Shown here: in pieces, positions 1 through 56,407 of the stretch
Numbering within the stretch: position 1 is the stretch's first letter
Layout: each line of letters begins with the position of its first letter
NCBI GenBank assembly: GCA_030840525.1
Contig: JAVEEI010000012.1
Location: 1 to 56,407, forward strand
Direction: 5' to 3'
Length of the DNA: 56,407 bases
Source of the DNA: Frankiaceae bacterium
GTDB taxonomy: Bacteria; Actinomycetota; Actinomycetes; JAFAQI01
Notes under the pieces: model-generated
Database searches by the model: none
What the model saw: the letters and a program-made list of their open reading frames with translations, nothing else
What the model was told of the DNA's origin: nothing
Program-made: the position numbers and the translations under genes

Positions 1-89
1 GGGTCGCCGGGCCGGACGGGTACGGCGACGACCGACGCACCGGCCGGCAGCGTCAACGGCCCGGCGACCAGCCGCACGCTCGGATGCAC
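1..89 (-). CDS. N-terminal fragment of a gene running off the window edge (MHPSVRLVAGPLTLPAGASVVAVPVRPGD...), possibly a leucyl aminopeptidase-family protein
   Basis: GTG at 89-87 preceded by GAGGAG RBS; open to the edge; product guess rests only on recalled gene order after DUF3117. Confidence 0.4.
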   Translation of the reverse strand, partial: MHPSVRLVAGPLTLPAGASVVAVPVRPGD

Positions 90-113
90 GGGCTCACTCC
101 TCACGCGAGCGGA

Positions 114-159
114 GCAACGCGCGGCCCCGGGGACGCGAGGTCCACCGGGGCCGGGTTGC
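114..159. terminator. GC-rich stem-loop downstream of the DUF3117 gene
   Basis: CGGCCCCGG-GGAC / GTCC-A-CCGGGGCCG stem (122-153), extended by GCAAC/GTTGC. Confidence 0.55.
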
Positions 160-171
160 GCGAATGGTGGG

Positions 172-339
172 TCAGCCGACGGCGCTCTTCAGCGCGTCGC
201 CGAGCGCGGTTGCCTCGTCGGGAGTGAGCTCGACGACGAGTCGGCCGCCACCTTCCAGCGGCACGCGCATGACGATGCCCCGGCCCTCCTTGGTCACTTC
301 CAGCGGGCCGTCACCGGTGCGCGGCTTCATCGCCGCCAT
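172..339 (-). CDS. DUF3117 family small protein
   Basis: MAAMKPRTGDGPLEVTKEGRGIVMRVPLEGGGRLVVEL is the highly conserved actinobacterial DUF3117 sequence. Confidence 0.92.
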   Translation of the reverse strand: MAAMKPRTGDGPLEVTKEGRGIVMRVPLEGGGRLVVELTPDEATALGDALKSAVG

Positions 340-396
340 GCGAAACCCCTTTCCCGGCGGGCCCGGCGGCCCGCTTCGACTGTCCATTATGGCTGG

Positions 397-963
397 TCAG
401 AACAGGCGGGCGCAGGCGGTGCCCGCGCCGAGGCCCACCGCGAGGCCGGAGTCCAGCACCTTGGTCCGCACGGCGAGCAGCCGCTGCGCCGCGGCGAGGA
501 ACCCGGGCACGTCGCCCGCCTTCGCCGCGCTCGCCTCGGCCTGCGCGCCGTCGGCGTACTGCCCGACCGCCGCCCGGTAGACGCCCCACCCGTCGGCACC
601 GGCCGGCGGCGGGGGGAGGGCTCGGACCGCCCGCGCGGCCGCGCCCTGGAGGTACGCGCCGCGGTCGAGGTACGGCGCCGCCGCGCGGAGCTGCTTCGCG
701 GTGAGCCGGCGCGGGTCGGTCGGCCCGAGCGGGGCCGGGCCGCGCCGCTGGAGCTCGGCCAGGGCGCCGATGCAGATCTTGTCGGCCCGGGCGAGGTAGT
801 CGGCCGGGACCGGCCCGGTCGCGCTGATGCCGCCGGGCACGGTGATGCTCGGCGACGGGCTCGGCCCCACCGACCCCGGCACCGACGACGTACCGCTGCA
901 GCCCACCCCCGCCAGCACCGCCAGCGCCGCGAGCACCGCCGCGGCGACCGTCGCGCGCGGCAT
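397..963 (-). CDS. Hypothetical lipoprotein
   Basis: Signal peptide with lipobox-like LAGVGC, Pro/Ser linker, then YLARADKIC helical domain; abuts the upstream gene. Confidence 0.7.
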   Translation of the reverse strand: MPRATVAAAVLAALAVLAGVGCSGTSSVPGSVGPSPSPSITVPGGISATGPVPADYLARADKICIGALAELQRRGPAPLGPTDPRRLTAKQLRAAAPYLDRGAYLQGAAARAVRALPPPPAGADGWGVYRAAVGQYADGAQAEASAAKAGDVPGFLAAAQRLLAVRTKVLDSGLAVGLGAGTACARLF

Positions 964-3900
964 CTAGTTCAGCGCGACGGCGCCGACGCCGCCGACCATC
1001 ACGACCTTGAGGTTGCGGGCGACCGCGCCCGCCGTCACCAGCACGGACCCGGCAGCCGGGTACGCGTCGGTGACCCCGTTGGTCGCCGCGGTGACCGCGG
1101 GCTGGCCGAGCGCGACCGCGTTGACGGCCGACAGCCGGCCGGCGACACCGCCGGTGAAGACGACCTGGGTCAGCCGCAGGCCGGGGTTGGCGCCGTTCGG
1201 GTTGCCCAGCAGCAGCGAGGTCCGGTAGCCGTCGGGCGCGGTCGCCCCGGCGACCGTGACGGCACGGTACGCGCGCCGCACCCACGGGCTGCCGACGCCG
1301 CGCCAGTCGGGCGTCGACGGGTCGAACGACAGCGAGTAGAGGTAGCCGTTCCTCGCCGCGGCCCACGCGGTGTTGACGAAGAACAGCCCGGTCAGCGCGG
1401 GCGTGCCGGTGAGCGCGGTCCCGGCCGGCCGGCCGTAGTTGCGCCACGGCTGGCTGACGCCGACGACGTTGCGGCTCGGGCCGACGACGATCGACGTGAC
1501 CCAGAGGTCGCCGGCCGTCGAGAGCGCCGCGATGCCGACCAGCGTCCGGCCGCCGTCGACGCCGTTGTCGAGTGCCGAGCTGCCGGCCACCGCGGGCGTG
1601 CCGGCGAACGCGACCGCGCGGCCGGCGCTCGTCGCGACCGGCAGGTTCGTCCAGCTGACCGAGTCGCTGCGGACGGCTATCCGTCCCGCCGTCGTCCGCG
1701 CGACGTAGAGCGGCGACAGCGTCCCGGACCAGTAGCCCGATCCGGGCCCGAAGGCATTGGCGTTCCACGTCGGCACCGCGCCGACCGCAGGTGCGGCGGC
1801 TAGTGCACCGCCGAGGTCGCTGATCCCGCCGACCGTGCCGCGGTTGACGATCAGGTGCCCGGTCGCGGACCGGCCGGCGTACACGTTCTGCGGCGCGGGT
1901 GTCGTGGTGACCGGCACACTGACACCGGTGAAGCCGTTGCCGGACAAGTTGGACGCGGCCTCGTTGAGCACCACGCCGTAGTGCACCGCGCCGATCACGT
2001 TGTCCTGGATCAGCGTGCCGCCGATCGGGTCGGCGGGCAGGCCGAGTACGACGATCCCCGCGGTGCCGCTGACCCCGGCCGCATGGTCGCCGGCCTTGCC
2101 GTCGATGCCGCCGAGCCCGGTCGACGTGATCTGGTTGGCCTCGATGACGTTGTCGTCCATGTACGCGAGCGCTTCGTGCGCATGCAGCGCGATCCCCGGC
2201 AGTGCGTCGTTCGACAGGACGTTGCCGCGCACGGTGTTCTGGTAGACGCCGTCGCCGGGTGCGCCGACGGCGAGCAGGATGCCGGCGCCCGCACCGGCCG
2301 CGCCGTTGCCGCTCGACGTGTTGTTCGAGATGACGTTGTTGAAGATGCCGCGGGCGAACCCGCCGAAGAGCGTCGACTGGTCGCGACCGGTAACCGTGAT
2401 GCCGCTGTCGAGCGAGTTGTCGACGACGGTGTTGTGCGTGATCGTGTTGCCCTCGGTCGGCACGCTGACCTGCGCGAAGTTGGCCAGCCCGTCGTCGACG
2501 AGGATGCCGCCGCTGTTGTGCTGCACCGTGTTGTCGACCACGACCGACCTGGTGACGCCGTCGAGGTGCAGCCCTTCGCCGCAGTCGCCGGGGACGCTGG
2601 CAGTGGCCGTGCACTCGCCGAGGTCGTCGGCGATCGCGGTCGTGAACGACCCCTTGTCGTTGCTCTCGACCACGTTGTCGGCGATCCGCAGCGCGTCCGA
2701 GTTGAACGCGAGCAGACCCTCCGCGTCGGCGTTGCGGATCGTGAACCCGCTGACGACGGCGTCGGGGTTGATGACCGGGCCCGAGCTGCTGCCGCTGGTC
2801 GCGTTGTCGAAGTTGTCGCCGAGGTCGACGACGAGCCCGTTGTTGTGGCCGGCCGCGTCGATCACGACCGGGTCGCCACCGCTCGAGTCGGCGACGAGCT
2901 GCAACGGCTTCGTGACCGCGAGGCCGGAGTAGAAGAAGCCGTACGACCCGTGCGCGGGCCCGGCGACCCGGGAGATGTCGGCGCCCTCGTGGTAGGTGCC
3001 CGGGCTGACCAGCACCTCGTCGCCGGCGGCCGCCTGCGCGATCGCGTGCGTCACCGTCGCGCACGGCGACGCCGACACCGTGCACGCACTGGCGTCGCTC
3101 CCGGTCGCGCCGACGACGTAGCGAACCGTGTGCAGCGTCAGCGCTGGCGACGACGGGCTCGACGCCGGACCAAGCGCGCTCCCGCCGGCGTACGTCGTGG
3201 TGGGCACCAGCCGGAACTTCCACGCGCCGCTGCCGACATCGGCGAGCGAGGCGCCGCCGCCGTCCGGTGTGCTCACGCAGGTGACGCAGCGCGTCCCGTG
3301 CGAGTCGAACGCGAGCGCGGTGTAGCTGACGCTGACGCTGCCGGGCAGGTTGGGGATCGTGCCGGTCACGACCACGTCGCCGTTGCCGGGGTTGGTGACG
3401 GTCTGCACGACCGGCGCCTCCGGGACGAACGCGGTCGCGGCGTTCGACGGCGGCGACGTCGCCGCGTTGGCGAGCACCGCGACGACCTCGTACGAGACGA
3501 AGCCGGTGCCGGCCGCGAGGGTCTGCGTCGGCAGCGAGGTCGCGGTGACGTTGTCCTGGTAGAGCGTGAACGCGGTGCTCGGCGCGGTCTCGTCACCGAC
3601 CGCGCGGTAGACCGTGTAGTGGTCGACCGTCGAGCCGCTCGTCTCGGCCGGGACCGACCAGCTCAGTACGGTGCGGCCGTTCCCGTCGAGCGCGAGCGTC
3701 TGGTCCTGCGGCGCCCCGGCGGCCGCAACCGGCGCCGAGATGACCGTGGCGATGTCGGCGGTAGCCGTGTTGCTGTCCGGGCCGTCGCCCTGGCTGTTGA
3801 CCGCCTCGACCTTGTACGCGTAGTGCGCCGCGCCGAGGCTGCTGTCGGTGTAGCCGGTGGTCAGCAAGTCGTTGGCAACCTTGACGAAACTGCCGCCGTT

Positions 3901-5112
3901 GACAGACCGGAAGACGTCGTACCCGACCCCGGTGTCGCCGCCGAAGTCGGCCGGCGCGGACCAGCTCAGCGTGACCGAGCCGCCGCCGGTCGGCACCGCT
4001 TGGCCGCTGACCGTCGAGCCCACCGCGAGGGTCAGCGGTGCGCTCGGCAGCGTCTTCGCGGCCGTGACCTGATCGCTCGCCGTACCCGGCGACTCCAGGC
4101 TGTTCGCGGAGTCGGTGACGGTGTAGTAGTACGCCGCGCCGCCGCTCGCGGTGCTGTCGAGGTACGACGGGTGCGCGGGGTCGGCGAGGTCGCTCACCTT
4201 GACCGTGCCGATCGCGGTGCCGCGCGACGACGGGTCGGTCGAGCGGTAGACGGTGTACGACGCGACCGTGGTCGAGTTGGGGTCGTCGGCCGGCGGCGAC
4301 CAGCCGACGGTGACGGTCGCGTGCCCGGCCGCGGCGCCAGCCGCGCCCGCGACGGCGCTCACCGGCCCGGGGGCGAGCAGCGGCTGGTGCACCGACCACG
4401 ACTTGACCACCTGCGCGAGCCGGGCGCTGCCGGTGCCGCCGGTGAAGCCGAGATACGTCGGGCCGGCCCACGTCGACAGGTCGGTGATGACCCGCTGCGC
4501 CGTCGGCGTCGCCGGCTTCGGCGCGTTGTCGGCCGCGGTGAACAGCGTCAGTGTGTGAGTCGCGGCGGCGTAGTCGACCCAGGCCTGCTCGAACGTGCCG
4601 TCGTGCGGGTCGACGTACGACGTACCGGCATCGGAGAGCGCGCCATTGGTGCCGTCGAGGATTTCGTTGCCGTCGGCCGCGTCGAACGCGTACGCCTCGG
4701 ACGGCGTCACCGCGCCGCTCGCGTCGCAGCCGCCGGCGGCGTACCCGAGGCCGGTGCCGCAGGAGCCGAGCGCCGACGTACCGGCGTTCTGGATCGTGAA
4801 GGTGAACCCGTTGCCGACGGGGGCGGCGCCGGCGATGGTCTGGTAGCGGAAGTGGCTGGCGAAGTCGCGTGCGGTGTCGACCGGCGACGTCAGCCAGAAG
4901 CCGCCGGCCTTGTTGTCGTTGGTGTTGTTGGTGAGTTGCAAAGCGCTGCCGGCCGCGACAGACGTCGCGCCGACCATCGACAGTGCGCTGACGTTGCCGA
5001 AGCTGGCGAAGTCGACGTTGACCGGCGCGGCCGGTGCCGCGACCGCCGTGGCGGCGACGGCCAGCGACGACGCAGCGATGGCGACGAGGCCGATTCCGGC
5101 AAGCAGGCGCAT
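964..5112 (-). CDS. Large secreted modular protein: L-type lectin-like domain, FN3 repeats, right-handed parallel beta-helix, C-terminal propeller-like repeats
   Basis: Signal peptide MRLLAGIGLVAIAASSLAVAATAVA; LQLT..AGGFW, GNGFTFTIQ and YLGFTGGTG (lectin); WSPP/WSAP...YTVYRS/YDVFRS (FN3); GSDASAC..SPCATVTHAI followed by Asn-ladder repeats. Confidence 0.8.
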   Translation of the reverse strand: MRLLAGIGLVAIAASSLAVAATAVAAPAAPVNVDFASFGNVSALSMVGATSVAAGSALQLTNNTNDNKAGGFWLTSPVDTARDFASHFRYQTIAGAAPVGNGFTFTIQNAGTSALGSCGTGLGYAAGGCDASGAVTPSEAYAFDAADGNEILDGTNGALSDAGTSYVDPHDGTFEQAWVDYAAATHTLTLFTAADNAPKPATPTAQRVITDLSTWAGPTYLGFTGGTGSARLAQVVKSWSVHQPLLAPGPVSAVAGAAGAAAGHATVTVGWSPPADDPNSTTVASYTVYRSTDPSSRGTAIGTVKVSDLADPAHPSYLDSTASGGAAYYYTVTDSANSLESPGTASDQVTAAKTLPSAPLTLAVGSTVSGQAVPTGGGSVTLSWSAPADFGGDTGVGYDVFRSVNGGSFVKVANDLLTTGYTDSSLGAAHYAYKVEAVNSQGDGPDSNTATADIATVISAPVAAAGAPQDQTLALDGNGRTVLSWSVPAETSGSTVDHYTVYRAVGDETAPSTAFTLYQDNVTATSLPTQTLAAGTGFVSYEVVAVLANAATSPPSNAATAFVPEAPVVQTVTNPGNGDVVVTGTIPNLPGSVSVSYTALAFDSHGTRCVTCVSTPDGGGASLADVGSGAWKFRLVPTTTYAGGSALGPASSPSSPALTLHTVRYVVGATGSDASACTVSASPCATVTHAIAQAAAGDEVLVSPGTYHEGADISRVAGPAHGSYGFFYSGLAVTKPLQLVADSSGGDPVVIDAAGHNNGLVVDLGDNFDNATSGSSSGPVINPDAVVSGFTIRNADAEGLLAFNSDALRIADNVVESNDKGSFTTAIADDLGECTATASVPGDCGEGLHLDGVTRSVVVDNTVQHNSGGILVDDGLANFAQVSVPTEGNTITHNTVVDNSLDSGITVTGRDQSTLFGGFARGIFNNVISNNTSSGNGAAGAGAGILLAVGAPGDGVYQNTVRGNVLSNDALPGIALHAHEALAYMDDNVIEANQITSTGLGGIDGKAGDHAAGVSGTAGIVVLGLPADPIGGTLIQDNVIGAVHYGVVLNEAASNLSGNGFTGVSVPVTTTPAPQNVYAGRSATGHLIVNRGTVGGISDLGGALAAAPAVGAVPTWNANAFGPGSGYWSGTLSPLYVARTTAGRIAVRSDSVSWTNLPVATSAGRAVAFAGTPAVAGSSALDNGVDGGRTLVGIAALSTAGDLWVTSIVVGPSRNVVGVSQPWRNYGRPAGTALTGTPALTGLFFVNTAWAAARNGYLYSLSFDPSTPDWRGVGSPWVRRAYRAVTVAGATAPDGYRTSLLLGNPNGANPGLRLTQVVFTGGVAGRLSAVNAVALGQPAVTAATNGVTDAYPAAGSVLVTAGAVARNLKVVMVGGVGAVALN

Positions 5113-5206
5113 AACTATCGAACAAACCACACCGGTGGGCAATTGTCCGGGCTTCACCCAACCTCACAGCGGCCCCGCGCGACGGCGGCTCGATAGCCTG
5201 CGTCGC

Positions 5207-6001
5207 GTGCAAGCGCGCTCGGCCCTGTTCGACCTGTACGGCGACCACCTCCGCAGTCGCGGCGGCGCCGTACCGGTGGCCGCGCTGGTCCGGCTGCTCG
5301 GCCGGCTCGACATCGCCGCGCCCGCGGTGCGCACGGCCGTGTCGCGGATGGTCCGGCAGGGCTGGCTGGTGCCCGAGCACACCGAGCTCGGGCCCGGGTA
5401 CGCGCTGACCGAGCGGGCCCGCGAGCGGCTCGACGAGGCGGCCGCGCGCATCTACCGGCACCAGCCGCTGCCCGACTGGGACGGCCGGTGGTCGCTCGCG
5501 CTGCTCGCCCACTCGCCCGACCGGGTCCGGCGCGAGCGGGTGCAGCGCGGGCTGGAGTACCTCGGCTACCGGCAGGTGCGAGCCGACAACTGGATCGCGC
5601 CGCGGCCCTCCCCCGAGCTGGCCCGGATCGCCGCGTCCGAAGGTCTCGCGGTCACCCACTTCCGGGCCGAGTACGACGGCGACGACGCGGCGCTGGTCGC
5701 CCGGCTGTGGCAGCCGGCCGAGCTCGGCGCGGCGTACCGCCGCTGGCTCACCGAAGCGCGCGAGATCGTCGCGTCCGAGCCGGCCGACGCGGGCGACGAC
5801 GGCGCATTCGCGGCCCGGAGCCGGCTGCTGCACGAGTGGCGCAAGTTCCTGTTCGCCGACCCCGGGCTGCCGCGCCGGCTGCTGCCGGCCGACTGGCCGG
5901 GCGACGACGCGGCGGCGTACTTCGACGAGCAGACGGCCCGGCTCGCGCCCGGCGCGACGAGGTTCGTCGACGCCTGCCTCTCCCGGAGGGAAGAACCATG
6001 A
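5207..6001 (+). CDS. paaX: PaaX family transcriptional regulator
   Basis: ARSALFDLYGDHL, AVRTAVSRM, WDGRW and HEWRKFLFADPGLP motifs; GTG start. Confidence 0.88.
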   Translation: MQARSALFDLYGDHLRSRGGAVPVAALVRLLGRLDIAAPAVRTAVSRMVRQGWLVPEHTELGPGYALTERARERLDEAAARIYRHQPLPDWDGRWSLALLAHSPDRVRRERVQRGLEYLGYRQVRADNWIAPRPSPELARIAASEGLAVTHFRAEYDGDDAALVARLWQPAELGAAYRRWLTEAREIVASEPADAGDDGAFAARSRLLHEWRKFLFADPGLPRRLLPADWPGDDAAAYFDEQTARLAPGATRFVDACLSRREEP

Positions 6002-6783
6002 GCGACACGATCCGGTACGACGTCTCCGCGGGCGGCGTGGCGACGATCACGCTGGCCCGGCCGGAGGCGCTGAACGCACTCACGGTCGAGATGAAGCTCG
6101 CGCTGCTCGACGCCCTCGGCCGGGCGGCCGACGACGACGTCCGCGCGGTGGTGCTGACCGGCGAGGGGCGGGCGTTCTGCGTCGGCCAGGACCTGCGCGA
6201 GCATGCCGACGCGCTGGACTCGGGTCGCACCGACCTCGACACGGTGCGCGAGCACTACAACCCGATCACGCGCGCGCTGACCGGGCTGGCCAAGCCGGTG
6301 ATCGCGGCGGTCAACGGGACCGCCGCCGGCGCAGGCGCCTCGCTCGCGTTCGGCTGCGACCTGCGGCTCGCCGCCGACAACGCGAGCTTCCTGATGGCGT
6401 TCGCGCGGGTCGGGCTCGGCCCGGACACCGGCGCCTCGTGGACGCTGCCGCGGCTGATCGGTCAGGGCCGGGCCGCGGCGATGCTGATGCTCGCCGAGCC
6501 GGTGGCCGCGGCGCAGGCACTGGAGATGGGCCTCGTCAACGCGGTCATCCCCGGCGCCGACCTCCCCGCCGCCGCCGCCGAGCTCGCCGCCCGGCTCGCC
6601 GCCGGGCCGACGCAGGCCTACGCCGCGATCAAGCGCACCCTCGCGGTCGCCGCGACCGGCGACCTCGACGCCGCACTCGAAGCCGAAGCGGCGGCGCAAG
6701 CCTTGCTCGGCCGTACCGCGGACCACCAGAACGCGACGAAAGCGTTCCTCGCGAAGCAACCGGTCACGTTCGAAGGGCGCTAG
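5998..6783 (+). CDS. Enoyl-CoA hydratase/isomerase family protein
   Basis: ITLARPEALNAL, AFCVGQDL, KPVIAAVNGTAAGAG; ATGA overlap with paaX. Confidence 0.92.
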   Translation: MSDTIRYDVSAGGVATITLARPEALNALTVEMKLALLDALGRAADDDVRAVVLTGEGRAFCVGQDLREHADALDSGRTDLDTVREHYNPITRALTGLAKPVIAAVNGTAAGAGASLAFGCDLRLAADNASFLMAFARVGLGPDTGASWTLPRLIGQGRAAAMLMLAEPVAAAQALEMGLVNAVIPGADLPAAAAELAARLAAGPTQAYAAIKRTLAVAATGDLDAALEAEAAAQALLGRTADHQNATKAFLAKQPVTFEGR

Positions 6784-6852
6784 CGCGTCCACGGCCGCGG
6801 GCACGTTGGGCACGCCGAGCGCCGAGCAGCACGCCGCGGCGGGCGGCGGCCG

Positions 6853-7419
6853 TCAGCGCGCGGAGCAGTCGGCGAGGTGGTCGTTGACCAGGCCGGTCGC
6901 CTGGAACAGCGCGTAGAGCGTCGTCGGCCCGACGAACCGGAAGCCGCGCTTGCGCAGGTCCTTCGCCAGCGCCTGCGACTCCGGCGACTCGGCCGGCACC
7001 TCGCCGAGCGTCCGCGGCGCCTTGCGCCGACCGCGCGGCGCGGCCTTCGTCACGTGCCGCAGCAGCCCGCCGTCGAGCGCCAGCGCGGCCTGCGCGTTGC
7101 CGATCGACGCCTCGATCTTCGCCCGGTTGCGGACGATGCCCGCGTCGCCGAGCAACCGTTCGACATCGGCGACGCCGTACCCCGCGACCGCCTCCAGGTC
7201 GAAGTCGGCGAACGCCTTCCGGAACCCGTCGCGCTTGCGCAGGATGATGAGCCACGACAGCCCGGACTGGAACGCCTCCAACGTCAGCCGCTCGAACATC
7301 GCCTGGTCGGTCGTGAGCCGGCGGCCCCACTCGGTGTCGTGGTAGTCGATGTACTCCGGCGCGGACAGCGCCCACGGGCAGCGCAACCGCCCGTCCGGCC
7401 CGGCGACGGCGCCGCTCAC
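6853..7419 (-). CDS. tag: DNA-3-methyladenine glycosylase I
   Basis: RCPW, YHDTEWG, LEAFQSGLSW, IVRNRAKI, NDHLADC motifs. Confidence 0.93.
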   Translation of the reverse strand: MSGAVAGPDGRLRCPWALSAPEYIDYHDTEWGRRLTTDQAMFERLTLEAFQSGLSWLIILRKRDGFRKAFADFDLEAVAGYGVADVERLLGDAGIVRNRAKIEASIGNAQAALALDGGLLRHVTKAAPRGRRKAPRTLGEVPAESPESQALAKDLRKRGFRFVGPTTLYALFQATGLVNDHLADCSAR

Positions 7420-7709
7420 TCGGCCGCCTCGCCGGTCTCCGCGGACGACGCAACCGCGTGCTGCTCGCGCGCCCAGAGCGCCGCGTGCACCGCGGCCATC
7501 GTCGCGTCGACGTCCTCCATCCGGTAGCCGTACGCCGCCGTCCGGAACCGCACCGACGCGAGGTCGGTGCTGGTCAGCAACCGGTCGCCCGGCAGCAGCG
7601 GGTCGTTGGTGTCCGGTGGCGCGGCCGGCAGCCCGTCGCCGAACGCGGCCAGCGCGACGGCGACCACGAGGACGACGATCACGCCCAGCACGACCTCGAC
7701 GACGAACAC
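7416..7709 (-). CDS. DivIVA-domain membrane protein
   Basis: N-terminal TM helix; VRFRTAAYGYRMEDVD DivIVA motif; GGAGG RBS; GTGA overlap with tag. Confidence 0.8.
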   Translation of the reverse strand: MFVVEVVLGVIVVLVVAVALAAFGDGLPAAPPDTNDPLLPGDRLLTSTDLASVRFRTAAYGYRMEDVDATMAAVHAALWAREQHAVASSAETGEAAE

Positions 7710-7755
7710 CGCGCACCTCCGTGGGGCCCCATCTCTCGTGCGGCATCGTGTCACG

Positions 7756-8619
7756 GTGACCTTGCACCTGCGACGCCGTACCTTCGGCCCCGACGACCTG
7801 CTCGTCATGGCGATCCTCAACCGCACGCCCGACTCGTTCTACGACCGCGGCGCGACGTACGACGACGAGCCCGCGCTGGCCGCCGTCGACCGGGCCGTCG
7901 CAGCCGGCGCGGACCTCGTCGACATCGGCGGGGTGAAGGCCGGGCCGGGCGACGAGGTCGGCGCGGCGGAAGAGGTACGCCGGGTCGCGCCGTTCGTCGC
8001 CGCCGTACGCGACCGGCACCCGTCGCTCGTGATCAGCGTCGACACGTGGCGCAGCGAGGTCGCCGACGCATGCCTCGCCGCCGGTGCCGATGTCGTCAAC
8101 GACGCGTGGGGCGGCGTCGACCCCGACCTCGCCGCCGTCGCGGCGGCGCACGGCGCGGCCATCGTGTGCACCCATGCCGGCGGCGCGACACCGCGCACCC
8201 GGCCGCATCGAGTCGGGTACGACGACGTCGTGGCGGACGTGGTCGCGACGACCACCGCACTCGCCGAGCGCGCGGTGTCGCTCGGCGTATCGGCGCAGTC
8301 GGTCCTCATCGACCCGGGCCACGACTTCGGCAAGAACACGTACCACTCGCTGGACGTGACCCGCCGCCTCGGCGACCTCGTCGCGACCGGGTGGCCGGTG
8401 CTGGTTTCGTTGAGCAACAAGGACTTCGTCGGCGAGACGCTCGACCGGCCGGTGCCGGAGCGGCTGGTCGGCACGCTCGCGACGACCGCGGTCAGCGCGT
8501 GGCTCGGCGCGCGGGTGTTCCGCGCGCACAACGTCGCCGAGACGCGGCAGGTGCTCGACATGGTCGCGAGCATCCGCGGTACCCGCCCGCCCGCAGCGGC
8601 CCGCCGCGGCCTCGCCTAA
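7756..8619 (+). CDS. folP: Dihydropteroate synthase (FolP2-like)
   Basis: MAILNRTPDSFYD, ISVDTW, IDPGHDFGKN, SLSNKDF, FRAHNV. Confidence 0.9.
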   Translation: MTLHLRRRTFGPDDLLVMAILNRTPDSFYDRGATYDDEPALAAVDRAVAAGADLVDIGGVKAGPGDEVGAAEEVRRVAPFVAAVRDRHPSLVISVDTWRSEVADACLAAGADVVNDAWGGVDPDLAAVAAAHGAAIVCTHAGGATPRTRPHRVGYDDVVADVVATTTALAERAVSLGVSAQSVLIDPGHDFGKNTYHSLDVTRRLGDLVATGWPVLVSLSNKDFVGETLDRPVPERLVGTLATTAVSAWLGARVFRAHNVAETRQVLDMVASIRGTRPPAAARRGLA

Positions 8620-8642
8620 CCAGCCCCCCGGGCACCACCCCC

Positions 8643-8703
8643 GTTGAGTGTGACGTTCCTCGTCTTCTCAGCCGCTGAGAAGACGAGGTTCGTCACACTC
8701 AAC
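8643..8703. repeat. Near-perfect 61-bp palindrome between convergent genes (REP-like element or bidirectional terminator)
   Basis: GTTGAGTGTGACG-TT-CCTCGTCTTCTCAGC-C-GCTGAGAAGACGAGG-TT-CGTCACACTCAAC. Confidence 0.85.
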
Positions 8704-8750
8704 CGGGCAAGTGGGCGCGGTAGGTGGGGTGGGTGGCGCGGGGCGGGCGG

Positions 8751-9353
8751 CTAGGCGTCGGGGCCGGCGGGCTCGGCTTCGAGCAACTCGTCGCGCGCGG
8801 GCGGCAGCACCGGCGTCGAGCGTTCCAGCGCGTCGAACGCCGCGCCGACGGTCGTCACCCACGCGACCGCGTCGCGAACCGACGGCCGGGCGAAGCCCCG
8901 TCGTACCAGCAGGTCGACCTGCTCGCGCAGCGGCGCGAACACGCCGTCGGGGTCGAGGACGACGACCGGCTTGTCGTGCATCTGCAATACCCGCGACACC
9001 CAGATCTCCATCAGCTCCTCGAGCGTGCCGACACCACCCGGCAACGTGAGGAACGCGTCGGCGCGACGGTCCATCTCGCCCTTGCGGGCGCGCATGTCGT
9101 CGGTGACGACGAGCTCGTCCGCGGCGTGGTCCGCGATCTCGGTGCGGGTCAGCGCATGCGGGATGACGCCGACGGTCCGCGCACCACCGGCTCGGGCCGC
9201 GCGCGCGACCGCACCCATGCACGACACGCTGCCGCCGCCGCTGACGAGGTCGTGCCCGCGCCGCGCCAGCTCCGCGCCGACCGCGGTCGCGAGCTCGACG
9301 TACGACGGGTCGATCCGCTCGCTCGACGCGCAGAAGACGCAGATCGTCGCCAT
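8751..9353 (-). CDS. LOG family (TIGR00730) nucleotide phosphoribohydrolase
   Basis: ICVFCASS, MRARK, PGGVGTLEE motif. Confidence 0.9.
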   Translation of the reverse strand: MATICVFCASSERIDPSYVELATAVGAELARRGHDLVSGGGSVSCMGAVARAARAGGARTVGVIPHALTRTEIADHAADELVVTDDMRARKGEMDRRADAFLTLPGGVGTLEELMEIWVSRVLQMHDKPVVVLDPDGVFAPLREQVDLLVRRGFARPSVRDAVAWVTTVGAAFDALERSTPVLPPARDELLEAEPAGPDA

Positions 9354-10177
9354 CAGCGGTCGGTGCGCTGCGCGTTCGCTTCGACAATGATGCGCACGGC
9401 CTCGTCGACGTCGTCGGTGAGGCGAAGCAAGTCGATGTCGATCGCGTTGATCGCACCCGCGCTGAGCATCGTCGCGCGCAGCCAGTCGATGAGCCCGCGC
9501 CAGTAGTCGGTGCCGAGCAGCACGACCGGGAACGACGTCACCTTGCCGGTCTGCACGAGAGTCAGCGCCTCGAACAGCTCGTCCATCGTGCCGAACCCAC
9601 CGGGCAGTACGACGAACGCCTGCGCGTACTTCACGAACATCGTCTTGCGGGCGAAGAAGTAACGGAAGTTGAGTCCGACATCGACCCAGTCGTTGATCCG
9701 CTGCTCGAACGGCAGCTCGATGCCCAGCCCGACCGACAGGCCGCCGGCGTCGCAGCAGCCCTTGTTGACCGCTTCCATCAGGCCGGGGCCACCGCCGGTG
9801 ATGACGGCGTAACCGGCGTGCGCGAGTGCCGCGCCGAGCCGCTCGCCGGTCGCGTATTCCGGCGTCTCCGGACCGATCCGCGCCGACCCGAACACGCTGA
9901 CCGCGCGCGGCAGCTCGGAGAGCAGGCCGAAGCCTTCGACGAACTCCGACTGGATCCGCAGCACCCGCCACGGGTCGGTGTGCACCCAGTCGCTCGGCCC
10001 GCGCGAGTCGAGCAGCCGCTGGTCCGTCGTACTGCCTTCGACCGCTTGGTCGCCGCGCAACGTGACCGGGCCGCGCTGCTTCTCCCGCGCCGGGCGGTGC
10101 CGCTCGGGCGCGCGCTCAGCGGCGGTATTGCGCGTTGGGTCCTGCGCGGGTCGGTCCGGGTCGACGGGTTCTGCCAT
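9353..10177 (-). CDS. LOG family (TIGR00730, type II-like) protein
   Basis: SVFGSAR, TGGGPGLM, FRYFFARK, PGGFGTMDE. Confidence 0.92.
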   Translation of the reverse strand: MAEPVDPDRPAQDPTRNTAAERAPERHRPAREKQRGPVTLRGDQAVEGSTTDQRLLDSRGPSDWVHTDPWRVLRIQSEFVEGFGLLSELPRAVSVFGSARIGPETPEYATGERLGAALAHAGYAVITGGGPGLMEAVNKGCCDAGGLSVGLGIELPFEQRINDWVDVGLNFRYFFARKTMFVKYAQAFVVLPGGFGTMDELFEALTLVQTGKVTSFPVVLLGTDYWRGLIDWLRATMLSAGAINAIDIDLLRLTDDVDEAVRIIVEANAQRTDR

Positions 10178-10186
10178 GTCAGCAAG

Positions 10187-11242
10187 TTATCCGGCGAGGT
10201 ACCCGCGCAAAACGCGCTCGCACTCGCCGATCCGCGGGATCTCGACGTACTCCTCGCGGGTGTGCGCGAGGTTAGGGTCGCCGGGGCCGAAGTTCACCGC
10301 GGGGATGCCGAGCGCGGCGAACCGCGCGACGTCGGTCCAGCCGAGCTTCGCCACCGGCTCGCCGCCGACCGCGGCGACGAACTCGGCCGCGGCCGGCTCG
10401 GACAGCCGCGGCAGCGCGCCGGGCGACGAGTCGGTCGGTACGACCTCGAACGGCGCGAGCATCTCCACGACGTGCGCGAGCGCCTGCTCCTCGTCGCGGT
10501 CCGGCGCGAACCGGTAGTTGACGGTGACCGTGCAGCGGTCCGGTACGACGTTGCCCGAGACGCCGCCTTCGATCCGGACCGCGTTGAGCCCCTCGCGGTA
10601 CTCGCAGCCGTCGATGACGACCCGGCGCGCCTCGTACTCGGCCAGCCGGGTGAGCACGTCCGCGGCGCGGTGGATCGCGTTGTCGCCGAGCCACGACCGC
10701 GCCGAGTGCGCGCGCCTTCCCGTCACGACGACGAGCGCGCGCAACGTGCCCTGGCAGCCCGCCTCGACCCGGTTTGCGGTCGGCTCCATGAGCACGGCGA
10801 GGTCGGCCTTCAGCCACTCGGGCGCGTTGCGCGCGACCCGGCCGAGACCGTTGCGCGCGGCCTCGACTTCCTCGTTGTCGTAGAACAGCCAGGTCACGTC
10901 GTGCCGCGGCGCGTCGAGCCCGGCGGCGACGCGCAGCATCACCGCGATGCCGGCCTTCATGTCCGACGTACCGCAACCGAACAACCGGTCGCCGTCGCGG
11001 CGGCTGGGCAGGTTGTCGGCGATCGGGACGGTGTCGAGATGACCCGCTACGACGATGCGGTTCGGGCGGCCGAGGTCGGTGCGGGCCGCGACCGCGTCGC
11101 CGTCGCGTTCGACCGTGAGGTGCGGGACCTGCCGCAGCGCGAACTCGACTTCGTCGGCGAGCCGGCTCTCGCCACCGGACACGCTCGGCACGTCGACGAG
11201 GCTCGCGGTGAGCGCGTCACCGGGGAGGGTGAGGTCGATCAT
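10187..11242 (-). CDS. dapE: Succinyl-diaminopimelate desuccinylase
   Basis: [45 protein letters not shown]. Confidence 0.93.
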
Positions 11243-11250
11243 CGGCACCC

Positions 11251-11260
11251 ACCCTAAGGT
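11251..11260. promoter_or_regulatory. Overlapping divergent -10 hexamers for leaderless dapE and dapD
   Basis: TAAGGT (+, 11255-11260) 7 nt before dapD ATG; TAGGGT (-, 11256-11251) 8 nt before dapE ATG. Confidence 0.55.
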
Positions 11261-11267
11261 GACGGCG

Positions 11268-12194
11268 ATGAGCTTCCGGGACGAGCCTGCGACAGCGGCC
11301 GGTGTGGCGACGTACGCCGACGACGGGCGCGTGCTCGACGCGTGGTTTCCGACGCCGGTGCTCGGGGCCGCCGATGCGGTTGCTCCGCTGGACCTGCCGA
11401 CCGGCGCGGACGCGTTGCGCGGCGTCCGCACCGAGGCGGTCGTCGTACGGCTCGCGTCGCTCGCGGCGCCGCCCGCCGACGCACTCGACGTCTACCTCCG
11501 GCTGCATCTGCTCTCGCACCGACTGGTCCGGCCGCACGAGGCGTCGCTCGACGGGCTGTTCGGGCTGCTGACGAACGTCGCGTGGACATCGCTCGGCCCG
11601 GTGCCGGCCGACGGCGTCGAGAGCGTGCGGCTGCGCGCGCGGGCGGCCGGGCAGCGGCTGGAGGTGTACGGCGTCGACAAGTTCCCGCGGATGACCGACT
11701 ACGTCGTCCCGTCGGGAGTCCGCATCGCCGACGCAGACCGGGTCCGGCTCGGCGCGTATCTCTCCCCGGGTACGACGGTGATGCACGAAGGGTTCGTCAA
11801 CTACAACGCCGGGACGCTGGGCGCCTCGATGGTCGAGGGACGCATCTCGGCCGGGGTCGTCATCGGCGACGGGACCGACATCGGCGGCGGCGCGTCGATC
11901 ATCGGCACGCTGTCCGGCGGTGGGTCGCTGGTGGTGTCGCTGGGCGAGCGGTGCCTGCTCGGCGCCAACAGCGGCATCGGCATCCCGCTCGGCGACGACT
12001 GCGTCGTCGAGGCGGGCTGCTACGTGACCGCGGGGTCGAAGGTGACGCTGCCGGACGGCGCGGTGGTGGCGGCTCGTGAGTTGGCCGGCTCGCACAATCT
12101 GTTGTTCTGGCGCAACAGCGTGACCGGGGCGCTGGAGGCGAAGCCTCGGACCGGCACCTGGGGCGGCCTCAACGCCGCCCTGCACGCCAACTGA
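11268..12194 (+). CDS. dapD: Tetrahydrodipicolinate N-succinyltransferase
   Basis: [42 protein letters not shown], hexapeptide repeats. Confidence 0.95.
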
Positions 12195-12201
12195 TACCGG
12201 C

Positions 12202-12252
12202 GGGGACCATCTGCTGGTCTTTCGCGCCCCGATCGACCAGCAGGATCTACCC
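12202..12252. repeat. Hairpin element, left flank of the DUF559 gene
   Basis: CTGCTGGTC (12211-12219), 15-nt loop, GACCAGCAG (12235-12243). Confidence 0.75.
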
Positions 12253-13170
12253 AGTGCGGCCGACCCGGCGGTGCGCGAGGATGTCGCCGAGCTCGCGGAC
12301 GACAAGCTCCGGCTCGGCAACGAATCGCCGATGGCTGTAGCGGACGACGAGGATCCCGCGCGCCAGCAGCGCCGCGTCGCGGCGTAGGTCCCGCTCGCGT
12401 TGCCCGCTCTGGCCATGCCACGCCGCGCCGTCGAGCTCGACGTCGACCCGCTCGTCCGGGAAGTAGCGGTCGAGAAAGACAGTGCAGGCATCGAGCGCGA
12501 CCTCATGTTGGCGAATCGAGGGAGGCAGCCGCGGATCCGAGAACACCCGCTCGTGCCCCCAGATCTCGAGCTCGCTGTGGCACCCGCCGTCGACGAGCGC
12601 GACCAGCTCGCGAATCTCCGCGGCGCCCCGGATGCACCGGTTGGCGCGCACGGTCGCGAGCAGCCGGTCGGCCGTCGTACGCCGGGCTCGCAGCGCCTCG
12701 ATCAGCGGCGCCCGGCGGTCGGCCGCGGCGAGCAGCGGCCAGCTCTCGACGACCGCCTGCTCCATCCGCACGACGCGCAGCCCGTCGCGTTTGACGACCG
12801 TAGAGGAGTTGACGCCGAACCCCCGCCGCCGATGCACGACGAGGCTGCGCCTCGAGACCGCGTGACTCGCGTGCGGCGCGGTGAGATGGATCGGTGCGGC
12901 AGCACGGAGCACCGTCGGGCACAGGCCCCAGACGTCGAGCGCGTCGACGTGCGACAGGGCCGCTGCGGGCAGGTAGGCGAGCGCGGCCCGGCGCAACAGC
13001 GGCCGGTCGAGCGGGATGCCCGCGACGACGTACACGCCGGGGTGCAGCCGCTGCAGCACTCCGGCGTTGAGCGCGTCGTCGAGCACGTGCCGCGGCCAGC
13101 GGGCGAGCGCGTGCGCGCGAGTGACGAGCCCGCCGTCAGCCAGAGCCAGGGCAACGAGGTCGCGGCGCAT
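12247..13170 (-). CDS. AbiEi-like N-terminus plus DUF559 (Vsr-like) endonuclease domain protein
   Basis: GLVTRA..LHPGVY, AALSH, SELE, VDVELDGAAWH, RERDLRRDAALLARGILVVR. Confidence 0.82.
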   Translation of the reverse strand: MRRDLVALALADGGLVTRAHALARWPRHVLDDALNAGVLQRLHPGVYVVAGIPLDRPLLRRAALAYLPAAALSHVDALDVWGLCPTVLRAAAPIHLTAPHASHAVSRRSLVVHRRRGFGVNSSTVVKRDGLRVVRMEQAVVESWPLLAAADRRAPLIEALRARRTTADRLLATVRANRCIRGAAEIRELVALVDGGCHSELEIWGHERVFSDPRLPPSIRQHEVALDACTVFLDRYFPDERVDVELDGAAWHGQSGQRERDLRRDAALLARGILVVRYSHRRFVAEPELVVRELGDILAHRRVGRTG

Positions 13171-13250
13171 GACGCATGGTCGAGCGGAAACGAGTTCCGC
13201 AGGTGCCAAGTCGGCGCAAATGTGGACAGGCCACTTCGCTGTGGGCAACC

Positions 13251-13313
13251 AAGCGTTGTACGTCCTGCTGGTCCGAGAGAAGCTAGGAGACCAGCACGTC
13301 GTACCCGACGCTT
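13251..13313. repeat. Hairpin element, right flank of the DUF559 gene (inverted homolog of 12202-12252)
   Basis: TGCTGGTC (13266-13273), 15-nt loop, GACCAGCA (13289-13296); outer stem AAGCGT..GTACG / CGTAC..ACGCTT. Confidence 0.75.
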
Positions 13314-13333
13314 CGAGAGGTAGGCGGGGGCCG

Positions 13334-13792
13334 ATGAAGATCGAGGCGGTGAGCGCGGCGTCGGTCGAGGCTCGGGTGCTCGTGGCGCTCTACGTCGACG
13401 AGATCGCCGCCGCCTTCCCGGCCGGCTTCGATCCCAAAGCCTCTGTCTCCGCCGACCCCGACGAGCTGACGCCGCCCAACGGCACGTTCCTCGTCGTGCG
13501 CGCCGACGACGGCAACCCGGTCGGCTGCGGCGCGCTCAAGCTGCTCGACCCGACGACCGCCGAGATCAAGCGCATGTGGCTCGCGCCGGAAGCTCGCGGC
13601 CAGGGCATCGGCCGCCAGCTTCTCGAGGCGCTGGAGCAGGCCGGCCGCGACCTCGGCGCGACCGAGGCCCGGCTCGACACCAACGAAGCGCTCGACGCCG
13701 CGATGACGCTCTACCGCAAGTCCGGCTGGAGCGAGATCCCCGCGTACAACGACAACGTCTACGCGACGCACTGGTTCGCGAAGCAGCTGTAA
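13334..13792 (+). CDS. GNAT family N-acetyltransferase
   Basis: VGCGALK, AEIKRMW, ARGQGIG, LYRKSGW. Confidence 0.88.
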   Translation: MKIEAVSAASVEARVLVALYVDEIAAAFPAGFDPKASVSADPDELTPPNGTFLVVRADDGNPVGCGALKLLDPTTAEIKRMWLAPEARGQGIGRQLLEALEQAGRDLGATEARLDTNEALDAAMTLYRKSGWSEIPAYNDNVYATHWFAKQL

Positions 13793-13796
13793 CGAG

Positions 13797-14072
13797 CTAC
13801 GCCGGCGGCTCGGCCTCGCGCTCGGACTCCCACGCGGTGAGCTGCTGCTCCAGCGCCTTCATGATCTCGAACACCTGCGACGGCGGGATGCGCACCCGCG
13901 CCACGACCCGCGACAGAAGCTGCGCCGCCGTCACTGGTTGCGCGAGCACCGCGAAGTCGAGCACGAACGCGTCCTTGCTGTGCCACACGCTGACGAAGTC
14001 GGCGTACGTCCCTTCGATCCGGTCGTCGGGAACGTGCAGGTGTGCCTGCGGCTGAGCCGGTTGGTCGGTCAT
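13797..14072 (-). CDS. DUF3467-like small protein
   Basis: GTYADFVSVWHSKDAFVLDF...VVARVRIPP; ATGA overlap with dapC. Confidence 0.7.
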   Translation of the reverse strand: MTDQPAQPQAHLHVPDDRIEGTYADFVSVWHSKDAFVLDFAVLAQPVTAAQLLSRVVARVRIPPSQVFEIMKALEQQLTAWESEREAEPPA

Positions 14073-15154
14073 GTCGAAGCCTCCTTCAGCCGCGCGACAG
14101 CGGCCGCGATCCGCTCGTCCGTCGCCGTCAGCGCGACCCGCACGTGCCGGCCGCCGTCGGCGCCGTAGAACTCGCCCGGCGCGACGAGGATGCCAAGCGC
14201 GGCGAGGTCGTCGACGGTACGGCGGCACGGCTCGCCGCGAGTGGCCCAGAGGTAGAGCCCGGCGTCGCCACCGTCGACGGTGAAGCCGGCGCGCTCGAGC
14301 GCGGGCAGCAGCGCGGCTCGCCGCGCGGCGTACAAGTTCCGTTGCGCCGCAACATGTTCGTCGTCGTCGAGCGCAGCCGACATCGCCGCCTCGACCGGCG
14401 CCGGCACGATCATCCCGGCGTGCTTGCGCAGCTCGAGCAGCCGCGCGACCAACGCCGGGTCGCCGGCGACGAAGCCGGCGCGGTAGCCGGCGAGGTTGGA
14501 CCGCTTCGACAGCGAGTGCACGGCGAGCAGGCCGTCGAGCGAGCCGCCGCACACCGACGGCGACAGCACCGACACCGGCGGCTCGCCGTCGTACCAAAGT
14601 TCCGCGTAGCACTCGTCGCTCGCGACGACGCAGCCGCGCTCGCGGGCCCAGCCGACGACCTTGCGCAGGTGCTCCGGCGGCGACACGCGACCGGTCGGGT
14701 TGGACGGCGAGTTGACCCAGAGCAGGTCGAGCCGCTGCGGGCCGAGCGAGACGAGTGCGTCGACGGCGACGCCGCGCGCCGAAGCGAGCCGGGCGCCGAC
14801 GTCGTACGTCGGGTAGGCCAGGGCGGGGAAGCCGACGGAGGTCGCGCCGAGCAACGTCGGCAGCCACGCGACGAGTTCTTTCGTGCCGATGACCGGCAGT
14901 ACGGCGACGTCGCCGGAGACGCCGAACCGGCGTCGCAGCCAGCCGGTGGCCGCGGCCCGCAGCCGGTCGGTGCCGGCCGTGGCCGGGTAGCCCGGCGCGT
15001 CCGCGGCGGCGGCCAAGGCCTGCTGCACGAAGGCCGGCGTCGGGTCGACCGGCGTACCGACGGACAGGTCGACGATGCCGTCCGGGTGAGCGCGCGCACG
15101 TGCCGCCGCACCGGCCAGCGAGTCCCAGGGAAAGTCCGGGAGCGACCCGATCAG
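14069..15154 (-). CDS. dapC: N-succinyldiaminopimelate aminotransferase (probable CTG start)
   Basis: LPDFPWD, VDLSVGTPVD, NSPSNPTG, SDECY, SLSKRSNLAGYRAG; next to fdxA. Confidence 0.9.
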   Translation of the reverse strand: MIGSLPDFPWDSLAGAAARARAHPDGIVDLSVGTPVDPTPAFVQQALAAAADAPGYPATAGTDRLRAAATGWLRRRFGVSGDVAVLPVIGTKELVAWLPTLLGATSVGFPALAYPTYDVGARLASARGVAVDALVSLGPQRLDLLWVNSPSNPTGRVSPPEHLRKVVGWARERGCVVASDECYAELWYDGEPPVSVLSPSVCGGSLDGLLAVHSLSKRSNLAGYRAGFVAGDPALVARLLELRKHAGMIVPAPVEAAMSAALDDDEHVAAQRNLYAARRAALLPALERAGFTVDGGDAGLYLWATRGEPCRRTVDDLAALGILVAPGEFYGADGGRHVRVALTATDERIAAAVARLKEAST

Positions 15155-15483
15155 TGGGTGCCCTCGTTGACGTCCGGCGGCAGGGCGGCGACCAGCGGGT
15201 GGTCCTTCTCGATCTTGCCGACCTTCGACGCGCCGCCGGGCGAGCCGATGTCGTCGAAGAACTCGACGTTGGCCTTGTAGTAGTCCTTCCACTGGTCGGG
15301 CGTGTCGTCTTCGTAGAAGATCGCCTCGACCGGGCAGACCGGCTCGCACGCCCCGCAGTCGACACACTCGTCCGGGTGGATGTAGAGCATCCGCTTGCCC
15401 TCGTAGATGCAGTCCACGGGGCATTCCTCGATGCACGCCCTGTCGAGCACGTCGACACACGGCTCGGCGATGACGTAGGTCAC
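15151..15483 (-). CDS. fdxA: 7Fe ferredoxin
   Basis: MTYVIAEPCVDV..ACIEECPVDCIY...CVDCGACEPVCP. Confidence 0.96.
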   Translation of the reverse strand: MTYVIAEPCVDVLDRACIEECPVDCIYEGKRMLYIHPDECVDCGACEPVCPVEAIFYEDDTPDQWKDYYKANVEFFDDIGSPGGASKVGKIEKDHPLVAALPPDVNEGTH

Positions 15484-15530
15484 GGTGCGGTCCTCCTCCA
15501 GACGGTTGCGCGGTTCCTAGTATCGCCGAG

Positions 15531-16439
15531 GTGGAAGTCGGCGAGACGGTCAGCCTCCGCGTCGCCACCGTTGCCGGGCCGACGGAGATCGTCGGCGTCG
15601 TCGTGTCGCGCACCGCCGAGGCGGTCGTCGTACGGCGGCGCGACGGCTCGACCGTCGAGGTCGCGGTGGCGTCGGTCACCGCCGGCCGGGTCGTCCCGCC
15701 CGGCCCGGCCCGCCGGATCGGCGCCGCCGAACTGGAGGCGATCGCCGCGGCCGGCTGGCGCGCGCTCGAGACCGCGCCGCTCGGCGAGTGGGTACGGCGC
15801 GCGTCCGGCGGCTTCACCGCGCGGGCCAACTCCGCCCTCGCCGTCGGCGACCCCGGCATGCCGGTCGACGCCGCGCTCGACGCCGTCGAGACCTGGTACG
15901 CGGAGCGGTCGCTGCCGCCGCGCGTGCAGTCGATCGGTGGCGCGGTCGAGGAGGTGCTCGCCGCGCGCGGCTGGCACGACACCGGTCGCCACGACGTCAT
16001 GACGGCCGAGATCGCGCACGTGCTGCGGCCGCTGGCGGTTAGCGATCTGCCGCTGGTGCGGGTCGACGCCGCGCCCGACGAGCACTGGGTGGCGGCGTAC
16101 CGGGCCGCGAGCGGGCCGCTGCCGGCGGTTGCGGTCGAGGTGCTGACGAACCACCCGAACGCCGCGTTCCTCTCGATGGGCAACGAGGCGGTCGCGCGGG
16201 TCGCGGTGGACGGTCGGTGGGCGGGTCTGTTCGCGGTCGAGGTGGCGCCGGCCGCGCGCCGGCAGGGCCTCGGCCGCGCGGTGTCGGCCGCGGCGTTGCG
16301 GTGGGCGGTGCAGCAGGGCGCGCGGCACGCCTACCTGCAAGCCGCCGGCGGCAACGACGCGGCGCGCGGGCTGTACGAGAGTCTCGGTTTCGCCATCCAC
16401 CACCGCTACACCCACTGGGTAGCGTCGGCCGGTGAGTGA
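15531..16439 (+). CDS. GNAT family N-acetyltransferase
   Basis: GGFTARANSA, RRQGLG, AYLQ..GNDAARGLYESLGF; TAGTAT -10 seven nt upstream. Confidence 0.85.
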   Translation: MEVGETVSLRVATVAGPTEIVGVVVSRTAEAVVVRRRDGSTVEVAVASVTAGRVVPPGPARRIGAAELEAIAAAGWRALETAPLGEWVRRASGGFTARANSALAVGDPGMPVDAALDAVETWYAERSLPPRVQSIGGAVEEVLAARGWHDTGRHDVMTAEIAHVLRPLAVSDLPLVRVDAAPDEHWVAAYRAASGPLPAVAVEVLTNHPNAAFLSMGNEAVARVAVDGRWAGLFAVEVAPAARRQGLGRAVSAAALRWAVQQGARHAYLQAAGGNDAARGLYESLGFAIHHRYTHWVASAGE

Positions 16440-17328
16440 GGTACGGCGCGGGACGCTGCTCGGCTTCGCGGCGTACCTCGCGTGGGGCGTGTTCCCGCTG
16501 TACTTCCCGCTGCTCGAGCCGGCCGGCGCGCTCGAGATCCTCGCCCACCGGGTGCTGTGGTCGCTGGCGCTGGTCGGGCTGGTGCTGCTCGTCTGGATGC
16601 GGTCGCTGCGCACGTTGCCGCGCGACCGCCGGCAGCGCCGCCTCCTCGTCGCCGCGGCGGTGCTCATCGCGGTCAACTGGGGCGTGTACATCTGGGGCGT
16701 CAACAGCCACCACGTGGTCGAGACGTCGCTGGGTTACTTCGTGAACCCGCTGGTGTCGGTCGGGCTCGGTGTCGTCGCGCTCGGCGAGCGGCTGCGGCGC
16801 GGGCAGTGGGCCGGCGTCGTACTCGCCGCGGTCGGTGTCGTCGTGCTCACCGTCGACGCCGGCCGGCCGCCGTGGATCGCCCTCGTCCTCGCGGCGAGCT
16901 TCGGCACGTACGGCCTGGTCAAGAAGATCGTGGGCGTTCCCGCGGTCGAGGGTCTCGTCGTCGAGACCGCCGTGCTCGCTCCGGTGGCACTCGGTTACGT
17001 CGTCGTCGGCGGGCTGCTCGGTGCGACGACGTTCACGACGCACGGGCCCGGGCACGCGTTGCTGCTCGTCACCGCGGGAGTGATCACCGCGGTCCCGTTG
17101 CTGGCGTTCGCCGGGGCCGCGGCGCGGGTGCCGCTGTCGCGGCTCGGGCTGATGCAGTACCTCACGCCGACGATGCAGTTCCTCATCGGCGTGCTCGTCC
17201 GGCACGAGCCGCTGCCGCCCGGCCGGCTCGCCGGGTTCGCCATCGTGTGGGTCGCGCTGGTGCTGTTCACCATCGACACCGCGACGAACCACCGCCGCCA
17301 GCTCGCGGGCACCGCCGTACCTGCTTAG
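16432..17328 (+). CDS. rarD: EamA/RarD family permease
   Basis: AYLAWGVFPLYF, EILAHR, SLGYFVNPL, GLMQYLTPT. Confidence 0.9.
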   Translation: MSEVRRGTLLGFAAYLAWGVFPLYFPLLEPAGALEILAHRVLWSLALVGLVLLVWMRSLRTLPRDRRQRRLLVAAAVLIAVNWGVYIWGVNSHHVVETSLGYFVNPLVSVGLGVVALGERLRRGQWAGVVLAAVGVVVLTVDAGRPPWIALVLAASFGTYGLVKKIVGVPAVEGLVVETAVLAPVALGYVVVGGLLGATTFTTHGPGHALLLVTAGVITAVPLLAFAGAAARVPLSRLGLMQYLTPTMQFLIGVLVRHEPLPPGRLAGFAIVWVALVLFTIDTATNHRRQLAGTAVPA

Positions 17329-17338
17329 GGTTGACCGC

Positions 17339-18766
17339 GTGCTCCGGCTGACCGACACGATGACCCGACGGCACGAAGACGTCGCGCCGTCGCGCGGCCG
17401 GCACCTCACGCTCTACGCCTGCGGCCCGACGGTCTACCGGTCGCAGCACGTCGGCAACCTGCGCACGTTCGTACTCGGCGACCTCATCGCGCGGGCCGGC
17501 GAGGTGCTGCACGGCTGGCAGACGACGCTCGTGCAGAACATCACCGACGTCGGCCACCTCGCCGACGACACCGGCATCGAGCTCGCCGGCGAAGACAAGA
17601 TGCTGCTCGCCGCGCGCGAGCAGAACCGCGACCCGTTCGAGATCGCCCGCCACTACGAGGCGGAGTTCCGGACCGACTGCGCGCGGATCAACATCCGGCC
17701 GGCCGAGCGCTACCCGCGCGCGTCCGAGTGCATCGAGTTGATGGTCGACCTCATCGCGAAGCTGATCGACACCGACCACGCCTACGTCGGCGACGACGGC
17801 TCGGTCTACTTCGACGCGCGGTCGTTCCCGTCGTACGGCGCACTGTCCGGCAACCGGCTCGAAGACCTGCGCGCGGGGCACCGGCAGGACGCGGCGGACC
17901 TCAGCGCCGGCAAGCGTTTCCACGCCGACTGGGCGCTCTGGAAGCACGCTGGCGCGCAGCGGCAGATGGTCTGGGAAACGCCGTGGGGCAACGGTTTTCC
18001 CGGCTGGCACATCGAGTGCTCGGCGATGTCGCTGCACTACCTGGGCGAGACCTTCGACCTGCACACCGGCGGCATCGACCTGCGCTTCCCGCACCACGAA
18101 GACGAACGCGCCCAGTCCGAGAGCGCGGTCGGGCACGAGGTGGTACGGCGGTGGGTGCACGGCGAGCACCTGCTCGCGGAGGGCCGCAAGATGGCGAAGT
18201 CGACGGGCAACGTCGTGCTCGTCGACGACATCGTCGCGCGCGGGCACGACCCGCTCGCGGTGCGGTTGTTCTTCCTCACCGGGCGCTACCGGCAGCAGCT
18301 GAACCTCACCTGGGACGCAGTCGCCGGCGCAGACCGGCGGCTCGGGCGCTGGCGCAACCGGGTCGCCGAGTGGGCCGAGTCGCCGTCGGCGGCGGTGCAC
18401 GCGGAGACGGTCGCGCGGGTCAGCGCCGCCTTCGACGACGACCTCGACACACCGTCGGCACTGGTCGCGCTCGGCGAGCTGGAGAAGAACGACGCGGTCG
18501 CGCCGGGCGCGAAGTTCGAGACGTTCGCGTGGGCGGACCGGCTGCTCGGGCTCGACCTCGCCCGTGACGTCGGCCGGCCGCGCGACAGCGCCGGCGAGTT
18601 GCCGGACCGTGCGCGCGAGCTGCTCGACGCCCGGTCCGCCGCCCGCGACGCCAAGGACTGGGCCGCCTCCGACCGGTTGCGCGAGCAGCTCGCCGGCCTG
18701 GGTGTAGCGGTCGTCGACGGACCCGATGGACAATCGTGGTCGCGGACCGAAGGAGTGACGAGATGA
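17339..18766 (+). CDS. cysS: Cysteine--tRNA ligase
   Basis: CGPTVY, HVGN, QNITDV, PGWHIECSAM, GGIDLRFPHHE, KMAKS, C-terminal anticodon-binding helix (KDWAASDRLR). Confidence 0.9.
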   Translation: MLRLTDTMTRRHEDVAPSRGRHLTLYACGPTVYRSQHVGNLRTFVLGDLIARAGEVLHGWQTTLVQNITDVGHLADDTGIELAGEDKMLLAAREQNRDPFEIARHYEAEFRTDCARINIRPAERYPRASECIELMVDLIAKLIDTDHAYVGDDGSVYFDARSFPSYGALSGNRLEDLRAGHRQDAADLSAGKRFHADWALWKHAGAQRQMVWETPWGNGFPGWHIECSAMSLHYLGETFDLHTGGIDLRFPHHEDERAQSESAVGHEVVRRWVHGEHLLAEGRKMAKSTGNVVLVDDIVARGHDPLAVRLFFLTGRYRQQLNLTWDAVAGADRRLGRWRNRVAEWAESPSAAVHAETVARVSAAFDDDLDTPSALVALGELEKNDAVAPGAKFETFAWADRLLGLDLARDVGRPRDSAGELPDRARELLDARSAARDAKDWAASDRLREQLAGLGVAVVDGPDGQSWSRTEGVTR

Positions 18767-19101
18767 GCTACCCGCCGTCGTACGGGTCGCCGCCCGGCGG
18801 CCAGCCGGAGAACGGGCTCGGCACTGCGAGCATGGTGCTCGGCATCATCGCGCTGGTGCTGTTCCTTACCATCGTGATCGGCGTGGTCTGCGGCGTACTG
18901 GCGATCATCTTCGGCCTGATCGGCCGCAGCCGGGTGCGGCAGGGCCGCGCGACCAACGGCGGCCAGGCCACGGCAGGTCTCGTCACCGGCATCATCGCGA
19001 TCGTCGCCGTGGTCGCCCTGGCCCTCGCCGTGCTTATCCCGACCGGCAGCCACTTCTGCGTCCACGTCGGCGTCGGGTCGAACCCCTGTACGTCGAACTA
19101 G
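18763..19101 (+). CDS. DUF4190-like small membrane protein
   Basis: NGLGTASMVLGI...LAIIFGLIG..GGQATAGLVTG. Confidence 0.75.
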   Translation: MSYPPSYGSPPGGQPENGLGTASMVLGIIALVLFLTIVIGVVCGVLAIIFGLIGRSRVRQGRATNGGQATAGLVTGIIAIVAVVALALAVLIPTGSHFCVHVGVGSNPCTSN

Positions 19102-19114
19102 CCGGCGGCGGTCG

Positions 19115-19504
19115 CTAGCGGCGCGAGGCGCGCACGGTCAATGCGCCGCCGCCGATGAGCACCATCGACAGCGCGATCAGCTTCACCGCGTCGTCGCCGG
19201 TCACCGGCAGCACGGGTTGGCCCGGCTGCCCGGCCGCGCTGCCGCCGCTCCCGGAACCGCCGGCGGTATGCGGGCGCGCGGGCGTCGCGGCCGGGCTCGG
19301 CGGGCGCGTCGCAGCCGGGGCAGAAGGGCTCGACGGGGCGCTCGACGGGGTGCTCGATCCCGACGGCGGCAGCGCGCCTGGTCGCAACGTCGCATGCGAG
19401 TCGTTGTGCGAGGCCAGCCGGATCGCGACGCTGAGCAGCGCGACGGTCAACGTGACGAGAAGGCTGAACCGGATCACTTCGACCCGAATCGCACTCGTCT
19501 GCAC
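19115..19504 (-). CDS. Small Pro/Ser-rich surface protein with LPxTG-type anchor
   Basis: N-terminal hydrophobic segment, low-complexity linker, LPVTG + TM helix + RASRR. Confidence 0.6.
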   Translation of the reverse strand: MQTSAIRVEVIRFSLLVTLTVALLSVAIRLASHNDSHATLRPGALPPSGSSTPSSAPSSPSAPAATRPPSPAATPARPHTAGGSGSGGSAAGQPGQPVLPVTGDDAVKLIALSMVLIGGGALTVRASRR

Positions 19505-19573
19505 GGTATTACTGCACCATGCGTTGCGGGCCCGGCCCGCGATTGCGAGCGGCGAGTCGCGAACCCGGCTCAG

Positions 19574-20068
19574 TTATGCGCGGTAGCTGCTGCGGAAGTA
19601 CAGCAAGGGCTCGCCGTCGGCGCCGAGCTCCATGCCGACCACCTCGCCGACGACGATCGTGTGGTCGCCGCCGTCGTACGTCGCCCACGTGCGGAACTCC
19701 AGCCAGGCGAGCGAGCCGTCGAGCAGCGGCGCGCCGGTGACCGGGCCGGGCCGGCTCGGCCAGCCGTCGAACTGGTCCGGGCCATCGGGCCGCTCGCGGG
19801 TGGCGAAGTACGCCGCGGCCGGCTGCTGGTCCGCGCCGAGCACCGAGACCGCCCACGTGCCTGCCTGCAGCAACGGCTCGTGCAAAGCCGCGTCGTGCTC
19901 GCACGCGAACATCGCGAGCAGCGGGTGCAGCGACAGGGACGTGAACGAGTTGACCGTCAACCCGTGCCGGCGGCCACCGACGACGGTCGACACCACGGTG
20001 ATGCCGGTCGCGTACCGGCTGACGACAGACCGGTACGCCGCAGGATCCAGCGGCGTCCGGTCGACCAC
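19574..20068 (-). CDS. Flavin reductase family protein
   Basis: YATGITVV, GLTVNSFTSLSLHP, GGDHTIVVG, PLLYFRSSY. Confidence 0.92.
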   Translation of the reverse strand: MVDRTPLDPAAYRSVVSRYATGITVVSTVVGGRRHGLTVNSFTSLSLHPLLAMFACEHDAALHEPLLQAGTWAVSVLGADQQPAAAYFATRERPDGPDQFDGWPSRPGPVTGAPLLDGSLAWLEFRTWATYDGGDHTIVVGEVVGMELGADGEPLLYFRSSYRA

Positions 20069-20083
20069 CTGACGGAGGCTATG

Positions 20084-21049
20084 TCACTGCGCGGTGCGGA
20101 CCTGCGCGAGCCGCGCGTTGTCGATGACGATCGCGGCCGGGCCGTCGATGAGACGCAGCGTCGCGAGCGCGGTCTCGCCGAACGCGTTCTTGCTACCGCT
20201 CGACAGCGCGAGTACGCCGACGACGCGGCCGCCGTGGCCCTTCAACGGCATCGAGAGGAACGTCGACATACGTGCCTCGTCGTCTTCGCCGAGCAACTCG
20301 TCGGCGTCCGCAAGCTTCACATCGAGACCGCTGACGGTGACCTCGACACCGCTCGCCTGCGTCGCCGCGTCCGCGACCGCGGTGACGTGCTCGGTGTAGT
20401 GCTGTTGCGACGTACCTTGCGCGACACCGACGTACGCCGTCCGCTCTTCGAGCAGCAGCACCGAGGCGAGGTCGTAGTCGACGAACCGCTTGAGGATCTC
20501 GAGGATGCCGGCGACGGTGTGCTCGAACCCGTGCGTCGTCGCCGCGAGCGCGGTCACGTCGGCCGCGACCTGCGTCTCGAACAGCTTGCGGTCGAGCAGG
20601 TCGCACACCCGCGACATCACGTCGTCGGCGGAAAGCTCGACCGGGTCAGGTCGCAGCGCCGGCCGGCCGCCGCGCGCGGCCTCGCCCGCAGCGATGGTCT
20701 CGCGTACGGCCTCGACCAGTTGCGGCGCTTCGAAGTCCTTCGTGAGGTAGCGGTCCGCGCCGGCGTGCGCGCCCCAGTAGCGGTCGCTCGCGGCGTCGAG
20801 CGACGTCAGCAGCACGACCGGGATGTCCGCGGTCTGCCAGTCGTCCTTGAGCAACCGCGCGGCGACGTAGCCCGACACCCGCGGCATCTGCACGTCGAGC
20901 ACGACCGCGTCCGGCATCGTGCGCAGCACCGCCTGCACGGCTTCGACCCCGTCTTCGGCCTGCACGACGTCGAAGCCCTCGCGGCCGAGGACGGACGAGA
21001 CGATCCGGCGGAGGGTCGGGCTGTCGTCCGCGATCACGACGGTTGGCAT
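20084..21049 (-). CDS. Response regulator (REC + GAF-like domain, no enzymatic output)
   Basis: IADDS, VVLDVQMP, LTS, YLTKDF; C-terminal FLSMPL..VVGVLAL..AF..AIVIDNARL. Confidence 0.85.
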   Translation of the reverse strand: MPTVVIADDSPTLRRIVSSVLGREGFDVVQAEDGVEAVQAVLRTMPDAVVLDVQMPRVSGYVAARLLKDDWQTADIPVVLLTSLDAASDRYWGAHAGADRYLTKDFEAPQLVEAVRETIAAGEAARGGRPALRPDPVELSADDVMSRVCDLLDRKLFETQVAADVTALAATTHGFEHTVAGILEILKRFVDYDLASVLLLEERTAYVGVAQGTSQQHYTEHVTAVADAATQASGVEVTVSGLDVKLADADELLGEDDEARMSTFLSMPLKGHGGRVVGVLALSSGSKNAFGETALATLRLIDGPAAIVIDNARLAQVRTAQ

Positions 21050-21063
21050 CGGCAAACGCTCCT

Positions 21064-23235
21064 CTATCGCCCGATGAGGCGGCGTACCGTCTCGACGAGC
21101 TCATTCTGGTCGAACTCCGTCTTGAGCAGGTAGGCGCTCGCGCCCGCGTCCAGTCCAGCACGCTGGTCGTCCTCGCTGCCGCGCGAGGTCATGATGACGA
21201 CCGGCACCTGCTCCCAGCCGCGGGTACGGCGGATCGTGCGGGTCAGCGTGTAGCCGTCCATCCCCGGCATCTCGACGTCGGAGACGACGAGGTCGGCCGG
21301 GTCGCCGGTGAGCCGGGACGCGCCGTCCAATCCGTCGACCGCGGTCACGACCTCGTAGCCGGCGCCTTCGAGGATCACGCGTTCGAGCTCGCGCACGCCG
21401 ACCGAGTCCTCGACGACGAGCACCCGCGGCTTGCGCCCCGCCGGCTCGTTGGCCGCGGGCTCGACGGCCGCCGGCAGCAGCGTCACCGGGCCGGTGGCCG
21501 CGGTCGCGAGCTCGCGCAGGTCCACGAGGCACAGCACGCTGCCGTCGCCGTCGATCGTCGCGCCGCTCACCAACGGCAACCGGCCGAGGAACGGGCCGAG
21601 GTCCTTGACGACGAGCTCGAGCTCGCCTTCGAGCCGGTCGACCGCCCACGCCACCTGCCGGTCCGCGTGCCGGACGACGACGGCGGCGCGCGGGTCGCGG
21701 TCGCCGCCGACGCCGAGCGCCGAGCCGAGGTCGAGCAACGGCAGCGTCGCACCGTGCCGTACGACGACCGGCCGGCCGGCCAGTGCGTGCACCGTCGCGT
21801 CCTTCAACGACAGCGACTCGACGACACCGGGCACCGGCAGCGCGTACCGCTCGTCACCGACCCGCGCGATTAGGCAGCGGAGCACACCGAGGGTGACCGG
21901 CAATGTCAACGTGAACGTCGTACCCGCGCCCGGCGACGACGTGACGTCGACCGCGCCACCGAGCGACTCGACCGCGGTGCGCACGACGTCGAGGCCGACC
22001 CCGCGACCGGACGTCTCGGTGACTTCGGTGCTGGTCGACAGCGCCGGCAGAAACAGCAGCTGCCACAGCGCCGGGCCGGACAGTGTCGTGTCGGCGGGAA
22101 GCAGCCCGCGCGCGACTGCGACCGCGCGCAGCGCGTCCTCGTCGATGCCGGTGCCGTCGTCGCTGACGTCGAGTACGACGGTGCCGCCGGACGACCGCGC
22201 GGAGACGGTCACCGTCGCGCGTGCCGATTTCCCTGCAGCTACACGGTTTTCCGGTGTCTCGCAGCCGTGGTCGACCGCGTTGACGACGAGATGCTTGAGC
22301 GCGTCGGAGACGCCGTCCAGCACCTGCTTGTCGAGCTCGACGTCTTCGCCGACGAGGCGCAGCTCGACGTCCTTGCCACTCGCCGCGGCGACGTCGCGGA
22401 CGACTCGCGGCAGCCCGGCCACGACCCGCCGTACGGGAACCATCGCGAGCCCCATCGCACCGTCGCGTACCTGTGCGAGCCGGCCGTGCGCGTCGTCGAC
22501 GAGCTCGCGGAGATCCCGTGCGGCGCCGGAGAGCTGGTCGCCGAGCGCGAGCAACCGGTTGAGCGCGAGCTGCGTGTCGGGGTCGCAGCCGGCGACGGCG
22601 TCGCGCAGCGTCCGCAACCAGCGCGTCTGCTCCGCGGTGACGGTATCGAGCGCGGCGCTGGCCCGCTCGACCCGGCGCGCGTCGAGCTCTGCCTCGCCTA
22701 CGACGTCGAGCAGCTCGTACACCTTCGCCGTGGCGACGCGGACCGAGTCACCACCGCGGTGCCGCCCCTGGTCGTGCGCACTGTCGTAGTCGTCGTCGTC
22801 CGCGGTCAGCGGCGCGGCCGGCTCCCAGCGCGGGACCTCGACCGCGTCGTCACCGGCGAGCACGCGCTCGAGCGCGGCCGCGACGGCAGTGAGGTGCTCG
22901 TCCGGCACCGGGTCGTCGAGGCCGGGCAACGCGTTGGTCATCGCGTCGCATGCGGCGAGCAGCACCGAGATAACGTCGGGCCGCACCGGCAACCGGCCGT
23001 CCCGCAACGCACCGAGCAAGTCTTCACACCGGTGCGCGACCGCGAGTACGCCGGAAAGTCCCAGCATCCGCGCCGATCCCTTTACGGTGTGCGCGTCGCG
23101 GAACAGCCCCGCGACGACCTGGCGCGGCGACGGGTGCGTCTCCAGCTGCAACAGGCCGGCGGACAGCGACGCGACCCGCTCCTCGACCTCGGCGCGGAAC
23201 GTCGCGAGCAGCTCCGGATCGTCAGCCCACGACAT
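21064..23235 (-). CDS. cheA: CheA-like hybrid kinase (HPt, dimerisation, HATPase, CheW, REC)
   Basis: FRDAHTVKGSA, HLVVNAVDHG, DDGTGID, SGRGVGLDVV, P5 domain, C-terminal VEDS..SDVEMP..YLLK. Confidence 0.93.
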   Translation of the reverse strand: MSWADDPELLATFRAEVEERVASLSAGLLQLETHPSPRQVVAGLFRDAHTVKGSARMLGLSGVLAVAHRCEDLLGALRDGRLPVRPDVISVLLAACDAMTNALPGLDDPVPDEHLTAVAAALERVLAGDDAVEVPRWEPAAPLTADDDDYDSAHDQGRHRGGDSVRVATAKVYELLDVVGEAELDARRVERASAALDTVTAEQTRWLRTLRDAVAGCDPDTQLALNRLLALGDQLSGAARDLRELVDDAHGRLAQVRDGAMGLAMVPVRRVVAGLPRVVRDVAAASGKDVELRLVGEDVELDKQVLDGVSDALKHLVVNAVDHGCETPENRVAAGKSARATVTVSARSSGGTVVLDVSDDGTGIDEDALRAVAVARGLLPADTTLSGPALWQLLFLPALSTSTEVTETSGRGVGLDVVRTAVESLGGAVDVTSSPGAGTTFTLTLPVTLGVLRCLIARVGDERYALPVPGVVESLSLKDATVHALAGRPVVVRHGATLPLLDLGSALGVGGDRDPRAAVVVRHADRQVAWAVDRLEGELELVVKDLGPFLGRLPLVSGATIDGDGSVLCLVDLRELATAATGPVTLLPAAVEPAANEPAGRKPRVLVVEDSVGVRELERVILEGAGYEVVTAVDGLDGASRLTGDPADLVVSDVEMPGMDGYTLTRTIRRTRGWEQVPVVIMTSRGSEDDQRAGLDAGASAYLLKTEFDQNELVETVRRLIGR

Positions 23236-25053
23236 TCACGACACCACCTTGAACTGCTTGAGAGTCGCCTTCAGGTCGCCGGAGAGGTCGCGCAGCCGGC
23301 TCGCCGCGGCCGCGTGGCCGTGCGTTCCGGACCGGTGTCGTGCGCTCGCGTCCGTCACCGACGTCATCGCCGCGACGACCGCGTCGGACGCGCCGCGCTG
23401 CTGCCGGGTCGCGTCGGTGATCTCGCGCGAAGCCTGGGTCGTGTGGTCGACCATCGCGGCGATCCGCCGGAGCGACTCGACCACGTCGTCGTGCAGTGCC
23501 GACCCGACCTCGACCGCGGCGAGGCCTTCCTGTCCGGCCGCTGCGGTGTCGGCCGCTTCGCGCTCGAGCTCGGCGACGATGCGCGCGATCCGCGCGGTTG
23601 CCGCGCGCGCGCGCTCGGCGAGCGAGTTGACCTCGTTGGCGACGGTCGCGAAACCCTGTCCGTGCTCGCCCGCGCGCGCCGCCTCGATCTGCGCGTTGAC
23701 CGCGAGGATCGTCGTACGGCGGGCGAGCTCGTCGATCGACTGCGTGGTCAGGCCAACCCGCGCGATCCGTTCGCGCAGTGCGGCGGCGCGCGCGGCCAGC
23801 TCCTCGACCCGCCCGGAGATCCGGTCCATCGCGACGCTCGTGTCGGCTACGGCCTGCGCACCGGACTCGACGTCGAGCCGCGTGCTGCCGGCGAACTGCG
23901 AGACGCGGACGGCGATGTCGGCGATCGACCCGGCGGTTGCGGCGAGCTGCTCGATGGTGCTCGTCGTCTGCGCGACCGCGGCGCTCTGCGCCTCGACGCC
24001 GGTGACGTGCTGCTCGGCGGTGGCGGCCAGGCTGGCGGCGTTGCCGGCGAGCTGTTCGGTGACCGTGTCCATCTGCCGGACCAGCCGGCGCAACGCCAGC
24101 AACGTGTCGGCGAAGACGACGGCGAGGCTCGTCGCGACCGGGTCGGCGCTGTCGCCCGGCGCGGGGACGCGGGTCAGGTCGCCGTCGGCGACGGCGGCGA
24201 GTACGTCGGACATCCGGCGCACGTCGGCTTCGAGCGCGGCTCGCCGCTCCGCCGCGTTCATCGCGGCCTCGCGGGCGAGCCGGCCGAACGCTCCCGCCGC
24301 CCAGCCGGCCGCGGGAGCGGCGGGCAGGATGACGATGAGGCGACCGGCGCCGGCGTACGTCAACGTGTGCGAAATGCCTGCGGCGGCATAGATTCCGGCC
24401 GCGGCCGAGGCACCGACCGAGAGCCCGAGCAGCGGGCCGAGCACGGCACCGGCGAGCAGCACTACCGGCATGAACAGCACCCACGCGGGGCCGGCCACAC
24501 CACCGGCGCTCGCGACGACTCCGGACACGCTGACCACCAACGCGACCATCAGCGCGACCCCGCCCGCGCGGCGCCGGGCCGACGCGACCGCGCCGGACGT
24601 CGGGTCCGTCGCGATGGAGGCCAGCGCCACGGCCGCGACCGCCGCGGCGAGTCCCCAGCCGGCGAGTGGCAGCTCGTGTACGACGAGCCCACCCGCGCCG
24701 TACCGCGCGGAGAGGACGGCGGCGAGGCTGATGAGGACAAGTGCGCCGACGGAGGCGAGCTGCGCGACGCGGAGCAGTTGGTGGGTGTAGTCCAGCGCGA
24801 ACGCCGTAACGGACGCGGGCTGGCTCGCGGCGTCGATCCGCTCGAACTCGTCGTCATCGATGCGCGCCGGTGCGACCGGTTCCACACCGGCCAGCCGGGC
24901 GAGCCGGGCTTCGACGCTCTCGACGCTCTGGGCCTTCTCGGCACGCTGGGCTTGGGAAGCGGCCGCGCCGAGCTTGTCGTGGTGCCCGCGGCGCGGCGCG
25001 GGGAGCAGCAAGGCGCCGACGACGTCCTCCGCGGACGCGCGGAACAGCTTCAC
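23236..25053 (-). CDS. Methyl-accepting chemotaxis protein with multi-TM N-terminus (divergent signalling tip)
   Basis: [27 protein letters not shown]; about six TM segments; HAMP-like ADGDLT. Confidence 0.9.
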   Translation of the reverse strand: MKLFRASAEDVVGALLLPAPRRGHHDKLGAAASQAQRAEKAQSVESVEARLARLAGVEPVAPARIDDDEFERIDAASQPASVTAFALDYTHQLLRVAQLASVGALVLISLAAVLSARYGAGGLVVHELPLAGWGLAAAVAAVALASIATDPTSGAVASARRRAGGVALMVALVVSVSGVVASAGGVAGPAWVLFMPVVLLAGAVLGPLLGLSVGASAAAGIYAAAGISHTLTYAGAGRLIVILPAAPAAGWAAGAFGRLAREAAMNAAERRAALEADVRRMSDVLAAVADGDLTRVPAPGDSADPVATSLAVVFADTLLALRRLVRQMDTVTEQLAGNAASLAATAEQHVTGVEAQSAAVAQTTSTIEQLAATAGSIADIAVRVSQFAGSTRLDVESGAQAVADTSVAMDRISGRVEELAARAAALRERIARVGLTTQSIDELARRTTILAVNAQIEAARAGEHGQGFATVANEVNSLAERARAATARIARIVAELEREAADTAAAGQEGLAAVEVGSALHDDVVESLRRIAAMVDHTTQASREITDATRQQRGASDAVVAAMTSVTDASARHRSGTHGHAAAASRLRDLSGDLKATLKQFKVVS

Positions 25054-25098
25054 CGCACCCTCCGAACGCGGGCAGGCGGGCGCCTACCCCTGCTTCAC

Positions 25099-25126
25099 CT
25101 ATCGGCTCGGTCCTCGCGCGACTACA
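25099..25126 (-). promoter_or_regulatory. sigma28/WhiG-like promoter of MCP 23236-25053
   Basis: TGTA-N16-GCCGATAG on the minus strand. Confidence 0.55.
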
Positions 25127-25177
25127 GCAAACGGACGAACTTGCTCTGCGCCGAACGGCTGCCACTCAGAGCAGCTA

Positions 25178-26737
25178 CTACGACACCTTGAACTGGGCGA
25201 TGCCGGCCCGCAACTCGGCGGCGAGCACGTTGAGCTGCGCCGCCGCGGCGGCGGCCTGCTTCGACCCGACCGCGTACTGTCGCGACACGTCGGAGACCTG
25301 CGTCATCGCGGCGACGACCTGGTCGGACGCCGAGCGTTGCTGCTGGGTCGCGATCGAGATCTCCTTCGCCGCGGTCGTCGTCTCGTCGACCATGCCGGAG
25401 ATCCGCTCGAGTGCTTCCACGACGCCGCGGGCGAGGTCGCTGCCGGTGCGCACCTCCTTCGCGCCCTCTTCGGACGCGATGATGGTGGCGTTGGTCTCGG
25501 CCTGGATCTCGCCGACGATCGCGGCGATCTGTCCGGTCGACTCCTGCGCGCGCTCGGCCAGCTTGCGCACCTCGGAGGCGACGACGGCGAAGCCGCGGCC
25601 GTGCTCTCCCGCGCGGGCGGCCTCGATCGCGGCGTTCAGCGCGAGCAGGTTCGTCTGGTCGGCGAGGTCGTTGATGACCTCGAGAATTCGGCCGATTTCC
25701 TGGGATTTCTCGCCCAGGCTCAGCGTGCGGGCGGCGATCGAGTCGACCCGCTCGGCGATCGTGTCCATCGCCGACACGGACGCGCCGACAGCCGACCGGC
25801 CTTCCTCGGCGTGCCGCAACGTCTCGGCGGCGTAGCGCGCGACCGCTTCCGCGGTCTCGGCGATCTGCGCGGCGGTCGCGGCGAGCTCTTCGATCGTCGA
25901 CGTCGTCTCCGAGACGGCGGACGACTGCTGCGTCGCGGACGCGGCGTGCTCCTCCGCGGTCGCGAGCAGCTCTCCGGCCGCGGCGCCGATCTGCTCGCCG
26001 CCGGAACGGATCTGCCCGACGAGAGAACGCAGGTTGGTCAGCGTGTGCCCGAACGCGCCGGTCAGCAGCTCCAGCGCGGCGTGGTCGCCGTCGGGGTCGC
26101 CGAGCTGCACGGTGAGGTCGCCTTCGGCCGCCTTCGCGAGCTCGCGCGAAAGCTCCGCGACGCGCTGCTGCAGCTCGTCCCGCTCCTGCTTCGCGTGCGA
26201 GCGCATCGCCCAGACCGACGATGCCAACGTGCCGTTGAACCATGCGATGGCCGGATACACCGGTACGACGAGGACGAACCAGGCCGCCGTACTCGGGTCG
26301 AGGGTGTGCGCGATCGCGGACGAGCCGACGACGCCGGCGCCCGCGACGAAACCGAGGGTGACCGACTGCCACTGCCGCATCGTCGACGCGGCGAACAGCA
26401 CGTTCGGCAGGTACAGCACCCAGAACGGGCCGCGGATGCCGCCGCTGACAGATGCGGCGCCGGTGATGGCGACCATGATCGAGAGGAGCAGCAGCACCCG
26501 GTACGTCGTGATCCGGCGGCGGACGTGCGCGCTCAACCCGTGCAGCGTCGGCAGCGCCGTCAACGCGAGCGCGTTGAGCAGCGCCAGCCCCTGCCAGCAC
26601 AGGAACGGCACGAAGTGCAGGTGGACGCCGGTGTCGTGGCGCTGGTGCAGCACGAACGCGCCGACGAGGGCCAGCACGATGCCACCCCACGTCGCGATCG
26701 CCGCGACCCGGGACAGCCGTTTGGAAAAGTCCACCAA
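25178..26737 (-). CDS. Methyl-accepting chemotaxis protein with multi-TM N-terminus
   Basis: [42 protein letters not shown]; about six TM segments; AEGDLT. Confidence 0.94.
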
Positions 26738-26765
26738 GCCCCTCCTGCTCGAAGCCGTACTAGGT

Positions 26766-26793
26766 CTTTCGGGTCATTACGGCTGGCGCTGAA
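26766..26793 (-). promoter_or_regulatory. sigma28/WhiG-like promoter of MCP 25178-26737
   Basis: TTCA-N16-CCCGAAAG on the minus strand. Confidence 0.4.
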
Positions 26794-26810
26794 GTGCCGC
26801 GCGGCGGGTT

Positions 26811-27290
26811 CTACGCCGTACGCCGTGCGCGCGGCAGCGTCTCGCGCAGCCGGAGCACGGCGGCGGGGTCGATCACCGCGACCGGGCCGTCGTCGCGCGG
26901 CACCTGGCCGCACAGCAGCTCGGCACCGGGGCCGGCGAACGCCGCCGGGAACTCGTCGACCCGCGCGCCGAGGCTGCCGGTCCCCTCGACCGCGTCGACG
27001 ACGAGCGCCGCGCTGATGCCGTCGTCAACGAGCACGACGAGCCGGGCCGACGACGTGAACGGGGTGCGCTCACCGCCGAGCAGGCCACGCAGGTCGAGCA
27101 CCGGCATGAGCCGGCCGCGCCAGTTGGCGACGCCGGCGAGCCAGTCGGGGCCGCCCGGGATGCGGGTGACGCCGGGGACCCGGCCGACCTCGGCGACGCT
27201 GGCGAGCGAGACCGCGAACCGGCCGGAGCCGAGCCGTACGACGACGGCTTCGCCCGCGTCGTCGGCGGTGGTCTCCGCGGCCTCGGTCAC
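26811..27290 (-). CDS. cheW: CheW scaffold protein
   Basis: VTRIPGGPDWLAGVANWRGRLMPVLDLR, ALVVDAVEG. Confidence 0.92.
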   Translation of the reverse strand: MTEAAETTADDAGEAVVVRLGSGRFAVSLASVAEVGRVPGVTRIPGGPDWLAGVANWRGRLMPVLDLRGLLGGERTPFTSSARLVVLVDDGISAALVVDAVEGTGSLGARVDEFPAAFAGPGAELLCGQVPRDDGPVAVIDPAAVLRLRETLPRARRTA

Positions 27291-27298
27291 GCTCTCGT

Positions 27299-27326
27299 TC
27301 CTCGGCGCGAACTGCGCCGGAGTGAA
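27299..27326 (-). promoter_or_regulatory. sigma28/WhiG-like promoter of cheW
   Basis: TTCA-N16-GCCGAGGA, 8 nt upstream of the GTG. Confidence 0.45.
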
Positions 27327-27333
27327 GCGGCTC

Positions 27334-27756
27334 CTACTGCACCGGCGGCGTCGGGGCGGGCGGGACCCGGCGGAGCAGGCGCATGGCGACCACGAGCGCG
27401 AGCAGCGGCGCGGCCAGCGCGGCGAGCAGCATCAGCTCGCCGACGGTGCCGAGGCCGGGGTCGCCCTTCACCCCCGCCGCGAGCAGCACGTCGCCGCCCG
27501 GGCCGGTCGCGGACGCGAGCGCGACCACGGTGAGGACGCCGAGGCCGGGGAGCACCGCGGCGACGAGACGGTTCGTACCCCACGTGCCGAGGACGCCGAG
27601 CCCGCCGCCGAGGCCGAGGACGAGCACGAGCGACATGCCCTCGACACCGCCGGGCAGCCGGGCGGGGACGAGGAAGACCGAGTAGCAACCGACGACGAGA
27701 CCGGCGAGGTAGAGCGCCGCGAGCGTCAGCCCGGTCAGCAGCCGGTCGTCCTCCAC
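27334..27756 (-). CDS. Four-TM membrane protein (DUF6113-like)
   Basis: Hydrophobic helices, GPGGDVLL motif; TACGCT -10 seven nt before GTG; family assignment from recalled mshB neighbourhood. Confidence 0.6.
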   Translation of the reverse strand: MEDDRLLTGLTLAALYLAGLVVGCYSVFLVPARLPGGVEGMSLVLVLGLGGGLGVLGTWGTNRLVAAVLPGLGVLTVVALASATGPGGDVLLAAGVKGDPGLGTVGELMLLAALAAPLLALVVAMRLLRRVPPAPTPPVQ

Positions 27757-27774
27757 ACCGGCGAGCGTAGTGAG

Positions 27775-29763
27775 CTACTGCTCCTTGACGAGTACGACGT
27801 TGTCGTCGCGGAGGTCGATGACCGTGGGCGTCGCCTCGGCTGCTTCGGCGGCGTGCAGTACGTCGGTGATCTCGCGGCCGATGAGCTCGTTGCGCTCGAG
27901 CAGCGCGTCGCGGAGCGCGGCGATGAGGTGCTGGTTGGCCTCGAGCTTGCCCTTGATCAGCGTCTTCTGCTCCTGCAGCAGCTCCTCGACCCGGCGGCGG
28001 CCGTCGTTGTCGGAGAGCACCCGACCGACGATGTTCGTGTCGTTCATCGCGCCGTTCTGTACGGCGACGAACGACACCAGCGTTCCGGCCATACCGGCCG
28101 CGCCGACCATCTGCGCCGCGACGTTCGTCGCGTAGAGCAGGTCGCCGCCGGGGCCGGTCGAGATGTCGTCGAAGAACAGCTCCTCCGCGACCTGCCCCGC
28201 CATCGCGATCTGGATCAGCGCGAGCATCTCCTTGCGCGACCGCGTGTAGACCTCTTCGGCATCGCCGTGGGCGAGCATGCCGAGCGCCTCGCGCCGCTTG
28301 ATGATCGAGAGCACCTCCAGCCGGCGCGACGGGGCGACGAGGTACGCCGCGGTCGCGTGGCCGGCCTCGTGCGTCGCGATCAGCTTCTTCTCGTGCACCG
28401 TGTAGCCGACCGGCTGACCCATGCCGATCTCCTCGACCAGCCGGGCCTGCTCGACGTCGCGCCAGCTCATCGCCGGCGCACCCCGCCGTACGGCATTGAT
28501 CAGCGCCTCGTCGAGGAGGTGCTCGATCATCACCGGCGTGTAGCCGTGCGTGATCGAGGCGAGCGCGTTGCGGTGCTCGTCGTCGTCGAGCTCGGCCTCG
28601 TGCGACTTGCGGGCGAGGTAGAAGTCGAGCAGCGCGCGCCGGCCGCGCATGTCCGGCCGCTCGAACGTGAGCGCGCGGTCGAACCGGCCGGGACGCAGCA
28701 GCGCGGGGTCGAGCGAGTCGGCGCGGTTGGTCGCGGCGATGACGAGCACGTTCGGCCGCGGCGGCGTGCGCTTCTTCAGCTGGCGGCTCATCGGCAGCAG
28801 CAGGTTGGCGCCGTCGACGACCTTGCTTACGAGCTTCTGCCACCCGCTCGGCTCGTCGAACGACTGCATCTGCACGAGCAGCTCGTTGACGACACCGCTC
28901 GCACCCTCGCTGGTGAAGCCGTTCGTCACCATCCCCGCGGGCGCGACCGACGGCGCGCTGAGGAACGACGACGGCAACGCCGTCACGCCGCCGCAGCACT
29001 GCACCGACTTCGTGAGGTCGGTCGGCGCGAACTGGTCGTTGGCGGTCATCGCGAGACCGCGCCGGCTGGTGCCGATCGCGTCGATCTCCTCGATGAACGC
29101 GATCGCGCCGCCCTCGGCGAGCGCCGCCTTGCGCACGGCCTTGAAGTACTTGCGGATCTTCAGCGCGGTCGCGCCGTACAGCATCGACTGGAACGACGTC
29201 GCGGAGACGAACAGGAACGGGACGCCGGCCTCGCGGGCCATCGCCTTCGCCGTATGCGTCTTGCCGGTGCCGGGCGCGCCCTCGAACAACAGGCCGCGGC
29301 GCGGCGTACCGCCCATCGCACCCGCGAACGTCTTGTGCGACAGGAACAGGTTGAGCGACCGGACGACCTCGTCCTTCACGCCATCGATGCCGACGACGTC
29401 GTCGAGGCTGACGCCGATCTGCTCGGGCCGGTACATCACGTGCGGCGACCGGCCGAAGAACAGGAACGGCATCACGGTGCCGAGGACGGCGACGAGCACC
29501 ATCGCGCCGATGAACACCCACATCGGGTCGACCGACGGGATGCGGAAGAAGTCGACGCCGTGCCCGGCGAGGATGCGCCACCACAGCAGCACCGCGGGGA
29601 CGCCGAACCACTTCGCCACCCGCCAGAGCCGCTCGCGGCGCAGGTCCTCGCGGTTGCGGCCGACGTCCGCGCCGGCCAGTCCGACGACGCCGCGCCCGCC
29701 CGCCGAGGCGAGCAGCGGGTTGGTGACGAGGCCGCCCGCGGCGGTGGTGTCGTTGCGCTCCAT
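27775..29763 (-). CDS. FtsH-like membrane AAA+ zinc metalloprotease (atypical paralog)
   Basis: Two N-terminal TMs, GAPGTGKT, FIEEIDAIG, AATNR..LDPALLRPGRFDR, HEAGH, STGPGGDL; GAGGAG RBS. Confidence 0.88.
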   Translation of the reverse strand: MERNDTTAAGGLVTNPLLASAGGRGVVGLAGADVGRNREDLRRERLWRVAKWFGVPAVLLWWRILAGHGVDFFRIPSVDPMWVFIGAMVLVAVLGTVMPFLFFGRSPHVMYRPEQIGVSLDDVVGIDGVKDEVVRSLNLFLSHKTFAGAMGGTPRRGLLFEGAPGTGKTHTAKAMAREAGVPFLFVSATSFQSMLYGATALKIRKYFKAVRKAALAEGGAIAFIEEIDAIGTSRRGLAMTANDQFAPTDLTKSVQCCGGVTALPSSFLSAPSVAPAGMVTNGFTSEGASGVVNELLVQMQSFDEPSGWQKLVSKVVDGANLLLPMSRQLKKRTPPRPNVLVIAATNRADSLDPALLRPGRFDRALTFERPDMRGRRALLDFYLARKSHEAELDDDEHRNALASITHGYTPVMIEHLLDEALINAVRRGAPAMSWRDVEQARLVEEIGMGQPVGYTVHEKKLIATHEAGHATAAYLVAPSRRLEVLSIIKRREALGMLAHGDAEEVYTRSRKEMLALIQIAMAGQVAEELFFDDISTGPGGDLLYATNVAAQMVGAAGMAGTLVSFVAVQNGAMNDTNIVGRVLSDNDGRRRVEELLQEQKTLIKGKLEANQHLIAALRDALLERNELIGREITDVLHAAEAAEATPTVIDLRDDNVVLVKEQ

Positions 29764-29798
29764 GACGGCGGCTCCTCGAAAAAACTTCCCGGAAACGC

Positions 29799-29826
29799 TC
29801 AAGTGCCGGTACGACGGTGCCGAAAC
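29799..29826 (+). promoter_or_regulatory. sigma28/WhiG-like promoter pointing into a non-coding region
   Basis: TCAA-N16-GCCGAAAC. Confidence 0.45.
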
Positions 29827-29933
29827 ACTGCTCCAGGCGACCTGCACGTACCCGAAGTCTGTCACCGATAGTCGGTGCTGGCTACGGACAGTGACCGAAT
29901 CACCCGGTTGGCCCAATGCGTCCCGCGCCTCGC

Positions 29934-29967
29934 GCCGTCAGCGCGACATCTATGTCGCGGTGGCGGC
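29934..29967. terminator. Stem-loop downstream of mshB
   Basis: GCCGTCA-G-CGCGACAT-CT-ATGTCGCG-G-TGGCGGC. Confidence 0.55.
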
Positions 29968-29989
29968 AATGATCATGGGACTCGCCGGG

Positions 29990-30874
29990 TCAGAGGCCGG
30001 CGAAGAGGTCGGTCTCCTGCCACTCGCCGCCGCCGGCCGGGCCGAGCTCGCCGCGCACGAGCCGGAAGTGCTCGTAGCCGAACGCCTTCTGCCCGATGTT
30101 GTTGGACAGCGCGAACAGCGGCCCGTCGACCGCGATCTGCGTCGCGTGCGCCCGCATCGCGTCGAGCTTGGCGTCGAGGTAGTCGCGGGCGTCGACCTGC
30201 GTCGTGACGGTGTCGTCCTCGTCGCCGAACGGCAGGTCGTCGGGCGAGCTGACCCCGAACGGCAGCTCCTCGCCCATCTGCCTCATCATCTCGAAGCCCT
30301 GGCGCAGGAACGACTTCGGCAACGCTAGGTAGTAGAGCTTCGACGGCTGCCACGGCGGCCCGGCGTCCGGGTAGCGGGCCGGGTCGGCCGCCGCGTCGTA
30401 CGCCGCCACCGCGACCCGGTGCGCCTGGATGTGGTCCGGGTGGCCGTAGCCGCCGTTCTCGTTGTACGTGACGACGACCTGCGGCCGGACCTCGCGGACC
30501 ACCGCGACGAGCGCGCCCACGGCCTCGTCCATGTCGGCCTGCCAGAAGCAGTCCGGGCGGTCGTTGGCCGGCGTACCCATCATTCCGCTGTCCCGCCACC
30601 GGCCGGCGCCGCCGAGGAACCGGTGGTCGGCGACGCCGAGCGCCTTCATCGCCGCGGCGAGCTCGCCGATGCGGTGCTGGCCGAGCCCGTCCTCCTTGTC
30701 GCTGGCGAGACGCTCGAGCTCCGGGACGAGGACCTCGCCCTCCTCGCCAAGCGTGCAGGTGACGAGGGTGACCTGCGCGCCTTCGGCCGCGTACTTCGCC
30801 ATCGTCGCGCCGGACCCGATGACTTCGTCGTCGGGGTGCGCGTGTACGAGCAGGAGTCGCCGGTCGTCGTTCAT
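29990..30874 (-). CDS. mshB: GlcNAc-Ins deacetylase (mycothiol biosynthesis)
   Basis: [60 protein letters not shown]. Confidence 0.92.
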
Positions 30875-31287
30875 CCGCGCCAATCTACGAGACCGGCCCG
30901 CAGCGGTACGACGTGCGGGCGGTCCGCGGGAAGCCAGGCGACTTCGTCGTGCTCGTCCGCGGCGAGCCAGCGCAGCGCCGAGTGCTGGTGCGGCCGCGGC
31001 TCCCCCGCGACGACCCGCGCCCACCAAACGCGCAGCACGAACGACGGATCGACCGCAGGCAGATCCACCCCGACGCGATCGAGTACGACGATAGAGACGC
31101 CGAACTCCTCCCGGCACTCGCGGACCAACGCGGCGATGTCGGTCTCGCCCGGCTCGACCTTGCCGCCGGGCAGTTCCCATTGTCCCGCAAGGGATTCCGG
31201 GTAGGCACGCTGCGCCGCGAGCACCCGCGGCGGCGGCCCGGGCGCCACGATCGCCGCCGCGACGACGACGATCGCGTCCATGGACAT
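30871..31287 (-). CDS. NUDIX hydrolase (MutT-like)
   Basis: [27 protein letters not shown] Nudix box; WLPAD. Confidence 0.9.
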
Positions 31288-31320
31288 GAGCGTGCCCTAT
31301 CGCTCGATACAGTGAGGCCG

Positions 31321-32586
31321 ATGGTCGGGTCCGCGCAGCCGAGCGCGCTCGCGACCCGGCTGGTCGTTCTCGCGTGGTGCCTCCTCTCGGTCGGCGCGAG
31401 CGTGCACGAAGGCGAGTACTCCCCGGCTGGCCTGGCCTGTGTCGTGCTCGGGCTGCTGCTGCTGGCCGCGGTCGTGGCGGCCGGGCTGGCGCCGCGGCGG
31501 CCGACCCGCGACGAGCTCGCGGTCGCCGTCGCGGTGTCGCTGGTCGGCGCGATCGCGCACCCGGTCGACCGGCTGATGCACACCGGCGGCGGCGACCTCG
31601 TGGCGATACAGGTCCTCGCCCTCGTCACGGTTGCCGCGACAGCGCTGGGCCTGGGGCTGCTGCGCCCGCGCACGGCGTGGGCGGTCGGCGCCGGGCTCGC
31701 GCTGGCGACCGGGTGCGTGGTCATCGCCGTCGTGACCAACCCGAAGATCGACGTCTGGTACCTGCTGCAGCAGTCGAGCAGCGGCCTGCTCTCCGGCGAC
31801 GACATGTACCGGCAGCACTGGGCGCACAGCCACGGCCTGCAAGCCGTCTACCCGTACCTGCCGATGTCGACCGTGCTGCTCGCGCCGTTCCGCTGGATCG
31901 CGGGCGACGTGCGGGTGGGCCTGCTGCTCGCGTCGGTGGGCACGTCGGCACTGCTACGGCGGCTCGCACCGGCCGCACCGGCCGCGCTGTCGCTGCTGGT
32001 GCTGGTGCACCCGCACTGGGCGTTCCTCGTCGACCAGTCGTGGACCGAGCCGCTGCTGCTGTTCCTGCTCTGCGCCGCCGTGCTCGCGACCGAGCGCCGC
32101 CGGCCGGTGCTCGCGGTCCTCGCACTCGCGGCCGCGCTCGCGGCGAAGCAGCACGTCGTACTTTTGTTGCCGTTGTTCGCATTGTGGCCCGCGTTCGGCT
32201 GGCGCCGTACCCTCGCCGCCGCCGCGGTGGCGGCGCTCGCGATCGCACCGTGGGTGGTCGCCGGGCCGGCGGACTTCTGGCACGACGCCGTGCACGCCAA
32301 CCTCACGCTCGGCGTGATCCCGCGCGCGCTGTGCGTGCCGAGCTTCCTGTTGCGGCACGGCATCACCGTGGGCTTCTGGTTCCCGTTGCTGGCGCTGCTC
32401 GGGGCGTACGCCGCCTGCCTGCGCGGGCCGCGGACGGCGGCCGGTCTGGCGCTGGGATCCGCCCTCGTACTCTGGACGGTCGACGCCACCAACAAGCAGT
32501 CGTTCTTCAACCACTACACGCTGCCGCTCGGCCTGCTGGTGTTGGCACTGACCGCTGCGGCTCGACCGAACGAGGAACCGGCATGA
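31321..32586 (+). CDS. Polytopic membrane protein, probable GT-C fold glycosyltransferase (GT87-like)
   Basis: About ten TMs; PKIDVW, YPYLP, GDVR, WTEP, KQ, F.N.Y motifs. Confidence 0.6.
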
Positions 32587-33398
32587 CGGCGCTGGAGAGT
32601 ACGACCGACGAGGTCGCCGACGCCGTCGTCGCGTCCGGGCCGGGCCCGGGGCGGCAGCGGTGGTGGCTCGAGATCCCGCTCGCGGTCGCGTTCTACTTCG
32701 CGTACGCGCAGATCCGCGACTGGCACGGCAGCGCGACCGTGCACGCGGCCCGCGTCACCGCGCGCCACCACGGCTTCGACGTGCTGCGGCTCGAGCGCTG
32801 GCTGCACATCGACTGGGAGAAGGGCGCGCAAGCGGTCTTCGTACCGAACGTGCGGCCGCTCGTCGTCGCGATGAACGTCTTCTACGGCACCGCGCACTTC
32901 CTCGTCACGGTCGGCGTCTTCCTGTGGCTGCTGTTCCGCGCCGCGCCGCCGGTCTACCGGCACGCGCGCAACGTGCTGTGCCTCGGTACGGCGATCGGGC
33001 TGGTGTGCTTCGCGCTCTACCCGACGATGCCGCCGCGGCTGATGCCCGCCGGCATCAAGACACAGGACACGATGGACACGGTCGGCAGCCTGTGGTCGTA
33101 CAACCACGGCGTGCTCGAGCACATCTCCGACCCGTACGCCGCGATGCCGAGCTTGCACATCGTGTGGTCGTCGTGGGTCGCGTACGTGCTGTGGTCGTGG
33201 CTCGGCCGCCGCGGCCGCGCGCGTGCCCGCTGGCTCGCCTGGCTCTACCCGCTGGTGACCGGTCTCGTCGTCGTGGTCACCGGCACGCACTGGGTGCTCG
33301 ACCTCGCCGGCGGTGCCGCCGTGTTCGCACTCGCGGTCGCGGCCGCGAAGGGGATCGACCGGGTCACTTCGCGTCGGTCGGCGGCCCGTACTCGTTGA
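32583..33398 (+). CDS. PAP2 family membrane phosphoesterase/phosphotransferase (Aur1/IPC-synthase-like)
   Basis: YPTMPPRL, YAAMPSLH, TGTHWVLD. Confidence 0.85.
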   Translation: MTALESTTDEVADAVVASGPGPGRQRWWLEIPLAVAFYFAYAQIRDWHGSATVHAARVTARHHGFDVLRLERWLHIDWEKGAQAVFVPNVRPLVVAMNVFYGTAHFLVTVGVFLWLLFRAAPPVYRHARNVLCLGTAIGLVCFALYPTMPPRLMPAGIKTQDTMDTVGSLWSYNHGVLEHISDPYAAMPSLHIVWSSWVAYVLWSWLGRRGRARARWLAWLYPLVTGLVVVVTGTHWVLDLAGGAAVFALAVAAAKGIDRVTSRRSAARTR

Positions 33399-34916
33399 GG
33401 CTCATGGTCTCGTTGTACGACGAGTCCCGCCGTACCGGTTGCTTCGGGATGCCGCGCAACGCGACGAGGTTGTCGATCACGCCGCTGCAGTCGTTGGTCA
33501 ACGGCTTCACCTGTAGCGACCAGACCAGCCACACCCGGTGACTGCCGGCCATGTCGCTCACCTGTCGCGCGAACCGCTGCGGGTTCGCGGTCTCGATCCG
33601 CTTGCGGTAGTCGACCCAGTCGACGACCGCGGGCGCACCGAAGGTGGGGAACACGAGCTGCTTGACGCCGGTGTGCAGTAGCCGCGACGTCGGCGGGCCG
33701 AGCTGGTCGGGGCAGTAGACGACGACGTCGCCCGGGCGGGCCTGGTGGTCGAGCACTGCCGCGACGAGACCGGCCTGGCTGCGCGGCTGCCACGCGTTCT
33801 GCAGGCAGATGCTCAGCTCGGCGACGACGAGCACCGCGAGCATCGCGCGGCGGGCCCGACGTGTCGGCAGTACGGCGATGCCGCACGCAACGACGACGAG
33901 GAACAGCCCGGCACTCATCGCGAGGTAGCGCGGTGCGTAGGCCTGCTGGTCGGCCACGTCGACGACGATGGCGATGACCAGCGCGCCGAGCGCGGCGGCG
34001 AGCAGCCGCGACGGCAGCCGCGCGAACGTCGTCGTGAGCACCACGTGGCCGCGGCCGCCGCGACGGCCGATCAGCGCGATGACGACGGCGGCCAGCGCGA
34101 CCAGCGCGGCGACCTGCGCGGCGGCGTTCGCGCCACCCATCCACGCATCGATCGTGTCGAGCACCGCCGAGCCGTCCGGTGGCGGCGCCCACGGCGCACC
34201 GGTGTGCTTCGACTGGTACAGCAGGATCGGCACCCACGGCAGGAACGCGACCGAGCCGATGACCAGCGCGAGCAACGCGCGGCGGGCACCGGGGTCGCGC
34301 CGCCGCCAGGCCAGCCAGAGCTCACCGGCACCGAGGACGCCGACCGCGAACACCGCGTAGTAGTGCGTGTAGAGCGCGGCGGCGGTGACGGCGGCGAGCC
34401 CGGCGGTCGCCCGCTTCGTGCCGTGCCGGTGCACCGAGAGCACCGCGTGCGCGCCGGCGAGCGACAGCAGCATCAGCAGGCTGTACATGCGCGTCTCGAC
34501 GGCGTACCGGACGGCGAACGGCGAGATCGCGAGCAGGACGACCGACGCGATGCCGACCGCGTCACCACCGATCCGGCGACCGAGCCGCACGACGACCGGG
34601 AGCGAGAGCACGGCGGGGATCCCCGACAGCGTGCGGACCGAGAACGTCGAGTCGCCGAACACCTGCATCCAGAGGTGCAGCAACGCGTAGTAGAGCGGCG
34701 GCGCTCCGTCGTGCTTCAGCGCGGCGGGCAGCGCGCCGAACGAGTGCTTCGCGATCGCGACCGACTGCGCCTCGTCGAGCCACAGCGGGCCGCGGGAGAG
34801 GAACCGCAGCACGACCCCGGCGGCGACGACGGCGACGATCCCGACCGCCGCCCAGTCACGCCGCCGGATGACCCGAAGCTCGTCGGCGAGCGGCCCCCGC
34901 TGCGGGCCGACCAGTG

Positions 34917-34920
<4 letters not shown>
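33364..34920 (-). CDS. GT39/PMT-like membrane glycosyltransferase
   Basis: LWLDEAQS, PPLYYALLHLW, YAVETRMYSL, YTHYY, PRY; ATGA overlap with the upstream oxidoreductase. Confidence 0.82.
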
Positions 34921-36443
<1,523 letters not shown>

Positions 36444-36488
36444 GCTCTCCTCCAGGGTCGCGGGGTGGCCGGATGCCACGATGGGCCG

Positions 36489-38081
36489 GTGCCAGGACCG
36501 GCGCTCGCCACTCCATGGTCCCCGATCGGGCGCCGGGCAAGCACAACCGGCCTCGTCGCGGCCCCTGCCGTCGTCGCCGTAGCGCTCGCCGTCGCCGTAG
36601 CGGCGGGCATCGCGCTGCTGCTCGCACCCGCCGCCGGCACCGACCTCGCGGCCCAGCAGGCGCGGTCCGCGTTCGCCGCGCAGCACCCCGGCGCGGCCGT
36701 CGACTTCGGCTGGTTCGGCGCGGTGTTCCCGGCGGCCTACAGCGTGCTGGCGCCGTACGTCGAGTCGCTGCTCGGGGTGCGGGTCGCCGGCGTGCTGGCG
36801 GCGGTCGCCGGCGCGCCGCTGCTCGCACTGCTGCTGCTCCGCTGGGGCGTACGGCGGCCGCTGCTCGCCTCGGTCTGGGGCGCGCTGGCGCTCGTCGCGA
36901 ACATGGCCAGCGGCCGGACGGCGTTCGCGCTCGGGCTCACCGCGGCGCTGGCCGCGCTGGTGCTGGTGCCGCCCCGCGGCAGCCGGCCGCTCGCGTGGGT
37001 GCCGGCCGCGCTCGCGTCCATCCTGACGACGCTGGCCAGCCCGGTGGCGGCGCTGTTCCTCGGCTTCGTCGCCGTCGTGTGGGCGCTGCGCCGCCGCGGC
37101 CTCGTAACGCTCGCCGTCGCGGCCGCGGTCCCGCTCGCGGCGGTCGCGCTGCTGTTCCCGGAGCGCGGGTCGATGCCGGACGAGTGGCCGGTGACCCGAC
37201 CGCTGCTGCTCGGCTGCGTCGCCGTCGCCGTACTCTGCCGCGCGCCGTTGCTACGGATCGGCGCCGTCTTCTACGCCGCGGTCGTCCTTGTCGTCTATGC
37301 CGTCCCCGGCCCGATTGGCTCGAACGTCGAACGACTTGGCCTGCTGTTCACCGGGCTCGCGCTGGCCGCGGACGCCGCGTTGCCGCTGCCGCTGCTCGTC
37401 GTCGCGGTCGTCGTCGCCGGGCAGTGGACCGCGCGCGACCCGTGGCGCGACCTGCACGAGACGTCGGCGCTGGCGACCGAGCATGCCGCCGCGCACCGCC
37501 TGGTGCGCATCCTCGACGGGCTCGGGCCGCTCACCGGACGGGTCGAGGTGGTGCCGTTCCTCGACCACGGCGAGGCCGACGTCGTCACCGGGCCGGCGCT
37601 GCTCGCGCGCGGGTGGGAGCGCCAGCTCGACACCGTCCGCGCCGCCCCGCTCTACCTGTCGTCGCTCACCGGCGAGCAGTACGCTGACTGGCTGCGCGGG
37701 CACAGCGTCGAGTACGTCGCGCTCGGCCGGCACCGGCACGACTGGTCGGCCCGCAGCGAGCTGCGGCTGCTCGCGGCGGGAGTCCCCGGCCTGCAGGTCG
37801 TGCACACCGACCCCGAGTGGACGGTGTGGTCGGTCGCCGGCTCGCCGCCGGTCGTGGGTGGCGGCGGGCACGCGCTGCGGCTCGGCCGCGCCTCGATCGT
37901 CATCGCCGCCGACGGCTCTGGTTCCGTCCTCGTCGACGTGCCGTGGTCGCGCTGGCTCACGGTGAGCGCGGGCGCCTGCGTCCGCCGCGACGGCTCGACC
38001 GTCGCCGTCGTACCGAGGTATGCGGGGACGTTCGTGCTGACGTCGTCGTACGGCGCGCTGTTTACGGGTCGGCGTTGCTAG
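36489..38081 (+). CDS. Conserved actinobacterial polytopic membrane protein (possible GT-C)
   Basis: TM-rich N-terminal two thirds with DLAAQ, SGRTAFALG, PIGSNVERL; soluble C-terminus with RVEV and ARGWERQLD. Confidence 0.65.
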   Translation: MPGPALATPWSPIGRRASTTGLVAAPAVVAVALAVAVAAGIALLLAPAAGTDLAAQQARSAFAAQHPGAAVDFGWFGAVFPAAYSVLAPYVESLLGVRVAGVLAAVAGAPLLALLLLRWGVRRPLLASVWGALALVANMASGRTAFALGLTAALAALVLVPPRGSRPLAWVPAALASILTTLASPVAALFLGFVAVVWALRRRGLVTLAVAAAVPLAAVALLFPERGSMPDEWPVTRPLLLGCVAVAVLCRAPLLRIGAVFYAAVVLVVYAVPGPIGSNVERLGLLFTGLALAADAALPLPLLVVAVVVAGQWTARDPWRDLHETSALATEHAAAHRLVRILDGLGPLTGRVEVVPFLDHGEADVVTGPALLARGWERQLDTVRAAPLYLSSLTGEQYADWLRGHSVEYVALGRHRHDWSARSELRLLAAGVPGLQVVHTDPEWTVWSVAGSPPVVGGGGHALRLGRASIVIAADGSGSVLVDVPWSRWLTVSAGACVRRDGSTVAVVPRYAGTFVLTSSYGALFTGRRC

Positions 38082-38132
38082 GAGTCGCGGGCGCGTCGGT
38101 GGGGAAGGACAGGGGCATCACGAGGAGGACAC

Positions 38133-38738
38133 ATGGCGACGTTGCTCGACGACAGGTTGGTGGCCGACGCCCTCGACGGGCTGCACGAGTGGACCGGCGG
38201 GCCGGACCGGATCAGCCGGACCGTGACCGTCGAAGACACCGACGCGCTGCTCGCGGCGGTGACCGAGTCGGCCGACACGCTCGACCACCATCCCGAGGTA
38301 TCGCATGACGGCGGCGCGGTGACGTTCACGCTCTGGACCCACTCGGCCGGTGGCGTGACCGAACTCGACATCGCGCTCGCGTCGCGCATCGACGACCTCG
38401 TCCTGATGACGCAGCACCTCGTCCGCGACGCGACCGGCAACGTGCACTCCGCCGACGACCCGAAAGCTGGCACCGGCACGGGGCAGACCGTGACCGCGGC
38501 GGCGGCGTACCCGACCGAGGGCGAGACAACTCCGACCCGGCCGAGCGAGTCCGCGACCGGCGACGCGACGTCCGAGGACGGCATGGACGCGCCGCTGATG
38601 AACGAGCCGGGCACACCGCGCCAGGACGCCGGGCCGGTCGTCGTACCGGACGCCGAGCCGGGGTCGGTCGAGCCGCAGCCGGGCAACGCCGCGGCACCCG
38701 GGATGCACGAGCGCGTGGAGAACGACGACGACCGCTGA
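38133..38738 (+). CDS. Pterin-4-alpha-carbinolamine dehydratase domain with acidic disordered tail
   Basis: DHHPEV, LWTHSAGGVTELDIALA; GAGGAGG RBS. Confidence 0.8.
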   Translation: MATLLDDRLVADALDGLHEWTGGPDRISRTVTVEDTDALLAAVTESADTLDHHPEVSHDGGAVTFTLWTHSAGGVTELDIALASRIDDLVLMTQHLVRDATGNVHSADDPKAGTGTGQTVTAAAAYPTEGETTPTRPSESATGDATSEDGMDAPLMNEPGTPRQDAGPVVVPDAEPGSVEPQPGNAAAPGMHERVENDDDR

Positions 38739-38766
38739 CCCGACGGTCCGCGGCTAGCCTTTCGCC

Positions 38767-39675
38767 GTGGATCTCAACCCGTACATCGTGCTCGGCAGCG
38801 CGGTGGTCGGGTTTCTCGTCGGCATGACCGGCGCGGGTGGCGGCGCGCTGATGACGCCGATGCTCATCCTGCTGTTCGGAGTGACGCCGTCGACCGCGAT
38901 CTCGAGCGACCTCGTCGCTGCTGTGGTCATGCGGCCGCTGGGCGCGTTCGTGCACCTGCGTCGCGGCACGGTCAACCTGCGGCTGGTCGCGTGGATGGTG
39001 CTCGGCTCGGTGCCGACCGCGTTCCTCGGCACGTATTTGCTGCACCAGGTCACCGGCGCGCACCAGGCGGAGAAGCTCATCCAGCGGGCGCTCGGCGCCG
39101 CGCTGCTGCTCGGTACGGCAGCCATGTTGTTGCGTTACGCCCTCGACCGGCGCGGCGGCCATCGCCGTACCGAGCGCGTGCACGCCGTCACCGCGCGACC
39201 CGTTGCCACGGTGCTGATCGGCATGGTCGGCGGACTCGTCGTCGGCTTCACGTCGGTCGGGTCCGGGTCGTTGATGATCGTGCTGCTGCTCTTCGTGTAC
39301 CCGATGCTCGGCGCGAACCAGCTCGTCGGCACCGACCTCACGCAGGCGGTCCCGCTGACCGCCGCGGCCGCGGCCGGCGCGCTGTTGTTCGGCCACGTCG
39401 CGTTCCCGGTGACGGCGTCGGTCGTCCTCGGCAGCGTGCCCGCGGTTGCCGTCGGGTCGCTGCTGTCGTCGCGCGCGCCGGACGCGTACGTCCGCCCGGT
39501 CATCACGTTCGTCATCTTCGCGTCGGGGTTGAAGTACGTCGGTGTCGGCACGACGGCGCTGGGCTGGGTGCTGGTCGTGACGTTGTTCGCGGTCGCGGCG
39601 GCGTGGCTCGCCGTACGGCGGCCGTGGCAACCCGCTGTCGTTCCGGCGGAAGCGGTTTCGGAGGACGCGCCGTAG
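38767..39675 (+). CDS. Sulfite exporter TauE/SafE family protein
   Basis: VGMTGAGGGALMTP, TSVGSGS, LVGTDLTQAVPL. Confidence 0.88.
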   Translation: MDLNPYIVLGSAVVGFLVGMTGAGGGALMTPMLILLFGVTPSTAISSDLVAAVVMRPLGAFVHLRRGTVNLRLVAWMVLGSVPTAFLGTYLLHQVTGAHQAEKLIQRALGAALLLGTAAMLLRYALDRRGGHRRTERVHAVTARPVATVLIGMVGGLVVGFTSVGSGSLMIVLLLFVYPMLGANQLVGTDLTQAVPLTAAAAAGALLFGHVAFPVTASVVLGSVPAVAVGSLLSSRAPDAYVRPVITFVIFASGLKYVGVGTTALGWVLVVTLFAVAAAWLAVRRPWQPAVVPAEAVSEDAP

Positions 39676-39911
39676 TGGTCAGTGTGCTGCTGTCCGTGAC
39701 GTTCGCGTGCGGCGTGCTGATCGCCGTCGCACACGTCCTCAACACCGGCTTCGTCGCGCCGCCGTACGACGTCGTGGCGAACCTGACCGCGTTCGGCTGC
39801 GCCGTCGCCGCGTCGGTGCTGCTCGGGCACTGGTTGCCCGCGCTGCTCTCCTCGGTCGCGATCGTGTGCTGGCTCGTGCTCGCGCGCCGCACGATCCGCG
39901 CGCGCCGCTAG
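39675..39911 (+). CDS. Small three-TM hypothetical membrane protein
   Basis: GTG overlapping the tauE stop; hydrophobic 78-aa ORF ending in a basic tail; fills the gap before ychF. Confidence 0.5.
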   Translation: MVSVLLSVTFACGVLIAVAHVLNTGFVAPPYDVVANLTAFGCAVAASVLLGHWLPALLSSVAIVCWLVLARRTIRARR

Positions 39912-39957
39912 TCCCGCGCCGCTGTCCTAGGCTTGCGGCGGCTGGAGAGAGGCTCTT

Positions 39958-41034
39958 GTGACACTTCGGATTGGCATCGTCGGGTTGCCGAACGTCGGGA
40001 AGTCGACGCTGTTCAACGCGTTGACCGAGAACGACGTGCTGGCGGCCAACTACCCGTTCGCGACAATCGACCCGAACGTGGGGATCGTGAACGTTCCCGA
40101 CCCGCGGCTCGACGTGCTCGCGGAGATGTTCGCGAGCGCGCGGACCGTGCCGGCGACGGTGACGTTCGTCGACATCGCGGGGATCGTGCGCGGCGCCTCC
40201 GAGGGCCAAGGCCTCGGCAACAAGTTCCTGTCGCACATCCGCGAGGCGGACGCGATCTGCCAGGTGGTGCGCGTCTTCGACGACCCCGACGTGACCCACG
40301 TCGACGGTCGGGTCGACCCGAGCGAAGACATCGCGACCATCAACACCGAGCTGGTACTCGCCGACCTGCAGACGATCGACAACCGGCTCGCCCGGCTCGA
40401 ACGCGACGCGCGGATGAAACCGGAGAAGCGCGCCGAACTCGCGGCGGTGCAGGCGGCCCGTGCGGTGCTCGACACGGGCCGGCCGGTGAGCAGCGACCCG
40501 TCGCTCGACCGCGAGGCGCTGCGCGAGTCGTTTCTGTTGACCGACAAGCCGTTCATCTACGTGTTCAACCTCGACGACGGCGCGCTCGGCGACGAGGGGC
40601 TGCGGGCGAAGCTGACCGACCTGGTCGCGCCCGCCGCGGCCGTGTTCGTGAGCGCGAAGCTGGAGTCCGAGCTGATCGGGCTGTCGCCGTCGGACGCGTC
40701 CGAGTTGCTCGCGGAGTACGGCCAGCCCGACTCGGGGCTCGCGATCCTGGCCCGGGTCGGCTTCGAGACGCTCGGCCTGCAGACGTACCTCACCGCCGGG
40801 CCGAAGGAGTCGCGGGCCTGGACGATCCACCGCGGCTTCACCGCGCCGCAGGCGGCGGGCGTCATTCACACCGACTTCGAGCGCGGCTTCATCAAGGCCG
40901 AGATCGTCTCGTACGACGACCTCGTCGCGGCCGGGTCGATGGCCGCGGCGAAGGCGGCCGGCAAGGTGCGGATCGAAGGCAAGGACTACGTCATGGCCGA
41001 CGGCGACGTGGTCGAGTTCCGCTTCAACGTGTAG
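39958..41034 (+). CDS. ychF: Ribosome-binding ATPase YchF
   Basis: GLPNVGKST, ANYPFATIDPN, DIAG, AAGVIHTDFERGFI, DGDVVEFRFNV. Confidence 0.97.
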   Translation: MTLRIGIVGLPNVGKSTLFNALTENDVLAANYPFATIDPNVGIVNVPDPRLDVLAEMFASARTVPATVTFVDIAGIVRGASEGQGLGNKFLSHIREADAICQVVRVFDDPDVTHVDGRVDPSEDIATINTELVLADLQTIDNRLARLERDARMKPEKRAELAAVQAARAVLDTGRPVSSDPSLDREALRESFLLTDKPFIYVFNLDDGALGDEGLRAKLTDLVAPAAAVFVSAKLESELIGLSPSDASELLAEYGQPDSGLAILARVGFETLGLQTYLTAGPKESRAWTIHRGFTAPQAAGVIHTDFERGFIKAEIVSYDDLVAAGSMAAAKAAGKVRIEGKDYVMADGDVVEFRFNV

Positions 41035-41373
41035 GGCACGGGCGTCGCGCCTGCATCAAGTCGGCATCCGGCCTCCACGCTCCGCCCGATCCACCCGTGT
41101 CCGATGTAGGGACATCAGCGTAGACCGCTCGTTGAATCGAATCTGGCTCGACTACAACGTCCGCAGATGTCGTTCGGTTGGATTCGAAAACGCCAAACTC
41201 AACAAGTTCGATCGCCGACTGAGAGGCAATTCGCCCGCGAGGTGCCGGAAAGTTCGGACACGTCGGCATCATCCGGACGGGCTATCGGTGCCCGCGGCGT
41301 GGCGGCTAATGCTGACTAGTTATTGCGCCGATCATGGGGGGTAATCCCTACAGGGATGAACCGAGGTGGCGCC

Positions 41374-41700
41374 ATGACGTTCTCTTGTCCCAGCTGCGGC
41401 GACGAGGTGCGCACCCGCGTGCTCGCCGACCCGGTCACCCTGGTCGTCGTCGGCCACTGCGAGCAGCACGGCGTACAGGAAGTCAGCCGCGTCTACGTCG
41501 GCGAGCTGTCCGGCGAGCCGTTCGAGGTGCAGGACGAGGTCTCGACGTACCCCGACGCGGCACCGGCCGCGACGCCCGTACCCGTCACCGCCATCCGTAC
41601 GTCGTCCGCGTACCGGCCGGGCGAGTGCTGCGGCCGCCGGCTCGGCGAGTGGTCGTGGTGCCAGCTGCCGGCGAACCACCAAGAGCCGCACGCCGCGTAA
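41374..41700 (+). CDS. Small Cys/His-rich putative metal-binding protein
   Basis: CPSC...CEQH and CC...CQLPANHQEPH; GAGGTG RBS; GC3-biased codons. Confidence 0.6.
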   Translation: MTFSCPSCGDEVRTRVLADPVTLVVVGHCEQHGVQEVSRVYVGELSGEPFEVQDEVSTYPDAAPAATPVPVTAIRTSSAYRPGECCGRRLGEWSWCQLPANHQEPHAA

Positions 41701-41727
41701 CCGCACTCATCGCGGCTCATCGCAGGC

Positions 41728-42765
41728 TCATCGCGCGAGGAAGAGGTACTCCTCGACCCGGTTATTCGCGTTGCCGACGCGATGCCCATGGGTGCCGAAG
41801 CTGTAGACGTGCTCGACGCTGACGACGTCGACACAACGCCACCGCGCTCGCAACATCGCGAGCATCTCGTCCTTGCTGGGCAAGCAGTTGCTGCTGTACG
41901 ACACGAGCACGTCGTGACCCTGGACCCGCAACACGTCGAACAACGTCTCGAACGACGCGTACGCCGCCGCCCTGGTCTGGAACTCGCGGTGCGGGCTGGC
42001 GAACTTCTTCGTCTTCGTGTGCGGTTGCAACTCCAGGTCACGCCAGTACGACACGAGTCCTTCGAGGAAGTGGTAGCGCCGGGTGTAGTCGTTGTCCGAG
42101 CGAGTGCTGAAGTACGGCGGGTCGACGTACACCAACGAGGGCTCGTCGATGTCGAGCGACGTCGCCGAACCGTGCCGCGCTTCATGCGACAGACCGTTGT
42201 CGAACACCGCGGCGTTCCACGCGTCGACCGACGCGCGGAAGTGGTCGGCGAGCGACGTGCGCAAGTCGGCGCGGCCGTCGTCGTACCGCATCCCGACATA
42301 CGTGAACACGCCGCGCGGTCGCCGTTTCAGGCACGCGCGCGTCATCGCGGCGTATGCGAGCGACTGCGCGTACGGGTCGGTCAACGCGGCGGCGTTCTCG
42401 CTGAACGCGTCGAGCAGCGCGTTCTCGTCGTCGGTGAAGTAGAGGTCGGCGAACGTGTCGGCGATGAAGGTGCCGGCGTTGCGGCTCGGCGCGAGCAATC
42501 CGTCGCACTCGTCCGGCGTCAACCGCACGCTGCTGTTCTCGACGGCCGCGCGGGCCCAGTGGTAGGCGAACGCGAGTACATCGTTGGTGACGACGCGGTA
42601 GCCGCGGGACTTCATGTGGTGCGCGACGCAGCCGGACCCGGAGAACGCGTCGACGAAGGTACGGCGGGACGAGTGCGCCGCGACGTCGGCGATGTGGCCG
42701 AGCAGACGTTGCTTCGACCCCATGAATCGCGTGTCCGGGTAGACAGCGGCGCTAGTCGTTGGCAA
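41728..42765 (-). CDS. DNA adenine methyltransferase (D12 class, FokI-MTase-half-like)
   Basis: RFMGSK, DAFSGSG, YVDPPY, YHFLEGL, LVSYSS, VEEYLF; probable TTG start overlapping the upstream MTase. Confidence 0.88.
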   Translation of the reverse strand: MPTTSAAVYPDTRFMGSKQRLLGHIADVAAHSSRRTFVDAFSGSGCVAHHMKSRGYRVVTNDVLAFAYHWARAAVENSSVRLTPDECDGLLAPSRNAGTFIADTFADLYFTDDENALLDAFSENAAALTDPYAQSLAYAAMTRACLKRRPRGVFTYVGMRYDDGRADLRTSLADHFRASVDAWNAAVFDNGLSHEARHGSATSLDIDEPSLVYVDPPYFSTRSDNDYTRRYHFLEGLVSYWRDLELQPHTKTKKFASPHREFQTRAAAYASFETLFDVLRVQGHDVLVSYSSNCLPSKDEMLAMLRARWRCVDVVSVEHVYSFGTHGHRVGNANNRVEEYLFLAR

Positions 42766-43549
42766 CGAGCACCTCGCGCACCGGCCCGCGCCCGGCGCCG
42801 TTGGAGTTGATCGCGCGACGCGACGTGACCTCGTGGATCGTCCAGTCGGCGTACAGGTCGAGCACGAGCGGGGTGTGCGCGTTCGACAGCCGGACATGGC
42901 AGCCGCGCGCGTCGAGCTCCTTAAACAACCGCGCGAGCTGCTCGTGGTCGTCGTCGCGGAACTGCTCGCGGTGGTACCGCCGGAAGTCGGCGTACCCGCC
43001 GGCCGGGACGTACGGCGGGTCGAGGTAGACGAGGTCGCCGGCACCGGCGGTTGCACACGCGTCCTCGTAGCCGGTCGCCGTGAAGCGCGCGCCCTGGAGC
43101 GCGGCGGACGCGGCTCGCAGCACCTGCTCCGCCACGAGCGTCGGGTTGCGGTACCGGCCGTACGGCGTGTTGAACTCGCCGCGGCGGTTCACCCGGTAGA
43201 GCCCGTTGAAGCAGGTGCGGTTGAGGTAGATCAGCCGCGCCGCGCGGGTGACGTCGTCGAGGTCATCGGGCCGCTGGGCGCGCACGTGCTGGTAGTGCTC
43301 TGCGGTGTTGACGTGCTCGGCGAGCGCCCGCAGCAGCTCGTCGACCCGGTCGCGGACGACGGCGTAACAGTTGACCAGCTCCTCGTTGGCATCGTTGAGG
43401 TACGCGCGGGCGGGCGCGAGCGCGAAGAACAGCGCACCGCCGCCGACGAACGGCTCGTAGTAGTCGCCGTACGTCGACGGCATCAGCGGAGTCAGGACGG
43501 GCAGCAACGCCCGCTTGCCGCCGGCCCACTTCAGGAACGGCGCGGTCAC
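42752..43549 (-). CDS. Dam-family DNA adenine methyltransferase
   Basis: PFLKWAGGK, EPFVGGGA, YLNRTCFNGLYRVN, YLDPPY, LSN. Confidence 0.92.
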   Translation of the reverse strand: MTAPFLKWAGGKRALLPVLTPLMPSTYGDYYEPFVGGGALFFALAPARAYLNDANEELVNCYAVVRDRVDELLRALAEHVNTAEHYQHVRAQRPDDLDDVTRAARLIYLNRTCFNGLYRVNRRGEFNTPYGRYRNPTLVAEQVLRAASAALQGARFTATGYEDACATAGAGDLVYLDPPYVPAGGYADFRRYHREQFRDDDHEQLARLFKELDARGCHVRLSNAHTPLVLDLYADWTIHEVTSRRAINSNGAGRGPVREVLVAND

Positions 43550-43636
43550 GTCCTCGATCCTCCTCGTCCACAACCTCGGCGGGTCGGCGGCGCGCCGTAC
43601 CGGAAACTGTCGGCGGCCTGGGCGACGATTCCTGGC

Positions 43637-45064
43637 ATGACCGCCATCACTGTGCTGCTCGCGCTGGCCATGCTCGGCGCCGGGCTCGCGATCGGCTGGG
43701 CGCTGGCCCGCGCCAAGATCGTCGGCGACGGCGCCGGAGTGCTCGCGGAGCGCGACGCCGCCCGGGCCGAGACCGCTCAGCTGCGGGCCGAGCGCGACGC
43801 GGTCGCGGCCGAGGTGCGGGCGGCCGAGGCGCGGGTCGCGAGCACGGAGGCGACGCTCGCCGCCGAGCGGCGCGCGGCGGCCGACAAGATCGTGCTGCTG
43901 GAGCGCGCGCAGGCGCAGCTCAAGGACACGTTCGACAGCCTCGCGAAGGACGCGCTGCGGCACAACAACGCGCAGTTCCTCGACCTGGCCGACACCCGGC
44001 TCAAGCAGGCGGGCGCGCCGCTCACCGAGACGCTGACCAAGGTCGAGCAGCAGATGCGCGAGATCGAGAAGGAGCGGGCCGGTGCCCAGCGTGCGCTGGC
44101 CGACCAGATCGAGCGGGTCCGGCTGTCCGGCGACGAGCTCAAGCGGGAGACCGCCGCGCTGGTGAGCGCGCTGCGCAAGCCACAGGCGCGGGGCCGGTGG
44201 GGCGAGCTGCAGCTGCGCCGGTGCATCGAGTTCGCCGGCATGACCGACCGGTGCGACTTCACCGAGCAGGCCAGCGTGCAGACCGCCGACGGGCTGCTGC
44301 GGCCCGACCTGGTGGTCCGGCTGGTCGGCGGCAAGAGCATCGTCGTCGACTCCAAGGTGACGCTCGCGGCTTATCTCGAGGCACACGACGCGGTCGACGA
44401 CGCCGTCCGGGAGGAGCGGTTGGCCGCGCACGCCCGGCACCTGCGCACCCACGTCGACCAGCTCGCCGCCAAGGCCTACTGGTCGCAGTTCTCCCCCGCG
44501 CCCGAGTTCGTCGTGCTGTTCGTGCCCGGCGACGCGTTCCTCGCCGCCGCGCTCGACCGCGACGGCGACCTGCTCGACTACGCGTTCAACAAGCGGATCC
44601 ACATCGCCACCCCGACGACGTTGATCTCTGTGCTGCGGACCTGCGCCTATGCGTGGCAGCAGGACGCGCTCGCGGCCAATGCGCGCGAAGTGTTCGACCT
44701 CGGCCGCGAGCTCTACCTGCGGATCGGCAAGCTTGGCGCCAAGGTCGAGACGCTCGGCAAGCGGCTAGGCAGCACGGTCGGCGCCTACAACGAGGCGGTC
44801 GCGTCGCTCGAAAGTCGAGTGCTGCCCCAGGCGCGCAAGCTGCGCGACCTCAAGGTCGTCGACGACGACCTGGTCGAGCCGCAGCCGGTCGAGGAGGCGG
44901 TCCGGCCGATCGCGGCCGCCGAGTTGGTAGCCGCGGCCGAGGAGAGCCGCGCGGTAGTCGCATTGCCGGCGGCGGCGCTGCTCGGCGACGAGCTCGACCG
45001 GCCGGAGGACTACGGCCTCGGTACGACGGCGCCGGACGCGCAGCGCAAGACCAGCGCGGGGTAA
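43637..45064 (+). CDS. rmuC: DNA recombination protein RmuC
   Basis: N-terminal TM and coiled coil; RGRWGELQL, RPD, VDSK, PEFVVLFVPGD, ATPTTL. Confidence 0.92.
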   Translation: MTAITVLLALAMLGAGLAIGWALARAKIVGDGAGVLAERDAARAETAQLRAERDAVAAEVRAAEARVASTEATLAAERRAAADKIVLLERAQAQLKDTFDSLAKDALRHNNAQFLDLADTRLKQAGAPLTETLTKVEQQMREIEKERAGAQRALADQIERVRLSGDELKRETAALVSALRKPQARGRWGELQLRRCIEFAGMTDRCDFTEQASVQTADGLLRPDLVVRLVGGKSIVVDSKVTLAAYLEAHDAVDDAVREERLAAHARHLRTHVDQLAAKAYWSQFSPAPEFVVLFVPGDAFLAAALDRDGDLLDYAFNKRIHIATPTTLISVLRTCAYAWQQDALAANAREVFDLGRELYLRIGKLGAKVETLGKRLGSTVGAYNEAVASLESRVLPQARKLRDLKVVDDDLVEPQPVEEAVRPIAAAELVAAAEESRAVVALPAAALLGDELDRPEDYGLGTTAPDAQRKTSAG

Positions 45065-45074
45065 CCCGCGGCGG

Positions 45075-46133
45075 TCAGCGCGACGCGGCCGGTGACGCCG
45101 CGGCCGGCGATGCAGCGGCCGGCGATGCAGCGGCCGGTGATGTCGCGGCCGGTGCGCCGGCGGGCGAGCTGGCGCGCAGGTCGCGGCGTAGCTCCGGCGG
45201 CAGCGCGAACGTCAAGTGCTCCTCTGCCGACGTCACCTGCTGTACGTCGGCGAACCCGTGGCCGGCCAGCCAGTCGAGCACTTCGTGTACCAGCGACTCC
45301 GGCACCGACGCGCCGCTCGTCACCCCGACGGTCGACACCCCGTCGAGCCACGCCTCGTCGATGTGGCTGACGTCGTCGACCAGCCGGGCGTCGCGGGCGC
45401 CCGCGTCGCGGGCCACCTCGACCAGCCGGACCGAGTTGGACGAGTTGCCCGACCCGACGACGAGCACCAGCTCGGAGCTCGCCGCGATCTCCTTCACGGC
45501 GATCTGCCTGTTCTGCGTCGCGTAGCAGATGTCGTCGCTCGGCGGGTCCATCAGCAGCGGGAACCGCGCCCGCAGCGCCGCCACCGTCTCCAGCGTCTCG
45601 TCGACCGACAGCGTCGTCTGCGACAGCCAGGCGACCTTCGCCGGGTCGCGTACCTCGACTGCGGCCGCACCGGCCGGGCCGTCGACGAGGTGCACCCGGT
45701 CGGGCGCCTCGCCGGTCGTACCAACGACCTCCTCGTGCCCCTCGTGGCCGATCAGCAGGATGTCGTAGCCCTCGCGGTCGAACCGCCGCGCCTCGGCGTG
45801 CACCTTCGTCACCAGCGGGCAGGTCGCGTCGATCGTCCGCAGCCCGCGCGCCGACGCCTCCTCGTGCACGACCGGCGCGACACCATGAGCGGAGAACACG
45901 ACGACCGACCCCTCGGGCACCTCGGCCGTCTCGTCGACGAAGACCGCCCCGCGCGCCTCCAGGCCGCGGACGACGTGCGAGTTGTGCACGATCTGCTTGC
46001 GCACGTACACCGGCGCGCCGTACAGGTCGAGGGCCCGCTCGACCGTCTGCACGGCCCGGTCGACGCCGGCGCAGTAGCCTCGCGGGCTGGCCAGCAGTAC
46101 CCGCCGGGTGCCGGCGCTGTCGGTGGAGCTCAC
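45075..46133 (-). CDS. ispH: 4-hydroxy-3-methylbut-2-enyl diphosphate reductase
   Basis: [43 protein letters not shown]. Confidence 0.96.
45085..45154. repeat. 15-bp tandem repeat (about 4.7 copies) in the 3' end of ispH
   Basis: GCGGCCGGYGAYGYM units encoding SPAAA-type pentapeptide repeats. Confidence 0.85.
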
Positions 46134-46226
46134 CGGTCCAGGCTACGCACCGCCGGTTACGGCCCCGGCCGCATCGGGCAGGCTTGCAGGTGACGGGCGC
46201 AGTTTCGTCCGCGGAAAGGGAGACCG

Positions 46227-46916
46227 ATGGGACTCGCTCGACACGCCAGCCGACTGCCGTTGACCGCCATCTCGTGGAGCCTCGCCGCGTGGGAGCGCAG
46301 CGCCGGGCTCCGGGAGTTCGCGCTCCGGCGCGGCAACGAGGCGCTCCAGATCGCCGCGCACACCCCACTCGGCCGGCTGCTGCCGACGCTCGACCTCGAC
46401 GACGGCGCCGACGAGGAAGCCGCCCGCATCGCGGCCGCCGTACGCACCGAGCCGGCGACGCCGCCGGCGAAAGCCAGCCGTACGACGCCAACCCGCGCCC
46501 CCCAGCAGACCCAACAGACGACGACCGCAGCCAAACCAGCGCCGAAGCCGGAGCCGGAGCCGAAAGCTGCGCCGACACCCGAGCCCGAGCCGGCGGCCAG
46601 CGCCCTCACCCCGAGCGCGGTCTCGACCGAGGTCGAGCAGATCGTCGAGCAGGTCGTCGACCAGCTCGCGATCCCGGAGCCGGAGACGCGCGACGAGCTG
46701 CCGATCCCCGACTTCGACAACATCACGCTCGGGTCGCTGCGGGCCAGGCTGCGCAACCTCAGCGTCGAGCAGCTCGTGGCGCTGCGCGAGTGGGAGCAGG
46801 CGCACGCGCACCGGATGCCGGTGCTCACCGCGCTCGACAACCGGATCGCGAAGCTCGGCCCGGCCGACGCCTACCCGGACGGCGGCAAGCCGAGCACCCC
46901 GACGCGCTCCGGCTAG
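46227..46916 (+). CDS. Hypothetical protein with Rv1109c-like C-terminal domain
   Basis: [40 protein letters not shown]; located between ispH and xseA. Confidence 0.65.
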
Positions 46917-46926
46917 CCCGCCTACA

Positions 46927-48150
46927 GTGAGCGCCGTGCCGCTCACGTCCTCCCCCGAGCAACCGATCCCGGTCCGGACGGTCGCCCGGGCGATGGCCGA
47001 CTGGGTCGGCCGGCTCGGCCGGGTCTGGGTCGAGGGCCAGGTCACCGAGGTCAGCCGCCGCGGCGGCCAGCCGCGCTGCTTCTTCGTACTGCGCGACACC
47101 GCCGCGGATATGTCGCTGCAGGTCTCGTGCCCGCGCCAGCTCGTCGACGACCTCCAGCCGCCGCTCGCCGACGGCACCCGCGTCGTCGTCTGGCTCAAGC
47201 CGGAGTTCTGGACCGGCCGCGGCCAGCTGTCGATGACCGCGTACGACGTCCGCCCGGTCGGTGTCGGCGCGCTGCTCGCCCGGCTCGAGCAGCTCCGGGC
47301 GACGCTCGCGGCCGAGGGGCTGTTCGCCGCCGAACGCAAGCGGCCGCTGCCGTTCCTGCCGGCGAAGGTCGGCCTGGTCACCGGCCGCGAGAGCGCGGCC
47401 GAGCGCGACGTCGTCGACAACGCCCGCCGCCGCTGGCCCGCGGTGGCGTTCGCGATCGAGAACGTCGCGGTGCAAGGCCCGTACGCCGCCGCCGAGGTCA
47501 TCGCGGCCCTCGGCCGGCTCGACGCCGACGACAGCGTCGACGTGATCGTGCTCGCGCGCGGCGGCGGCTCGGTCGAGGACCTGCTGCCGTTCTCCGACGA
47601 GGCGCTGGTGCGCGCGGTCGCGGCGTGCCGGACCCCGGTCGTCACCGCGATCGGCCACGAGACCGACGCGCCGCTCGTCGACCACGTCGCGGACCGGCGC
47701 GCGTCGACTCCGACCGACGCGGCGAAGCTCGTCGTACCCGACGTCGCGGAGGAGGCGCAGCGCGTCCGGCAGCTTCGGGCGCGGGCGCACCGGCATCTCG
47801 CCGGCCGGATCGACGCCGAGGCGCACCGGCTCGTCGCGTTGCTGTCCAGGCCGTCGTTCGCCGACCCGCTCGGCCAGCTCGACGGGTACGCGGCCGGGCT
47901 CGCGGCCCTGCGGGAACGCAGCCGGCGGGCGGCCCTCGGTTGCGTCCACGCCGCCGCGACCGACGTCGCGCACCTCGCCGGCCAGGTCGCCGCGCTGTCG
48001 CCACAGGGCACGCTCGACCGCGGGTACGCCGTCGTCCAGCGCGCGGGCGGGGCCGTCGTCCGCGACCCGGCCGAGGTCGCGACGGCCGAGCGGCTCGACG
48101 TACGGGTCGCGGCCGGGCGGTTCGCCGTCACCGTCACGGAGGGGCCATGA
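46927..48150 (+). CDS. xseA: Exodeoxyribonuclease VII large subunit
   Basis: [47 protein letters not shown]. Confidence 0.95.
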
Positions 48151-48350
48151 CCGAGCCGCGACCGAGCTACGAGCAGGCCCGCGACGAGCTGACCGACATC
48201 GTCCGGCGGCTCGAAGCCGGCGGCGTCACGCTCGAAGAGTCGCTCGCGCTGTGGGAGCGCGGCGAGGCGCTCGCGCGGATCTGCCAGGAGCTCCTCGACG
48301 GCGCCAAGGGGCGGCTCGCCGCCGCGGCTCCCGACGGCGACGAGGGCTAG
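48147..48350 (+). CDS. xseB: Exodeoxyribonuclease VII small subunit
   Basis: [34 protein letters not shown]. Confidence 0.93.
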
Positions 48351-48944
48351 CTAGGCGGAGCCTGGCCGCAGCGAGGCGCAGAGCCGGTCGAGGTCGGCCG
48401 CGGGCGCGTCGCCGGTGACGACGATCGTCAGCCCGCCGGTGAACAAGGTGCGCGCCATCTCGCCCCGGTCGGAGAAGCGCACGTCCCACGCGACGCCGCC
48501 GATCGTCGCCGTACCGGTCGTCGCCGCGCCCCGCTTGCCGAGCACGTCCGCGATCAGCGCGGCACCGTCGCCAGCCGTCTCGTCCACCCCGGCGTAGTGG
48601 CTGCCGGGCGTGACGAAGCCGATGTGCAGCCGCTCGTTCGTCGCCGACGAGCCGGTGAGGTTCGCGGCGTTCGCGCGCCACGACGACGGCAGGCCGACCG
48701 GCGCGAACGCGGGATGGTGCGTGACCTGCCCGAAACCCTGGACGACGTCGGAGTAGTCGGTCGCCGGCATCCGGTCGTTGCGGTCCGGGAAGATCAGCCC
48801 GCGGGCCGGCGTCGCGAGCAGCACGAACGCCATGATGGCGAGCATCAGGCCGAGCGAGCGGCCCATGTCGAGCAGGCTGTCGCGCAGGCTCTTCGGCCGC
48901 GCGACCCGCGTCGTCGGCACCGGCTCGGGGCTCGCCGTGCTCAC
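48351..48944 (-). CDS. DUF4245-like membrane-anchored protein
   Basis: DMGRSL + TM, LPSSWRANA, IGFVTP, VVTGDA; GTGA overlap with the upstream gene. Confidence 0.7.
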   Translation of the reverse strand: MSTASPEPVPTTRVARPKSLRDSLLDMGRSLGLMLAIMAFVLLATPARGLIFPDRNDRMPATDYSDVVQGFGQVTHHPAFAPVGLPSSWRANAANLTGSSATNERLHIGFVTPGSHYAGVDETAGDGAALIADVLGKRGAATTGTATIGGVAWDVRFSDRGEMARTLFTGGLTIVVTGDAPAADLDRLCASLRPGSA

Positions 48945-50113
48945 GACGCCGCCAGCTCCGCGATCGCGTCGAGCACCTCGACGCACTCGTCGGTCGTGTT
49001 GTAGAAGTGCGGCCCGATCCGGATGCCGCCGCCGGGCCGGTAGTCGACGAGGATCTTGCGCTCGATCAACGCGTCGTGCACGCGCTTCGCGTTGCCGGGA
49101 TCGATCGTGACGTGACCGCCGCGACGGTTCGGGTCGTCCGGCGAACGTACGTCGAACCCGCGCTCCAATGCGCCGTCGAGCAGCAACTGCGTGAGCGACT
49201 GCGAACGCTCGCGGATCCGCTCGATGCCGATGTCGACGATGGCCTGGTAACCGGGGGCGGCGGCGTACGCCGCGGGCACGTTCGGCGTACCGCCGGCGAA
49301 CCGGCCGATGCCGTCGGCGTACCGGATGTCGTCCCACTCGAACGCGAACGGCTCGGCGTGCGAGATCCAGCCGACCGCGGCCGGACGCAACGTCTCGACG
49401 AGCCGCGGCGCGACCGAGAGCCAGCCGTTGCCGGGCCCGCCGCAGAGGAACTTCACCGAGCCGCCGACGCAGATGTCGACGTCGTACGCGGCCATGTCGA
49501 CCGGCAGGCAGCCCGCGGCTTGGTATGCGTCGAGGACGACGACCGCGCCGTGCCGGTGCGCGGCCTCGACGACCGGCGCGAGGTCGAGCAACGCCGACGT
49601 GCGGAACTGCACGAGGCTGACCGACACGAGCAGCGTGCGGTCGTCGATCGCGTCGACGATGCGATCGGTCGACACGCTGATGCCGCCTTCGTCGTACGGT
49701 ACGACGACGAGCTCGCCGCCGTGCCGGCGTACCTGCTCGGTCCAGAAGTAGTGCGAGCCCGGCCAGTCGGCGGCGGTCGTGACGACCTTCGACCGCGCGG
49801 TGCCGCCGAGGTCGAAGCACGACGCGACACTCGCGAGCGCGTCCGCGACGTTCGCCCGCAACACGGTGCTGCCCGGCGCCGCGCCGATGACGGTCCCGAC
49901 GAGGTCGGCAACGCGCATCATCTCCGGGAACCACGTGTTCCACGCGACGACGCCTTCGCTGTCCCAGAGGTCGGCGAAGTCGTCGAGCCGGCGCCGCGTC
50001 TCGCGGTGCATCGCGCCGAGCGAGTTGTTGATGAGGTACGTACGGCGGTCGAGGATCGGGTAGTCGGCGCGCCGGTCGAGCAGCTCCGGGTGGGCGCCGG
50101 CGGTCGTGGTCAC
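48941..50113 (-). CDS. Class V PLP-dependent enzyme (kynureninase-like)
   Basis: YLINNSLG, DAYQAAG, GGSVKFLCGGPG, VGW, GGTP, RGGHV, GIRIGPHFYN. Confidence 0.78.
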   Translation of the reverse strand: MTTTAGAHPELLDRRADYPILDRRTYLINNSLGAMHRETRRRLDDFADLWDSEGVVAWNTWFPEMMRVADLVGTVIGAAPGSTVLRANVADALASVASCFDLGGTARSKVVTTAADWPGSHYFWTEQVRRHGGELVVVPYDEGGISVSTDRIVDAIDDRTLLVSVSLVQFRTSALLDLAPVVEAAHRHGAVVVLDAYQAAGCLPVDMAAYDVDICVGGSVKFLCGGPGNGWLSVAPRLVETLRPAAVGWISHAEPFAFEWDDIRYADGIGRFAGGTPNVPAAYAAAPGYQAIVDIGIERIRERSQSLTQLLLDGALERGFDVRSPDDPNRRGGHVTIDPGNAKRVHDALIERKILVDYRPGGGIRIGPHFYNTTDECVEVLDAIAELAAS

Positions 50114-50178
50114 GCCGCCATCCTTCCAGGTCCGAAAACCGCCAGCGGTCTGTCGGCGCGGTAGGCCATGCTGGACCC

Positions 50179-51588
50179 GTGCACGAGGACCCCGACCGCT
50201 GCTACCGCGCGGTCCGCAGCCGCGACGCGCGGTTCGACGGCCGGTTCGTCACCGCGGTGCGGACGACGGGGATCTACTGCCGGCCGAGCTGCCCGGCGCA
50301 GACCCCGAAGCGCGAGAACGTGCTGTTCTTCCCGCACGCGGCCGCGGCCGCCGCAGCCGGCTTCCGCGCCTGCAAGCGGTGCCGCCCGGACGCCGCGCCC
50401 GGCAGTCGCGAGTGGGACGTCCGCGGCGACCTCGCCGCCCGCGCGCTGCGCGGCATCCAGAGCGGCGTCGTCGACACCGAAGGCGTGCCCGGGCTCGCCC
50501 GCCGGCTGGCCGTCAGCGAGCGGCACCTGCACCGCGTCCTCGTCGCGGAGATCGGTGTCGGGCCGCTGCGCCTCGCCCGCACCCGGCGCGCGCAGACCGC
50601 GCGCATGCTCGTCGAGCACACCGCGCTGCCGCTGTCGACGGTCGCGTTCAGCGCCGGTTTCGCCAGCATCCGGCAGTTCAACGAGGTGATGGCGGCCGAG
50701 TTCGGCTGCCCGCCGAGCGAGCTACGGCGCCGCCCGGCCGGCGCGGTGTCGGGCGAGGCGACCGGCACGTTGACGTTGCGCCTGCCGATGCGGCTGCCGT
50801 TCGCGGTCGAGCCGTTGCTCACGTTCCTCGGCGCCCGCGCCGTGCCCGGCGTCGAGGAGCTCGACGGCACTGTCTATCGACGGGTCGTCGACCAGAGCGT
50901 CGTCGAGATCGAGCCGGCCGAGGCGTACCTCGTCGCGCGCATCGACGTCGACGACGTACGCCGAGTCGCCTCCGTCGTCGCGCGGTGCCGGCGGCTGTTC
51001 GACCTCGACGCGGACCCACATGCGGTCGACGAGACGCTGCGCGCCGACCCGACGCTGCGCGCGGCGGTCGACGCCGTACCGGGCATCCGCGTCCCCGGCG
51101 CGGTCGACGGGTTCGAGCTCGCGGTGCGCGCGGTCCTCGGCCAGCAGGTGTCGGTCGCGGCCGCGCGGACGATGGCGGGCCGGCTGGTCGAACGTTGCGG
51201 CAAGCCGCTGACCGGCCCGCGCGGGTCGCTCACGCACGCGTTTCCGGACGCGGCCGCGGTCGCCGACGCCGACCTCGACGGGCTCGGCCTGACCGGTGCC
51301 CGCACCCGCACGTTGCGGGCACTCGCGCGCGCCGTCGCCGACGACGGTCTCGTCATCGACCCGGTCGCCGACCGCGACGAAGTACGGCGGCGGCTGCTCG
51401 CGTTGCCCGGTGTCGGCCCGTGGACCGCCGACTACATCGCGATGCGAGCGCTCAGCGACCCCGACGCGTTTCCCGCGACTGACCTCGTCCTCGCCCGCGC
51501 GCTCGGGCCGGGCGGCGCCGCGCGCGCCGAGCAGTGGCGACCGTGGCGTGCGTACGCCGCCATGCATCTCTGGAAGGGACTGCCGTGA
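50179..51588 (+). CDS. alkA: Ada Zn-binding/AraC regulator fused to AlkA glycosylase
   Basis: TTGIYCRPSCPA, FRACKRCRP, AGFASIRQFN, LGQQVS, LPGVGPWTA, DPDAF, WRPWRAYA. Confidence 0.93.
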   Translation: MHEDPDRCYRAVRSRDARFDGRFVTAVRTTGIYCRPSCPAQTPKRENVLFFPHAAAAAAAGFRACKRCRPDAAPGSREWDVRGDLAARALRGIQSGVVDTEGVPGLARRLAVSERHLHRVLVAEIGVGPLRLARTRRAQTARMLVEHTALPLSTVAFSAGFASIRQFNEVMAAEFGCPPSELRRRPAGAVSGEATGTLTLRLPMRLPFAVEPLLTFLGARAVPGVEELDGTVYRRVVDQSVVEIEPAEAYLVARIDVDDVRRVASVVARCRRLFDLDADPHAVDETLRADPTLRAAVDAVPGIRVPGAVDGFELAVRAVLGQQVSVAAARTMAGRLVERCGKPLTGPRGSLTHAFPDAAAVADADLDGLGLTGARTRTLRALARAVADDGLVIDPVADRDEVRRRLLALPGVGPWTADYIAMRALSDPDAFPATDLVLARALGPGGAARAEQWRPWRAYAAMHLWKGLP

Positions 51589-52097
51589 CCGACATCGTGT
51601 ACGCGACGACACTCGACACTCCGGTCGGAGCGCTCGCGTTGCTGGTGCGGGACGACGCACTCGTCGCCGCCGGCTTCACTCCCGTCGTCGACCAGTTCGG
51701 CCGGCTCCGTACGACGACCGCGTCGTTGCGCGTCGTCGACTCCCTGGGGCCGTTTTCCCTTGCGCTGCAAGCATATTTCGACGGTGACGTGACGGCGCCG
51801 GACACGTTGCCGGTGTCACAGCCGGGCGGCGCATTCCGGCAGGCCGCGTGGAAGGTGATGCGCGAGGTACCGCCGGGCGAGACCATCTCGTACGCCGAGC
51901 TCGCGAGCCGCGCCGGTTCGCCGAACGCGGTGCGCGCGGCTGGCAGCGCGTGCGCGCTGAACATGGTCGCGCCGATCGTGCCGTGCCACCGGATCGTGCG
52001 CACCGGCGGAAACCTCGGCGGCTACTACTACGGTCTGGCGACGAAGCAGTGGCTGCTCGCGCACGAGCGCGGCGACACCGAGCTCACGTTGCTCTAG
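51585..52097 (+). CDS. ogt: Methylated-DNA--protein-cysteine methyltransferase
   Basis: GETISYAELA, AVRAAGSAC, VPCHR active site, K.WLLAHE. Confidence 0.93.
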   Translation: MTDIVYATTLDTPVGALALLVRDDALVAAGFTPVVDQFGRLRTTTASLRVVDSLGPFSLALQAYFDGDVTAPDTLPVSQPGGAFRQAAWKVMREVPPGETISYAELASRAGSPNAVRAAGSACALNMVAPIVPCHRIVRTGGNLGGYYYGLATKQWLLAHERGDTELTLL

Positions 52098-52692
52098 GCG
52101 CGCTGATCCGGCCGATCAGCTCGACGACCTCGTCGGCGAGGCGTATCGCGTCGTCGTACGAGTCCTGTACCGAGACCTCGCGACCGGCCTCGGCGACGAC
52201 CGTCGTGAGGACCAGGACGAGGGTCTCGCCGAGCGGCTGCTCGTCGGCGCGGAGCAGGTTGGCGTTGACGTGGATCCACTCGCGGTATCGGCGGCGCGCG
52301 ATCAGCTCGAACCCGGGCGGGCCACCGCCGGCGAGGAAGAGCCGCGACAGCTCGCGCTCCTCCCAGCAGCCGGCGAGGTACGCCGACGCACCGGCGAGGA
52401 ACAGCTCGACGGGGTCGTGCAGCTTGCCGTCGCCGCGGGCGGCGCGTACGGCGGCGGCGGCACGTGCCTCCTGGCGGGTCTGGTAGTCCTCGAACAGCGC
52501 GAGGTAGAGGTCGGCCTTGCCGCCGAAGTGATGGTAGAGACTGCCGACGCTGGCGCCGGCCCGGGCGACGACGTCGGCGATGTTGGCGTCGGCGAAGCCG
52601 GACTCGGCGAACACTTCGTGCGCCGCCGAGAGGAGGCCCGCGCGAGTGGCCTGCGCGCGCCCGGCCCCCCGACCATTCGTCCGCGTTTGCAC
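52084..52692 (-). CDS. TetR family transcriptional regulator
   Basis: AAHEVFAESGF..IADVVARAGASVGSLYHHFGGK. Confidence 0.88.
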   Translation of the reverse strand: MQTRTNGRGAGRAQATRAGLLSAAHEVFAESGFADANIADVVARAGASVGSLYHHFGGKADLYLALFEDYQTRQEARAAAAVRAARGDGKLHDPVELFLAGASAYLAGCWEERELSRLFLAGGGPPGFELIARRRYREWIHVNANLLRADEQPLGETLVLVLTTVVAEAGREVSVQDSYDDAIRLADEVVELIGRISAPRAT

Positions 52693-52776
52693 GCGGTCAC
52701 TCTGCCACAGGCCGGCAGAGCGCGGAGGGGAGGTTTGCCCGGTTCCGGAGCTGCGCTTGCAATACGACCTAATGAG

Positions 52777-52821
52777 CCGTAACTGCGGCGCTCAGGCGCG
52801 AGTACGCTGCCGCACATGCCG
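52777..52821. promoter_or_regulatory. Possible operator palindromes and -10 of the mod operon
   Basis: CCGTAACTGCGG (52777-52788) and CCGCACATGCCG (52810-52821) flank TACGCT, 7 nt before the ATG. Confidence 0.3.
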
Positions 52822-53199
52822 ATCTACCGACTGCGCGACGCCGCGGCCCTGCTGGGCGTGAGCGACGACACCGTACGGCGCTGGGCGGACGCGGGCCGGC
52901 TGCCGACGAGTACCGACGAGGGCGGCCGCCGGGCGGTCGACGGCGCCGACCTCGCCGCGTTCGCGGTCTCGCTCGCCGACGAGCCCGCGCCGAGCGTCTC
53001 GTCGATGCGCAACCGCTTCCCCGGCATCGTCACCCGCGTCGTCCGCGGCGACGTCGCCGCGCAGGTAGAGGTGCAGGCCGGGCCGCACCGGTTCGTGTCG
53101 CTGCTCACCGCCGAGGCCGTCGAGGAGCTCGACCTCAAGCCGGGCGACCGCGCGGTCGCAACGGTCAAGGCCACCAACGTCGCCGTGGACCTCGGATGA
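52816..53199 (+). CDS. HTH-TOBE molybdate-responsive regulator
   Basis: AAALLGVSDDTVRRW, SSMRNRFPG, A.VKATNV. Confidence 0.88.
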   Translation: MPIYRLRDAAALLGVSDDTVRRWADAGRLPTSTDEGGRRAVDGADLAAFAVSLADEPAPSVSSMRNRFPGIVTRVVRGDVAAQVEVQAGPHRFVSLLTAEAVEELDLKPGDRAVATVKATNVAVDLG

Positions 53200-53930
53200 G
53201 CCGCCGCGCGCTCGGCACCGCCGTCGCCGTCGCCGCGTTGCTCACCGCATGCGGCGGTAACAGCAACAACACCGGGTCTAAGCCGCGCACGATCACCGTC
53301 TTCGCGGCCGCGTCGCTCACGAACGCGTTCGCCGCGGAGGCCGCGGCGTACACGAAGCAGAGCGGCGTGCACGTGCGCTTCTCGTTCGCCGGCTCGCAGG
53401 ACCTCGTCGCGCAACTCAACCAGGGCGCACCGGCCGATGCGGTCGCGACCGCCGACACCGCGACGCTCGGCAAGCTCACCGTGCACCTCAGCGGTGCGAC
53501 AACTCTGTTCGCGCGCAACCGGCTGGTCATCGTCACCGCACCGGGCAACCCCAAGCACATCCGCAGCGCCGCCGACCTCGCGAAGCCTAGTGTCGTCGTC
53601 GTGCTCGCCGCGCCGACCGTCCCCGCCGGGAAGTACGCCGTCAAGGCGCTGCAGGCCGCGCACGTCACAGTGCACCCGAAGTCGTTGGAGGACAACGTCC
53701 GCGGCGTGCTCACGAAGGTCGAGCTGGGCGAGGCCGACGCCGGCATCGTCTACGTCACCGACGCGCAGTCGGCGGGAGCGAAGGTCGGCACCGTCGCCTT
53801 GCCCACGTCGCCGATCGCGACGTACCCCGCGGCCGCCGTCGACGCGGCCGGCCAGGGCTTCGTCGACTTCCTCACGTCGCCGGCCGGGCAGGCGATCCTC
53901 GCCCGGTTCGGCTTCCTGCCACCGCGTTGA
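53196..53930 (+). CDS. modA: Molybdate ABC transporter substrate-binding lipoprotein
   Basis: LTAC lipobox, VFAAASL, FAGS, VPAGKYA, EADAGIVYVTD. Confidence 0.93.
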   Translation: MSRRALGTAVAVAALLTACGGNSNNTGSKPRTITVFAAASLTNAFAAEAAAYTKQSGVHVRFSFAGSQDLVAQLNQGAPADAVATADTATLGKLTVHLSGATTLFARNRLVIVTAPGNPKHIRSAADLAKPSVVVVLAAPTVPAGKYAVKALQAAHVTVHPKSLEDNVRGVLTKVELGEADAGIVYVTDAQSAGAKVGTVALPTSPIATYPAAAVDAAGQGFVDFLTSPAGQAILARFGFLPPR

Positions 53931-54688
53931 CCCGCACTCGGCCACCGCTCTCGCTGACCACCGCCGCGGTCGCGGGCGCTGCATTTTTGTTGCTGCCGTT
54001 GGTTTCTTTGGCCGACCGTACGCCGTGGCACTCGCTGCCGCACTTGCTTACAACTACGTCGGCGGTCACCGCGTTGCGGCTATCGCTCGAGTGCTCGCTC
54101 GGTGCGCTCGCACTGTCGCTGGTTGTCGGCGTACCGCTCGCGTGGCTGCTCGCGCGGGTCGACTTCCGCGGCAAGTCCGTGCTGCGCGCGGCGGTCACGT
54201 TGCCGCTGGTGCTGCCGCCCGTCGTCGGCGGCGTGGCGCTGTTACTCGCGTTCGGCCGGCACGGCGTCATCCCGCTGTCGCTCGCATTCACGACGTGGGG
54301 CGCGATCCTCGCGGAGGCGTTCGTCGCGTTGCCGTTCCTCGTCCTCGCCGTCGAAGGCGCCCTGCTCGGGATCGACGAGCGGTACGACGACGTCGCCGCG
54401 ACGCTCGGCAGCGGGACGACCCGCACGTTCTTCCGGGTGACGCTGCCGATGGTGCTGCCGGCGCTCGCGGCCGGCTCCGCACTCGCGTGGGCGCGCGCGC
54501 TCGGCGAGTTCGGCGCGACGATCACGTTCGCCGGCAACCTGCCCGGGTCCACGCAGACGCTGCCGCTCGACGTCTACCTCACGCTGCAGAACGACCCCGA
54601 CGCCGCGGTCGCACTGTCGACGCTGCTGCTCGCGTTGTCGCTCGTCGTACTCGTCGCGATGCGCTCGCGCTGGCGGCTGACCCGGTGA
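53927..54688 (+). CDS. modB: Molybdate ABC transporter permease
   Basis: LPLVLPPVVGG, WARALGEFGAT, GNLPG.TQTLPL. Confidence 0.92.
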   Translation: MTRTRPPLSLTTAAVAGAAFLLLPLVSLADRTPWHSLPHLLTTTSAVTALRLSLECSLGALALSLVVGVPLAWLLARVDFRGKSVLRAAVTLPLVLPPVVGGVALLLAFGRHGVIPLSLAFTTWGAILAEAFVALPFLVLAVEGALLGIDERYDDVAATLGSGTTRTFFRVTLPMVLPALAAGSALAWARALGEFGATITFAGNLPGSTQTLPLDVYLTLQNDPDAAVALSTLLLALSLVVLVAMRSRWRLTR

Positions 54689-55716
54689 CGAACGTGACCA
54701 CCATCGACCTGCGCGCGAGCGTCGGCACGTTCACCGTGCACGTCGCGGCCGAGTGCAAGCCGGGTGACGTCGTCGCCGTCGTCGGGCCGAACGGCGCCGG
54801 CAAGTCGACGTTCCTGCGCGCGCTCGCCGGTCTGATCCCGGCCACCGGCACGCTGACCGTCGGCGGCGTCGACGTGCTCGACCGGCCGCCGGCCCGGCGG
54901 CACGTCGGCTGGGTGCCGCAGGACGGCGCGCTGTTCCCGCACCTCACCGCGCTCGACAACGTCGCGTTCGGACTGCGCGGCCGGCAGGGTCGGCCCGCGG
55001 CGCAGCGGTGGCTCGACCGGCTCGGCATCGGCGACCTCGCGCACCGGCGGCCGGCCGCGCTGTCCGGCGGGCAGGCGCAGAAGGTCGCCCTCGCGCGAGC
55101 CCTCGCCCGCGAGCCGCGAGTGCTGCTGCTCGACGAGCCGCTCGCCGCACTCGACGTAGAAGCCCGCACCGACGTCCGGCGCAGCCTGCGCGCGCACCTC
55201 GGCGACTTCGACGGCGTCACGATGCTGGTGACCCACGACCCCGTCGACGTGATGACACTTGCCTCGCGGGTGCTCGCGTTGGACGCAGGCGCCGTCGTAC
55301 AGGACTCGACGGTCACCGGTGTGACGACCGCGCCGCGCACGCCCTGGCTCGCCGCGTTGATGGGCAGCAACGGCTTCTACGCGCGTACGGCGGCTGGCGC
55401 GCTCGCCCTCGACGGCGGCGGCGTCTTGGTCGCGGCCGACATGCCGGCCGGCGACGGCGTCGACGTGCTCGCCGTCGTACCCGCGCACGCGGTCGCCGTG
55501 CACCGCGGCCGGCCGGAAGGCAGCGCCCGCAACGTGTGGCCCGCGACCGTGCGCGACCTCGCGGTCGTCGGCGGCCGGGTCCGGGTCACCCTCGGTGGTG
55601 CGCCGACCGTGCTCGCCGACGTCACCACCGCCGCCGCGGCCGACCTCGGCCTCGCCGAAGGCGTCGACGTATGGGCGAGCGTGAAGGCGACCGAGGTCAC
55701 CGTCGTCGTGCTCTGA
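54685..55716 (+). CDS. modC: Molybdate ABC transporter ATP-binding protein with TOBE domain
   Basis: [35 protein letters not shown]. Confidence 0.92.
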
Positions 55717-55742
55717 ACCGGGCGCGCCGCTACTATCCGGGC

Positions 55743-56407
55743 ATGGCTGAGGCGAGCGTCCCGGGTACGTTGCGCGTCGGCGCCGAGCAGCCCGACCGCA
55801 ACCTCGCGCTCGAGTTGGTCCGGGTCACCGAGGCGGCCGCGATGGCCGCGGGCCGGTGGGTCGGCCGGGGCGAGAAGAACGGCGCCGACCAGGCCGCCGT
55901 CAACGCGATGCGCCAGCTCGTCTCGACCGTGTCGATGAAGGGCGTCGTCGTCATCGGCGAGGGCGAGAAGGACGAAGCGCCGATGCTCTACAACGGCGAG
56001 GAGGTCGGCAACGGCGACGGCCCCGACTGCGACGTCGCGGTCGACCCCGTCGACGGTACGACGCTGACCGCGAAGGGGATGAACAACGCCATCTCCGTGA
56101 TGGCGGTCGCCGAACGCGGGTCGATGTACGACCCGTCCGCGGTGTTCTACATGGACAAGCTGGTCACCGGCGTCGACGCCGCCGACTACGTCGACATCGA
56201 GGCGCCGGTCGAGCACAACATCCAGGCGGTCGCGAAGGCCAAGCACTGCTCGTCCGAGGACGTGACCGTCGTCATCCTCGACCGGCCGCGGCACGAAGAC
56301 CTCGTGAAGCAGGTCCGCGAGGCCGGCGCACGCATCACCTTCAACTCCGACGGCGACGTCGCCGGCGCCGTGATGGCGGCGAGCGAGGGCACCGGCGTCG
56401 ACCTGCT
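55743..56407 (+). CDS. glpX: Class II fructose-1,6-bisphosphatase (truncated by window edge)
   Basis: [41 protein letters not shown]; absent from the ORF track because no stop lies in the window. Confidence 0.95.

What the first reader, a model, noticed from the sequence alone, without database searches (positions are those of the whole stretch)
12202..13313. DUF559 nuclease gene bracketed by inverted, homologous hairpin ends: candidate transposase-less mobile cassette
Seen: both flanks carry TGCTGGTC-N15-GACCAGCA with identical loop length but unrelated loop sequence. The left end read on minus (GTAGATCCTGCTGGTC-N15-GACCAGCAGATGGTCCCC) aligns with the right end read on plus (GTACGTCCTGCTGGTC-N15-GACCAGCACGTCGTACCC). 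The gene's stop codon lies inside the left element, which begins 7 bp after the dapD stop. Established: DUF559 is a Vsr-like PD-(D/E)xK nuclease fold and AbiEi-like domains bind DNA. Inference: the protein recognises these fixed-geometry ends and spreads the unit, analogous to REP/RAYT or IS200/605 ends but with a different enzyme. No AbiEii toxin is adjacent, so a toxin-antitoxin reading fits poorly.
Basis: partly seen in the sequence, partly recalled or inferred. Interest (0 to 1): 0.78.

Follow-up and report, generated by a model that had tools for sequence, protein, structure and literature searches.

The report
Nuclease gene bracketed by its palindromes
A gene for a DNA-binding nuclease sits between two copies of a 50-base palindrome that otherwise occurs only in genomes carrying that gene, an arrangement that recalls REP repeats and their RAYT gene but uses an unrelated enzyme.

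Summary
TGCTGGTC-N15-GACCAGCA occurs twice in the window, at 12212-12242 and 13266-13296 (0 of 100 shuffles gave two). The two copies bracket a 307-aa gene whose product has an AbiEi-like N-terminal part and a Vsr/DUF559-type nuclease domain. The stop codon lies inside the left palindrome.

The palindrome is not a generic terminator. In 36 genomes of the family it occurs only in this genome (2 flanking, 3 solo) and one congener with the orthologous gene (2 flanking, 5 solo). A second congener has neither the gene nor any intact copy, only one decayed copy at an orthologous site. Other DUF559 genes in this genome carry their own palindrome families, one with at least 26 copies.

The gene does not appear to hop. 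Relatives cluster by chromosomal site, each lineage has one copy per genome, and dN/dS is 0.14-0.28. At two sites the gene is inverted in some genera.

The best reading is a REP/RAYT-like partnership between a gene and its repeats, not a self-transposing cassette. Binding and cutting are inferred, not shown.

This scan has reported the same unit at least eight times on other DNA. I found no paper that describes it.

The parts
12202..12252 (.). Stop-side copy of the type-A palindrome (core TGCTGGTC-N15-GACCAGCA at 12212-12242). It starts 7 bp after the dapD stop and contains the nuclease gene's stop codon (12247-12249).
12247..13170 (-). Gene for a 307-aa protein. Residues 2-171 are AbiEi-like (winged helix plus AbiEi C-terminal domain). 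Residues from about 200 to 300 form a Vsr/DUF559-type PD-(D/E)xK nuclease domain with conserved acidic and histidine residues.
   Evidence: Pfam; PADLOC AbiEi E 7e-14; model pLDDT 88.9; Foldseek 6y8q, 1zel, 3r3p, 3hrl; invariant columns; dN/dS 0.28 against the G002 orthologue
13220..13228 (-). Upstream box TGTCCACAT, 50-58 nt before the ATG. It is this gene's version of a GTCCACAG box found at that position in most homologues. It resembles a DnaA box (a resemblance recalled from memory).
13256..13306 (.). Promoter-side copy of the type-A palindrome (core at 13266-13296). It lies 86-136 nt upstream of the ATG, in the divergent spacer shared with the GNAT gene.
11271..12194 (+). Left neighbour: dapD (tetrahydrodipicolinate N-succinyltransferase). 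It marks the conserved chromosomal site.
   Evidence: Pfam THDPS_M and Hexapep_2; synteny
13334..13792 (+). Right neighbour: a GNAT-type acetyltransferase. In 8 relatives without the nuclease gene it lies directly beside dapD, so it is not a partner of the nuclease gene.

Best explanation
This is one unit of an actinobacterial gene-plus-repeat partnership. A single-copy, chromosomally anchored gene encodes an AbiEi-type sequence-specific DNA-binding module fused to a Vsr/DUF559-type nuclease. The gene is bracketed by two copies of its own palindrome of about 50 bp, and further solo copies lie in intergenic DNA.

Shown here: the bracket; strict co-occurrence of the palindrome family with the cognate gene; gain and loss of solo copies between congeners; decay of a solo copy in the gene-less congener; the gene's fidelity to its site, with purifying selection; and a conserved nuclease motif.

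Inferred: the AbiEi part reads the palindrome arms, which would explain why arm sequence changes with protein lineage while spacing is kept. The nuclease nicks or cuts at the palindrome, either as an extruded hairpin or cruciform or as duplex DNA. Repair then copies, maintains or homogenises the palindromes. Recombination between the two flanking palindromes inverts or deletes the gene. The promoter-side copy probably also acts as an operator for autoregulation, as AbiEi does at inverted repeats, next to a DnaA-box-like GTCCACAG motif.

In behaviour this parallels REP/REPIN repeats and their RAYT gene. In enzyme it is unrelated.
For: Specific pairing:
- Type-A palindromes occur in 2 of 36 family genomes: G000 has 5 and G002 has 7, and these are the two genomes with the site-A gene of this clade. 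All 12 copies have a 15-nt spacer, although 13-17 was allowed.
- G001 (same genus, 93% complete) has an assembled dapD|GNAT spacer without the gene and 0 intact copies. At the site orthologous to G000:C202 and G002:C15 it has a copy with 2 mismatches in one arm. G000 and G002 keep perfect stems there although the loop and the flanks have diverged (about 80% flank identity).
- The type-B palindrome of the paralogue on C31 occurs only in G000 (4 copies) and G001 (3 copies), both of which carry that gene.
- The family-C palindrome of the C228 paralogue gives 24 arm matches in G000, 3 in G001 (orthologue 84% identical) and none in the other 34 genomes.

Dispersal:
- The G000 solos on C123 and C140 are missing from the orthologous G002 sites (113 bp against 20 bp, and 90 bp against 15 bp).
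- The G002 solos on C26 and C35 are missing from G000.
- Family C has at least 26 two-armed copies, at 66 arm sites, in G000. Family E has 61 arm sites.

Generality:
- Of 75 usable loci from Frankiaceae, Micromonosporaceae and Geodermatophilaceae, 48 have an upstream hairpin, 41 a downstream one and 30 both. The background is 7 of 700 windows.
- In 42 of 75 loci the gene's own upstream and downstream flanks share an 11-mer. Shuffled pairings gave a mean of 10.6 and a maximum of 21.

Protein:
- Foldseek matches the N-terminal part to AbiEi (6y8q, E 7e-8) and Rv2827c (1zel).
- It matches the C-terminal part to the I-Bth0305I catalytic domain and NGO0050 (TM 0.75 each, normalised to the target).
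- E202, D234, E245, D247, H252 and the QRERD motif are invariant in 12 of 12 aligned sequences.

Site fidelity: the tree clusters by site (site A 85/91, site C 92/88). dN/dS is 0.14-0.28.

From the literature: AbiEi proteins autoregulate by binding inverted repeats (PMC7319586, start of abstract seen). REPIN-RAYT systems are single-copy and mostly vertically inherited (bioRxiv 10.1101/2022.05.22.493013, start of abstract seen).
Against: - No binding, cutting or copying has been shown. Everything mechanistic is inferred from co-occurrence.
- Type A has only 3 solo copies in this genome, so for this particular gene the 'population' is very small.
- Co-occurrence could partly reflect shared ancestry. 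The genomes that carry each family are close kin, and the exact-match patterns I used would miss diverged palindromes in other genera.
- G002 is 68% complete and the whole site-B region is missing from its assembly. Its lack of types B and C therefore cannot be counted as absence.
- The only clean dissociation is G001 lacking type A, and the evidence for decay rests on one orthologous site.
- My hairpin scan found both hairpins in only 30 of 75 loci. It is ungapped and crude, and the 75 loci include close relatives.
- The dimer prediction gave no answer (listed under Tried and rejected).
- Contigs from sequencing runs showed no excised or inverted form (contigs only, so this is uninformative).
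Confidence: 0.6

Rival explanations
1. Self-mobilising, transposase-less cassette. The nuclease recognises the two hairpin ends and moves or copies the whole hairpin-gene-hairpin unit to new sites.
For: - The gene is bracketed and is cleanly absent between dapD and GNAT in 8 relatives.
- It lies in the opposite orientation at the same site in G014 and G021, and at site B in G010.
- Synonymous divergence of the gene between G000 and G002 (dS 1.0) exceeds that of dapD (0.57) and GNAT (0.41).
Against: - Proteins cluster by chromosomal site, not by genome.
- Each lineage has one copy per genome, and no two sites carry near-identical units.
- The gene-less congener keeps a decayed solo palindrome, which points to loss.
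- The inverted copies fall inside the site-A clade, so inversion in place is more parsimonious than re-insertion.
Confidence: 0.1
2. An ordinary autoregulated DNA-binding protein with a small regulon. The palindromes are duplex operators for a dimeric AbiEi-like repressor, and the nuclease-fold domain serves some unrelated function or is inactive.
For: - AbiEi family proteins bind inverted repeats to autoregulate (PMC7319586, start of abstract).
- The upstream palindrome sits at a fixed distance (-145 to -80) from the start codon.
- A fixed 15-nt spacer with free sequence suits two half-sites on duplex DNA.
Against: - The second copy overlaps the stop codon, not a promoter.
- The solo copy on C140 lies between convergent genes.
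- Sister families have at least 26 to 66 sites per genome.
- Solo sites differ between congeners.
- The nuclease motif is invariant in 12 of 12 aligned sequences.
- In family C most copies change both arms together (C/G against G/C at the variable stem position, judged by eye, not counted).
Confidence: 0.15
3. A free-standing homing endonuclease gene. The nuclease cuts the unoccupied dapD|GNAT spacer of other cells' DNA, and the gene is copied in by recombination. The palindromes are by-products.
For: - The catalytic domain matches the homing endonuclease I-Bth0305I (TM 0.75 normalised to the target).
- The gene is patchily present at one precise intergenic site across genera.
- The gene's dS exceeds that of its flanks.
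Against: - This does not explain the dispersed solo palindromes or their strict co-occurrence with the gene.
- Unoccupied spacers in relatives share no recognisable common target.
- The I-Bth0305I match is weak by E-value (0.13).
Confidence: 0.1
4. Chance or generic structure. The hairpins are ordinary transcription terminators or GC-rich palindromes with no link to the gene.
For: The left copy lies between convergent genes, where a bidirectional terminator would be expected.
Against: - 0 of 100 shuffles gave two matches.
- No T-tract terminator-like site was found.
- The right copy lies between divergent genes.
- The family is confined to genomes that carry the gene.
Confidence: 0.02

Closest known systems
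REP/REPIN repeats with their RAYT gene ('REPtron')
   Same: A single-copy, mostly vertically inherited gene is flanked by its own palindromic repeats. Further copies of the same repeat are dispersed in intergenic DNA. Repeat families are specific to gene lineages, and repeats are absent or decaying where the gene is missing.
   Different: The protein is not an HUH/Y1 IS200-IS605-type transposase. It is an AbiEi-like DNA-binding module fused to a Vsr/DUF559 PD-(D/E)xK nuclease. The host group is Actinobacteria. Each element is one long palindrome (about 50-90 bp) and not a REP doublet. Copy numbers range from 3 to a few dozen. An extra GTCCACAG box is conserved upstream of the gene.
AbiE type IV toxin-antitoxin system (AbiEi antitoxin with AbiEii toxin)
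   Same: The N-terminal 170-200 residues match AbiEi by profile (E 7e-14) and by fold (6y8q, 1zel). AbiEi binds inverted repeats near its own promoter.
   Different: There is no AbiEii nucleotidyltransferase beside the gene or anywhere in the genome. The gene is monocistronic. A nuclease domain is fused instead.
Vsr / DUF559 nucleases and the Vsr-like homing endonuclease I-Bth0305I
   Same: The C-terminal domain has this fold (3hrl and 3r3p, TM 0.75 each normalised to the target). It scores above the Pfam DUF559 cut-off and has conserved acidic and histidine residues.
   Different: Vsr repairs T/G mismatches and is a single-domain protein. I-Bth0305I lives in an intron or intein context. Neither is known (from my recollection) to be bracketed by cognate palindromes.
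IS200/IS605 elements
   Same: The ends form hairpins, not simple terminal inverted repeats.
   Different: There is no TnpA or TnpB. The gene is single-copy and faithful to its site. The same palindrome occurs at both ends and also as solo copies.

Membership tests
REP/RAYT (REPtron) | The gene encodes an HUH/Y1 transposase of the IS200/IS605 type (RAYT) | tested here: not met
   Pfam, PADLOC and fold search give AbiEi plus DUF559/Vsr-like and no Y1 transposase
REP/RAYT (REPtron) | The gene is flanked by its cognate palindromic repeats | tested here: met
   also the paralogues on C31 and C228
REP/RAYT (REPtron) | The same repeats are dispersed in intergenic DNA and are confined to genomes that carry the gene | tested here: met
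   Type A: 3 solos in G000, 5 in G002, and 0 in the other 34 of 36 genomes. Families B and C behave alike. Caveat: exact patterns were used and the carriers are close kin.
REP/RAYT (REPtron) | Single copy per genome, vertical inheritance | tested here: met
   One copy per lineage. The tree clusters by site.
REP/RAYT (REPtron) | The protein mobilises the repeats | not testable with these tools
   Only turnover of solo copies between congeners was seen
AbiE type IV toxin-antitoxin | AbiEi-type antitoxin (winged helix plus C-terminal domain) | tested here: met
   PADLOC AbiEi E 7e-14 over residues 2-171; Foldseek 6y8q E 7e-8. Pfam AbiEi_4 is below its cut-off (17.3 against 25).
AbiE type IV toxin-antitoxin | Adjacent AbiEii (DUF1814) nucleotidyltransferase toxin in a bicistronic operon | tested here: not met
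   The neighbours are dapD and a GNAT gene. PF08843 has 0 matches in the genome, which is 91% complete.
DUF559 / Vsr-like PD-(D/E)xK nuclease | Profile match above the curated cut-off, and the fold | tested here: met
   PF04480 24.6 bits against a cut-off of 20.6; 3hrl and 3r3p TM 0.75 normalised to the target
DUF559 / Vsr-like PD-(D/E)xK nuclease | Conserved active-site residues | tested here: met
   E202, D234, E245, D247 and H252 are invariant in 12 of 12 sequences. Their assignment as catalytic is by analogy.
DUF559 / Vsr-like PD-(D/E)xK nuclease | Nuclease activity | not testable with these tools
Insertion sequence / transposon | Several near-identical copies at different sites, with a transposase | tested here: not met
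   tblastn finds one paralogue at 49% identity. No transposase lies in the unit.
Intrinsic terminator | Short GC-rich stem, loop of 3-8 nt, T-tract | tested here: not met
   0 sites found. The loops are 15 nt and there is no T run.

The most novel reading that the evidence does not exclude
AbiEi-DUF559 proteins are a second, independently evolved class of repeat-partner enzymes. A PD-(D/E)xK nuclease guided by an AbiEi reader would create, maintain and disperse lineage-specific palindromic repeats across Actinobacteria, as RAYTs do for REPINs in Proteobacteria. The conserved DnaA-box-like motif would couple its expression to the replication cycle.
Probability: 0.4. Interest if true: 0.85.

Novelty: new variant of a known kind. 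Interest (0 to 1): 0.7.

Why it matters
REP/REPIN-RAYT systems are the only well-described case of short repeats that persist with a dedicated, vertically inherited partner gene inside bacterial genomes.

A second system built on an unrelated nuclease, in a different phylum, would have three consequences. It would show that this life-style evolved more than once. It would explain the origin of abundant palindromic repeats in high-GC actinobacterial genomes. It would also give a function to a large set of 'DUF559 / AbiEi-like' genes now annotated as unknown or as orphan antitoxins.

The protein-palindrome pairs change together between lineages. That makes them a natural series of sequence-specific DNA readers with known targets.

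The three congeners here carry different subsets of genes and repeat families. They offer a direct test bed for whether repeats decay once their gene is lost.

Tried and rejected
- Rfam scan of 11900-13600 at E up to 1: only two chance microRNA-family matches far below their thresholds. No known RNA family.
- Promoter and terminator consensus scan: nothing found.
- Homodimer prediction for the protein: no answer (score 0.01, mark 0.42). Not used either way.
- Sequencing runs: only assembled contigs were available. Two soil runs hold the stretch. Contigs break at the left palindrome. The single long 'joint' (11981 to 13356) has a 22-letter side in the hexapeptide-repeat part of dapD and is not credible. 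One RNA contig covers only part of the GNAT gene, at 90-95% likeness. This gives no evidence on excision, inversion or expression.
- Integron attC analogy: considered because the outer stems are conserved and the centres vary. Dropped because no integrase is nearby and the outer-motif order (GTTGT ... ACAAC) differs from what I recall of attC. It was not formally tested.
- G002 as a gene-B-less or gene-C-less control: rejected because the site-B region is absent from that 68%-complete assembly.
- GNAT neighbour as a toxin partner: rejected because it stays beside dapD in 8 relatives that lack the nuclease gene.
- Sequence search of solved structures with the alignment profile: only 3hrl, at E 0.16. 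The fold search was needed.
- Literature: 25 papers hold 'DUF559' (22 listed) and none of the listed titles concerns this arrangement. 0 papers hold both 'AbiEi' and 'DUF559'. A search combining REP, Actinobacteria, Vsr, endonuclease and flanked gave nothing relevant. Supplementary files were not consulted.

Full report
**What is in the window.** Between dapD (11271-12194, +) and a GNAT acetyltransferase gene (13334-13792, +) lies a minus-strand gene, 12247-13170, of 307 aa. It is bracketed by two imperfect palindromes of about 51 bp, at 12202-12252 and 13256-13306. Their cores are TGCTGGTC, 15 nt, GACCAGCA. These are the only two matches in 56 kb even with two mismatches allowed, and 0 of 100 shuffles gave two. 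The dapD stop precedes the left element by 7 bp, and the gene's own stop codon lies inside that element. No T-tract terminator or sigma-70 consensus site is present. Rfam gives nothing credible. Its statement that the two ends are mutually inverted has only modest support, because each end is itself a palindrome.

**The protein.** Three lines of evidence define it.
- Profiles. Pfam gives DUF559 above its cut-off (24.6 against 20.6 bits), plus MTES_1575 and AbiEi_4 below theirs. PADLOC AbiEi models match residues 2-171 at E 7e-14. NCBIfam has no model for it.
- Fold. An AlphaFold2 model built on 12 homologues has pLDDT 88.9 and pTM 0.78. Foldseek matches the N-terminal 200 residues or so to the AbiEi antitoxin of Streptococcus agalactiae (6y8q, E 7e-8) and to Rv2827c (1zel, E 1.6e-4). 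It matches the C-terminal domain to the catalytic domain of the homing endonuclease I-Bth0305I (3r3p) and to the DUF559 protein NGO0050 (3hrl), each at TM 0.75 normalised to the target.
- Conservation. In the 12-sequence alignment E202, D234, E245, D247, H252 and a QRERD motif are invariant.

No AbiEii toxin gene is adjacent or found in the 91%-complete genome. The GNAT neighbour stays next to dapD in relatives that lack the nuclease gene. A toxin-antitoxin reading therefore fails.

**The palindrome belongs to the gene.** Across 36 genomes of the same family, the type-A palindrome occurs only in this genome (G000) and in the congener G002. G000 has 5 copies: the two flanking ones and solos on C123, C140 and C202. 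G002 has 7 copies: two flanking its orthologous gene and five solos. All 12 copies have exactly 15 spacer bases, although 13-17 was allowed.

The other congener, G001 (93% complete), has an assembled dapD|GNAT spacer without the gene and no intact type-A copy. At the site orthologous to the solos on G000:C202 and G002:C15, G001 carries a copy with two mismatches in one arm. G000 and G002 keep perfect stems there although the loop and the flanks have diverged. The gene-less state of G001 is therefore best read as a loss followed by decay. This rests on a single site.

**Paralogues repeat the pattern with other palindromes.**
- The only close paralogue (49% identity), between a yebC-region gene and ruvC on C31, is flanked by direct repeats of a different 61-bp palindrome. 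That type-B palindrome occurs only in G000 (4 copies) and G001 (3 copies), both of which carry the gene.
- A Pfam search finds seven DUF559 matches in G000, five of them above the cut-off.
- The DUF559 gene on C228 is bracketed by a 61-bp family-C palindrome. Family C has at least 26 two-armed copies, at 66 arm sites, in the genome. One copy lies in this window at about 8643-8703.
- The DUF559 gene on C106 has an upstream palindrome from a family with 61 arm sites.
- An exact family-C arm pattern gives 24 matches in G000, 3 in G001 (orthologue 84% identical, with a match next to it) and none in the other 34 genomes.
- The 83-bp hairpin that fills G001's dapD|GNAT spacer belongs to yet another family. 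That family is dispersed in G001 and G002, and in G002 it brackets a further DUF559 gene.

G002 is only 68% complete and lacks the whole site-B region. Its lack of types B and C is not informative.

**Solo copies turn over; the gene does not move.** Four comparisons show solo turnover between congeners.

| Solo copy | Orthologous site in the other genome |
|---|---|
| G000:C123 | absent from G002 (113 bp against 20 bp) |
| G000:C140 | absent from G002 (90 bp against 15 bp, between convergent genes) |
| G002:C26 | absent from G000 |
| G002:C35 | absent from G000 |

Two further G002 solos fall at contig breaks or a rearrangement in G000.

The gene, by contrast, is faithful to its site. Among 18 homologues of at least 45% identity in the family, synteny defines three shared sites.
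- Site A is dapD|GNAT: G000, G002 and G013, plus G014 and G021 in the inverted orientation.
- Site B is the ruvC site: G000, G001 and G006, plus G010 in the inverted orientation.
- Site C holds five genomes of one genus.

The protein tree clusters by site (A 85/91, C 92/88; B is not resolved as a single group).

Of 20 dapD loci examined, 5 carry the gene, 8 have GNAT directly after dapD, and 7 have neither within 1.5 kb. dN/dS is 0.14-0.28 in four orthologue pairs. For G000 against G002 the gene's dS (1.0) exceeds that of dapD (0.57) and GNAT (0.41), which I cannot explain.

**Generality.** Eighty loci were fetched from named genomes of Frankiaceae and Mycobacteriales MAGs, Micromonosporaceae and Geodermatophilaceae, and 75 had enough flank to use. 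With a crude ungapped scan, 48 have a hairpin 20-260 nt upstream of the start, 41 have one around the stop, and 30 have both. The background is 7 of 700 windows elsewhere in the same loci. In 42 of 75 loci the gene's own two flanks share an 11-mer, against a mean of 10.6 (maximum 21) for shuffled pairings. The loci include close relatives, so these are not independent counts.

A further conserved feature is a GccGTCCACAGatc box about 55 nt upstream of the start codon, always in the gene's orientation. TCCACAG occurs in 64 of 76 loci against 2 of 2286 background windows. In this window the box reads TGTCCACAT, at 13220-13228. Five TCCACA boxes lie within 170 bp upstream of dnaA in this genome, against a genome-wide density of 0.145 per kb. 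This fits a DnaA-box reading, but the identification rests on my recollection of the consensus.

**Interpretation.** The evidence fits a REP/RAYT-like partnership and does not fit a self-transposing cassette. The gene is single-copy, anchored and under purifying selection. It is flanked by its own palindromes, and dispersed copies of those palindromes come and go and are confined to genomes that carry the gene.

The mechanism is inferred. I propose four steps.
1. The AbiEi module reads the arms.
2. The nuclease cuts at or near the palindrome.
3. Repair copies or homogenises the palindromes.
4. Recombination between the flanking copies inverts or deletes the gene.

The inversions seen at two sites and the loss in G001 are consistent with the last step.

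Known behaviour of the relatives supports parts of this. AbiEi proteins bind inverted repeats (PMC7319586, start of abstract seen). REPIN-RAYT systems are single-copy and mostly vertically inherited (bioRxiv 10.1101/2022.05.22.493013 and 10.1101/119735, starts of abstracts seen).

They are weighed in their own sections of this report.

**Prior knowledge.** No paper in the searched library holds both 'AbiEi' and 'DUF559'. The PD-(D/E)xK survey PMC3424549 lists DUF559 with Vsr and 3hrl/3r3p only as a clade (passages read). This scan has reported the same palindrome-bracketed AbiEi-DUF559 unit at least eight times on other genomes. I formed my reading before seeing those notes, and they agree with it.

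This window adds five things:
- a clean contrast among three congeners, including a decayed remnant;
- the tree that clusters by site;
- the inversions;
- several repeat families side by side in one genome;
- the quantified upstream box.

No claim here rests on the unpublished genome G032.

Noticed in passing
window 8643-8703: A 61-bp palindrome of a different family (family C). The family has at least 26 two-armed copies, at 66 arm sites, in this genome. Its cognate DUF559 gene lies on contig C228, bracketed by two copies.
   Followed up: yes
window 13220-13228 (-); L086-L165 about 55 nt upstream of each start codon: A conserved GccGTCCACAGatc box upstream of nearly all homologues (TCCACAG in 64 of 76 loci against 2 of 2286 background windows). 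Five similar boxes cluster upstream of dnaA (G000:C10:7871-8041). It may be a DnaA box.
   Followed up: partly
L009 (G001:C281:30850-30932): The dapD|GNAT spacer of the gene-less congener is filled by an 83-bp palindrome of yet another dispersed family. That family is present in G001 and G002, and in G002:C114 (L176:685-1593) it brackets a further DUF559 gene. The spacer after dapD seems to be a preferred place for such elements.
   Followed up: partly
window 12247-13170 compared with L028: Synonymous divergence of the nuclease gene between G000 and G002 (dS 1.0) is about twice that of the flanking dapD (0.57) and GNAT (0.41). The G000 branch is the longer one in the tree. Unexplained.
   Followed up: no
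L077/L078 (G001:C170:2094-3836): G001 has about 1.7 kb of extra DNA relative to G000:C202, just downstream of the shared solo-palindrome site. Its content was not examined.
   Followed up: no
L029 (G046:C54): The coding flanks upstream and downstream of this homologue resemble each other (tblastx). The gene may sit between paralogous genes or within a duplication.
   Followed up: no
G000 contig ends C13/C180 compared with L061: The site orthologous to one G002 solo palindrome falls at contig ends in G000. Palindromic repeats may be breaking this assembly, so copy counts are lower bounds.
   Followed up: no
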